NCBI GenBank assembly: GCA_043228905.1
Contig: JBHGNT010000003.1
Coordinates: forward strand, 11,284,001-11,348,000
From: Azolla caroliniana
Lineage: Eukaryota; Plantae; Polypodiophyta
Direction: 5' to 3'
Length of the DNA: 64,000 nt
The notes below the pieces were generated by a model. That model was not told the origin of the DNA, made no database searches, and was given only the letters and a program-made list of their open reading frames with translations. Below are positions 1-64,000 of this stretch, in pieces. The number at the start of each line of letters is the position of its first letter. The first letter of the stretch is position 1. The position numbers and the translations under genes are program-made.

Positions 1-57
1 ACAGATGAAAGAAAAAGAATTGCAGTACGAAGTCGAAATTTTTGTTTATTTAATGAC

Positions 58-1233
58 ATGTTGTATCATAAAGGAGCAGATGGAATATGGCGAAGGGCAG
101 TATGGAAATTTGAAAAAGTTGCCATATTAACAGAGTCACATTGTGGAATTGCTGGCGTTCATTACGCAGGAGAAGCAACAGCCAGAAAAATATGGAATAG
201 CGGGTTATGGTGGCCAACGGTGATGAAAGATGCTAACGAATACTTTAAGAAATGCGATTTGTGTCAAAGAATGGGGCAACCGACCGAAAAGGATCGAATG
301 CCTTTTCAACCGGTTTTACCTCTTGAGCCATTTCAGAAATGGGGCTTAGATTTTGTTGGCCCATTCAAACCAGCAGCTGCAAGAACCGGTAATCGATATA
401 TCATAATTGCGACTGACTATTGCACAAAATGGGTTGAAGCAAAACCTCTCAGAGACAATACAGTAGTATCCACAGCAAAATTCCTGTATGAAAATATATG
501 GTGTCGATTCGGTTGCCCAATAGAATTGGTAAGCGATCAAGGCACTCATTTTATTAACAAGTTAATTCACGAATTAACCAATTATTATGCCGTAGTTCAT
601 AAGAAAAGTACGCCTTACTATCCCCAAGCTAATGGATTGGCAGAATCGACAAATAAAACAATTCAAACAATTTTAAAGAAGATAGTGAATGAAAATCATA
701 CTGATTGGGATCAAAAGTTAAATAGTACATTATGGGCATATCGTACTTCGTACAAAACATCCATTAAATCAACACCTTTCCGAATGGCATTCGGACTTGA
801 AGCTGTTATGCCAATCGAATTTCAAATTCCGACACTTCGTATCCAAGCGACGAATAAGTTAAATGAAATAGAATCGGAGCAGATACGCAAAGAGGCTTTA
901 TTAGTATTAGAAGAAGAACGGATTCAATCAATGTCAGCACTAGAACACAAGCAGAGACAAATCAAGGCATTCGTAAATCGACATCGAAGGAAATCGGAAG
1001 AACAATTCGAAATTGGGAAACCGGTATTGGTATTCCAGACGAAAATGGGACTTATGCCTGGGAAACTCCGGTATAGATGGACAGGTCCAGTACGGATAAT
1101 TAATAGTAAAAATGGTACGTATCAGCTGGGATCATTAACCAGAGAGGTTTTACCGAAATGGGTAAATGGATTCCGGCTTAAACCGTATTTGGGAGATATG
1201 CCGGTAAACCCGTTTATTCAAACGGAAGAATAA
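58..1233 (+). CDS. Ty3/gypsy (Athila-like) integrase, 3' end of pol (element begins before the window)
   Basis: HHCC zinc finger (H-CGIAGVH...CDLC), core WGLDFVGPF / SDQGTHF / PQANGLAE, C-terminal KLRYRWTGP (GPY/F-type) motif. Confidence 0.93.
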   Translation: MLYHKGADGIWRRAVWKFEKVAILTESHCGIAGVHYAGEATARKIWNSGLWWPTVMKDANEYFKKCDLCQRMGQPTEKDRMPFQPVLPLEPFQKWGLDFVGPFKPAAARTGNRYIIIATDYCTKWVEAKPLRDNTVVSTAKFLYENIWCRFGCPIELVSDQGTHFINKLIHELTNYYAVVHKKSTPYYPQANGLAESTNKTIQTILKKIVNENHTDWDQKLNSTLWAYRTSYKTSIKSTPFRMAFGLEAVMPIEFQIPTLRIQATNKLNEIESEQIRKEALLVLEEERIQSMSALEHKQRQIKAFVNRHRRKSEEQFEIGKPVLVFQTKMGLMPGKLRYRWTGPVRIINSKNGTYQLGSLTREVLPKWVNGFRLKPYLGDMPVNPFIQTEE

Positions 1234-1272
1234 AATAAAATAAAATAAAATAAAATAAATAAAAAATAAAAA
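1231..1272 (+). repeat. (TAAAA)n microsatellite directly after the pol stop
   Basis: taaaataaaataaaataaaa run. Confidence 0.8.
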
Positions 1273-1657
1273 ACTAACTAACTCACTCAATAGTTCTTGT
1301 CAAATGCAGAAATAGAATCTTGCCACAACAGTCTGAATCGACTATAAATAGAAAGAGGAATTGCATGATTATTAGTAAGTGGTACAACCACTACACGTAG
1401 AGTTAATACTAATTAATTCCTACATTAATAGCAATTACTATTCTTTAGTCATAATGCATAAATTAATATCTTTAAAGCATATTTCTGTATCTTCTGTGTC
1501 GCCAAAGCAACAGAAACGACTGCAGATCTCGAAACATTCTGAGCCTTCGTGCCCTAGCTCGCCCAAACTCTGTTTTTCTGATTTTCATCGCTACAGAAGC
1601 TGTGCAGATCTCCAACCGTCATCGACAAGTGATTCAGAACAAGCAAACACAGAAGTC

Positions 1658-2239
1658 ATGCCGATTCCTGTGTCTGAAGAACTGCAACTGTGGCTTTATG
1701 AGAGAAACTTACAAGGTTTCATCAAAGTAGCAGAAGCGGAACCTCATCCGCAGGCGGAAGAATTGGTACAACAATTAGACATCACCAAGGTCACCACAAA
1801 GAAAATACGAAAGGCATTACAGATGCCAAGAGGAGGCTTTGAGGCAGTTAAAAAACCTCCATCAGAAGCACTCCAATCGTATTTCGGGGAATACTCACCC
1901 TCGGCAAAAGCATATCAGACTTATGGAGGTCGGGATGAGTTTTTCCATGAAGTGGCTAGATTTTTACTAGAGGTGGGATTTGTCAGTCCCCGTTTTTATT
2001 GTATGCCGAAAAAAAGGGCTGGGTTTATCATAGCCACATACGAAAAAGAGGATTTCAACTGGCCACTATTGTCGGGGGAAGCTCTGAGAGAGCAGCTACA
2101 AGGGGTAAAAACAGGAAAACCAATGAAGCAAATTTTTGGTCGTTGGCTATCGGTATTGTTTCAAATTTTTGGTCGTTGGCTATCGGTATTCAAGAATCGG
2201 AAACTCCTATTCAGTCAAGAAGACCTCACGCCACGGTAA
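1658..2239 (+). CDS. Extra ORF downstream of integrase (env-position ORF), 3'-truncated
   Basis: MPIPVSEELQLWL...GFIKVAEA...IRKALQMPRGG aligns with the ORF at 12097. TATAAATA at 1343. Truncated after a short tandem duplication (QIFGRWLSV x2). Confidence 0.7.
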   Translation: MPIPVSEELQLWLYERNLQGFIKVAEAEPHPQAEELVQQLDITKVTTKKIRKALQMPRGGFEAVKKPPSEALQSYFGEYSPSAKAYQTYGGRDEFFHEVARFLLEVGFVSPRFYCMPKKRAGFIIATYEKEDFNWPLLSGEALREQLQGVKTGKPMKQIFGRWLSVLFQIFGRWLSVFKNRKLLFSQEDLTPR

Positions 2240-2369
2240 TTAACGATCACGGTAATTACCGATTAATATAGTATATTTCCGTTCGTAAAACACAATTCCT
2301 TGTTAGAACGTTGAGTAGCAACGTTCACTCTTCTATATCGGTAGTAGTTAGTAATTAGCCGATTAACAG

Positions 2370-2891
2370 TACGCCCGAAACTTGCACACGCTCGTATGTC
2401 CGAAAATGTGCGTATGCATCCTTGCGCTCGTCCGCACACACGCGTCCGTCCGAAACGTCCACGCAATGGTGCACGCATACGCCCGAAACTTGCACATGTG
2501 CGAACATCCGAAAACATCCACGCGGTCGTGCACGGACATGCACGTACGCCCAAAGCATCCACATGATCATGCATCACCACACAATGTAGCCCAAGTCACC
2601 TTCAACATTCTGTGCTCCACACATTGATATAACTAATATGTTTTGGTTTCCCTTATATTTCTTGGGTTCCAATATTGTCCTATCTATGTGGGATATCTCA
2701 TAGTTTTGTCTTTTCTTTTTTTTCTTCAAACTTCACAGTCACATAAATGGATACTTGTTTATCCGTTTTATGTATAGTAAAATACACTATGAAGCTCTTG
2801 AAGACATTTATCTTCCCATATGAATACATTAAGGTAATCTTAAATAGTTGTTTTACTATTTTTCATATCGTGTGTGAAAAACCACACGACA
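2370..2891 (-). mobile_element. Partial LTR (U3 end) of the tRNA-Trp-primed gypsy group
   Basis: Shares tgctccacacat...ctatgtgggatatctca and the terminus cacgaca with LTR 51663-52649; right flank CCGG; left boundary approximate. Confidence 0.6.
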
Positions 2892-3545
2892 CCGGAGTAT
2901 GAAGTTGCTGTTGTCCTTTATTCCAAACTTGTTCGAAACAAACTTTATTATTTGGTACATTGGCTCGGCTATAGTCCGAGCGTCGTCGAGCATGTCACCA
3001 ATGCTTAGGATCTTCTTGCTGAGTTCCACCGAAAGTATCTGAACAAACTCGGTCCGCAATCAACGCCAACTCGTTCCACTTGTCGTCTTAAGGGGGAGAT
3101 AGTGTCATGATATGGCAAGACTCGAACCCATGACCTTATGTTATATGAGTCCAGCTCTTGACCATTATACCATCTATTGTAATACGTAGGATATTATTTT
3201 TATTTAAGTTATAGGAAATTAATGTATATTTCAAATCTCTCTGGAACATTCTAGAAGCTTCAGGATTACTCCTAAGAACACTATAAAATAAGGCATTGGG
3301 CATTATTTTGGACCAAATTGGTTCAACGCCAGTCTTAAGCCTCATAGCCCTTTTTGTACTTACTCTTCACATAATATATTCTATGTTATCATCATCTCTC
3401 TCTCTCTCTCTCTCGTCCTCGCTATCTCTCTCTCCTCTTCTCTCTTCCTCTCTCGGGAGTCTTACGCAGTCCCGTCCTCTTAGTACTAATAGTACTTCCC
3501 TTTGCGAGTACTAATTCTCTCTCTGTTTCAGTACTATTCCTGACA
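2892..3545 (+). mobile_element. Chromovirus 3' end: decayed chromodomain, PPT and 3' LTR (3103-3545)
   Basis: PEYEVAVVLYSKLVRNKLYYLVHWLGY matches the chromodomain at 23670-23900; PPT aagggggagatag 3090-3102; LTR TGTCA...TGACA. Confidence 0.8.
3118..3172 (-). promoter_or_regulatory. tRNA-type A/B-box module in chromovirus LTR (degenerate copy 3619-3673, + strand)
   Basis: Minus strand TGGTATAATGG ... GGTTCGAGTCT, starts 44 nt apart. Confidence 0.6.
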
Positions 3546-3688
3546 ATTTCTCTGGAATATACATTAATTTCCTATAATAAAACTTAAATCAAAATAATAT
3601 TTTATGTATTACAATAGATTGTATAATGGTGAAGAGCTCAACCCATATAACACAAGGTCATGGGATCGAGTCTTGCCATATCATGACA
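3546..3688 (-). mobile_element. Inverted partial LTR of the same chromovirus family
   Basis: Diverged reverse complement of ~3103-3235; ends TCATGACA. Confidence 0.75.
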
Positions 3689-4231
3689 CCAATAGACTAA
3701 TGGATAGGGCACCAAGATTAGAGAAGATAAACTATATTAAAACGCCACTCTCAAGGTACAATGGTCTCTCACCCTTTATATACTCTTACAATCGGTAACG
3801 CTCCCTCCGTACAACCGTTACATGCTTTACTTTAACGCTCCTAATATAATACTCTATTATCCATGCGTTATGTTTGGCGGTTACAATTCTGACAGACAAC
3901 ACCTAGCACGCCTATGGGACAGTGCCATGGCACGTCAAACCCACACGCTTCCTATTCGTCGCACAAAATGTCGAGGATGTTCGGCTCTGTTCATTGGTCA
4001 TGCCTCGGAGGTGGCGTGAGGTCTGTGGGTGATTTGTTGGTATGCTCGGCCGGTGCATCGGTTTCCGTGTGGACTTCTTCACGCGGCGTCATTGTGGTAG
4101 GTTCCGTAGGTACGTTCTCCGGGACATTTCCTTGTGGCTCCGGTGAGGGCTCTTCCTAGCATGGGTAGGCGTCTGGTTGCTTCTCCTCTTCGCTCGTAAC
4201 GTCTATGAGGTTGCTCGGTGTAGTTATTTCC

Positions 4232-4540
4232 TCAGGCGGATAGAACTCTTGATCTGCTACTCTCTGCCGGATCTAGTGGTACCTCCGCTGGATATGTTTC
4301 AATCGGGAATGGTAGGCCGCGTTCTTGGAAAGGTGGATGGCACTTTGACTGTCGTAGTAGAGCTGGTATTCCTCCTGTCGGATCCCTAACTCGCTGATGA
4401 ATTCCTTCATCTATATTATCTCCTTGCCGGCTTCCACAGTTGCCATGTACTCCGCCTCCGTGGTTGACAACGCAACCGTCTTCTGCAACCTCGACTGCCA
4501 CGACACAACTCCCGCTACATAAGTCATGACATATCCGGAT
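4232..4540 (-). pseudogene. Ty1/copia RNase H fragment
   Basis: Reverse strand reads RLQKTVALSTTEAEYMA...SAIHL..N..YHSR.KHI with stops; homologous to 41640-42060. Confidence 0.8.
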
Positions 4541-7220
4541 GTAGGATGTTGGCCGACCGGCAAGGCAAAAAGGGCCAGTTAGAGTCCAGAATGTAAAAGG
4601 GGTATTAATTAGGAATAGGGAGTTGAAATTAATAAGTGCTATGAAATTAATTAATAAGTATTATGCTATTTTGAGAACCGGATGGACGGACCTAGAATCG
4701 GTATGACGGTTTGGATCTGGACCAGATCGTTGCTGGTTGCCGGTTGGCACCGGTTTGTAACTTAGTCAGAGACCTAAAAAAGGACCCGGCAAGAATGTAA
4801 TCAAAGTCGGATAATTAATAGAAGTGTTGTTATTTTGCATGTGATTAAGTGTCTATCTGATTACCGTTCTGTGCTTAAGTTAATTCAACTTACGCGTGTA
4901 TTACGATCATTAACTGTGCGGGTTAATAACCGGTTAAGACCCGTTCGCTATCACGGTCCATCCATATCTTCCCATACCATCCTTTGGTGAAGTGTTCCAT
5001 AGGGACACCCTGTGTTAAGGTTTGTCCAGCCTAAAGGATGACACAGTTTTGGCGACCACGATCCTTGCAGTGAGCAGAGAACACCAGGGGATGGATGTCT
5101 CAACTGACTAACGACCAAGTCACCGAACGAGGAAGAAGACTTGCCGAAAGACAACAAAGGGGGGAAACCTTCCAGCAAGTGGCCGAGGAGATCCGACAGG
5201 ATCGATCTTTTCCAAGAGTGCTTTGGAGGGTCGTGGAAGACGCACTTCGATTCCAGAAACAACAATTTTCCGACGAGGGAAGTAGTCTGACGATCCTGCA
5301 AAAGGCAGAAGTGCGACTACGGACGCTTGCCGGAGGTCACAAAGACTCGGAGGCATTCTCGGCCTTAGAGTCGTAATCGGATAGTGAACAAAGTGTTTAG
5401 TAGAATTACAAAAACAACCACGATACTCCAGACGATCTAGAGGACGATGAATTAGACGTCTCATCAACACCAACCGCGGAGGAAGCAGAAAACCGCGCGC
5501 CAACACCACCCGCGGAGACAGCGGAAAACCATGCACCAACACCACCCGCAGAGGAGGAACTAAACCACACATCTCTAGTACAACCTCCCGAAGACTACAC
5601 CATGCCGTACCCGTATTCGAAGTACCGTGATGACCCTAATGTGGAGGCACATGTCTATGTGTTCCTACAAACATGGGAAGCGAACCATGTATCCCAAAGG
5701 CTGACCGAAGCAGAAGCCGAACGGTCAAACATTGCTGAATTCAACATGACATTAGAGGGACCGGCAGCCCATTGGCTCCCAAAGCGCCTACCCGGAAGCT
5801 TTGCCACATTTGAGGCCTTGAAAACAAAATTCCTCCGACTATTCCATAGGCAAGTGGAACAATGCGAACTAGTCAGACAATTTTACACAACCCGCCAAGA
5901 GGAGCAGGAGACCGTGCCCCAATTTATCATCTGATTTCAAACACTACACAGCCAATTAACAAGGGCACCTCCGGAGGAGGAGGTGAAAGCGGTGTTTCTG
6001 GCTGCTTTACGGGAACCACTCCGAACGATGTGCGGAGTACTAGATTTCCAAGCCAACACAATGGATCAAATCATCGATCGGGTGCTAGAATTGGATAAAC
6101 ATAGCTCCTTGATGACAATGGGAGCCATGCAGAAGGCCCTTCCAAATCAGGAGGATCTCAAGTTTCGACAGGTGTTGCAATGCACAACGTGTCTAAACCT
6201 GGGCCATTCGGCAGTAGACTGTACAATGAGGACGCAGTGTATGATCTGCCACTCATGGGTACACAGAACGGATTTACGCGAGTACAACCTACTCAACCGA
6301 CTAGCGACACCGGTGAGGATCATTGAACTACGTAGCAGTCACGAACCGGACGATGAACGGTTCCGGAGGGAAGACCGATACCGACGAGAATGTGGGGATC
6401 GGTACAAAGAGAGAAGACGTGACGACTATGGGCGTGATCGCAACGACCGACGCAAGGAATGCCACAATCAAGATCAATATGAACGGGACTACTCACCTGA
6501 TTACGACCGGCGAAGGGATCCTTATGACCGGGACCGGTATAATAGGAACCATGATTATAACGGTGACCGGTATGGTCGCGACTACTCTCCCAGCTACAAC
6601 CAGAGGAGGAAGGATCAACAAGAAAACTACGAAGACTAGCACCATCAAGGTTACAAGAACAGACGGTTTCTTAAGAAATGGAACTTTCGAAAAGAGGATC
6701 GTCGGGAGCTGGCAAAGGAATTCCAACAAGAGACGGATAGAGGCATAAGTGGTGCCCAACCGGAACAAAGAAGAATAGAAGAACTTAACCGAGTGGTAAC
6801 CGGATTTCAACAGGGTACCGAAACAAAAGCAAAATCTAGCAATACCCAGAAGGCGTATTGCTACTATTGCCGACAGGAGGGCCATTACAACAACCAATGC
6901 CCGATTAAAAGGAACGAAAAATGGCCGGCAATCAATATGGTGGTAACAGAAGTTGCGGATATATAGCAAGTCACAACCAGATCCGAAGGAGAGATGACGA
7001 AGTGGGAAGCACAAGAGGCCATCCGGAAGCAGGCCATCGAATGGATTCAGAAGGCGAATAATTGGAATGCGGTTGAAGTCAAACAACAAAAGGAGACATC
7101 GGCAGAGCTCACCGACACAATACAACCGGAGAACCCAACATGGCAAGCGCTAGGGAATGTCAAATTATGTTGCCATTAGGCTGGCTATTGCAATTAGTAC
7201 CCCGGTTTACGGATGGGCTG

Positions 7221-8258
7221 TGTTGAGCGGCAAGCTCAACTAGAGCTGGATCGGCTGGGTAAGCCTGAGCTGACAAGTGAGACGGATCGGTAAGCCGGTG
7301 AGCAACAGAGCCAATGAGCTAGGGAGCCAGTTAGCCGGATCTAGACGATAACCGGAGGCCTAGGATTAGTTTAGACTACTAGACAGTTATTGTCTCGTAG
7401 TGAGTGTCAGATGCTCGTGTGAGCATTGAAGTACGCGGTACTTTTGTCAGTCCCACGAGGACTTGTATAAATAGTGCTACTGAGCACAATTGTAAGAGAC
7501 GGAGAGTGAATATATCGTTTTTTAATATAGTTTTTACGTTCTGCTCTCTCTATATATTCCCTACGTTCTCTGTTTTCTAACGCTTCCGCAAGTAATTGTT
7601 TTCATGGTATCAGAGCGCGAGGGTTGAGAACCTTCTCTGCAGCCGACAAACACTTGAAAGCAAACCCTAACATGTCGTAAAACAATAGACAGAGAAGTGA
7701 TGGATAGAGGGATGGCTAGCTCGCTCTCTGTGGAGAAACTCGACAAATCCAACTATGCATCTTGGTCGTATAAGATGCACCAGTACCTGCTTGGGCATGG
7801 CTATTGGAGTTTCATCGAAGGAACCAACGAAACAACACCTGATGCGGCACATAAGGACTTCCCAATGTGGGAACAATCGGCAAGCAGAGTGATGTACTGC
7901 TTCGCGTCCAGTGTCGGAGACCAGTTGTTGAGCCACATCCGAGACGCCAAGACACCGAAGGAGGCTTGGGGGAACTTGAAGAAGGTTTTCGCCGCAAGCA
8001 CTGCAGCCCGGAAGCTGCAACTCCGACAGGAGTTGAGCAATGTCCGACAGGAGTTGAGCAATGTCCGACAGAAGGACATGTCGGTGGCGGATTACACGGC
8101 CCAGACCAAAGAGATCTGTGACTCGCTTGCCTTTATCAACGGTACCATAGAGGAAGACGAGATGGTACAGGTCTGTCTTGGGGGCCTGGCGTCTAAGTTG
8201 AGAGCGTTCCGAATGGCGGTATGTACAAGGGAGAATACGTCGTCATTTTTCGACTTAC
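7221..8258 (+). mobile_element. Truncated Ty1/copia (LTR 7221-7604, PBS-Met, gag) nested in the gypsy element
   Basis: TGTTGAG...TTCA; TGGTATCAGAGC 7605-7616; gag KLDKSNYASWSYKMHQYLLGHG; 21-bp duplication QELSNVR x2. Confidence 0.88.
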
Positions 8259-11200
8259 TTTCTTTTCAAACCCAGAGCAAGGGCTGGTAGTGGTGGACAC
8301 TAGGAGTTCGGCAATCACTGCCATTGTCAAAGGATGCGAGCTACCAGGGACGATCGACGACGGAGGCTCGGGCATTAATGTGATTAGCTTCCAGACTTGT
8401 GACACCTTGGGAATTCATGAATGGGAGCCTTGCCCGTTTTGGCTCCGGATGGTAGATATGAGTTCTGTAAGACTCACCAGTTTAATACAGGATCTGGAGG
8501 TAACAATGGGAGGACATGCATTCCACATTTTTGTGGTAGTTCTCCACTTAAATGCTCAAGGGGTTTATCCACTATTGCTTGGACGACCATGGTTGAGGAC
8601 AACGCACATTAAACAAAACTGGCGGAAGAACATGATTACGTTCCGACGAGGTTAAACCAAAGTACGGGTACCAACACATCCACAAACGGGAACTAGCAAA
8701 GAGCTAATGCCGTTATCCGCTAAAAGTGTAAACATGCTGGAAGGGCTCGCCGACGAGGAAGTCGATCGGTATCTCGAGGAGAATCCGAAAATCATGTTGT
8801 TGTTCGAAATAGATGTGCCAGAAGTAGTCTCCCTGTATACTGCACAACCGGAAGATGTCAGAGAGAAACTGGTTAGAGATGCCATCAGAGAACTATGTCA
8901 AGCACACGAGGCCCTGGCACGGGAGATGGTAGTATCTCAGTGGGTGAAGGCGTCCCAACTGGAAGAAGTAAACTTGGGAACCGGAGAGGAAGTACGACAT
9001 GTGCATATTGCCAAAGAGATGTCACCGGAAAACAAGATGGCAATGATTACATTATTAAAAGAATTCCGGGACGTATTTGCTTGCTCCTATGAGGCTATGT
9101 GAGGGCTAGATCCGTAGCTATATCACCATTAGATACATCTCAGCAAGGAACCCAAACCAGTAGCACAAATGCTCTATCAAATGAACCCAAACTATGTCGC
9201 AAGGGTAAAAGAGGAGATCGACAAATTACTCCGGGTCGAATTTATCTGGCCAGTAAAGAAAGCTACTTGGTTGAGTCCGAAAGTCATCGTGCCGAAGAAG
9301 AACGGTAAGATCCTGGTTTGCGTCGATTACCGGAAACTGAATGACGCGACAGTTACCGATGCCTTTCCACTTCCATTTACGGATGGAGTTGTGGACGCGG
9401 TAGCTGTTCACGAGTTGTATAGCTTCCTCGACGGTTTCAACGGATACAATCAAATAAGGATGCACACCGATGACCAAGAAAAGACGGCGTTTGTCACCAA
9501 ATGGGCAGTATTTGTAGCAGTATTAATGATGTTCGGACTCAAGACGACGCCGACTACCTTTCAACGGATTATCATGGAGACATTTGGAGAATTCATCTTG
9601 GCATTTATGTAGGTGTTCATGGACGACTTCGTGGTGTATAGCCAGCAAGGGGAACATGACCATCTCCGGTTATGCTTAGAAAAATGCAGGGGTTACCGGT
9701 TAAGCTTGAACCTAGCATTGTGTGTGTTTGGGGTGACCAGTGGAACACTACTTGGTCATATTGTCAGCAAGGACGGGATAGCCGTAGACCCTGATAAGGT
9801 CAAAGCAATGTTGGAGGCGTCGGCACCAATGACGGCCAAAGCATTAAGGAGATTCTTAGGACAGATTCGATAGCATAGCCGGATGCTCAGATACTTGGTA
9901 GACCTGGCAACGCCATTGCACACAACCGTTCACCGAACACCGTTTAAATGGACAGAGGAAGAAGACACGGCCTACCGGGCACTCAAAGTAATGTTATCGC
10001 AAGCACTAGTAGTACAACCCCCGGACTGGTCCAAAGATTTCCATGTCTTCGTTGACGCGTTAGACATAGCAATCGGCAGCGCACTCATGCAGCTGACCAA
10101 ACCCAAGTGGTAGCAGCCGGTATACTACGCGAGCCGGAAACTATCACAGGTGGAGCGAAATTACTCCACAACGGAAAGGGAGGCCTTGGGGATGATTTAC
10201 ACTGTCACGAAGTTCCAGCACTATTTTTTGGGCCGAAAATTTCATTTCAGGTAGACCATTTAGCACTACTATATTTGGTCTCTAAGGCATTCCTCACTGG
10301 CAAGCTGGGCCGGTGGACATTGTTACCAAAGGAATTCGAGTTCAAAATTTATCACCGGCCGGTTAGAATCTAGAGAGACTAGTGACGGTGTGCCAGATGA
10401 GTTTCCGGATACGGAATTGTTTAAAATAACAACGGAAACCACGGAGCATAGTACATTGTGGACGAGGAAAAATGGCTAACGAACATGCATCAGTTTTTAA
10501 GCATGGAACTACCTCCAGAAGAGATGAACCAGGATGAGCGGAAACGATTGGCAGTCCAGGGCCGACACTTTTGTTTATAACAGGATACACTATACCACAA
10601 AGGAGCGGATGGCATATGGCGGCGAGCGGTTCGAAGCGATGAAAAAGACACCATATTACAAGAAGCGCATCAAGAGCAGTCGTCGGAGGGCACTATGCCG
10701 GTGAAGCGACAACAAGGAAGATCTGGCATAGTGGGCTATGGTGGTCAACGACACTAAAAGATTCGGTCCGGTATACAAAGGAATGTGATTTGTCTCAAAG
10801 GATGGGCCAACCGATAGAACAGGCGCGGATGCCTCACTAGCCGGTACTACCCTTGGAAGCATTTCAAAAATGGGGGTTGGACTTCGTCGGGCCATTCAAG
10901 CCGCCAACAATGTGAACCGGCAACAGATACATCATTGTCGCCACAGACTATTGCACCAAGTGGGTAGAAGCAAAGGCTTTGCGAGATAATACCACCACAT
11001 CGACGACGAAGTTCCTATACGAGTACATGTGGTGCCGGTATGGATGTCCAATCGAATTGATCAGCAACCAAGCCTAACAACGTTCTATATGGTATTACAC
11101 AAGTGTAGCACTCTGTACTACCTGCAGGCCAATGAATTGGCCGAATCCACCAACAAAACACTACAGAACATCCTCCGGAAGATCGTCAATGAGAAACAGA

Positions 11201-12096
11201 CCGATTGGGACACGAAGCTGCACAATGCGTTATGGGCTTACCAGACGGCATACAAAACAAGTATTCGGACAACACCATTCCGGTTAGCGTTCGGGCTAGA
11301 AGCAGTGATGGCGATCGAATTTCAAGATCCAAGCTCACGGATACAGGTCCGAGAGAGACTGAGTGAAAAGGAATCAGAGAAAATCCGGCTAGCAGCACTA
11401 TGTGAGTTGGAAGAGCACCGGATAGCGAGCAACATGCAGATGGAACTTGAGCAGCGGTGGAGGAAAGCATTCGTGGACCGTCACTAGAAGGGCAAGGAGA
11501 AACTATTTGGAATCGGCAAGCCGGTTCTCGTATTACAGACCCAAATGGGTAACATGCCGGGGCAGCTGAGGTTCAGGTGGACCGGACCATATTGGATCAT
11601 GCGGGAGTTCAAGGGTTCATACCAGCTAGGAACGTTGGCCGGCGAAATGCTAGACAAGTGGGTAAATGGGTTCCGGCTTAAACCCTATCACCGACCCATG
11701 CGACAAAACCCATTCCATCAACCGGAGGCGAACAAGGAACAAGCAAGGGATCCGGTGTTATCGGACAACCGAAACTAATGTAGATATTAAAAAAAACAAA
11801 AAACAAAGTCATCATGCAGAGGCAAAGGCGAGGAATGAACAAACACCTTGAAAAGGTGTGTAGTGGCTATTTAAAGCCTAGTTAAAGCGCACCACGTGTC
11901 ACACAGTGCTATTATAGTACAGGACGTGCATGCGTAGGAATCAAGGAAGGTACCAAGCATGGGAATCGTAGAGTCTCTTTCATTTCACGAACACACAACA
12001 CTAAGCGCACAAAGGACAATACAAGTGTGCAGACGAACACAAGAAGCACAGACAAACAAATCGGCCCTACCTACCCCCGTAGAACTAGAAGACGAG

Positions 12097-15000
12097 ATGG
12101 AACCTATGGCACTCTCCGAAACAACCAAGAACTTGTTCAACCAACATGGGTTGGGAGGCTTCTTGAGGATAGCCGAGGCACCGTCGCATGACGAAGCCGA
12201 AGAAGTTGCGCAAAAAATCGACACGGAGGTCATAATGGAGGAAACCATCCGCGCGCTACTCAGACTACCGGAAGGGGGTATCTACTCGATCGAGAACCCT
12301 TCTCTGGAAACACTAACCAAGTTTTTTGGCGATTATTCCCTCACTAGTAAGGCTCACTGGACACAAGGCGGTGAGGATCCCTTGTTCAAAGAAGTGGCTC
12401 GTGTCCTCCACGAGTATGATTCATGTACCCCCGATCCCCAACAATGCCAAGAACAAAGCCGGTTTCATCATTTCTATGTACACAGGGGTGCAAGTGGATT
12501 GGTTAGTAATCATCACCGATTGTTTTGCGGACAGTGATAGAATCAGTGTAGAACGACAAGAAATTATCAATGGCTGACTCTTTTGGCGTCACCGGTGGAG
12601 CCGGTAAGGACTAATAAGCGGGTTCGAGTAACGGAGACCACGCCCAACAAACCTTCAAAACGGCAGTAACTTTTGGCCAAGCACACGCCTGGAAGGAAAG
12701 AGGGCAGTACCTCGCAGGAAGGGAAAGAACAGCCTAGCCGGAAGAGGAAAGCAGAAACAGAGACAGCGGTAGAGCCTCTAGTAAGGCCTCTGAAAATCAA
12801 GCTATGCTGACAGGAACAAGGGCCAGACCCCTTGGCAACGAAAATCAATATCAAGACCCAAGAGGAGGAGGCGGAGGAAGACCTCACCGAGAACCTCCTG
12901 CGTCGCCACAAGCATAGCGACGCAGAGTAGAAGGGGGATGAATCGGGTCCGATGAAGGACAACACACCGACACCCCGCTCCGAGGGACCGGAGCCAAGGA
13001 ATGAGGCGGAACTGGTTGGTTCAACTAGAACTGACGGGAACTACAACGCTCCTTATGCGCAACGCTCGGCCACAACCGAGCTTAGAATGATACACAAAAA
13101 ACGGGAGATAAAACACGACAAGAAGAAGAGGAAGATACACAGGAGGTTTACGTGGAAAACCCCAAAGTAGGGGAAAAACCACAACAGCCCACAGGCTGCA
13201 AACTATCACTAGGTTAGTATGTACAACAGCGAGTTCACGGAGGCAACGACCTCGTGCTCACAATCTTCGCCACAGGCGGCGGTTACAACAGAGGCAACGA
13301 CCTCGTTCTCACTCTCTCTCTCTATACACTGTTACGTGCTCTCTCTTCTTCTTGCACCAACAAGAAAAATGACAACAACCGCATATTTGCCCTAAGTCAT
13401 ATTTATACTAATATGAATTTTCGGCTATTTACAAATATAGCCTCGATGGGCTCTCAGAAACATATTTACGAATATGTCTCTTCCTCCGGTTCTCACCGGT
13501 TCTGCGTCATCCGGCTCTCCGTAGTCGGGTTCTCCTCATCCGGTTCTCACCGGGCCTGCACCATCCGGCTCTCCGTAGCCGGGTACTCCTCATCCGGTTC
13601 ACACCGGGTCTGCACCATCCGGCTCTCCGTAGCCGGGTACTCCTCATCCGGTTCTCACCGGGTTTGCACCATCCAGCTCACCGTAGCCGGGTACTCCTCT
13701 TCCGGTTTCGGCCTCGGTCGAGATTGTTCGTCGGCGCTGTTCTTCTCCCTTCCCATCCGGAGGGACCTGTCTCCCAACAAGAACCGATGGAGGAGCTACC
13801 TGTGTTGCAAGAAGTAGTAGTGCCGATGGTCCAAGAACCAGTTATTGAATTGCCTACCTCACCGGGGCAACAGACACAACAAGAGGAGTTGTCGCTGCAG
13901 TCAACAAACCAGAAAGGGCTTCCGTCGAGAATAGAGGCCACGCCACAACCAGAACCAACACGACATAAAGGCATTGATAGTCAATGGCTACGGTGGATTG
14001 GCGAGCAAGTGGTCGGGGTTGTGTGCCAAATAGAAATGGAGGAGAGAGCACAGGGAACCAGTTGTTCACCACAACCGAAGAACTTGAGAAGGCCCGGTCG
14101 AGGATGTAGAGCATGGAAGAAGAAATTGTGCAGACCAAAGCAGAGGCAGCTAAGCAGGTCACAGAAGGAGGAAGACTACCAGAACTAGTGGCTCCAGTTA
14201 ATAAACAGACTGATCAGGTGCTGGTAACTGAAAAAGCATAGGGTGCAAATAAGGCACAAGAACAAGAACTCGCCACTCTCAAAGAGGAATTGGTAGCCCA
14301 AGAGGCCTTAAGGGCTAGAGACATGAAGGAGGCGGTAGAGGAAGAACAACAGAAAATGGCCGAGAACCTCTGAAGAGCCGAAGAAAATTTATGGAAAGGT
14401 CATCAAGCATATGACCGATTAAAGGAAGAGAAAGACAAGTTGTTGCAAGAAAGGGAGAAAGTCCAGCGTTCGGTGGAAGTCGAGATTGAACGGCTCCAAG
14501 AAGAACTCCAACAATAGAAGGACCGGGCCCGATGCCAAATCAACCAGAGGCTGAAACAGAAAATGGAGGATTTGGACAGGTTGCACTGGAATCACAAACA
14601 CCTAGAGGCGGAACACAAGAAATTGATGGCAAAAGGTGACCGGCAGCAAGAAAGGATGCGGGAACTCCGGGATGAGGTCCACAGGACAGCGGTGGCATTG
14701 GCAGAGGAAAGGACCAAGGGAGTCGAAGCGGCAAAGATGTTGGCAGAAGCGGCGAAAGACAAACTGGAGCTTACCCGACAACATGATGAGGAGATGGAAC
14801 AAGCAAAGATGGCTCTAAATAGAGTGCAGACGACTTATCAAAAACAACTGATGCAATATAAGGGACAAGCTGAGGCAACCGTGATCCTCATAAAACAATT
14901 AAAGGATGAAAGGCAAGCCCCATAGGAGAAGGCAAAGATGGGACTTGACCGTATCCGAGATATTGTACTAACATGGAGGGACTAGACAAAGAAGTTAGTC

Positions 15001-15425
15001 GAAGAAAGTTCAGTACAGTGCTAGTCGAAATGGGCAAAGCAGGTAACCGAGTTGCAGGTCTTGCGGGCGGATGTGGAGAACCGGCAAAAGGATGATGGTA
15101 ACTTCTACAAACTTGACGCGGAAAGCATTGTGACCATACGGGAGGATTTATCAGATGACTTCCTGTCCTTGGCTGGAGAACAAGTGGTGGCGGTAGGCCG
15201 GCTCGTCGAATAGTTCGATGAAGACCAACTGGATACCCAACTCTAGTTCGAGCGTTACGAACGAGAGCGGAGACAGCAAATGGAGCCTAGAAGAATGGCA
15301 ACAATTAACATTAGTGACGAAGAGAAATCTACGGAGCAGACACTGAATACTGCTGAAACCGGAGAAAGCCAGACAAAAGTAGCTCAAGAGGAGCAACGGA
15401 AGGTGAAGAAACGAAGGTGCGGAAG
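12097..15425 (+). pseudogene. Extra 3' ORF of the Athila-like element: conserved N-terminal domain plus long coiled-coil region
   Basis: Homologous to 1658-2239; E/K/Q/L-rich helical segments (e.g. ORF 14563-14925); interrupted by a solo LTR and by stops. Confidence 0.65.
13032..13779 (-). mobile_element. Solo LTR (copia family C)
   Basis: TGACGGG...CCCAACA termini; 5-bp TSD AGAAC; internal ~51-bp tandem repeats; homologous to 18424-19047. Confidence 0.92.
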
Positions 15426-18400
15426 TGTTAGACAAACCGGCTCAGCCGAATAGCAACATAGAGAGAGAGAGAGAGAGAGATTAATACGGAGGAGAGATAG
15501 AGAAGTGTTGTCCATAGGCTAGAAATATAAATACAAAATATGTAAACTCGCCGATAGGTAGAACTAAAATAGTCGAGTTTTTGAGCCCTCACAATCAGCC
15601 GATGGCTCAGCTCTGTCTAAAGAAGAAAACTATATAAACCGAGATCTGCATACGGAGATACCTAGATTAGTTACCAGGATTAATATCATAGCACACAGCT
15701 CTGCACAAAACTGTTTTTGGCCGAGAGTTGTGTACTGTATTCACTGTGAGCTTTCTCATTTAATATAAATCTCGCTCTTATTGTTCCTTCATCTGTGTAT
15801 TCTTCCCGTACTTGTAAACCGAGCTACGTCTATGTCTACTAGGTTGTAGCTAGTGTACGTTCCCCGTTCCCCTAACGTCTTCTCGGTGTAGAAGAAGCCT
15901 CCATGTAACACGACCCCTTGATACTAATAGCCGGTGGGCTCATCGAAGGTGTTTTCTCCAGAAATAGTTAACACAATTTGGCCAGTTACAGTTGTAAGGT
16001 CACAACAAACTACGTAGGAGGCAAACCTCAGCCGCCATTACAACATCCAATCGCACCACGCGGTCTCGGCCACACCCGATGCCCTAAGCCAGTCAAAGGA
16101 ACTTCCGACTCGGTGGTCACTAACCAATCTTTCTAGGAACTATCGGAGGCCCACCAGTTGCAATCCTCGCCACTTGATACCCAGTCGCGAGTTGATTCTG
16201 CACCGATCTCCCCGCCAAGCCCTCTAGAGGTCACCCAACCAGACCCTAACACTTTTCCGGCTTTACTTGAAGACCCGGATCTCGATACCATGCCTTACCC
16301 TTACCCAAGATATACAGATGGCCCCGATGTGGAATCGCACACCCGTGCTTTCATGTCCACATGGCAAGCCAATAACTCGACGCAGCGGTTATTGGCTGCC
16401 GAAATCGAGTCCTCCAAAATCGCGGAATTTTCTCTATCCCGCGATGGCCCGACTACTCGATGGTATTCCCGCCTCGAGGTGGGGGAGGTCACAACGTTCC
16501 AGGACATCCGAACAAAGTTTCTAGAATTATTTCACCGTGAAGTTCCGAAGCGCGAACTGCTCCGGTAGTTCTTTTCCATGAGCCAAGAACCTCACGAGAT
16601 GGTCGCCTAGTTCATGATCCTGTTTCAGGATCTCTACCGACAACTGGCTGACGATGTCTCCGCACATCACATTCCGGATACCTTTCTTTCCAACCTACGG
16701 GAGCCTCTACGGATGACTCTCGCACTTACCAATTTCTCTAACAAGACAATCGAGCAGGTCATCGCACGTGTCCTCACCATCGATCGGACACAGCATAACA
16801 CGACTTTCTCCATGGGGTTTTTGCAAAGCACCTTGCCTCAGGAGGAAAATCGCTTCTGACAAGCCCTCCAATGTACATCCTGCTTGGGTTCAGGCCATCT
16901 CGCTCTCGAGTGCCCTCACCGGCTACATTGTCCAATCTGTCAGTCCCGATCTCACACGATCGAACAATGTGAATACAACATGCTCAACCGCACAACAACG
17001 GCTCCGGTTCGCCAAATCGAGCCTCGAAATACATACTGATGGCAGGACGAACGTCAATCATACCGACATCGAGATAACGAGCGACCACAAACCCCGGATC
17101 GTACGCGCAACGACGACGACCGCTACCACCACGACAACCGCAAGAGATCAGACGACCGCTGTGACCAATACCGCGATGACCAACATAGAGCAAATGACCG
17201 GGATGACCGATACGATCAACGGTATTCACGAAACGATAGAAGAAACACTTACAGAGGTTCGTGGAACAATCGACGGCATAACGACAATCATCGTCGGGAC
17301 CCTCCTCCAAACGTACCACACAACTCTCTTCCCCATAACACGCCATGGGCCAACATGCCTACACAAGCAGTCGGGAATCGCTCACACCCTCTCCCATACA
17401 CTGAGCACGGTGACACCAGCAACTCGGCATCAGTTACCTGGTCGGGAACCGCTCACACCCTCTCCCATACATTGAGCACGGTGACACCAGCAACTCGACA
17501 TCAACGCTACCCAATGCCCAACCACGGAACGCGGCAAGGCCCCGACCGTGAATATTATTATGGTCGATGTTAAACACGTTACTACATGCAGCAAAACCCA
17601 GGCCATCCAATGGCAAGCACAAGATGACAACCGACAAGAAGCCAAGGAATGGATTGACACCGTCAATAAAAGCAACGTGGAGTGGCTGCACACAGAGATG
17701 CAGGACGGGACCATCAGAGCACCACAGTCCACAAGACCATCCACCGCGGTAGAAGATGACCATTTGTGGGACGCTCTTACTAGTTCTAGGATCTCGCTGC
17801 CATTGCATAAGGTTTTACCGCTTATGCCACGCTTTCGGGATACCTTGGCTACGCTCACGACTAACGACAAATCGGCCCCACCCCCTTTTAACCTGACAAA
17901 GCCAGAGACGGGCCCGCCCATCATGGATTCCCAGAATCCAGCCGTGAAAATCATGATTAAATGACGCGACCTTCATGGATGCATAATCGACGGTGGCTCC
18001 GGCGTGAACGTCATCAGCGAGGCCACATGTCACACACTCGGTCTAAACCAATGGGAACCTTGCCCCTTTTGGGTTCAAATGGCCAATGCACGATCGGTTC
18101 ACCCCATAGGGTTAATTCGTCACCTCGACTTCACGTTAGGAGGCCAAATGTTCACTATCTTGGCAATCGTGTTACGCCTCGAAGCTTTGGGCGCCTACCC
18201 AATGTTGCGTGGACGACCCTGGCCGCGCACAACAAATATTAAGCAACATTGGCAGCGAAATATGATCTCTTTCCGCCGGGGGAAGACCAAGGTATAGATA
18301 ATAACAGAAGAACGCCTAACCACGCCCCACAACACCACACCCCTATACGCAGAAGGGGTACACATGCTCGACGGGTTAGCTGACGACAAGGTGGATGACT

Positions 18401-21400
18401 TCCTGGAAGATCATCCCACTATCTGTTGGGAGACAGGTCCCTCCGGATGGGAAGAGAGAAGAACAACGCCGATGAACAAACTCGGCCGAGGCCAAAACCG
18501 GATGAGGAGTACCCGGCTACGGAGAGCCGGATGGCACAGACCCGGTGAGAACCGGATGAGGAGTACCCGGCTACGGAGAGCCGGATGGTGCAGACCCGGT
18601 GAGGAATACTCACCGGATGAAGAGACATATTCGTAAATATGTTTCTGAGAGTCCATCGAGGCTATATTTGTAAATAGCCGAAAAGTCATATTAGTATAAA
18701 TATGACTTAGGGCAAACTTTTACTAACTATTGTTCGTTATTCTTGTTGGTGTACACACAGAGAGAGAGAGAGAGAGAGGTTGTTGCCTCTGTTGTAACCG
18801 CCGCCTGTGGCGAAGATTGTGAGCACGAGGTCGTCGCCTCCGTTAACTCACTGTTGTACATTCTAACATAGTGATAGTTTGCAGCCTGTGGGCTGCCGTG
18901 GTTTTTTCCCTAGTTTGGGATTTTCCACGTAAACATCTTGTGTACTCTTCTCTTCTATGTGTCGTGCATTCATTCCCGTTTTCTGTGTATGATTCTAAGC
19001 TCGGTTGTGGCCGAGCATTGCGCATAAGGAGCGTTGAGTTCCCGTCACTATCATACCCCTCTTCAAAATAGACGCCATCTTGCCCTTCGGCACATCCCCA
19101 GACGAGGATGTCACGGAAGATTCATTTCCCGAGGACGAGCCAGATTCCACAACTATCACGGAATTACGTCACGCTCGGGACGCGTTTGAACAAGAACTCG
19201 CCATCACCTAGCGAGTCAAAGCATCAATGCTCGAGTCACTCAACCTCAGCTTCGACGAGAACCCACATACACTACAAATCACTGACAACTTACCAGCCAA
19301 CGAACGGTCAACCCTCACATGCCTGCTCACGGATTATCAAGATGTATTCGCATGGTTTTACATTGCTATGAAGGGATTGGATCCCCAATATTACCAACAC
19401 CAAATACACCTCCTGCCTGACGCTCGACCGGCCCAACAACGACGATACCGTATGAACCCCAACTACGCAGCTAAGGTCAAAGAGGAGATCGACAAGCTCC
19501 TCAGTAGGTTTTATACGCCCAGTAAAAAGAGCCACATGGTTAAGCCCAATAGTCGTCGTCCCCAAGAAAAACAGGAAAATCCGTCTTTGCGTTGATTACA
19601 GCAAACTCAATGTCGCGACAGTCACGGATGGGTTTCCTCTCCCGTTCACGGCTAGTGTCCTGGACACGGTGGCTGGTCATGAATGCTACAATTTTCTCGA
19701 CGGGTTTAGTGGCTATAACCAAATCAGAATGCACCCAGCCAATCAGGAGAAAATGACATTTGTCACGGAATGGGGTGTCTTCGTGGCCGAGGTAATGATC
19801 GGATTAAAAACAGCACCGGCCACAATCCAACGCATCATCACCGAGATTTTCAATGAGTATATCCCGGCGTTCATGCAAGTTTTCCTAGACGAATTTGCCG
19901 TGTATGGCCAACGGCTGGAGCATATGACCCAGTTACGCCTCTGTCTCGATCGATGTTGAAAAGCTCGATTGAGCTTAAATCCGGCAAAATGCGCGTTCTT
20001 GGTGACAAGTGGCAACCTGCTTGGGCACATAGTCAATCAAGAAGGTATCGCCATGGACCCGGAAAAATTGCAAGCCATTTTGAATGCTCCTGCGCCCTCT
20101 ACCGCGAAGGCCCTCAGCCGATTCCTAGGCCAAATCAGATGGCATAGCCGGATGTTACGACACCTGGCCGATTTCACGACTCCATTGCACGCGGCTGTGC
20201 ATAGAATCCCATTTCATTGGTCTTCAATAGAAGACGAGGGTTACCAATGCTTGAAGTTAATGCTCTCCCATGCCCTTGTTGTACAACCATTGGTCTAGTC
20301 AGAACCTTTTCACATCTTCGTAGACGCATCAGATATAGCCATCGGCATGCGCTCATGCAACGCACAACACCAATTTGGTACCAGCTAGTGTAATACGCTA
20401 GCCAACAACTCTCGGCCGTGGAGAAGAACTAGTCAACAACTGAACGCGAGGCCCTCGGTATGGTCTACAACATCAACAAATTCTGGCATTACCTCTTGGG
20501 CTGGAAATTCACATTCCACGTCGATCACTCGGCTCTCCTCTACTTGGTTAATAAACAGGCCCTCACAAGTCACCTAGCCCGATGGATGCTCCTCCTACAA
20601 CAATTTGATTTTCAGATCCAGCACCGGCCCGGAGTCCAACACGCCATAGCTGACTACCTGAGCCGCCTCGAGTCAAGCGAACCAGCCGAGTTCACGTACG
20701 ATGATCTACCCGACGCCGCCCTTTTTAGTCTCGCAACGGTGCCAGACGAAAATGAAGATGAATGGATCACAGAGATGACCCATTTCCTCAGCACCGGCCT
20801 TCCTCCCGACCACCTGACCCTCGACGCTCGGAAACGACTAGCTGTCCGAAGCTGAAACTTTTGTCTAGTCTCCGACACGCTCTACCACAAAGGCTCGAAC
20901 GACATCTTGCGCTGTGCAATCCATCAATTCGAGAAACACGCAATCCTCTAGGAGGCATATCACGGAATCGTAGGGGGACATTACGCTGGAGAGGCCACGA
21001 CAAGAAAAATATGGTAGAGTGGCTTATGGTGGCCTACAACAAAAAAAGATGCTCATGAATTCAACGCATGGGACAACTGACCGAGCAAGCCAGGATGCCG
21101 CACCAATCCATTCTCCCATTAGAACCATTTCAAAAGTGGGGGTTAGATTTTGTGGGACCTTTCAAACCAGCTGCGGTTCGCACCGGTAACAAATATATAA
21201 TCGTGGCCACGGACTATTGCAGAAAATGGGTCGAGGCTAAGGCACTACGGGACAACACGGTTGCATCCACATCAAAGTTCATTTACGAACATCTATGGTG
21301 CCGATATGGATGCCCAATCGAGCTCATTAGTGACCAAGGTGGGCATTTTATAAACCACATAATTCAGGAGCTCACTACACACTACACAATCATACATAAG

Positions 21401-21672
21401 AAAAGTAGACCGTACTATCCTCAGGCAAACGGATTGCCGGAATCTACTAATAAAATTTTGCAAACAATCCTGAAAAAGATCGTCAATGAGAACCACACTG
21501 ATTGGGATGATAAGTTCCAGAGTGCATTATGGGCGTATCGCACCACATTTAAAGATAGCATTCAATCTACACCCTTTTAGATGGCCTTTGGTTTGGAAGC
21601 AGTCATGCTGATCGAGTTCCAAGTTCCGAGTCTCCGAGTTCAGGTTAAGGAAAGGCAATATCGGCTCGAGCA
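15426..21672 (+). mobile_element. Third decayed Athila-like Ty3/gypsy element (5' LTR 15426-15973)
   Basis: TGTTA...TAACA LTR with TATATAAA ~15631; gag from ~16290; protease IIDGGSGVNVI ~17980; RT/RH 19350-20680; integrase to ~21660, truncated. Confidence 0.85.
18424..19047 (+). mobile_element. Solo LTR (copia family C)
   Basis: TGTTGGG...CCCGTCA; TSD CTATC on both sides. Confidence 0.92.
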
Positions 21673-22728
21673 ACTCCCTTGCAACTCGTCTGACGCCGCC
21701 CGACTAAAGGATATCACTTGCAATCCTTCTGGTATCCGACATCGCATCATCTCCGCCTTATAGTCACATAGGTAATGTGACACATCCTTTCCGTTGAATT
21801 GCCCGTTTCTTTGAACAAGCCGCTCTACTACCGACTTTATCTCCAACATCGCACGTTGTTCTTGTTGCATCCGCTCAATCATCATCATCATTATGCTCAT
21901 CGCCTCTTGTTGATTCTCCATCTCCTTGCCACCCACCTTCACGTCGGGTTCACCACTTGTGTCATGCCTTTCGGCGTCAGATTGTTTGCGTGAGTCAGGT
22001 AGGAATCGTTGGGGTTTTGGACTAGGAAGAGGAAGAATTTGAGACGATTTTAATTATGAATAGATTGTTATAAACTTGCGAATCCCACAAGTATAATATA
22101 TTTTATTAATCAGTATTTAGATAAGAATATGTATTTAGATTGAAAGAAAGATATAAGAAACTTGTGAATCCCACAAGTATAGATTATATTATTTTCACGA
22201 ATCCCACGATTATATTAATTGGTTGGTGTTTTCGGAAATATATCCAATTTCCAAGTATTTCACACCCCCCCCATTACATTGTGCTCCCCATCCTTATGTA
22301 GTGATGAGGGAGTCTTAGCAATCCATGCTTTTTTCTTCTCTAACTATAGACTCCATGCTTTTCCTATAGATAGACTATATGCTTTATCTAAAGTGATCAT
22401 GCTTTTTCTAACTTGTGTGTTTTTTATCAACTATAGCGTTCATGCACGCTACATGTGCATGCGTAGCTTTTTCTTTTAGCATGCGTTTTTTTTAACTAAA
22501 GTTTGTCCTAGGTGAACTAACCTTTCTATGTGAAACATTTACTTTTTAACACTAATGAAATGCTAGTGCAATGGTAAGACATTACATTATTAACATGGAG
22601 GTGCAAGGTTTGAATCTTGTCCTATGCATGTAGTGCTTATTTTGATATTTTCTTCCTTTTTTTCTTCATATTTATTCAATCAGTTATTTTATATTATTTT
22701 CACGTAGTGTACAAAATACACTACGACA
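21660..22728 (-). mobile_element. 5' fragment of a tRNA-Trp-primed gypsy: LTR 21960-22728, PBS, gag N-terminus
   Basis: PBS (plus strand TTCACGTCGGGTTCACCA, 21938-21955) equals the plant tRNA-Trp 3' end; gag GQFNGKDVSHYL matches GQFDGRNVTKFL in ORF 51317-51601. Confidence 0.82.
22564..22617 (+). promoter_or_regulatory. tRNA-type A/B-box module in LTR 21960-22728
   Basis: TAGTGCAATGG ... GGTTTGAATCT, starts 43 nt apart. Confidence 0.55.
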
Positions 22729-23189
22729 CCGCTACGACCATGTTGTGCGTACAAGTTTACGTACCCAGTCTACATACTGGGTTACGCACCCAATGTTGAA
22801 CTTGTCTCTCAACACATCATCTGCCACTGTTCGCTCCTATTGAGTTCATTATTCCATTACCACCATTCTACACTCAGTTGCCACCACTATTCTTTCCAAG
22901 CATCATTTGCCACAGTTCGCTCCCATTTGATTTCATTCCTCCATTGTCGCCATTCTACACTCAGTTGTCGCTACTATTTGGTCGTGGATTGCGGGCACTC
23001 TTCGATCCGACAGACTTCACTCTTCCACTACCGCCATTCTACACTCAGGTGCCGCCACTATCCGTTCAAAGAATGATCTGCCACTACTCGATCTGACGGA
23101 GTTCACTCCATTGCCACCATTCTACACTCAGTTGCCGCCACTATTCAGTCCTGGATTGCAATAACGGTTTGATCCGACGGAGTGCACTC

Positions 23190-25170
23190 TGTCGAGAGTC
23201 GTGGGTAGGAGATAGAGCGAGAGTGAGAGCGATAGCAAAAGAGAGAGGGTGTGTGTGTGTGCATGAGAGAGAGAGAGAGATAGAGATAGAGATAAGACTT
23301 GAAACAGAAATGAGATTATATTATGATGAAACAAGATTACAATGATGAGGCTAAGGGCTAAAGACTGGTGTTGAACCAAATGAGTTGAAATGAATGTATG
23401 GACACTTATTTATAGATCCTTATGGAGTATTCTAGAATGTTCTAGAATATTTTAGATTTTTATGATAAGAAATATAATCATGAAATATTAAAGGATGTTC
23501 TAGAATAATCTAAAATGTTCTAGAATATTCTAAATATCTTGTAATAACTAAAAATATAATTATTATAATCACACAACATATATGTTATTACAATGGTTAA
23601 GGGTTCAACATATAGACCAAGAAGTCGTGGGTTCGATTCTTGATAAGCCAAAATGTTATCTTCATGACATTATCCCCCCTTCCGATGACGAGTTCCACGA
23701 GTCGAAAGACAAGAGTTCGGACTTGGTTTATGCGGATATTTGTCGTGAAATGCAACAACCATGTCGGAGGCATTAACAAGATGGTCGGCAGGCTCCCATG
23801 TTAGATCATTAGGTGTATAACCTAACCAATCAACCAAATAATATAGTTTGTTGCGGATGATCTTGGAGTCGAGAATGGCAGCAACCTCATATTCAGAGCC
23901 ATTGGAAACTTCGATTTGGAGGTGGGGGAGGTGTAAGAAGATCCGGAATAGAGCTTGTTGTGTAGGGCTCCAAAAGTGAAACATGGAAGACCGGGTAAAG
24001 AAGCATATGAGGAGGGAGATCAAGACGAAATGTCACATCATTGATCTTACCAGAAACGTTGATAATCCAATTTGTAGCAAGGTCGGGTGGTTTTAATGCT
24101 ACCTTGTAAGAGCCATAAACGATCTCCTATTTGAAACATAGTCGATGAATCATGTCGATGACGGTCAACAATCTTCTTTTGAGTGTTTTGGGCATCACAT
24201 AAATGATGCAAAAGTATATCCTGAACTTCTTGGAGTCGAGTGAGCCGATCTTCAGTAGTCGGGTTTTCGGGAGTTTGGGATGTTCAAGCATTGTCCAATG
24301 AGGATGGTACCCAATGTTAGCAAAAAATGGGGAATATCCAGTAGAAGAATGTTCGGAGTTGTTTTAAGCAAATTCCGCCAAATGTAATAAATCCACCCAA
24401 TCATCTTGTTGATAGTTGACAAAACAACGTAGATATTGTTCGACTGTTTGGTTGGTGCGGTGACTTTGCCCATTAGTCTCTGGATGGTAGCCGGAAGAGA
24501 GTTTACAAGAAGTATGTAAGAGTTTGAACATGTGCCACCAAAATTTCGAGATGAATTGGGGACCCTGATCACTGATAATATCATCCGGAAGACCATGATG
24601 GCGAAACACCTCTTGGATGAGTAAATCGGTAGTCTCTTGACTAGTAATGGTCTTCGTGCATCGTCGGAAATGTGTCATCTTCATAAAACGATCGACTATC
24701 GTGAGAATAGAATCAAATCCCTTGGAAGGTGGAAGATCCGTAATAAAGTCCAAGGAAATAGATTTCCATGGGCTCCCCGGAATACGCATTGGTTGTAATA
24801 GGCCATATGGATGATGTCGAGGCTTTTTTGATCGGCAACATGTATCACAACTACGAACATAATCTGTAACAAAATGGCGAAACCGTTGCAACCAATATCA
24901 GCGAGAAATCAACTCAAAAGTCTTGTGGATGCCGAAATGTCCAGTCATTGGCGTGTCATGACATTGTTGCACGACTTTGAGTCGAGAAGGACCGTCAGGC
25001 ACAATCAAAAGAGTTTGTCGAAAAAGCAAACCATCATGCCAACTGAACTGGGTGTAGTCTAGACGAGGATTTTGAGATTGGGAGCTGGAAGCACAATCTT
25101 TAGCCCTTAGCCTACTCATTGTAATCTTGTTTCATCATAATATAATCTCATCTCTATTTCAAGTCTTATA

Positions 25171-25202
<32 letters not shown>

Positions 25203-25531
25203 TCTCTCTCTCTCTCTTTCGCTATCGCTCTATCTCCTACCCACGAGTCTCAACAGTTTGAACCGAATGAGTTGAAATGAATGTATGGACACTTATTTAT
25301 AGATCCTTATGGAGTATTCTAGAATGTTCTAGAATATTTTGGATTTTTATCATAAGAAATATAATCATGAAATATTAAAGGATGTTCTAGAATATTCTAA
25401 ATATCTCGTAATAACTAAAAATATAATTATTATAATCACACAACATATATGTTATTACAATGGTTAAGGGTTCAACACATAAACTAAGAAGTCGTGGGTT
25501 CGATTCTTGATAAGCCAAAATGTTCATGACA
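23190..25531 (-). mobile_element. Internally deleted chromovirus (integrase + chromodomain; LTRs 23190-23669 and ~25095-25531)
   Basis: Integrase CDTC...PWKSISLDFITDLP...SDQGPQF; chromodomain EYEVAAILDSKIIRNKLYYLVDWLGY; PPT at 23670-23683; gag and RT absent. Confidence 0.9.
23586..23640 (+). promoter_or_regulatory. tRNA-type A/B-box module in chromovirus LTR (second copy 25453-25507)
   Basis: TATTACAATGG ... GGTTCGATTCT, starts 44 nt apart. Confidence 0.55.
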
Positions 25532-26624
25532 CTCCATTGCTGCCATTCTACACTCAGTTGCCGCCATTGTTCGGTCCTGGATTGCAATAATTGTCCGTTC
25601 GTTGATTATCTTGTGTATTGCGAAATAATTTTATGTATTGTTGTTGTCCATAGTCATCTTAGCTCATTCCCGACAGTGGTTGAATTGCTTTCACTCCGCT
25701 GCAACAAACAGAAACTTACTAATGGTGGGATCACTCCTATTAATAACCAGTTTGCATGTGGTTTAATAACTAGCTACGTGTCTTTTTTATGTAGAAATTT
25801 ACTAATGAATATGTCAAGCCAAATGGAATGGGAAGGAGGGTGTACCAATACCACTCATGGATCATCCGGATAGAGATGACGTTATCAGGACACAACAAGC
25901 GATACGAAAGTATTGGGCAGAAAAAAGAAGGAAACATCATCAATTGTTGAAGGATACAAAAGTCACATTCACTAAAGGTAAGGATAGCATTGGTTGGGAT
26001 ATAGGTCTGAATACCACTGAGAATGAAAGTAAGGAGACTAATATCATAGAGAGAAACATTGTAGACTATTTCAATGTTTAGACCAAGCACATCACCCTTG
26101 AAGACAAGAAGGTAGTATTTTATGGAATATTAAATGATCCATCGATAAAGGAATTAGTTAATTTTGATGGTCTTAATGCAAACATAACATCTGTACTAGT
26201 AAATAATATCCGTAATAGTTTTGTATCCATGAGCAGGTCAGGAGATGACATTGTCTTAAAAAGCTCTAGTCTAATGATGTTACTTAATAGTGATGTTGAC
26301 AATCTTAACATTAGTGTGCTATCTAAGGTAATTGGTGTTAGTAGAAAATTTGTGTACAATACAATGAACCGAATAATTTCCAGTGGTGAAGGAACTAGTC
26401 TGCTAAAGCTAACAACAAAATGTAAGCCAATGACACACATAACATTAGAAATCAAGGATATAATCACCATATTTTGGACTAATGAGAGTAGGGTTCCACC
26501 CAATAAGAAGGATTTATATAGGGAACGTGTTGGAAGGAGTCAATACGAGGAGCATCCCATTCATCTTCTTGATGTACCTCAGGTATTTACATTTATCTCA
26601 ATTTTTGTTTTGATATTTAAACTT

Positions 26625-27075
26625 AGTTAGTAAGCTAATTAGCTATCTAAGAATATGATCATAGTTAACTAGCTATTGGTAATAGCTAAATAGTGATTGA
26701 CAATACCTAACTTAGCTATTATCAGCTAATTAGCTACCGCAATAGATAATTAGCTATCTGAGAATATGAGCATAGCTAACTAGCTATTGCCAATAGCTAA
26801 ATAGCTATTGCCAATACTAAACTTAGCTATTATCAACTAATTCGCTATCGCAATAGCTAATTAGCTACCTCAGAAGATGACCATAGCTAACATTAGCTAA
26901 TTAGCTATTGACATTAGCTAATTAGCTACTCACAATAGCTTTTCAATAGCTAATTAGCTACTGTCAATAGCTAATTAGCTACTTGCAATACCTAGTTAGC
27001 TATGTCAATAGCTAATTAGCTACTATGAGAGTATGATCATAGCTAATCAGGTACCACACTAAATCTAACTAGCTA
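26625..27075. repeat. Intronic array of palindromic AGCTAATTAGCT/TAGCTA units
   Basis: Many closely spaced tagcta/agctaattagct motifs. Confidence 0.8.
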
Positions 27076-27654
27076 CATTAGGGCGCATTTTTGCCACTCA
27101 CTAGACTCCCTTTTTATTACGCAGATTGATTGATTTATTAGGTTTAGGCGAATGCATCCAAATATCAAAGTTCAACTACGAACATTCGAGTCTCTTAATC
27201 CACACTTTGTAAGACGCTTAAAGGATCGATACACATGTTGTTGCATTTGTTGAAAAATAGATGCGGAATATAAATCATAATGAACGAACTACGTGATGAA
27301 ATATGAATCACAGAAATCTGCCACAAAGAGAAGATAAACAGATGTACACAGAGATTTACGTGGAAACCCTAAAACGGGGAAAACCACGGTTGAACAGAAC
27401 TTCACTATACAAATAGTGGATATACAATACAGAGATTGTTACAACACTCTCTCACGAGTGCATTAGCCACACAGGGCTCTTCGCGTCTGTTGTTACACAC
27501 ACAGCTATGGCGCGGCTACCACTCACACTCTCTGTCTCTCTCTGTCTCTCTTGTTCTACAACTTTTGTACACTATTTGTCTCTCACCCTCTATCACATAC
27601 TATCTTTTGTTCATCACACAGTTAATGTTTTCCCTAGTTACATATATACCTATG

Positions 27655-30600
27655 TGTTGAGAGACAAGCTCAACATCGGCCGGAACGGCTGAGAAAGCCG
27701 AGGACCGGATCGGTTGGGACCGATTGGTTAGGACGGACCGGTGCGTAAAACGGATGCGTAAAACGGTACGCAAACCGGTGCGTAGGAAGGACGTATCGGT
27801 GCGTAAACCGAAAGGCCGTTAGAAAGATATTCCTCGTAAGGAATAGTTTTGGGAGTAAGAGTTGAGGCTCATTTATGAGCAGTCAAGTACTATCAGTACT
27901 TGTGCCAGCTCGATTGTCAGGGCTTGTATAAAAGTGCTCACTGAGCACATCCTATGTACAGATTGAGCATTATTTTTTGAATTAAGTTCTTGTGTTTACT
28001 CTCTCTCTGTCTCTCCCGTGCGTACTGTGCAAACCTAAGCTTTCCATTAAACTTGTGTTTTCTGTTGTTTAGTTTTTTCTATATTGCTTCTGCATGCCAT
28101 TCTTTTCATGGTATCAGAGCGCGAGGGTTGAGAACCTCTGCAACCGACTTTGCTTGAAGGAAAAACCAACGAAGAAGAACAAGAAAACCAATGGACAGAG
28201 AAATGGCTAGCTCGCTTCCGATTGAGAAGCTTGACAGAAACAACTACGCGTCTTGGTCTTACAAGATGCACCAGTACCTGCTTGGACATGATTACTGGAG
28301 CTATGTCAATGGTGCAAATGGCACAACACCCAATTCGACATACAAAGACTTCCCGGCGTGGGAACAATCGACGAGCAGAGTGTTGTACTGCTTCGCATCT
28401 TGTGTGGGTGAACAGCTATTAAGCTACGTTCGGGATGCAAAAATGCCGAAGGGTGCATTGGAAAATTTGAAGAAGATTTTCGCCGCGAGCACCATAGCGA
28501 GGAAGCTTCAACTCTGACAGGAGTTGAGCAACCTACGACAACGCGATTTGTCGGTGGCTGACTATACCTTGAAGATCAAGGACATATGCGACTCCTTAGC
28601 TTCCATCGATGTGAACATTGAGGAAAGCGAGATGGTCCAGGTTTGTCTCGGGGGTTTGGTGTCAAAGTTCGGTGAGTTCCGAACTACTGTGCGTACCCAG
28701 GAGAATACGCCGTCCTTTTTCAACTTACAGGCGATGCTCTTGGTAGAGGAGAACCACGTGGGTACGTCAACGAGCACGCATACCGACACAAGATGTTGTA
28801 CACGGAGGGAGATAGGCCCCGTGGTCGTGGCGGACGAGGCGAGTCGGTACGCAATGAAAGCGTCCAACGGGATCAAGGAAGAAGGCACCGAAGTGATGCC
28901 GACAGCAATTCCGGACCCTCCGGAAACAGGGGGAGTTGAGGTGACGAGAACCGGCAAGGGAAATCCGTCGCGGAATGCTGGTACTGTGGCAAGAAAGGCC
29001 ACAGGGGGAGCGACTGCTAGAAAAAACGCGCCGAGTCGGAGAGGACCGGGTCCGGATCTGGTTTCGGACATACCGACAAAGGAAACCGACAGCGATTGCA
29101 CTACGCCGAAGGATCCGGAAAAGCCGGAAAAGGGTCAGTCTTCGTGACGAGACACGAAGCAAACTCAATGAAGAAGATCACCCCGAAGTTGGAGGAGATG
29201 TGGTACGTCGACTCCGGCGCGTCAAACCACATGGCGTGCCACGAGGAGTTGTTCTCATACCTTGAGAAACTAACACAACCAGGAGTAGTCACAACTGGAG
29301 ACGACACTCCGCATCCAATTGCGAATGTCGTGTTAGGATACAGTTCCCTCTGGATGGGAAGTGAGAAGAATAGTACTGATGAGCAAACTCGGCTGAGGCC
29401 GATAGGCCAAGGTGAGAACTGGCTGTGGAGTACCCGGCAACGGAAGACCCGGTGAGAACCGGATGTGGAGTACCCGGCAACGGAAGACATCGTGAGAACC
29501 GAATGACGTGTGCCCGGCAAGCGCCGGATGATGCAGGCCTAGTGAGGAGTGCTCACCGGATGAAGGGACATATTCGTAAATATGTTTCTGAGAGTCCATC
29601 GGGGCTATATTTGTAAATAGCCGAAAAGTCATATTAGTATAAATATGACTTAGGGCAAACTTAGTATATGTGTTGTCATTCCTGTTGGCGCAAGATTAGA
29701 GCGCAATAGTGTACAGAGAGAGAGAGAGAGAAAGAGACGAACAATTCATGTCTCTATTGTAACCGCCGCCTGTGGCAAAGACAGTGAACAAGAGGTCGTT
29801 GCCTCTATGTTCATCTATTGTACATTGTTACATAGTGATAGTTAGCAGTCAGTGGATTGCCGTGGTTTTCACTGTGTTTGGGTTTTCCACGTAAACATCC
29901 TGTGTACTCCTCTCTCCATTGTGTCATGCATTCATTCCCCATTTTCTGTGTCTGATTCTAAGCTCGGTTGTGGCCGAGCGTTGTTCATTCATAGGAGCGT
30001 GTAGTTCCTGTCAAACTGGTATCAGAGCGAGGCACTGCGTGTTTGTGAAGAAGTTCGAATGAGGTGACTTCCTGATACTCCTTCTGTACGTGGATGACAT
30101 TTTGATCGTCGGACGAGACCAAGCCAGAATATGGATGTTGAAGAAGGCTCTCAACCGAACCTTCGCAATGAAACACTTGGGTCCGGCAAGACAGATGTTG
30201 GGGATGCATATCATCCGGAACCTGCCAACGAAGCAGTTGTGGCTGTCACAAGAGAAGTACGTGACAAAGGTGCTTCAGCGGTTCAAGATGTTAGAAGCGA
30301 AACCAGTCGGATCGACACTCCCGGTAAACTGCAGATTATCGGGTAAGCAAAGCCCGAAGACGAAAGCAAAGAAGGCTGATATGATGAAGGTTCCATATGC
30401 CTCTGTCGTCGGGAGCTTAATGTACGCAATGGTGTGTACCCGACCAGATATAGGATACGCAGTCGGAGTGGTGAGCCGGTTTATGAGCAATCCCGGCAAG
30501 GAGCACTAGAACGCGGTCAAATGGATACTCCAGTACTTGAAGGGCACTTCAAATATGTGTCTCCGGTTCGGCTCCGGTAAACCTCAACTTCACAGTTTTA

Positions 30601-31471
30601 CCGATTCAGACATGTCGGTTGATGTGAATTCCAACCGGTCTACATCCGGGTATGTAATGACATATGCAGGGGGAGCTGTTTTGTGGCAATCGAGGCTGCA
30701 GAAGACGGTTGCGTTGTCAACCACGGAGGCGGAGTACATGGCGGCTGTGGAAGCCGGCAAGGAAATATTATGGATGAAGGACTTCATCGGAGAGCTCGGT
30801 ATCCGGCAAGATGAATACCGGCTCTATTGCGACAGTCAAAGTGCCATCCACCTTGCTAAGATTGCGGCCTACCATTCCCGGACGAAGCATATCCAGCGAA
30901 GGTATCACTGGATCCGGGAAAGAGTAGATGACCAGGAGTTCGCGCTGACGAAGATCCACACGGCCGAGAACGGGTCAGATATGCGGACCAAAGTACTGAT
31001 ACCCGACAAGATGGATGCATGTCGAAAGCGGATCAGACTAGTAAGACATCCCATGCCGGAGTGAAGGGGGAGTTTGTTAGGATACAGGTCCGTCCAGATG
31101 GGAAGTGAGAAGAACAGTACTTATGAGCAAACTCGGCCGAGGTGAGAACCGGATGTGGAGTACCCGACAGCGGAAGACCCGGTGAGAACCGGATGACAAG
31201 TACCCGGCAAGAGCCGATGGTGAAGACCCGGTGAGAACCAGATGTGGAGTACCTGGCAACGGAAGACCTGGTGAGTACCGGATGACGTGTGCCCGGCAAG
31301 CGCCGGATGATGCAGGCCCGGTGAAGAGTGCTCACCTAATGAAGGGACATATTCGTAAATATGTTTTTGAGAGTCCATCGGGGCTATATTAGTGTAAATA
31401 TGACTTAGAGCAAACTTAGTATATGTGTTGTCATTCCTGTTGGTGCAAGATTAGAGCACAACAGTGTACAA

Positions 31472-31502
<31 letters not shown>

Positions 31503-34500
31503 CGAAGAGTTCGTATCTCTGTTGTAACCGCCGCCTGTGGCGAAGACAGTGAACAAGAGGTCGTTGCCTCTGTGTTCATCTATTGTACATTGTTACATAG
31601 TGATAGTTAGCAGTCAGTGGGCTGGCGTGGTTTTTCCCGTGTTTTGGTTTTCCATGTAAACATCCTGTGTACTCCTCTCTCCATTGTGTCGTGCATTCAT
31701 TCCCCATTTTCTGTGTTTGATTCTAAGCTCGGTTGTGGCCGAGCGTTGTTCATAGGAGCGTGTAGTTCCTGTCATGTCGGTGAAGTTCCCTTGACCCATG
31801 TCGGGCAGAAAGGGAAACTTATGAACGTGTCACACGTCCCGACCATCACGAAGAATCTGGTGTCGGTCGGGCAGATCGTCGACTAGGGGATGCAGGTTCG
31901 GTTTACACACCTCGGGTGTTCCATTGAGGAAGAAGTCCCTATTATTGTGCAAGGGCCTAGAGATGGGAGGATGTTCATCCTCGACTCTATTGACAATGGC
32001 ACCGCAATGTTCGCTAAGCGACAAAAAGTCAAGTCGGACATCGACTTATGGCACAAGCAGATAGGCCACGTCAACTACCAGCGGTTTCAAGAGCTGCAAT
32101 CAAAACAAGTGGTGTTCAGATTGCCCAAATTTAGTGGTCGGAAGGCACAAATTTGTGAAGCTTGCGAGCTTGGGAAGCAACACCGACTTCCCTTCCCCAA
32201 CGAGCGTAACTGGAGCCGGAACAAGCTCGACGTGATACACTCCGATGTGTGGGGGCGGCACAAAACGTTAGTCTTGGCGGGAGCCGATATTTCGTCTCCT
32301 TCATCAACTACTACACGCGACACAGATGGATCTACCTCATCAAGAGGAAGAGCGAAGTCTTCGACTGTTTCTGGGACCTCAAAGGGTTCGTGGAAACGGA
32401 AACAAGAAGATAGATCAAGTGCCTGCGGTCGGATGGCAAAAAAGAATACTTTTCCGGTCAATTCAACAGTTATCTACAACAGATTGGAATTCGGCGCGAA
32501 TTCAGTTGATGATACACGCCAGAGCAAAACGGCGTGGCCGAGAGGAAAAATCGGTCGGTTGTGGAAGCGGCACGGGCAATGCTGGAAGAGAAGAGCTTGC
32601 CCAAGTTCTACTGGGCCGAGGCGGTAAGGACTGCGGTATACATCCAGAATCGGATGGGAGATAAAGTGTCGGCGCACAAGCTATATTTCGGAACGAAGCC
32701 CAAATTGCAACACTTACGAGTTTTCGGTAGCATTGCGTATGTGCATGTGCCGAAGGAGAAAAGGAGGAAGTTGGACGCGAAAGCTGAGAAGTGTATCTTG
32801 GTCGGCTATTCGGACGAGCAGAAGGGTTATAAGTGCTATAACCCGCATACAACAAGCGCGCGTGAGCCGTGACGTTGTGTTTGATGAGTCTGCGTCTTGG
32901 TACTTGCCCCCGACTCCGGACCTCACCTCCAATCCGGGTTCTAACGATGAGGTCAGCGAAACTGAGATGCCTCCGGATGAGCCTGAAATCGGGACCCGCA
33001 AAGAGAGTCCGATTTCATTTCGGTTAAGTGGACCAAATGGACGACTGAGTCGTTTTGACCAGTCCGATGAAGAGCCGGCGAGTAGTGGAGACTCGGTCGT
33101 ACATTCCCCTCACAGGAAGCCGAGGAGACGGCTTATGCACAAAGAGAAAGGTAAGAAAAAGGTGTCGGATTTCGGCACGGATAGAAACGAGTCTGACCGA
33201 CGCGAGTCTGACTCCGAGGAAAGCGGTGACGGGTCTTCAAGATCGAAGTCCGCGTCGGCCGAGAACACCTCGACATCGGCTAAAGACCGATTACGCCGAT
33301 CTACCCGCCAGAAGAACCCAGTTGTGCGGTTCGGATACAACGAGTACATGGCGCATCATTATGCATACATGACCCGTGTAGCGGAAGTGCGTGAGCCGGA
33401 GAGCTACGTAGAAGCATCTAAGGACGCGAACTGGTGTGCTGCGATGAAGGAAGAGATGCACGCATTGGCAGAAAACGAGACCTGGGACCTGGTTGATGCA
33501 TGAAAGGGTGTGAAGTCGATCGGATGAAGGTGGGTGTACAAGGTCAAGTACAACACCGACGGCTCGGTCAACCGATAAAAGGCCCGGTTAGTAGCAAAAG
33601 GCTACGTGAAGATGACGATCGTCCGTGTTTTGCTCGCGGTAGCTACGACAAAGGGGTGGCACTTAGATAAGATGGATGTAAAGAATGCGTTCCGGCAAGG
33701 TGAGATTGAGGAACAGGTGTACATGGTACAACCCCCCGGATTTCACTCCGGAATGAACACCTCGGTGGTGTGCCGATTGAAGAAGTCCCTTTACGAATTG
33801 AAGCAAGCCCCGTGTGCCTGGAACGCGAAGATCACGCAGCAACTGCGTCGGATGGGCTTTGCAACGTCAAAATCGGACTCTTCCCTGTTCATCCGGAAAG
33901 GTCGACTCGGGCTGGTTAGTATTTTACTATATGTTGATGACTTGGTCATCACCGACGCCGACCTAGGTGAAATCGACCGCGTGAAGCTCTAGCTTGCGGC
34001 ATCATTCGACATGAAGGATCTGGGGGACCTTCATTACTTCCTTGGGATCGAAGTGGTCCACACCCTCGAAGGCATACTAATCAGCCAAAGTCATTCCGCG
34101 CTGAATATACTCTTCAAATTCGGGATGGCAGACTATAAGTCCATCTCGACTCCTCTTGATAGAACCGTCAAGCTTTGCCCCAATTCCGGAAAGGTGTGCG
34201 ACCCGACGAGGTTCCGACAAATTGTCGGAAGCCTTATTTACTTGACAATCACCCGACCCGATCTCAGTTATCCGGTCAGGGTGATCAGTCAGTTTATGGC
34301 GCGACCTACCGAGGAGCACCTTTGAATGTGCGCAACGCGTACTGCGGTACGTAAGCGGCACTAAGGACCGGGGACTGCTATTTCAGACCGGTCTAGCCCC
34401 GTAGTTGGTTGGCTGCACCAATGTTGATTGGGCTGGCAACGCCGCCAATCATCGATCCACGTCCGGATATGCATTCTCTCTTGGGAGTGCCGCGATAGCG

Positions 34501-35856
34501 TGGAGTAGCAAGAAACAGCCGACAATTGCACTGTCGAGCACCGAAGCGGAGTATAGAGGAGCGTCTGTCGTGACATGCGAAGCCATATGGTTGAAGCGGC
34601 TACTTAAGGATCTATAGGTGGAGGTGTCCGATCCGACGACAATCTATTGCGACAACTCTACAGCATCCAGCTCGCGAAGAACCCCGTCTTCCACGCACGG
34701 ACCAAGCACATTGAGGTGCACTACCATTTGGTCTGTGAGCGTGTCCTTTCTGGTGAAGTCGAACTTCAGTATGTTCCGACGGATAGGCAGACCGCCGACA
34801 TCTTCACCAAGCCTCTTGGTCTGGACAAGTTGTGGCAATTCTCGGGTGCGCTTGGGTTGCGTCACCTCGATGTGCCGAACTTGAGGGGGAGAGACGTCCC
34901 AGATGACCATAGAAAGGAGCAGGAAAGGAGCGGAAAAGACCGTAGCGCCAAGTCGGATGACGAATTCGATTTCGGATCGGCTGAAGAAGCCGAGGGCGGA
35001 TCCGCGGAAGAGTCCGAAAGCAGATATAAGGGGAGAAGCCGGAAGAAAGAGCCAAAGCCAACCAAGCAAGGAGGAGATGATGCCGTCAAGGGAGAGAAGA
35101 CCGAAGACGAGTTGGAGACATCCAACTCGAACGAGAGCAAAAACTGATCGGAGGTAGCCGAGTCGGTTCGAGTGTTTGATTCGGATACACTGAATCAACT
35201 GAGGGCCAAGCGGAAAAGAAGGCAGCAGGAGAAGCGCCAACACTGCGACAACAAGGTAGTTGTGAAGGGCCGTACCGACCGGAAGGGTCGAAACGCATGG
35301 AGTTTAAAAGGCCAAGGAGCGCGAGCGAGGCGTGGAGCTAGGAGAAACCGGAGTGGTGATCCAGAAGATCCCGAAGAGCCTCAAGTTGAGCTTGAGGGGG
35401 AGTGTTGAGAGACAAGCTCAACATCGGCCTGATCGGCTGAGCAAGCCGAGGACCAGATCGGTTGGGACCGATCGGTTAGGCCGGACCAATGCATAAAACA
35501 GATGCGTAAACTGGTACGCAAACCGGTGCGTAGGAAGGACGTATCAGTGTGTAAACTGAAAGGCCGTTAGAAAGATATTCCTCGTAAGGAATAGTTTTGG
35601 GAGTAAGAGTTGAGGCTCATTTATGAGCAGTCAAGTACTGTCAGTACTTGTGCCAGCCCGATTGTTAGGGCTTGTATAAAAGTGCTCACTGAGCACATCC
35701 TATGTACAGATTGAGCATTATTTTTTGAATTAAGTTCTTGTGTTTACTCTCTCTTTGTCTCTCTCATGCGTATTGTGCAAACCTAAGCTTTCCATTAAAC
35801 CTGCATTTTCTGTTGTTCGATTTTTTCTATATTGCTTCCGCACGCCATTGTTTTCA
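27655..35856 (+). mobile_element. Full-length decayed Ty1/copia element (family D; LTRs 27655-28108 and 35403-35856)
   Basis: PBS TGGTATCAGAGC 28109-28120; gag; protease WYVDSGASNHM; integrase; RT LYVDD; RNase H; PPT GAGGGGGAG; TSD CTATG/CTACG. Confidence 0.93.
29331..31774 (+). mobile_element. Internally deleted Ty1/copia (family C; LTRs 29331-30013 and 31075-31774)
   Basis: TSD TGTCG; PBS-Met 30017-30028 joined directly to mid-RT (HCVFVKKF..LYVDD); RNase H; PPT GAAGGGGGAG. Confidence 0.92.
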
Positions 35857-37494
35857 CTACGCAACTTTTCTGGCTATTTACATACGTAGCCCTCATGGGG
35901 CGCACACATAAACTATTTACAAATATAGTCTCACGAGTTGGCTATTTACGCGATTCCGGTTTCCTATTTTCCGACTCTTCGACTGTCGGCTTTCCAAACA
36001 GTCGGATCATCCTCCCACTGGAGGGACATATCCCCAATAGCATTCACTATGTACAAATGGGTTTTCTCAAGGACTCTGATAATCTACTACGTCACCATAG
36101 CTCCTCCCTAGAGGATGCAGTTTGCACTTGTGAGTGCCTAATTTGTCGATCTAGCTTGCAAGAGCATTGTAAATCTTCAGAGCATGTTATCTCTTCCATG
36201 TGTGGTCTTTTAGATTCAATATTGTGTCTAAGAGAATATGAGGCTATCTTCCACATTCATAAATATGTCATGGGTTTATGTCAAGATTGTGGCCCTAGTA
36301 GATTTAGCTGGTGTCCAAAAGAGTTGAGTTGTGAAATTTTAATTTCTGTCAAGTTATTTGAGTTTGTGGACACCAATTTCGAAGGAAAGGTATGTAAAAG
36401 AAACGATCTAGTTAGGAAGTTATATTGGCAATGGTTATTAAGTCAACGTTTGGAGCTTACTCAACATTGGGTCTGGTCTGATGGAGCTGCGTCACAATTC
36501 AAGGCTAGACGTCCTTTTTATATTTTTGGCAGGTATCCTTCTGCAACAGGTTTGGAGATGAGATGGATTTTCTTTGGGTCTGGCCATGGTAAAGGTGAAC
36601 ATGATGGAGCAGGTGCAGTTATAAAGCGGGCACTTACGCATGAACAACTAAAGGCAAATGGTGTGCATATGAATTGTGCAACACATGTAGTCGAATTTTT
36701 AAGAGCTAATATGTCCACGAGTGCAACTAGTGTTTATTCCTCGCAGGTCCAAGATATCAAACGTGAATTTTGGGAAGTGAAGATAGATGAAGTAAATAGG
36801 GAGAAGACCTAGGAATGCCAAGGAATCCCCGAATTGTGATCTCTACATGTTGTTCAGGGTTTTTCTAGGTTGGATGGTCATTGTATTGTGGTTAGAGAAT
36901 TAACTTGTTTTTGCTTCCATTGTGTGCAGGGAAATTGGAGGTATTGTTTAAACAAAGCATATATTCAAAATTGGGAGTACCATACATTGAATGATAAGGA
37001 CCGAGTGGATGGAGAAACAAAAAACAATGTTGACTTCACATATCAGGGTCGTGGAGATACTCTAAGTGATGTCATAAACGTTGGGCAAAATTTCGCTGTA
37101 AATGCAGAAGAGACAATTTAGAGGGTGTGGATTTCTATATATTGAAGTGCAAGGTTTGTAAACAATGTGCAATGTAGAATATTGTAGATGCTTGGGGAAA
37201 TTTTGTATCTGCAAGGACATTCTACATCAAAGGTATTTTTTATGCAAGACTAGATTATTAGGATTATGTTCATAGGCTTTTACAAGACAAACCAGTAGCG
37301 TACATGTACTCTCATTTGGTCAGGTGCATCAACGTCCTAATGTCGCAATACAATAGCTGCTCAGGTTTATGCATAGCTAGTGCTAATGTGTATGAATGTG
37401 TTTACAATAGTATGTCATGGAATTTGTAGCTACAAGGAGATCATACCAGTTTTCTTGTAAAGTGGACAAAGTAGTTGTATTGCAAAAAAACAGT

Positions 37495-37770
37495 TTAATA
37501 AAATCATTTGGGAGACTGTCTTCTTTCTAATATATTGTTTTCTTTTTGTTCTTGTTTGTTAATAAAATCATTTGGGAGTCTTCTTTTTTATATACAATCT
37601 TCTTTCTATTCTTCTTTCTTAATAAAATCATGTCTATTTAATAAAAAGTAGTTTAATAAAATTGTGTGTCTTTTTTATATACAGTCTTCTTTGTGTTCTT
37701 CTATCTTAAAGAAAAGTTTAATAAAATCGTTTGGGAGTCTTCTTTCTATTCTTGTTTCTTAATAAAATCG
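37495..37770. repeat. AT-rich degenerate repeats containing AATAAAATC between two convergent genes
   Basis: Several aataaaat copies separated by tcttc-rich spacers. Confidence 0.55.
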
Positions 37771-38052
37771 GCTCTGTTAAATGTGTATTGATTGTCAGTT
37801 TTACTTATTGCAACTTTCGGTTTTAGTGTGTTCAATGTGCATAATGATGATTATACTTCTAGACTAAAATTTGGCAATGATTTTTTTACTCTCAAGTGCA
37901 CCATATACAAGTTCAAACAGTTTGTCATTTTGAGAACAACCAACAACATGAAATCAGAAATCAATTACCTATTTTAAAATTACAGAGTAGATGATTTACT
38001 CAAAACAAGCGATTTAATTCTTCATTGATTAATTTGTCATCAAATTACATAT

Positions 38053-38900
38053 TTATAATACACCATTGCCAATGTCTACAAAGCTCCTATAAATAGCTAA
38101 GCTCTTGTTGGTTAGTGGAACTTCTTTACATATGTGATCTGCATACCGAGCTCGGTATGGTGTCGACAACCATGCAATTAGTTGGCAGCTCAAAGTTTTC
38201 ACTAAGTAGTTATCAAGCATTTCGTCAGGTACAATGAGACAACATCTGCGAAGGTTGTAGTAATGCCAAAAAAGTTTTGAATCCACAATCAACGTATTTT
38301 CGGCATTATATTTAGGCCAGGTATGGCAAAAATAAAAAAGTCTTTTGAATCTTGCAATATCATGTTGTTCACATCTTTCTCGTGTCGACTGACCCTTGAA
38401 GTGTTGTCGCCACTTTGCGAAGAATCTTTCTACACACTTCCACACATCTAAACGTGGCTTTTCACTACAAATAAACAAATCAAAGTATTGCATAGTCCAC
38501 TGTAGAAATTGATTCGTGTCCCTCCCTGGTGTCATATATCCCACACTCATCAAGACTTTATCAAGCTCCAAGATCAAGGCTTTTCTTTCGTCTTCTAATG
38601 GTTTAGGTTTCCATTCCTACAACTAAGCCTCTATTACACCAAGTATTGGTAGCACACGATCAATTTCAATCAGCTCAGGTTCTGTCGACACAATTGGTGT
38701 CCTTTCCCTCTTTAAAACCCTAGTCGACTGTGTCTTTGGGTCTGACTTCACCTTGTTTTGCTCTTGTGTAGTGATTGGGCCTGGCTTCACACTATTTTGC
38801 TCTTGTATAGTCGATTGTGTCATCGGTCCTAGCATTACCTCTGTGCATGTAGATACTTCTCTGGTTTATATCAGCCCACTAGTATCACATGTTGCATCTA
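38053..38900 (-). pseudogene. 3' exon encoding an FCP1/NIF-like HAD-fold domain with degenerate catalytic motifs
   Basis: KALILELDKVL (cf. DxDxT), QFLQWTMQYFDLFICS, YNAENTLIVDSK (cf. NTLLIDD); one in-frame stop upstream of the domain. Confidence 0.5.
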
Positions 38901-40293
38901 CCTACAAAATCAGATCATTTGTGCAACATGCTTGATCTACTTGCATGACCAGATAATTTGTGTCAGTTGCTACATCTACTTTCAAGATGAGCCCCTCTAA
39001 ACACGCAGCAACATCAACAGTTTCCACACTACCATTGGCCTTAGGAGCAATAAATTCAAACCCTTTAGGCTTTGCACATCAGAAAACACCAACATCGTCC
39101 TAGATTCAAACCCTTTAGGTTCAAAAACATTGTTGTTATGAACCTCAAATTTACATGTTGTTTCCAATATCTCATGGCTTTTCACAACATTGCCTAATTC
39201 AGTACAATCTTCAGATGTTTTCATATAAAAATTTTGCCATGGATGCCACGGTGTTGTCACGTAGTGCTTTGGCTTCCACCCATTTTGTGCAATAATCCGT
39301 AGCGACAATCACGTACCGGTTGTCGGTTCTCATTGCCGGTGGTTTGAATGGACCGACAAAATCTAGTCCCCATTTCTGAAATGGTTCTAACGGTAGCACG
39401 GGCTAGTGAGGCATCCTGGCTTGTTCGGTTGGTTGGCCCATTCGCTGACATAGGTCACATTCTTTAGCGTACCTGACTGCATCCTTCAATGTTGTCGGCC
39501 ACCATAGTCCACTCTGCCATATTTTCCTTGCCCTAGCGTCTTCGGCATAATGTCCTCCAGCCATGCCGCAGTGTGCTTCGCGCAATATTATTCCCTTTTC
39601 GTTGCTGCACCTTTGTGGTACATTGTGTCCTGTAATAGACAGAAGTGCCGGCTTTGAGCCACTAAGCATTTCCTTTCGTCTCTGTTCATCTCCTCCGGAG
39701 GTAAGTGGGTGCTCAAAAATTGGTGCATGTTGGTGAGCCACTTGTCTTCCTCTGCAACCATACCATCCATTGCCGTTTCTGCTGTAACTCTAAACAACTC
39801 TGCATCCGAAAAGTCATCTGGTACGCCATCACCGGTGTCGCGAAGATTCGCGCGTGCATGTGCTACTCGAGCGACCACCGGGGTCTTGGACTGGGGAGGA
39901 CGTTCGTGGAATTATCGACGCTAGATGACGATCAATGTAAGATTGGATGAAATTTGTTCACTTGAGAAGAAGAAAGATTGTACACTTGAGAAGTAGAAAA
40001 ACATGAAGAAGATAAAGACAAATATAATTATATTGATGATAGTGGTGTTGGTGATATCACATATTGAGCCCCCCTTACACAAGCCACACTAGAGGCTTTT
40101 ATAGGTCTTTCCATGCTCGTGACATGCACAAAACCATGGGCTAAAACCATGGTTTTGTGCACACGGTTTTGCTTATGTCATGCACAAACCATGGGTTTAA
40201 AACCATGGTTTTGTGCACATGGTTTTCTATGGTTGTTTCGTCTATAATTTGTATATGAAAAGGAAATACATAAAATCTACACTATATGATAGT

Positions 40294-40347
40294 TGTCCTA
40301 GTGGTAAGGCAATTATCTTGTATCTTAGAGGTGCAAGGTTCAAACCT
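40294..40347 (+). promoter_or_regulatory. tRNA-type A/B-box module in LTR A
   Basis: TGTCCTAGTGG ... GGTTCAAACCT, starts 43 nt apart. Confidence 0.55.
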
Positions 40348-40560
40348 TGCTTGCACCCCTCTGTATGAACTCAAGTGCCACTAGGCCTTAGGAGGCTTAT
40401 TTGCTAAGTGTATGTGCAATGTTGCACATCCTTGGTTTATTCGTCTCACTCGGTTTCACACCGTAGCCGAAAATCGTCACGACATCCACCCCCACCAAAC
40501 CCGCACATCCTCCGGTATGTGCCGAGAAAGGTGAAGAGGTGAGATCTTTGGCAACGGTGA

Positions 40561-43500
40561 TCAACCGAGTTCCTCTGCACGCTCGTCTTCCTCGTCTGAC
40601 TTCGTCTTCCACTTCGAGTATGCGCAATCTTTCCAACCGAACCACCGTAGCCACCCGATCCACCATATCCGGCGCTCACACCATCTTCCCCGATCGGTTG
40701 TAGTAGATCTACCGAACGATGTCGTCGACACGACCGCTCTTCCTTCGTCCACCGCGCGTGTCCTTCGATTGGACTCCTGGCCACTCCTCACGCTCACCGT
40801 CTTCAACTGGGTATTGTAGATCGTTCGTGTCGATCTCCGATTAGGCCGGGTTTGCCCTTGTCCGGATCGGTCTCCACCGATCGCTTCTTGGCTTGGTTGG
40901 CCTTCGTCTGCATTCACATTTCCCCGAGTCGGGCTCGACCGATTGATTCTGGCTGGGTTGGCCCCCTTTTGGATCGGAATCGTCCGATCGAATTTCGCCG
41001 AATCAGGTTTCTGTTGGGAATCAACGCTTGGATTCACCTTCACCACTCGGCCACAACCGATTAATCGCGGATCAATGCAGCAGAAAATAGGAACCACACG
41101 GAGAAACAAAAAAAAAACCGCGAGCACACAGGGATTAACGTGGAAAACCCTAGACGGGAAAAACCACGGGAGTACAAGACTCCAAACCAACACTATACAG
41201 AGAAGTATACAATGGCGAGCTCCAAGGCGACGACCTTGAGCTCGCTGTCCTCGCCACAGGCGGCGGAAATACACAGAGGCGTCTACCTCTTCCACTCTCG
41301 CGCTCTATCTCTCTCTCTCTCTCACGGCTGCTCCCTCTTCACTCCTCTTGAGTGGAAAAACAGAAAAATGGGTAGCAACTCTAAAACTGTTTGCCCTAAG
41401 TCATATTTATACACATATGACTTTGGGACTATTTACAACTGTGGCCTCAGGGGCCCATAGCGAACATATTCACGGATATGTCCCTGCATCCGGATCGCTC
41501 TCCGGGTACATTCGTCATCCGGCACCGAAGCCGGGGTCTTCGTCATCCGGATCCGAAACCGAAACCGGGCCTGTCGGCATTCATCTCCGACATCCGACCA
41601 TCCCATCCGAAGGGACCGTAATCCCAACAAACTCCCCCTTCACTTCGGCATGGGATGTCTCTCCAATCCGATCCTCTTCCGGCATGCTTCCAACTTGTCG
41701 GGTGTGAGGACCTTGGTCAGCATATCCGACCCGTTCTCGTCCGTGTGGATCTTCGTCAGCACGAACTCCTTGTCTTCTATCCTTTCCCGGATCCAGTGAT
41801 ATCTTCGCTGGATGTGCTTCGTCCGGGAGTGATAGGCCACGTTCTTTGCAAGGTGGATTGCACTCTGACTGTCGCAGTAGAGTCGGTACTCCTCCTGCCG
41901 GATACCGAGCTCTCTAATGAAGTCCTTCATCCATATTATTTCCTTGCCGGCTTCAACAGCCGCCATGTACTCCGCCTCCGTGGTTGACAGCGCAACCGTC
42001 TTCTGCAACCTCGACTGCCACGAAACGGCTCCCCCTGCATACGTCATCACATACCCTGATGTGGACCGGCTGGTATCTGTATCAGCCGACATATCCGAAT
42101 CGGTGAAACCGTCGAGTTCGGGTTTACCGGAGCCGAATCGGAGGCACACGTTTGCCGTGCCCTTCAGGTATCGGAGTATCCACTTGACCGCGTTCCAATG
42201 CTCTTTGCCGGGATTGCTCATGTACCGGCTCACCACTCCGACTGCATATCCGATGTCCGGTCTCGTACACACCATGGCGTACATCAAGCTCCCGACGGCT
42301 GAGGCATACGGCACTTTCATCATATCCTCCTTTTCAGCCTTTGTCTTGGGACTTTGCTTGCTGGACAGCTTGCAGTTTGCCGGGAGGGTTGATCCGACCG
42401 GTCTTGCTTCCGACATGTTGAACCGGTGAAGCACCTTCGTCACGTACTTCTCCTGTGACAGCCACAACTGCTTCTTCTTCCGGTCCCGGATGATGTGCAT
42501 CCCTAGTATTTGTCTCGCCGGACCCAGGTCCTTCATTGAGAAGGTTCGGTGAAGAGCCTTCTTCAGCATCCGGATCTTGACCTGGTCCCGTCCGACGATC
42601 AACATGTCGTCCACGTACAGGAGGAGTATTAGAAAGTCTCCTCCTTCGAACTTCTTCACAAACACGCAGTGGTCGGACTGCGTTTTGAGGTACCCTTCGT
42701 CGGTCATGAAGGAGTCGAACTTCCGGTACCATTGCCGGGGAGCCTGCTTCAGTCCGTAAAGGCTCTTCTTCAACCGGCATACCAGGTGCTCCTTCCCTTC
42801 CTTCTCGAATCCTTCCGGTTGCTGCATGTAGATCTCTTCTTCGAGGTCACCGTGAAGGAATGCCGTCTTCACGTCCATCTGTTCTACCTCGAGGTCCATG
42901 CTTGCCGCTATGCTCAGCACCGTCCGGATGGAGGTCATCTTCACTACCGGGGCAAATATCTCGTCGAAGTCGACGCCCTTCTTTTGCTGAAACCCCTTCA
43001 CCACGATCCTGGCTTTGTATCTCGGGGGGTTTCCGGCATCTCCCGGTTTCAGCTTGAACACCCACTTGTTTCGAAGTGCCCGCTTTCCTTTCGGCAACTC
43101 CACAAGTTCATATGTGTGGTTCTCATGCAGGGAATCCATCTCGTCCTGCATGGCACTCAACCACCTGCGGCTCTGGGTGTCATGCTTTGCTTCTTCAAAG
43201 CTCTCCGGCTCCCCCTCGTCGGTTAGCAACACGTGCTCTGGTTCCGGAAATCTCCGGGGGGCCCTTCTCTCTCTTTGAGGGTATCTCCGTTTCGGAGCTT
43301 CGGTAACCGGTTCTTCCGATTCTTCTTCATCCGAATCCATTTCGGGATCGGGGCCGGTTCCGGTATCATTTTCGTCTTCTTCGGCCGGTTCGGTTTCTTC
43401 ACCGTCTTCGGCCGGGTCCTCGAGTGCTAACCGGTCCCTTGCCGGTCGGGACTGCTCCTTGTAGAGTTGATCCTCACCGGTCGACTTGGAGCTCTTCATC

Positions 43501-46500
43501 TTCGTCTCCGACTCCCAGTCGGCGAGTGTCTTGTCCTCCATGAAGATGATGTCTCGACTCCTGAATATCTTCTTGTCGACCGGGTCCCATACTCGGTAGC
43601 CGAACTCGTCGTCGCCGTAACCGAGGAATATGCATGGCCGGGTCTTCGGATCTAGCTTTCCTCTCCGGTCCTTTGCCACATGCACGTATGCGAGACACCC
43701 GAACACCTTCAGATGCCGGTAGGACACTTCCTTACCGGTCCACACTTTCTGCGGCGTGTCTCCGTCCAAAGGTACTGAGGGTGATCTGTTTATCACGTAT
43801 GTTGCCGTCGACATTGCCTCAGCCCAAAACCCCTTGGGTAATTTCGCATGCGCCAGCATACTCCGGACCCTCTCCATTATGGTCCGGTTCATCCTCTCGG
43901 CCAGCCCGTTTAGTTCCGGCGTCTTCGGCACAGTAAACTCGAGCCGGATTCCCTTCGAGCGACAGTACTCCTGGAACTGTCCCCGGTATTCCCCTCCGTT
44001 ATCCGCTCGTATCGCTTTCAGCTTCTTGCCGGATTCCCTTTCCACTCTCGCGTGGAGTTCTTTGAAGACGCACAACACTTGGTCCTTTGTCTTCAACGGT
44101 GCCGTCCACAGCTTCCGGCTGTGATCATCAATGAATGTTACGAAGTACTGGGCTCCGCCATGTGACTTCGTTTCTACCTGACACACATCAGTGTGCACCA
44201 ACTCCAATGGTGCGCTCCGTCTCGTCGGTGGCCTTGAGTGGAAGGAGGTTCGGTTCTGCTTACCGGCCAGGCAATCGGTGCACTTCTCCAGGTGCACATG
44301 CTTCACTGGGATAAGGTTGTCTTCTGCAAGCCTCTTCATCCCCTTCTCACTCATGTGGCACAGTCTCTTGTGCCACAGCTCACCGGCAGTGTCGGCTGCC
44401 ACATTCAGTTCTTCCGGACATAACCGGGCATTCATCAGGTACAGTGTGTTGACTTTCCGGGCCCGAGCCACTATCAGGCTCCCCTTGCTGAACTTCATTA
44501 CGCCGTTCCGGATGCTACCTGTGTAGCCTTCATCGTCTAGCCTCCCGGCCGAAATCAGGTTCAATCGAACCTCCGGAACGTGTCGGACATCCTTCAGCAG
44601 CATTTTGCATCCGGTCGGGGTTGTCAACCACACGTCTCCTATGCCGGAAATCCGGCACGTACCTTCATTTCCCATCCGAACACAGCCATGCTCACCGGCT
44701 GTGTAGGATGAGAAGTATCTTCTCTCCGGGGTCAGGTGGAACGATGCTCCGGAATCGACCACCCAGGTCGTCTCATCGCCGGCAACGTTTAGCTCACCTT
44801 CTTCGGTGATGAGCATGATTTCTTCCTCACTTGCCGCGAGTGCCGTTGTTCCTTTCCGGTCCTGTCCTCGCCGATCCGAACCATTCCGGTCCGTGGCTCC
44901 CCGGTATGCACCGTTTCTCTCCGGTGACTTCTTCGAATCGGTGTTGTCGGTTCCATTGTCTTTTCGGTAATGCCGACAATTCTTTCGGAAGTGCCCCGGC
45001 TTCCCACAGTGATCGGAAGCATGTGGGCCTTCCTCTTGACTGCGACCGGGTCCCCGACTTCTCCCGTCTTTGCGGACTCCGGTTCCATTGTCTTCCCCGA
45101 TCCGATTCGGTAAACAGCATCTTCGGGTCGGAGGCCGGTTCCTTATCTCTCCGACGCGCTTCTTCATTCAGAATACTTGTCTTTACCGTTTGTAAGGACA
45201 AGTTATCTTCGGTGCACGAGGTGCTGAGAGTCACCACCAAGTTCTCCCAGCTTTCCGGCAATGTACACATCAGGATGATGGCTTGCATTGCATCCTCCAA
45301 CGGGAACTTGATCGCCGCAAGCTGATTCACGAATCCCATGAACGTGCTTACGTGTTCAACCATACTCTCGCCGTCCCGGTACTTGAGATTCACTATCTTC
45401 CTCATCAGGGAGGTCCGGTTCAACGCATTCTTCCTCTCATAGAGGCCCGACAGCTTCTTCCACATCTCATATGCGTTGGTGTCGTTTGCCACATGTTGTA
45501 GGACGCTTACATCGACATATTGTCGGATCGTCGCTACGGCTTTCCGGTTCAGGAGCTTCCACTCCGACTCAAGTACCCCTTTCGGTATTTCCGACCTGTC
45601 AATCGGTTCGTACAGGTCCCGAACAATCAGAAGATCCTCCAGCTTGATCTTCCAGTCGGCGTAATTCTGCGCATTCAGCACCATCATCATCGGCTGCCCG
45701 CTGCCGCCGCCTTCCATTTTCTGCAACAGTCGCTCTGATACCAGTTTGTTGGGAATCAACGCTTGGATTCACCTTCACCACTCGGCCACAACCGATTAAT
45801 CGCGGATCAATGCAGCAGAAAATAGGAACCACACGGAGAAACAAAAAGAAAAAACCGCGAGCACACAGGGATTAACGTGGAAAACCCTAGACGGGAAAAA
45901 CCACGGGAGTACAAGACTCCAAACCAACACTATACAGAGAAGTATACAATGGCGAGCTCCAAGGCGACGACCTTGAGCTCGCTGTCCTCGCCACAGGCGG
46001 CGGAAATACACAGAGGCGTCTACCTCTTCCTCTCTCGCGCTCTATCTCTCTCTCTCTCTCACGGCTGCTCCCTCTTCACTCCTCTTGAGTGGAAAAACAG
46101 AAAAATGGGTAGCAACTCTAAAACTGTTTGCCCTAAGTCATATTTATACACATATGACTTTGGGACTATTTACAACTGTGGCCTCAGGGGCCCATAGCGA
46201 ACATATTCACGGATATGTCCCTGCATCCGGATCGCTCTCCGGGTACATTCGTCATCCGGCACCGAAGCCGGGGTCTTCGTCATCCGGATCCGAAACCGAA
46301 ACCGGGCCTGTCGGCATTCATCTCCGACATCCGACCATCCCATCCGAAGGGACCGTAATCCCAACAGTTTCAGCCGGGTCGGCCCCGGTCGATCGACTCC
46401 CATGTGGATCTTCCTTCGTTCGGGTCGGAATCCCGGCTGGATCGTCTTCCGGTTCAACCGGTTCTCGACTCTTCCTTCCTTCCCGCATGCAACCTCTCCA

Positions 46501-48041
46501 TCGAACTCAACCGCAGCTTCATCCTTGGCCTCCACGTCGGCCATATCCTTCCCTCCATGTATGCTCGTCGCGAGCCATATTGTCTCCTCTTCGCCACCTC
46601 CTTTATCTTCGGTCTTATGCCGACACACGGTCTCGACTGCCGAAGTCTCCGGAACCGGTGTGAAGGAATCCCTTCGCTCATGCACATTTACCTTGTCTTC
46701 TTCATCGCCCTTCCGGTCGTCCTCTTTTTTGTCCACACATTCCGTCTCTCCGGTCTCACGTTGGCGCACGTGCACAACCGCCGAAGTCTCTAGAATAGGT
46801 GTGGGGATATCCTTTCTTCCTCGATCTTCTTCCTCCTTGTGTTGGGCCTTCGTCTTCCCGTCACCACCTTCCGTCTCTCCGGTCTCACGTTGGCACATGG
46901 GCACAACCGCCGAAGTCTCTGGAACAAGCGTGAAGAAAGTGTCGACATGGCTATCCATCGTCGACTCATCCATAGCCACCTCCGACTCGATGTCGTTTGT
47001 CATGGCTACCTCCTCAATCTCTTCAGACTCAAACACTTTTTCTCCCTCGATCATGCAAGCTTTTCTCATGCTTGCGCCATCATCACCTGATGTTTCGTAC
47101 ACAATGCGTGTTCCGAAACATTTATCCTCCCTCGAAGTGGCGTTCGCCGTCCTCGAGTCATCGGCCTCCTCCTTCGCCGTCGTTTCTTTGTAAGACAAGA
47201 AGGTGACTTGTTTCACACCTTCTCTCTCGGTACCGTCATACCGAACCAGAGCCTTTGTATCGGCCACTTCATTAACCCGCATTTGTTGGGAGGTCTCTTC
47301 TTCCTCGATCACCATTCGCCTCGGTTTTGTCTCCCTTTTAAGCTTCATTTCTTTTGTTGGTGGCGCGTTGTTGCATCTCGTCCCTCTTCGATCGTCCCTC
47401 ATGGGCCGTCTTGTTGTCGCCGATATTCTCGCTTGCCCCTTATCGTGTAGTCGGCATACACTTTCCACTTTGCTCCAATCCTCGATGAGGCCATTTGCAC
47501 CATCATCTTCTTCGATTTTGAGACCGATCGCCATCCTTTCCATTCGATCGATTGACTTCACGAACATAAGGACCTTATCGACCCCCACCAATCTTTGTTC
47601 CCGCTCCGACAATTGAGAAAAATGATGCTCGAAGTCTGCGAATGCTTGTGTCGCGCCTTGGTGGGTCTTCGCTGATGTCACCCATTGGTCGAAGTTGCGT
47701 CGATCTTGTCCCTTTAGTCTCTCATAGTCATATTCCTCCAATAGAGCCTTCTCGAAAGTCGCCCACGAATCATGAGCTTCTAGAAGCTCTTTTACATCTT
47801 TGAAGATCGGTTGAGACACCACCCGACAAAAGTACTCTAGCCTCATAGCTTTGTCCACACCTCTTGAATCCATCTCCGCATTGTAGACTTTTAGGAAACT
47901 TTGGACTTCGGCGCCATTGAAATAGCTCACTCGCTTGACTACCCTGTTGACGGCTTGTTGGGCTTCATTTCTTCTTTTCCCTTCTCTCAGAAACTCCATC
48001 ATCCTTCTTGACATTGCCTCCATGAGATATTCGCCATCCAT
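40561..48041 (-). CDS. ~706-aa Gag-like protein with long acidic repeat tail (48041-46367 + 41006-40561, split by copia insertion)
   Basis: N-terminus VNRVVKRVSYFNGAEVQSFLKVYNAEM is homologous to element B gag; the frame rejoins as RLK-PDSAKFDR after removing the insertion and one TSD. Confidence 0.7.
41012..46366 (-). mobile_element. Young, near-intact Ty1/copia element (Tnt1/Tork-like)
   Basis: LTRs 41012-41629 and 45747-46366 near-identical; TSD GTTTC; PBS-Met 45732-45743; PPT 41630-41644. Confidence 0.97.
41640..45717 (-). CDS. Copia Gag-Pol polyprotein with a single 4-bp frameshift in the zinc knuckle
   Basis: gag; WVVDSGASFH; integrase HTD/FIDD/NGLAE; RT LLLYVDDML; RNase H STTEAEY; frameshift near 45012. 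Confidence 0.93.
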
Positions 48042-48312
48042 CTTCGTCCTCCCCAATTGCTCTTCACCAAATGATGTCGCGAAGATTCGCGCGTGCGTGT
48101 GCTACTCGAGCGACCACCGGGGTCTTGGACTGGGGAGGACGTTCGCGGAATTATCGATGCTAGATGACGATCAATGTAAGATTAGATGAAATTGGTTTAC
48201 TTGAGAAGGAGAAAAATTGTACACTTGAGAAGTAGAAAAACATGAAGAAGATAAAGAGAAATATAATTATATTGATGATAGTGGTGTTGGTGATATCACA
48301 TATTGAGCCCCC

Positions 48313-51300
48313 GAGTTCGTTGCGCCTTGGGGTAAGGTACACATCCGCACAAGCCCGATCGGAGTCCTCATGGTTGTAATGTCCCGACTGTCGATCGCCA
48401 ACTGGAATTGGTCATATCCGGAGTAGAGATCGCCAATGGAGTAGATGGACCGGCCCGCAAACGCTTCTGCAAATTCGTCCACGCTCGGACCGATTCCGGC
48501 ATTTCGAATTGTCACCTTGTTGACGGGTTGAAGATCTTGGATGAATCGCAATGATCCATTCTTTTTCGGCACCGTGAACCACCTATTGGAATAAGGAGCA
48601 TTCGGCGGTTCTAGAATTCCCATACTCACCTTCTCCTTTAAGAGCTCGATCAGCTTCGGAAGGTGTGCTCTCGGAACCGGTATCGGTTTCAAATTCCAAG
48701 GCACATGAGGCATCGTGAAGATCACCATTGGCTCTATAACCTTTGGGTCGACGCATCCGATTTCTCGTGGGAAGAATGCGAAAGCCTTCCCATGTCTCTC
48801 AAGCATATCACGAAACATTCGCTCCTCTTCAGGGAGAAGGAAATCCTCCTTTCCAACTCGTAGCTTCCCCTTCGTCTCTTTGGTGAAGTCATGACCTATC
48901 TTCTTTGGATCTCTTAAGCTTGGATCGTTAGCGACTTCCTTCATCTTTTGCCAGCTATCTTCCGGTAGCGGAACCGCAACTGGCTTGATCTTCTTATCCA
49001 CCGTTTTATATTTCGTGTTGATGTCAGCTTCCTTCATCAAGATGCCACGACGGTATTCATCGATGATAGCATACATGTTGACGGAGTTAACCGAAATCAC
49101 GCGTTGGTTGTGAAGATAGCTCAAGTCCACGACGTCCTCGATTTCACCGATGGTGTCGTTAAATGAGGCTTCTTCGATAATATGAGTCACGAACTCTCCT
49201 TCTATTATGTTCTCTTCTTTCAGCATCTTCTCGAATTCTTGTATCCGGTGCTTGTGCTTCTTGTCGGGTAGTACAAGTTTACATGCGCCACTAGGTGTGA
49301 CACATATTGGTTCTCCTTGCAATCCACGCGCTCTTCTTTCTTGTGGGGTCTTGTGATTGCTCATACTATTTGTGCCCCATGCTTCAATAGTCCGCTCTAA
49401 AAATCCGAGGATTCGCCTCCGAGACTATCTTGATTCCTTTCATGATTGGCTCACACTGTTAGGAATTGGACCGATCTTTGGTTGTCAAGACTCTTTATTC
49501 GTGCGAAGGCTGCTCCATTATCGAACACTTTGGTCTCCATCCGAGATGATGTGATATAAGGTTGCCCTAGGATGACAGGATGCGACGCCGATTCTTGTAC
49601 GAAGAAGTGTTGATCCATCTCCACATCCCCGATCGTGACTTTGACATTGGGACAAGCTCCGTACAAGTCCTCCGTAGACTTTGTTGCCGCGCGAATCTTC
49701 CATCCGTGGTTTGTATTGATTGGCCATCTTCCCTTTTTGTAGAAGTCGGTTGACATGAGGTTGATCTCCGAGCCGTGGTCGATCAAGGCTACGACGGTCT
49801 CTTTCTTCTCCCCGATCTTTACCGGCGTCTCCGTTGTCGCTCGTGCCCAATGAGGTCGAGTGTAGTGGCTGTCCACCATATCTTCATCGATTTCGTCTCT
49901 TGCCATCGTTATGGCATTCATTTTTGCTTTCTGCGGCTTCTCTTCTTCCTCGTCCGATTGTTGTCTCTTTCTCTTTACAAGGTCCACGATCGTGTCATGG
50001 AACTCCTTCTTCGTAATGCCAAGCAATTCCCTCAAGGACAAAGTTACGTGGCTATCAAGAACTCGTTCTTCGAGAATCTTCTTTAGGTCCGTCATCTGCT
50101 CTATGTCCGACCTTAGCTTATAGGTAGGTATGGTCCTTGTCCTCCGAGCGGGGTCTTCGACACCAACCTTCACAGGCCGAACCGTTTCTTCAACTCGTAT
50201 GCTCGGCTCCCCTTTTCGGCTTGATTCTCGTTCCTCCGTTTGTAAAGGTCGACTCGTCTCCGCATCGTCCTTCTTTTTCGCGTTCCTTGTTTCATGTCTT
50301 TTTGATGGCCCTTGCTCTTCTATTCTCTTTCTCTTTTCTTCGACGAACACCTCGTGGTTGTCGCACATCACCTCTGCGAGTATGGTGTTGTCGTCCACCA
50401 GATCCGACCACCCGGTTATGCTTTGCACGTTTCGGTCCGCAAGCTCTACCTCGTTCGATGTGACTTTTCCCTTCTTCTCATATTCGAGAACGGAAGTCCT
50501 AAACTTTGCTCCCGCTCTAGCAACTTCAGTCTTGTCTTTCCCGACTCTTATTCCGGCCGACGCAGCATAGTGCATCGCATCCACATGAGTCGCATCGGCA
50601 TCCTCCATAGATTTCTTCATTCCTCCTCTTCCGAAATTCACCCGTAGGGGTCTTCTAGTCTCGCTTGAGCAGATCATGTTGTCCTCTATGTATACGATAT
50701 TTTGTCGAATCGCCTCTCGAAGGCTCGCACAATCCCTTCTCATGTGGTCCATGCTATCGCACCACACGCATCTAAAGGGTTCTTTTCCTTTAGGGCCCCG
50801 ACGATTCATGTTGGCTAGAGTGACCTTCTCGAACTTCTTCGCTAGCTCTTCGATGATGTCGTCATCAATCTTCTTTTCTTCCACGTTACTTTGTCTCAGC
50901 GGCTCAGCTACTTTCGGCGGTCTTGCTTTCTCCGTGGTAGTCGGTCCCGTCAAGTCGGTGTCATCAACCCATTGGCGACGCTTGTCGAGCCTATTGCATG
51001 CCCGCTTCACCGCGATCCAGTCCGCTACGAGCCCATTTGCTTGGGTATCATCTTCGAGAAGAGTCCCCAACTCTCGTCTATCCTTTATGTCCACGGCCTT
51101 CAAGAAGTACAAAGTCTTGTCCTCTTCAAGCAATACTTGGTCCGTATTGGGGAGACGACTAAACATCTTGTCGAATTCGTCGTACACCCTCGAGACGCTC
51201 ATCTTCTTATTCTTCTTCTCTATCCACTTCATCAGGGCATGTCGAGTCATCCTCGTTGAGTCTTCAGTCACGAACTCCGCTAGTATCGTTTTCTCGAACT

Positions 51301-52649
51301 CGGACCATGTTCTCTTTCATTCTTGAAGCTCGATGACGCGTCTTTGGATGTTGTTGGCGACAACTCTCTTGAAGCTTGCGATTTGACGTGCCTCGAACAC
51401 GTCCCTTTGATTCATCTCCCTCTTATATGCATCAAGGAACTTCGTAACGTTCCTTCCATCGAATTGGCCCTCGAGCTCTACGACACGATCGACAGCCTTC
51501 TCCATGCTCGCGTCGTTGTCCCGAGATCTCATCATTTGCTCGACGATTAGCATCATCCTTTCGAGCTCTCCTGCTTGGTTGCTTGAGGACGCCATCTCCA
51601 AGTATTAATCTCGACTTGATCCTTCCTACCGCCTCTTTCACGTCGGGTTCACCACTTAATTATGTCGTGAAGATCCGTCACTACGCGCGGATCGTGAGGC
51701 GGAACCGCCGGGGTTCTGGACTAGAAGGATTTAGAGTCGATACAAGCTTTGGCGAGAAAGTACTTAAGATAGATTGAGAAAGAGAGAAGATGAGATTACA
51801 CGATTGATTTCATAACGAATTTCTTCTTCTTAATTTTCATAACAAAAAACTGTGTTTTTCTCCTCCCCCTTCCCTCTTTTATAGATGCTCTCATGCATAT
51901 GATGCATGTGAGGGTAAAAGGCATGCATAAATTGCATGTTTGCCATTTGGCGCTTAAGTATTACATGTGGTGCATGCTAACCATGTCACTCATTTTAGCA
52001 CTCATGGATGAGAATTTACATGTAAAAGTACAATGATAGAAATATAATTTCAACTAAATACTATGGCTTAATGGTAAGCCATTTGACTCCTAACTTGGAG
52101 GTGCAAGGTTCGAATCCATACTTGCCCTCCTTGTATATGTATATATTTTTATATATTTATTTTATCTAGTCGCCGGATGCCGACGCCGGATACCGACGCC
52201 GGATACCGGTGCCGCATGCCGCCATCAGATTGCGGTCGGATGCCGTCTGATCACCGGCTCCATCGTCGGTCCGGTTTTGGTTGGCCAAAACCCTTTACGA
52301 GTAGCTAGCCACCTCCACTCTAAGTTCAAGTTACCTTGAACTCTCTATGCTCCACACATAGACACAAAGATAATATCTTTTGCTCCACCTTATATATGAT
52401 GAGAGCCGTATTTGTCGTGCCTATGTGGGATATCTCACAATTTTCTCTTTTCTTTTCACAAACTTTATACCCTCATATCTTGACATTTAGTTGTCCATTT
52501 CTCGTGTAATAAAGTGCATTCGAAACCTCCATCATTTTGTACTTTAGATATTAAAAATGTTATCTTCACAATTATTGTATTACATGATTCATACTCGATT
52601 TTGTACGTTTTGTGGGATTTTCACACTATTGCCGAAAATCTTCACGACA
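48313..52649 (-). mobile_element. tRNA-Trp-primed Ty3/gypsy element B: 5' LTR 51663-52649, gag, protease, truncated RT
   Basis: 12-bp LTR terminal IR TGTCGTGAAGAT/ATCTTCACGACA; 18-nt Trp PBS 51637-51654; CVWCDSMDHMRRDC; ALIDHGSEINLM; LRFIQDLQPVN...LPQGATNS. Confidence 0.9.
52064..52117 (+). promoter_or_regulatory. tRNA-type Pol III A/B-box module in LTR B
   Basis: A box TGGCTTAATGG 52064-52074; B box GGTTCGAATCC 52107-52117; both fit consensus; T-run at 52146-52150. Confidence 0.7.
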
Positions 52650-55600
52650 CCGGTTTCGCCGGAATCTAACCGGCTCAAATAGTTTGCTACCGCATGTTGT
52701 ATGCCGGGTCAGTGGAATATCTTGAACTCAAATTCTTGTAATAGTAACGTCCATCGGGCCAGCTTACCGGTGAGTGATGCTTTGGACACCAAGTAGAGGA
52801 GCGTCGAATGATCTACGTGAAAGGAAAATTTCCTTCCCAACAGATAGTGTCTAAACTTGGTGACACTGTTGATCATACCCAAGGCCTCCCTTTCCGTTGT
52901 GGAATAATTCCGTTCTACTTGGGATAACTTCCGGCTGGGATAATACACTGGCCGGTACCATTTCGGTTCTGTAAGTTGCATAAGCGCGCTCCCGATTGCG
53001 ATGTCGGATGCGTCAACGAACACATGGAACTCTTTAGACCAATCCGGAGGTTGCACCACCGACGCTTGTGACAACAGTACTTTTAGTGCCCGATAAGCCT
53101 GGTCTTTTGTGTCCGTCCATCGGAATGGTGTCTGATGTACCGCGGCATGCAATGGTGTAGCCAGGTCTGCCAGATACCGGAGCATTCGGCTATGCCACCA
53201 AATTTGTCCTAAGAACCGGCTTAGTGCCTTTGCCGTGGCTGGTGCCGGTGCCTCTAGGATTGCTTTTACTTTGTCTGGATCCACTGTGATACCATCCTTG
53301 CTCACTCTGTGGCCCAGTAACGCTCCGCTAGTTACTCCGAACACGCATTTTGCCGGGTTAAGGCTTAGCCGGTAAACCCTACATTTTTCCAAACATAGTC
53401 GGAGGTGCTGAAGGTGATCCCCTTCCCGGCTATAAACAGCGAACTCATCCAAGAACACCTGCATGAATGCCGGAATGAATTCTCCGAAAATGTCCATGAT
53501 GATCTGTTGGAAGGTTGCCGACACCATTTTCAGTCTGAACCTCATAACTACGGCAACAAAGATTCCCCATTCGGTGACAAAAGCAGTTTTCTCCTGGTCG
53601 TCGGGGTGCATCCGGATCTGATTATAGGCGCTGAACCCGTCCAGGAAACTGTACACCTCATGACCGGTGACCGCATCCAAGACTCCATCCGTGAATGGGA
53701 GTGGAAAAGCGTCTGTTACCGTAGCCGCATTTAATTTCCGATTGTTGACGCAAACTCTTATCTTACCGTTCTTTTTCGGTACTACGACTATCGGACTGAG
53801 CCATGTGGCTTTCTTTACCGGTCGGATGAAGCCAACCCTTAGCAACTTGTCAATTTCTTCTTTGACTTTTGCTGCGTAATTCGGGTTCATCCGGTAATGA
53901 CGTTGCGCTACCGGTTTGGTGTCTTGACTCAGATGTATCTGGTGTTGATACAACTGAGGATCGAGTCCCCACATGTCTTCATAGGACTAGGCGAACACAT
54001 CGCGAAATTCTTTTACGAGTGTGATCATTGCCATTCTGTTTTCCGAGGTCATTTCCTTGGCAATGTGAACCGGTCTTGCGTCCTCTATGGTACCTAGGTT
54101 TACCTCTTCTAGTTGGGATGCTTTTACGCACTGCGACACCACCATTTCCCTTTCCAGTGCCTCCTGTACTTGTCGTAACTCCCGGATCGCTTCTTTATCC
54201 GGTCTCGTTCAGTTGCTGCATGTACGGTGATATTGCTTCGGCTACATCAATCTCGAACAGAGGTACGATCTTCGGATTTTCCTGTAAGTATTGATCGACC
54301 TCTTCGTCCGCCAATCCTTCCACCATGTTGACACATTCCGGATATAGCGGTGTCAATTCCTTGCCGGTACCGGACCATGGTTGAGTCGGTACTCGTACTT
54401 TCGCTTTGCCACGCCAGAACATAATTATATTCTTCCTCCAGTTTTGCTTGATGTGTGTTGTTTTTACCAAGGGCGTCCCAACAATAGTGGGTAAGCTCCC
54501 TGAGCCTGTAGTTGGAGAACTACTGTGGAAATGCGAAATGTGTGACCCCCCGATGGTCACTTCCAGATCACGTATTAATCCGATCGGCCGTACTGAGCTT
54601 GTGTCCGCCATCCGAAGCCAAAACGGGCATGGTTCCTAGTCATGGATTCCTAGAGTGTTACACGTTCGGAGGCTGATCACGTTCACGCCAGATCCTCCAT
54701 CGATAATCATGTCGGGTAGCTCTTTTCCTTTCACGATGGCTGTGATTGTCGGATTGCTCGTGTCTACCACTGCCGGTCCTTCCTCCGGATTTGAAAAGAA
54801 TGTAGGAGCCGATGGCGTGTTGGCTGTCGTCCTTCTTGTCTTCAGTCCTTCCGTGAAGCGTGGTACCAGTTGCAATAGCCGGCCTAACGGCAACGTTATT
54901 TGGCATTCTTGCAATGCCTGCCATGTTGGGTTTTCGGGTTGGCCCGGGCCGGTGAGCTCTTCGGCATTCTCCTTTTGTTGTTCGAACTCTGCCGCATTCC
55001 GCTCATTTGCCTTCTTCACCCATTTGGTTGCCTGCTTCTGGATGGCTTCTTGAGTTTCCCACTCTGTGGCTTTGACCTTTGATCTTGTAGTGACTTGTAT
55101 GTCCGCGACTTCCGCGTCTACCATGTTCACCGTTGGTTGCTTGTCGTAGCTCTTCGTCGGACATTGCTTACTATAGTGGCCTTCTTGCCGGCAATAATAG
55201 TAGTACGGCTTCCGGGTGTTGCTGGATTCGGCGTGTGCGCTTGGTGGAGGTCCTATGGTAAGTGCTTGGTTTTAGTCCGGTTGGCTGCTTGGAGTGCCCT
55301 TTTCTAGTTCCCGTGGATGACCCCCTTTTTGTTGAAATGACGTTTCTTATTGAAATTCTTTTTGTTGTGGTAACCTTGTCGGGGCTGGTCGTCATACTTG
55401 CCATAATCGCCCCGTCATTGGTTGTAACCAGGGGAGTGATCTCGGTTGTATCTCTCATACCGTCCATTATAGTCTCGGTATTTATCTTGTCTGTCATACC
55501 GGTCATAAGCGTCTCTTCGATCGTTATACTAGACATCTTGTGCCGGCGGTAGCGCTCCTCTCGCTGCAAGCGTTCTTCTTCTTCTTCCCGGTTGCTTCGT

Positions 55601-57399
55601 GGTTCAATTTGCCGAACCGGTGGTGCTCGCCGAGTTAACAAGTTATACTCACACCGTTCCATTGTGTGGCTCCTGGAGTCGCAGAGCAAGCATTGGGAAC
55701 GCATGGTGCATTCCAGCGCCGAATGTCCGGCATTCAAGCATGTCGTACATTGAATTGCTTACTGGAAACGGAGGTCCTCATTTGTTGGTAGTGCACGTTG
55801 AAGTGTGCCCATGGTTAGCCATGAACTTGAGTTTTCCATTTCCCGAACTCGGTCGATCACTTGATCTATGCTGCTGGTGCGGAAATCAATGATGGTGCAC
55901 ACCGTTCGTAAGGGTTCCCAAAGTGCTGCTAAAAATATGGCCTTTGTTTCTTCCTCCGGTGGTGTCCGGCTAAGCTGACTGTGGATCCGCTGGAACCGGA
56001 TGATGAACTGTTGAATGTTCTCCGTTGGTTCCTGCCGGATACTATAAAATAAGCCTACCATTTCCTGTTGGTCCATCTCCTTGTGAAAGAAATGCAAAAA
56101 AATTCTCTTTAATGTTTCAAACATGGGGATGGTGCTGGGATCTTGTGTTCGGTGCCATCTGCCGGCCGGTCCCTCTAGGGTAATACCGAACTCTGCCCTT
56201 TTCGAGCGTTCCTCTTCAGCCGCATTTAAGCGTTGGGACACATGGTTTGCCTCCCAGGTCTGCTGAAACGCATGGACGTGGGCTTCCCCGTCCGGATCAT
56301 CCTAGTATCTGGGATATTGGAATGACATATCGTCGTCTAGTGTCGGTACGCGGGTTGGTGGTGTTGGTGGTCTTTCCTCCTTTGTCGGTGTCGGAGGTCT
56401 GTCCCGCTCCTCTATCGGTGTTGGAGGTCTCTCCTCCGCGACTTCCGGTGTCAGAGGTCTCTCGTCCTCGATTTCTGGTTCCGGTGTCAGAGTGTGCTCA
56501 ACTTCTGGTGCCGGAGGTTACAACGTTGTCAATTCTGGTTCCGGTGTCGGCAAGGTATCCGACTCCTCGTCCTCCGGTCCGTCTGGGGTGTCGTTACTAT
56601 TGCGGTAGTTCGTCTGCGCGTTGTATTCCCCATCAAAACCCGATTCAAATGCCGAAAATGCTTCGGATTCGCCTTTGCCCGTTGTTAATGCCTGGAGAAG
56701 GGATTCTGCTTCTCGGAGGCTGCTCAGGCTGCTTCCTTCGTCCAAGTAGTCATTTTGTTGTAAACGAAGTGACTCCTTGGCCACTCTCCGGATCACTTCT
56801 GAAAATGAGCGATCCGCTCTGATTTCTTCTGCCGCTTGTTGGAAAGCCTCTCGCTTCCTCAGTCGTTCAGCAAGTCTCCTGGCTCGCTCCGTAACCGGGT
56901 CTTTCGTTAGTCGCGTCATCCATTCCCACCGTTGTTCGCTGCGATTGTGCAGGAATCGTGGTCGCCAAAAACTGTGTTATTCCTTCGGACCGGACAATGG
57001 CCTAACACAGGGTGTCTACGGAAAACACTTCACCAAAGGGGTGTTACAGGGAGATAACTTAAGACACAACAATTAATCAGACTTAATTAGCTACTTAGCA
57101 ATATGGCATTAAATTCGATACACGCGTATGATAGAGCAATTAATACAGAACGGTAATCAATACGTGAAGATAAAACAAGAAGCTTATATTAATTCTCCAT
57201 TAAAGTTCTACATTATATTAAAGGTCACCGGTGCTGAGTACAAAACGGTGCCAACCGGCACCTGTTCAGAACCGGTCTGGATCCGGATCGGCATACTAAT
57301 TCCGGTCCGTCCGTTTACTACTTAATTATAATCTATTCCGAATAACCATTCCCTTTCACATTCTGGTCTTTTACTCTTTTGTCGGCCGGGTAACATTTA

Positions 57400-58131
57400 T
57401 AACATGATACATACTAGCAAAAACAATAGTTACCTGAATCTTATTTCTGATTGTTGTCACTGCCAAAGTGTCTTTCCTCTCCATTGCAGCAGCCAATGTT
57501 GCTCTCTCTAAATCAGACTTTGTTGCCTTTAATGTCTCACAGGCTTCATGGACATTTTTCAGTATATAGCTAATGAATGTTTCACGTGTATCATCAACAT
57601 TGACTTTCATTGTGTTTGAGTGTGGTGTATACTTCCGAGTTTGTTGGGAGTCAACAGTTGCATCATCAACTCCATGCTCCAGAATCTTGCCATTTTTTGT
57701 TGAAAGCTCCCCACCTTCCGGCATCGTTCTATAGATGCCTCACCATAAATAGCCCAAGCTACCCTATACATTTCAGGGTCTGTTGCTTCCTTCGTTGTTT
57801 TGCAATACTTGTATGCAAAAGCTCTCACGAATGCAATAGAAAACTTGTTGTTGACGAGGATCTCTTGATGTACTTTCTGGTGGAGCCTCATGATGTCATC
57901 ATACAACTCCGATCATACATGCTTGAGCTTCACCTTGCCTTTCACACTGGGCACTTTATAGACTAACAACCAGTCTACATCACTAATCAATTTATCTCTT
58001 AGAACAGCAGGGTCAATACCCTCTAGCGACAAACCATATATGTTGTTAAAGTCCTCTTTTGTCTTGCAAAAATTTGCAAAGTTCAACACTCTAGGATATG
58101 GCAGAACGAGCCACTTGAAATAAAAAATCAA
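57400..58131 (-). pseudogene. Decayed coding exon(s) of an unknown protein, possibly the 5' part of the gene ending at 38053
   Basis: Consecutive minus-strand ORFs 57913-58131, 57607-57906 and 57371-57724 read as one protein-like sequence with a stop and a frameshift. Confidence 0.4.
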
Positions 58132-59339
58132 TACATGTTACCTCTGCTCTATTGGGACATGTGTATTTAGAACCATGATTGGTAGGGAAGAATAAAAAAT
58201 AAAAAATGAGCCACATTCACCCAAATCCTAAGTCAAATTTGGGGGAAGTTTGCAAACACACAACCATTGAAATCAGAAATGTGAATTGGTGGAAAATTCC
58301 AACACTAAATCTGAAATTTTCAACAGTAATCAAAAATCAACCGCTTAAAAAATCAGAAACCCTATTTAGAAATCATAATCAGAAACATTAACCAAAAACC
58401 CTAATAAAAAATCAACCGTTTAAGGAAATTAGGAACCCTAATCTGAAATATGTATGAAATCAACCCTAATCAAAAATTTTGTCAATAAAAAACACACTTC
58501 TTGCTACACCTTGATCTTCAAGACATCCTTGTTCGGGACTCCGATGACTTTGCTCTAATCGTTTTTTATAAAAGATGAACAGGCAACAAAGTTACAATTA
58601 TCAAAAAGGAAAAAAAAGGATGTTTTAATGTGTACCTCATACATACCTGGGCGAGGATCGAACGGGTGGTGTGTTGTAGCTCTGAAGGTGTAATGTCGAT
58701 ATCAGAGTTTTTGTGTTGCTACGGGAGCTTTGTCTGCATTCATGCTTAGAGTACTCCATTTGTTTGGATATCGGACTCAAACTCAGCATTAACAAGAATT
58801 TGGTGACCTTCATGTCGAGTTTAGATGAGGGCACTATTCCCCAAGTTCCACTACGTGAGAAACGAAAGTTCAAAATTTTGAGTATTCTCATAAATTAAAT
58901 GACATATACATAGTACGTAAAATTCGTGTTCATTTTCTATATCATTCGTTTTCCTACGTTGGTAAACAAACACGAATGATATTCAAATATTCGTGTGATT
59001 TTTTTTTTGTTTTTTTTTTTCCTTTTTTTTCCCCTCTTTTCCCCCCTTTCCCCCTCTTCCTCTACACATCAACGCTACACACTCCTCTCCTCTCCCATCT
59101 AGCCTCGAATGATCTGTTGCTTGAACGATCTGCTACTTGAGCCTTGAGCTGGCATCGTGCACACTAGTCACTAGTGAGTCAGTGAGTACACATCTTCTCT
59201 CGGCCATTAATTTCTGCATACCAACAAGATTCAGGTATGTTTAGGGTTAATAATAGGGTTTAAAGTTTTTTAAACTTTAGGTCATAGTATGTACTATGTA
59301 GTATGTGCTATGTAGTATGTGCTATGTAGTACAAAAATT

Positions 59340-59600
59340 TCTGTAATTTTTCAATAATTTTTGTAATTGTTTTGTAATTTCGGTAATTGTTCTGTAATTT
59401 CGGCAATTGTTTTGTAATTTCTGTAATTTCTGTAATTTCTATCATTTCTGTAATTTCTTTATAATTTTTGAAATTTCTATCTCATTTCTTGTAATTTCTG
59501 TAATTTTTCTTTTATTTGTTCTATAATTTCTGTAATTTTTCTATAAAGCTTGTAATTGCTTTAATTTTTCTATAATTTCTGTCATTTTGAAGTAATTCGT
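59340..59600. repeat. Degenerate (TGTAATTTC)n minisatellite in a probable 5' intron of the hAT gene
   Basis: Repeated tgtaattt units between cag|gtatgt (~59235) and tttag (59700). Confidence 0.7.
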
Positions 59601-59706
59601 GTATTGTCTATACACACATATTAAGCTATGTAGTACAAAATTTATATGCACAAAAATTACAATAAATAGATTTTGATATTTATGTTTTACATTAATTTAG
59701 GAACTA

Positions 59707-61330
59707 ATGGGTAGACAAAAAGGCCTAGAGTGGGAACATGTTCTAATTCAAGTAAAGAATGCAAAAGGAATGAATTTGATGAAATGCAAATATTGTAATC
59801 ATGTCTTTGTCGGTGGCCCTCATCGAATTAGGGCCCATATATTGGGAATAAGAGGAGAAGGTGTAGAAAAATGCACAAAAGCAAGTGATATTGTGACGAG
59901 TCAATTAAGAATGCAATGGTTCATGGAAATGATCACTTGAATTCAGATGTACAAACAGATCCAAATAGTAATACTATTGTTAATGCTAATGCAAATGCGT
60001 CTACAGATGCCTCTATTTCTAGTTCCATTTCAATGAATAAAATGGCTACTAAAATTCAAAAAATAGAGACGAGTGGTTCACTCCCAATGTCTTTTGAATT
60101 GGCATTGAGGAAACAGGTAGAAGACACTATTGCAAGATTTTTTTATGCGGAAGATATTGCACATTGGAAAGTGGAAAGCTCATTTTTCCATGATATGCTT
60201 ATGGTTGTTTCAAAAGTGGGTCCTTCGTTTAAAGCACCTTCTACTTATCAATTGCATAAGAAATATCTTAATGGAGAAGTTGTAAATGTTGAGCATGATC
60301 TTATATTGTTGAAAGAGAGTTGGAAGACATGGATGCACTATTGTTAGTGATGGTTGGTCAGACACTAGAAATAGACCAATTATTATTGTTTTAGCTTCTT
60401 CACTACATGGCACAATGTTTTTGAAATCAATAGATACACGTGGTCATGTCAAGACAGGTGAATACATATTAAAAATTTTGAAGGATGTTATTCTTGAAGT
60501 TAGACCATCAAATGTAGTTCAAGTTTGTATGGATAATGCCGCAAATTGTGTGACTGCGGGACATAAGATAAAAGCGGAGTGGCCATCTATAATTCACACT
60601 AGATGCACTTGCCATTGCGTTGATTTGTTGTTGGAGGATATTCGCAAATGTGCTTGGATTGATGCCATTTTGCGATCAACTATGAAGATTAGTGGTTTCA
60701 TAACTAGAAAACAATATGCTTTGGCCATGTTTTGCAAGTTTAGTGGAAAAGACTTGCTTAAACCTTCTATGACTAGGTTTTCTTACAATTTTATTGTGTT
60801 ATCGAATTTTTGGATGATAAAGTATATGGTGGTTTGAGAAGAATGGTGGTTAGTGAACAATGGTGCTAGAACAAAGAAACCAGAAGAGATGGTTTCAATT
60901 GTATTGGATGCTAACTTTTTGGCAAATGTAAAGATGATTGTGAAGGTATGCAAACCAATTTTAAAGCTTCTTCGTTTGACTGATAGGGAAGATGCTATAA
61001 TGGGGTTGATTTATCAATTTAAACAACAAATGTTGATGGAGATAAACAATATGACAGATATTGATCCTATGAAGCTTGATGAAATAAAAGAGTGTTACAT
61101 ACATAGACTAACAATGTTGGAATCGCCATTGCATGCAGCGGGATATGTCTTGCATCCATTATGAACACCAAATGATCAACAAATAGATCATGATTTACTG
61201 ATGGGCTGGATGAAAACAATCATGCTTTATGCTAGTGGTAATATAGTTTTACAAAATGTTGTGTTAGATGAGTTTTATGAATATAGAAAACAAGCATCGG
61301 ATTTGTTTCAAGTTCCATTTGCAAAGGATG
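59707..61330 (+). pseudogene. hAT transposase pseudogene (BED finger + DUF659-type core)
   Basis: WEH...CKYC...RIRAH...C; SDGWSD; VVQVCMDNAAN; CTCHCVDLLLEDI; LHAAGYVLHP; stops and frameshifts; cut by an LTR at 61331. Confidence 0.88.
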
Positions 61331-62504
61331 TGTTACGGGCATGACCATATAATATCCCATGGTGAGAATTTACCATAGTATTCTATACACGTGGATAAGT
61401 GTGAGGGTTAAATGAGAGTGTAAAGAAGGGGAGGATTACTTTTAATCCTCGGGATTGAGACAACCCATTAGGCCAATTGTGAACTTGGTCTTGCTATAAA
61501 TATGAGGCCTAGCTACCCTCATTTCATCATATCTTGACTACGTCAAGACTCTGTTTCGTGGTGGGTCAACTCTTGTAGCGAGCGTGCCAGCACCAAGTAC
61601 AACTCGACACCACGATGGTGGTATGGGACGCTGATTGAGGCTCGAGTCCGTCTCAATCCCTTCGCTCAGGGGTTTAGGGCTTCATTCTCTCTCTCCTTTC
61701 TTATTTTATATCTATTATATCCTTATCTCATGCTTACATTAGACCATAGCTCTAACAGTTGGTATTAGAGCTTATGTTTCTAATGTTTCCTTTGTTTGTT
61801 TTTGTCTTGTTGATGGATGGTGATCAATCGACGTACGGTCGACCTTGATCCAAATAGCGATCAACAAAGGAACTTCGGTAACTCTTCCTTCTTCTTTTTT
61901 CTTATTCTTTCTTCTCCCAATCTAATCATGTATAGTCAATATCTGTTGTTTTTTATTGATTCAATGATATTGTAGTGGTAATTAATTGGTTGTATAAAAC
62001 GTTTACATATGTGTATGAGGTCAATACCTCATTTGACATATATTTGATATGTGATTCGTGCCTTATGCGTACGAGGTTAATACCTCAATTGCATATTACG
62101 TTCACATACATATTTTACGTATGCGTATGAGGTCAATATCTTGATTTCTTTGTAAATGATATGCATATGGTCTCATATGCCTAAGAGGTCAATACCTCAA
62201 TTGCGTATTACGATTAACCCTTATTTTTGGATGTTTCATATGCGTAGAGGCTATATGCCTTGATTACTTGACATTGTCTCGATTTCATCATATGTTGACT
62301 ATTTGATGTTACGATTTTTCTTAATATACGCATATGTGGTCACATGTATACGTATTTGATAGTATATGTGTGATAAATATACAAACTGTTCTTTCTCTCT
62401 TACTCACACTCTCACATACATACACACACATCACATAATCTTCCGCTACTTAATCACATTATTAGGTTCTAATTAACCTGTACTTAACTACCTAAGTCTT
62501 AACA
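61331..62504 (+). mobile_element. LTR (61331-61757) with PBS-Met and non-coding internal region
   Basis: TGTTA...TAACA; TATAAATA ~61495; TGGTATTAGAGC 61760-61771; repeated GAGGTCAATACCTC motif downstream. Confidence 0.7.
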
Positions 62505-62675
62505 ATTTGGATGTATGGGGACCGGCAGAAAACGTTAGTCTTGGCGAGAGTCAATATTTTGTCTCCTTCATCGATGACTACAAGCAACCAACATGGACCT
62601 ACCTGATAGAAAAGAAAAGCGAGGTTTTTGACTATTTTTGGAACTTACAAAATTTAGTCGAACGGGAAATGGATA
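62505..62675 (+). pseudogene. Copia family D integrase fragment
   Basis: DVWGPAENVSLGESQYFVSFIDDY, homologous to ~32240-32400. Confidence 0.75.
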
Positions 62676-62676
62676 G

Positions 62677-64000
62677 TGTAAAAGTTAATATGCGCAAGCT
62701 TTGACAGAACCGGTTACACCGGATAGCAATAGAGAATAAACACAAGTTTAATGGAAGCTTAGAATAAATAGTTCACCAGAGAGACAAAGAGAGAGCGGAA
62801 CAATAATCTCAATCCAAAATAACACTCTGTGCATACAATGTGCTAAGTGAGCACTTTTATACAAGTCTTTAAAGGACAGACATAAGTATTGACAAGTACT
62901 TCAATGCTCATGCGAGCCACTGACACTAACTCTTAAAAATATGCCTACGTACTAGGCTAGATTATTAGGCCTCTAACGGCCTAGCAGTTACAATCCGATC
63001 AGGCTTTTGGTTCCAGCTACCATCCGGACACCGATCCGACTCTGGCTTGTTTAGAAGATCTAGATCCGGTTGAGCTTGTCCGCTCAATACTCCCCATTAA
63101 GGTCAACTTAAGGTCGTATCGTCAGTGTCTGCGGTAGCCAGTCCTCTCCTCCAGCTCTTCTTGGTGCCCTCCCGCCTGGCTCGCGCTCCTCGACCAGTCC
63201 ATTCCTACTTTCCTCGACCCGTCCGGTTCCGCACTCCTCGACCTTCTCGGTTGGCTTGTCTGCTCACAAGACCCTTCTCAGCTCCTTCGCTATTGTGACA
63301 TCGGTGCTCCTTGACCCATCGGTCCCTTCGTATCGGTGTCAACTTCCGCTGCCTCCTCGTCTGTTTGGCCTTGAGTTGATCCATCTCATCTGAATCAACC
63401 ACCTCTTCCGAATCGAGTGCATCCGATTCCTTCCAGCTCTTGTCCAAATTGGTTGTCTCCAATTCTTCGTCAGTCTTCAGGCCCTTTCCCACATCAGACC
63501 ATGTCGGGGTCTTGGCCTTCTACTTCCGGTCAGCTCTATCCTTCTTGACTCTATTGTCGTTTCCGCTTCTTCCAACTTTACCAAATGTACCGACTTCATC
63601 AAGCGACTTGGTCTCCTTTTTCTTCTTCTCTCCCCCTGTTTTTCCGGTTTCCGTTCCGGTTCCGGTTCTCCCCGTATCAGTACCGGTTCTCCCCCTCAAG
63701 TGCGGCATGTCAAGATGTTGAAGACCAAGCGTCTCCGGAAAATGTTGCATCTAGTAGCACACCAATGTGCGTCCCTTGCCGCTTCTGCATATCTCTCCGG
63801 CTCACGCACCTCTGCCACTTTCGTCATGTACGCATAGTGATGCGCCATGTACTTATTATATCCGTACCTTTTTACAAGGTTCTTCTGGCGGGTGGATCGG
63901 TGTAACTTCTCATTAGCCGATTTCAAGGCCCTCTTGGCCGGCTCGGACTTCGTCTCTAAAGGTCCATCTTCGTTCTTTTCGGAGTTGGATTTGCTCTGAT
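62677..64000 (-). mobile_element. Copia family D 3' end (LTR ~62677-63089, PPT, C-terminal tail, RT deleted)
   Basis: Reverse complement resembles LTR 7221-7604; YNKYMAHHYAYMTKVAEVREP is joined almost directly to LGLQHLDMPHLRG. Confidence 0.8.

Follow-up and report, generated by a model that had tools for sequence, protein, structure and literature searches.

Across a 64,000-nucleotide stretch of the Azolla caroliniana genome (contig JBHGNT010000003.1; hereafter the window), LTRs of Ty3/gypsy retrotransposons contain an A box and a B box that are spaced as in tRNA genes and face backwards relative to the element. RNA polymerase III (Pol III) promoters in LTRs have so far been known from tiny non-coding elements, the TRIMs, in which they are thought to make the RNA of the element. 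A backward-facing promoter that is kept across many families of fully coding elements must serve another purpose.

Antisense A/B-box modules in a nest of LTR retrotransposons

LTR retrotransposons lie nested within one another in the window, which has a GC content of 46% and contains both gypsy and copia domains. When the sequence was re-read, each of the seven A/B-box pairs from which this analysis started was found in place, inside an LTR and antisense to its element, with box starts 43 nt apart at 52064, 40294 and 22564 and 44 nt apart at 23586, 25453, 3619 and 3172. The sequence-only reading had spoken of seven LTR copies; the seven pairs stand, but the copies fall into five families (P1, P2, P3, T1 and T2). 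A motif scan of the window with a textbook A/B-box consensus, set against a background of 60 block-wise dinucleotide shuffles, returned eight pairs at two or fewer mismatches versus a shuffle mean of 0.52 (maximum 2). Looser thresholds approached chance, with 59 pairs at up to four mismatches versus 48.4 in the shuffles. The eighth pair, at 40388 on the minus strand, has a spacing of 42, is in sense orientation and lies in an inverted duplication around the palindromic B box of P2 (40294-40388).

The module had not been seen in copia or Athila-like LTRs at first reading. Eight copia-type LTR copies score four or more mismatches, and a whole-window scan at three or fewer mismatches, in which the Athila-like LTRs are not cleanly delimited, adds only three chance-level hits with spacings of 46-47. 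ARAGORN called 0 tRNAs in the window, and a profile search of the window with Rfam RF00005 gave no match at E<=10. Such Rfam matches as the window does contain are hairpin miRNA models elsewhere or weak chance matches, and were set aside.

Three further features of the nest were recorded. A young copia element at 41012-46366 is inserted in P2 (LTRs 99.5% identical, 1175-aa pol frame), and a long imperfect palindrome of short repeats at 26628-27040 gives weak Rfam miRNA-precursor matches far below gathering scores. The frame at 60313-60834 contains a DUF659 domain (PF04937) and is likely to be part of a hAT-type DNA transposon.

P1 to P3 are Phygy-like, as judged from primer site and flank, and the pol of P1 is truncated. 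Their features, with those of a fourth LTR piece, are as follows.

52064..52117, plus strand: P1 module; A box 52064-52074, B box 52107-52117, spacing 43, 0 mismatches
51663..52649, minus strand: P1 5' LTR, Phygy-like, 987 bp; outer flank CCGG; high-copy family
51877..51883, minus strand: candidate Pol II TATA box of P1, read from sequence, 181 nt from the A box
51639..51654, minus strand: P1 primer-binding site, tRNA-Trp type
48270..51523, minus strand: P1 gag and start of pol (protease, RT N-terminus), truncated
40294..40347, plus strand: P2 module; spacing 43, 1 mismatch, palindromic B box; overlapped by the weak sense pair at 40388
39836..40484, minus strand: P2 3' LTR, Phygy-like, preceded by a purine tract; outer flank CCGG
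22564..22617, plus strand: P3 module; spacing 43, 1 mismatch
21960..22728, minus strand: P3 5' LTR, Phygy-like; Trp-type primer site 21940-21955; outer flank CCGC
2301..2891, minus strand: P4 LTR piece without module; left end uncertain, flank CCGG

A remnant of the P2 5' LTR lies at 48075-48312. The Trp-type primer site spans 16 nt in P1 and P3 and only 7 nt in P2; we take the P1 motif to be of tRNA-Trp identity, which fits the Phygy row of Neumann 2019. The outer flanks of P1, P2 and P3 (CCGG, CCGG and CCGC) fit NCGN, with one flank each, the partner flanks being lost. The P1 RT piece is 30% identical to the Tcn1-like RT, a search of a prokaryote sequence collection gave no match to P1 gag, and the named relatives of one pol are from Riccia and Calypogeia (liverworts) and Adiantum (fern). 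The gags of P1, P2 and P3 share 33-35% identity. Apart from short terminal stretches, the module (47-69 nt, 76-83%) is the one part of the 650-990-bp LTRs of these three elements that can still be aligned. In the P elements the module probably lies in U3, although the P1 LTR has a second TATA-like motif further upstream, near 52390.

The P4 LTR piece is a possible exception within this lineage, as it has a 130-bp block in common with P1 (52327-52456 on the P1 side) and lacks the module. The common block holds a TATA-like motif, upstream in the P1 LTR, and a locus outside the window, L110, also bears a P4-like LTR. Judging from this shared block, the P1 LTR may be a chimera of two LTR types.

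T1 and T2 are Tcn1-like, with a chromodomain after the integrase and ahead of the purine tract; self-priming is seen in related loci outside the window and is not visible in the truncated window copies, none of which has kept two clean flanks. Their features are as follows.

3118..3172, minus strand: T1a module; spacing 44, 0 mismatches; B box 15 nt from the outer edge of the LTR
3103..3545, plus strand: T1 3' LTR, Tcn1-like, following a broken chromodomain (about 2898-3099) and a purine tract
3619..3673, plus strand: T1b module; 2 mismatches, spacing 44; within the LTR fragment 3546-3688 (minus strand), which the end of the T1a LTR truncates
23586..23640, plus strand: T2a module; spacing 44, 1 mismatch; in the 3' LTR at 23190-23669 (minus strand)
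25453..25507, plus strand: T2b module, in a 5' LTR piece of T2 at 25258-25531 (minus strand)
23673..24897, minus strand: T2 integrase core (PF00665) and chromodomain (PF00385), in broken frames

The T2 chromodomain matches PF00385 with E=8.5e-12, and its aromatic-cage Y and W-x-x-Y columns are kept in the alignment. In the 5' LTR of T2 the R-U5 part (25094-25256) is inverted relative to the U3 part. The module is thus present, as had been proposed, in a chromovirus lineage (T1 and T2) as well as in a Trp-primed lineage (P1-P3). The sequence between the boxes was said to differ among families, and it does, but within a lineage the middle still aligns, at 42-65% ungapped identity.

The module in Tcn1-like LTRs outside the window

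For a survey beyond the window, loci were chosen by protein alone, without the box motif. The query alignment consisted of the T2 chromodomain and 41 of its 71 relatives; a metagenome search by protein matched at least 605 stretches, of which 237 were confirmed, and the best 80 of these 237, at 51-91% identity, were used. Taxon sampling is narrow, since 79 of the 80 loci come from one series of assemblies. The loci encode RT-RH-INT-chromodomain. Fourteen were dropped (9 without a recognisable purine tract and TG, 5 with less than 150 nt of LTR), three of which still bear the module, and the first 250 nt of each of the 66 remaining LTRs were scored with the spacing left free from 38 to 50.

An antisense module at two or fewer mismatches was found in 53 of the 66 LTRs from the best 80 of 237 loci, and a sense pair in none (0/66); by the same criterion, controls gave 0/54 in coding sequence and 1/660 in shuffles. 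When the LTRs from these loci were clustered at 80% identity, 23 of 33 clusters had the module at two or fewer mismatches and 27 of 33 at three or fewer, leaving six of the 33 without it. The sole locus from another source, L116, has no module. Although spacing was free to vary, it was 43-44 in 57 of the 58 outside module loci (again from the best 80 of 237). The B box lies 15 to 62 nt from the LTR edge across 26 cluster representatives, and the A box lies 115-253 nt from the TATA box in the 15 outside LTRs measured, so that the range of about 110-190 bp first given for this distance was too narrow.

These elements are self-primed: in 7 of 9 outside loci the stretch that follows the LTR can pair with the part of R lying directly beyond the TATA box, and this complementarity co-varies between families; tandem Tcn1-like elements with a common LTR (L082, L059 and L088) likewise show Tf1-type self-priming complementarity. 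This match to R places the module of Tcn1-like LTRs in U3.

A matrix trained on 26 outside loci was applied to the window, and its top distinct sites were exactly the seven modules, at 28-45 bits versus a shuffle maximum of 19.3; the sense pair at 40388 fell outside the top 16 hits. ARAGORN, run on 60 outside loci, called no module and only two ordinary tRNA genes. These may be seen in L063 (552-906), where nuclear tRNA genes for Asn and Thr lie beside an integrase fragment with no LTR junction between.

In one chromovirus subclade the linker between protease and RT is lengthened and holds a second antisense A/B pair in frame with pol; 9 of the 38 rows scored have it. The linker modules, in closely related Tcn1-like elements, are located as follows.

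L082, 5378-5432: linker module
L094, 70-123: linker module
L070, L088-L091 and L098: further linker modules

On the LTR-trained matrix the linker module scores 13.8-21.9 bits (the L089 copy below 13), and two real tRNA genes score 21.8 and 24.0. Its sequence is suggestive of a separate gain. Scans of viral contigs were also made and yielded two distant gypsy loci, with 31 and 3 further pattern hits that are chance matches without retroelement likeness.

Conservation of the boxes and candidate functions

Mean pairwise identity was computed across the 26 cluster representatives (survey from the best 80 of 237 loci). It was 0.78 for the B box, 0.63 for the A box and 0.64 for the ten bases before the B box, versus 0.33-0.37 for the middle and 0.34-0.38 for the flanks; the representatives were picked by box match, and the box identities are therefore partly circular. 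AGGT at tRNA positions 44-47, which is absent from the search motif, is kept in 23-26 of the 26.

The P1 family is high-copy in contigs of public DNA runs (6760 contigs from X1), with module coverage like that of the flanks; contigs of other families in such runs start at the A box. Across four DNA runs, P1 has 2 variable sites among 36 box positions, both purine-degenerate, and 10 among 18 middle positions, with no indel in the module; the sites were counted by hand, and the counts flatter the boxes because B-box variants partly escape as loose ends. The expectation that the boxes would be better kept than their surroundings is borne out against the middle (Fisher p=8e-5) and the near flank (the nearest 37 upstream bases, p=0.006), but fails against the whole 104-nt upstream stretch of P1, from which the boxes do not differ significantly (2/36 versus 17/104, p=0.16). 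One presumed RNA run gave six contigs, and contigs cannot reveal strand or start.

The module might be no more than what is left of an ancient SINE or tRNA insertion that persists neutrally. According to PMC10886601 (here and below, the literature is cited from excerpts of the full texts), 'not a few' Repbase LTRs hold tRNA-like pieces, for which SINE insertion has been proposed as the origin, and the G-T pairs in the old T stem of the module do resemble decay. However, the boxes are kept while middle and flanks lie at background identity, the module is fixed across families, and no tail or target duplication is apparent by eye around the seven modules. Lineage-wide fixation and box conservation largely refute neutrality, so that passive carriage has very little probability, although a SINE may still have been the source. 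By its pattern of conservation, the module is a lineage-wide fixed trait under selection and no sporadic SINE copy. It had further been suggested that two lineages captured it convergently. Dissimilarity cannot prove separate captures, since chromovirus modules taken alone already have a randomised middle, and the distribution may stem from exchange of LTRs or from descent from fungal relatives of Tcn1 (PMC2864245) instead of convergence.

What, then, is selected? The module resembles a type-2 Pol III promoter in its A and B boxes, its workable spacing and its contacted bases, kept except for C62, and is by these sequence features no Helenus element, SINE copy or tRNA gene. On balance we favour, with moderate confidence, the reading that the antisense, outward-facing pair likely binds TFIIIC and places TFIIIB, and so probably keeps the Pol II promoter of the element open. 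TFIIIC would bind the conserved boxes upstream of the LTR TATA box, as the type-2 motif match and structural work suggest, and TFIIIB, from its known geometry, would sit on AT-rich DNA between the boxes and the Pol II promoter. This divergent arrangement would keep the element's Pol II promoter open, or shielded, in repeat-rich chromatin, a benefit drawn by analogy to the tDNA barriers of yeast and animals. The antisense orientation would exclude a tRNA-like fold from the genomic RNA and would direct Pol III away from the Pol II start.

Several details bear on this TFIIIC/TFIIIB reading. The B box is read by the tauB part of TFIIIC, which also encloses the DNA on its upstream side (PMC11811891); this would account for the conservation of AGGTC before the B box. 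Among the bases contacted, G53 is kept in 25/26, T55 in 26/26 and C56 in 24/26 representatives; C62, from a contacted pair, is kept in only 11/26, with T in 12/26, and G57 is replaced by A in 8/26, both of which count against TFIIIC. The AT-rich DNA to which TFIIIC brings TFIIIB lies no more than about 50 nt ahead of the start (PMC13578239). In the 26 representatives AT content is 79% over the 60 nt that precede the A box, and TFIIIB is predicted on the side that faces the TATA box of the LTR; no TATA or CAA motif at a set position was found in this upstream stretch of the representatives, which counts against the reading. Since TFIIIC bridges 30-67 bp between the boxes (PMC11811891), the fixed spacing of 43-44 is not explained by binding alone.

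No acceptor or anticodon stem had been seen to survive in the modules, and the representatives agree: across the 26, pairing in these two stems does not exceed that of slid controls, the D stem lies slightly above such controls and the outer T stem does not. Boxes kept without stems, product or fixed terminator are fitted best by a DNA element. Alternatively, the selected product might be an RNA, either a Pol III hairpin or an antisense transcript over the purine tract and the chromodomain, that tunes silencing or copy number. P1, P2 and P3 each fold a hairpin around the B box (folding without a shuffle control), which fits a small-RNA product; a T5 run follows the P1 module 28 nt downstream and a T4 run the P3 module 22 nt downstream, and foamy viruses transcribe U3 miRNAs from A/B boxes (PMC3993851). 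Yet the terminator is not fixed: only 7 of the 26 Tcn1-like representatives have a T4 run on the stretch from B box to LTR edge, and three of the seven window copies (P2, T2a and T1b) have none within 400 nt. Moreover, the would-be transcribed middle and 3' part are randomised, and from a 5' LTR a Pol III transcript would enter arbitrary host DNA. The original proposal had offered the TFIIIC/Pol III module either as an anti-silencing insulator or as a source of antisense RNA; its antisense-RNA arm is weakened by the terminator counts, and we consider an RNA product rather unlikely.

The sequence-only reading had overlooked a rival at the RNA level, in which U3 of the genomic RNA anneals to the variable loop, T arm and D loop of a packaged tRNA and thereby bridges the RNA ends or aids strand transfer. 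Such pairing accounts for the antisense orientation, the U3 location and the tRNA-like spacing without extra assumptions, and the conserved block at tRNA positions 44-61, about 18 nt, has the size of a primer site. The U3-R region of HIV-1 is reportedly a similar case of tRNA pairing. In Ty3, U3 pairs with the T and D arms of the tRNA (PMC5371799), and in Drosophila Gypsy a 3' site bridges both RNA ends (PMC1635307). Against this, Tcn1-like elements are self-primed in the 7 of 9 loci described above and so have no primer tRNA to bridge, and the linker module in pol is not at an RNA end. For the P elements, the T stem of the primer tRNA should read RCGTG to judge from the primer site, but the module shows CAAGG at this place without variation. 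The P module may have originated from the element's own primer tRNA; sequence searches for a host-type tRNA-Trp gave 0 hits, or 21 with other tRNAs or none. Among the substitutions in the module are C>T and A>G changes; wobble pairing would not allow them, though they arise by decay too. Pairing of the RNA 5' end with the element's own U3 module was considered as well and set aside, since it was better than the mean of other families in just 2 of 15 cases. Pairing with a tRNA has, in our judgement, a modest chance of being the true function, greater than that of an RNA product.

A last alternative is an integration beacon, in which TFIIIC and TFIIIB on old LTRs would draw related insertions into existing repeat islands. 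The T1a LTR does end 73 nt upstream of the T1b A box, where it abuts the T1b LTR in opposite orientation at 3545/3546, and Ty3 targets Pol III genes (PMC8632968). This is, however, a single junction. Of the 58 outside module LTRs (best 80 of 237 loci), 45 reach R without a break and no break distance recurs among the remaining 13, and the P elements sit at NCGN sites within coding regions of other elements. We regard a beacon as highly improbable.

Comparison with known systems and implications

The closest described likeness is to the Helenus TRIMs and TRIMp3, in which a tRNA-like LTR stretch has its conservation centred on boxes A and B and holds no functional tRNA (PMC10886601). Helenus elements are short (about 1 kb or less) and non-coding, whereas the elements here encode gag and pol and retain a TATA box: P1 has gag and pol, and T2 an integrase and a chromodomain. 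The boxes of Helenus-1_SMo, from Selaginella, are in sense, so that its genomic RNA would be made by Pol III, in contrast to the antisense modules here (53/66 versus 0/66 sense among LTRs from the best 80 of 237 loci). The excerpted text of Kojima 2024 (PMC10886601) treats short non-coding elements only, and expects the autonomous partners of TRIMs to be driven from ordinary Pol II LTRs. Cassandra and Ajax also have a small-RNA-gene-derived Pol III promoter in the LTR, but theirs is a 5S-derived type-1 promoter and the elements are non-autonomous; Ajax had been described at the outset as tRNA-derived, a description that belongs to Helenus (PMC10886601).

Autonomous retroelements with A/B-box Pol III units are known in the foamy viruses, whose cassettes lie in U3 (PMC3993851), and in BLV, whose miRNA cluster lies elsewhere (PMC12498455). 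These viral units have defined hairpin products, terminators and shown expression, whereas the modules here, in plant Ty3/gypsy elements, have tRNA-like geometry and no fixed terminator. The bipartite primer site of Ty3 and the 3' site of Drosophila Gypsy are similar in being antisense tRNA-like DNA near the RNA 3' end (PMC5371799, PMC1635307). Those sites match the element's own primer tRNA, however, while here the T lineage is self-primed and the P lineage departs from the T stem of its primer towards a perfect B box. In a Culex element a tRNA dimer is found at the primer site (PMC3286476).

Among plants, Tcn1 elements are known from mosses and club-mosses; Phygy, of which 81% use a tRNA-Trp primer, was defined in Physcomitrella (PMC6317226). 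The T elements resemble Tcn1 in chromodomain and self-priming and the P elements resemble Phygy in their Trp-type primer site and NCGN flank, but the excerpted descriptions of Tcn1 and Phygy mention no Pol III boxes in LTRs (PMC6317226, PMC2864245). An excerpted sugar-beet preprint mentions Pol III promoters in LTR elements for TRIM cases only. In searches of the openly available full-text literature we found no description of a lineage-wide antisense A/B module in the LTRs of coding plant gypsy elements.

Barriers formed by tDNA are documented for yeast and animals, not for plants (PMC9540200, in excerpt). A broader and more tentative reading, to which we give distinctly less credence than to TFIIIC binding itself, is that elements of non-seed plants have repeatedly built in a TFIIIC/TFIIIB site, in the Tcn1-like LTR, the Phygy-like LTR and the pol linker, as a portable chromatin barrier. 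If TFIIIC does bind, the module would offer a mutable 55-bp target for the question of how transposons stay active inside heterochromatin, and a handle on whether tDNA-type barriers work in plants. If instead a tRNA pairs with it, the module would point to a role for tRNA in a self-primed retroelement. Should the portable-barrier reading be true, repeat islands would be seeded with very many Pol III factor sites, and transposon activity would be tied to the growth-controlled Pol III machinery. This could explain the behaviour of the moss element RLG1, a chromodomain gypsy retrotransposon that is expressed in unstressed, growing tissue and repressed by stress (PMC7466625).
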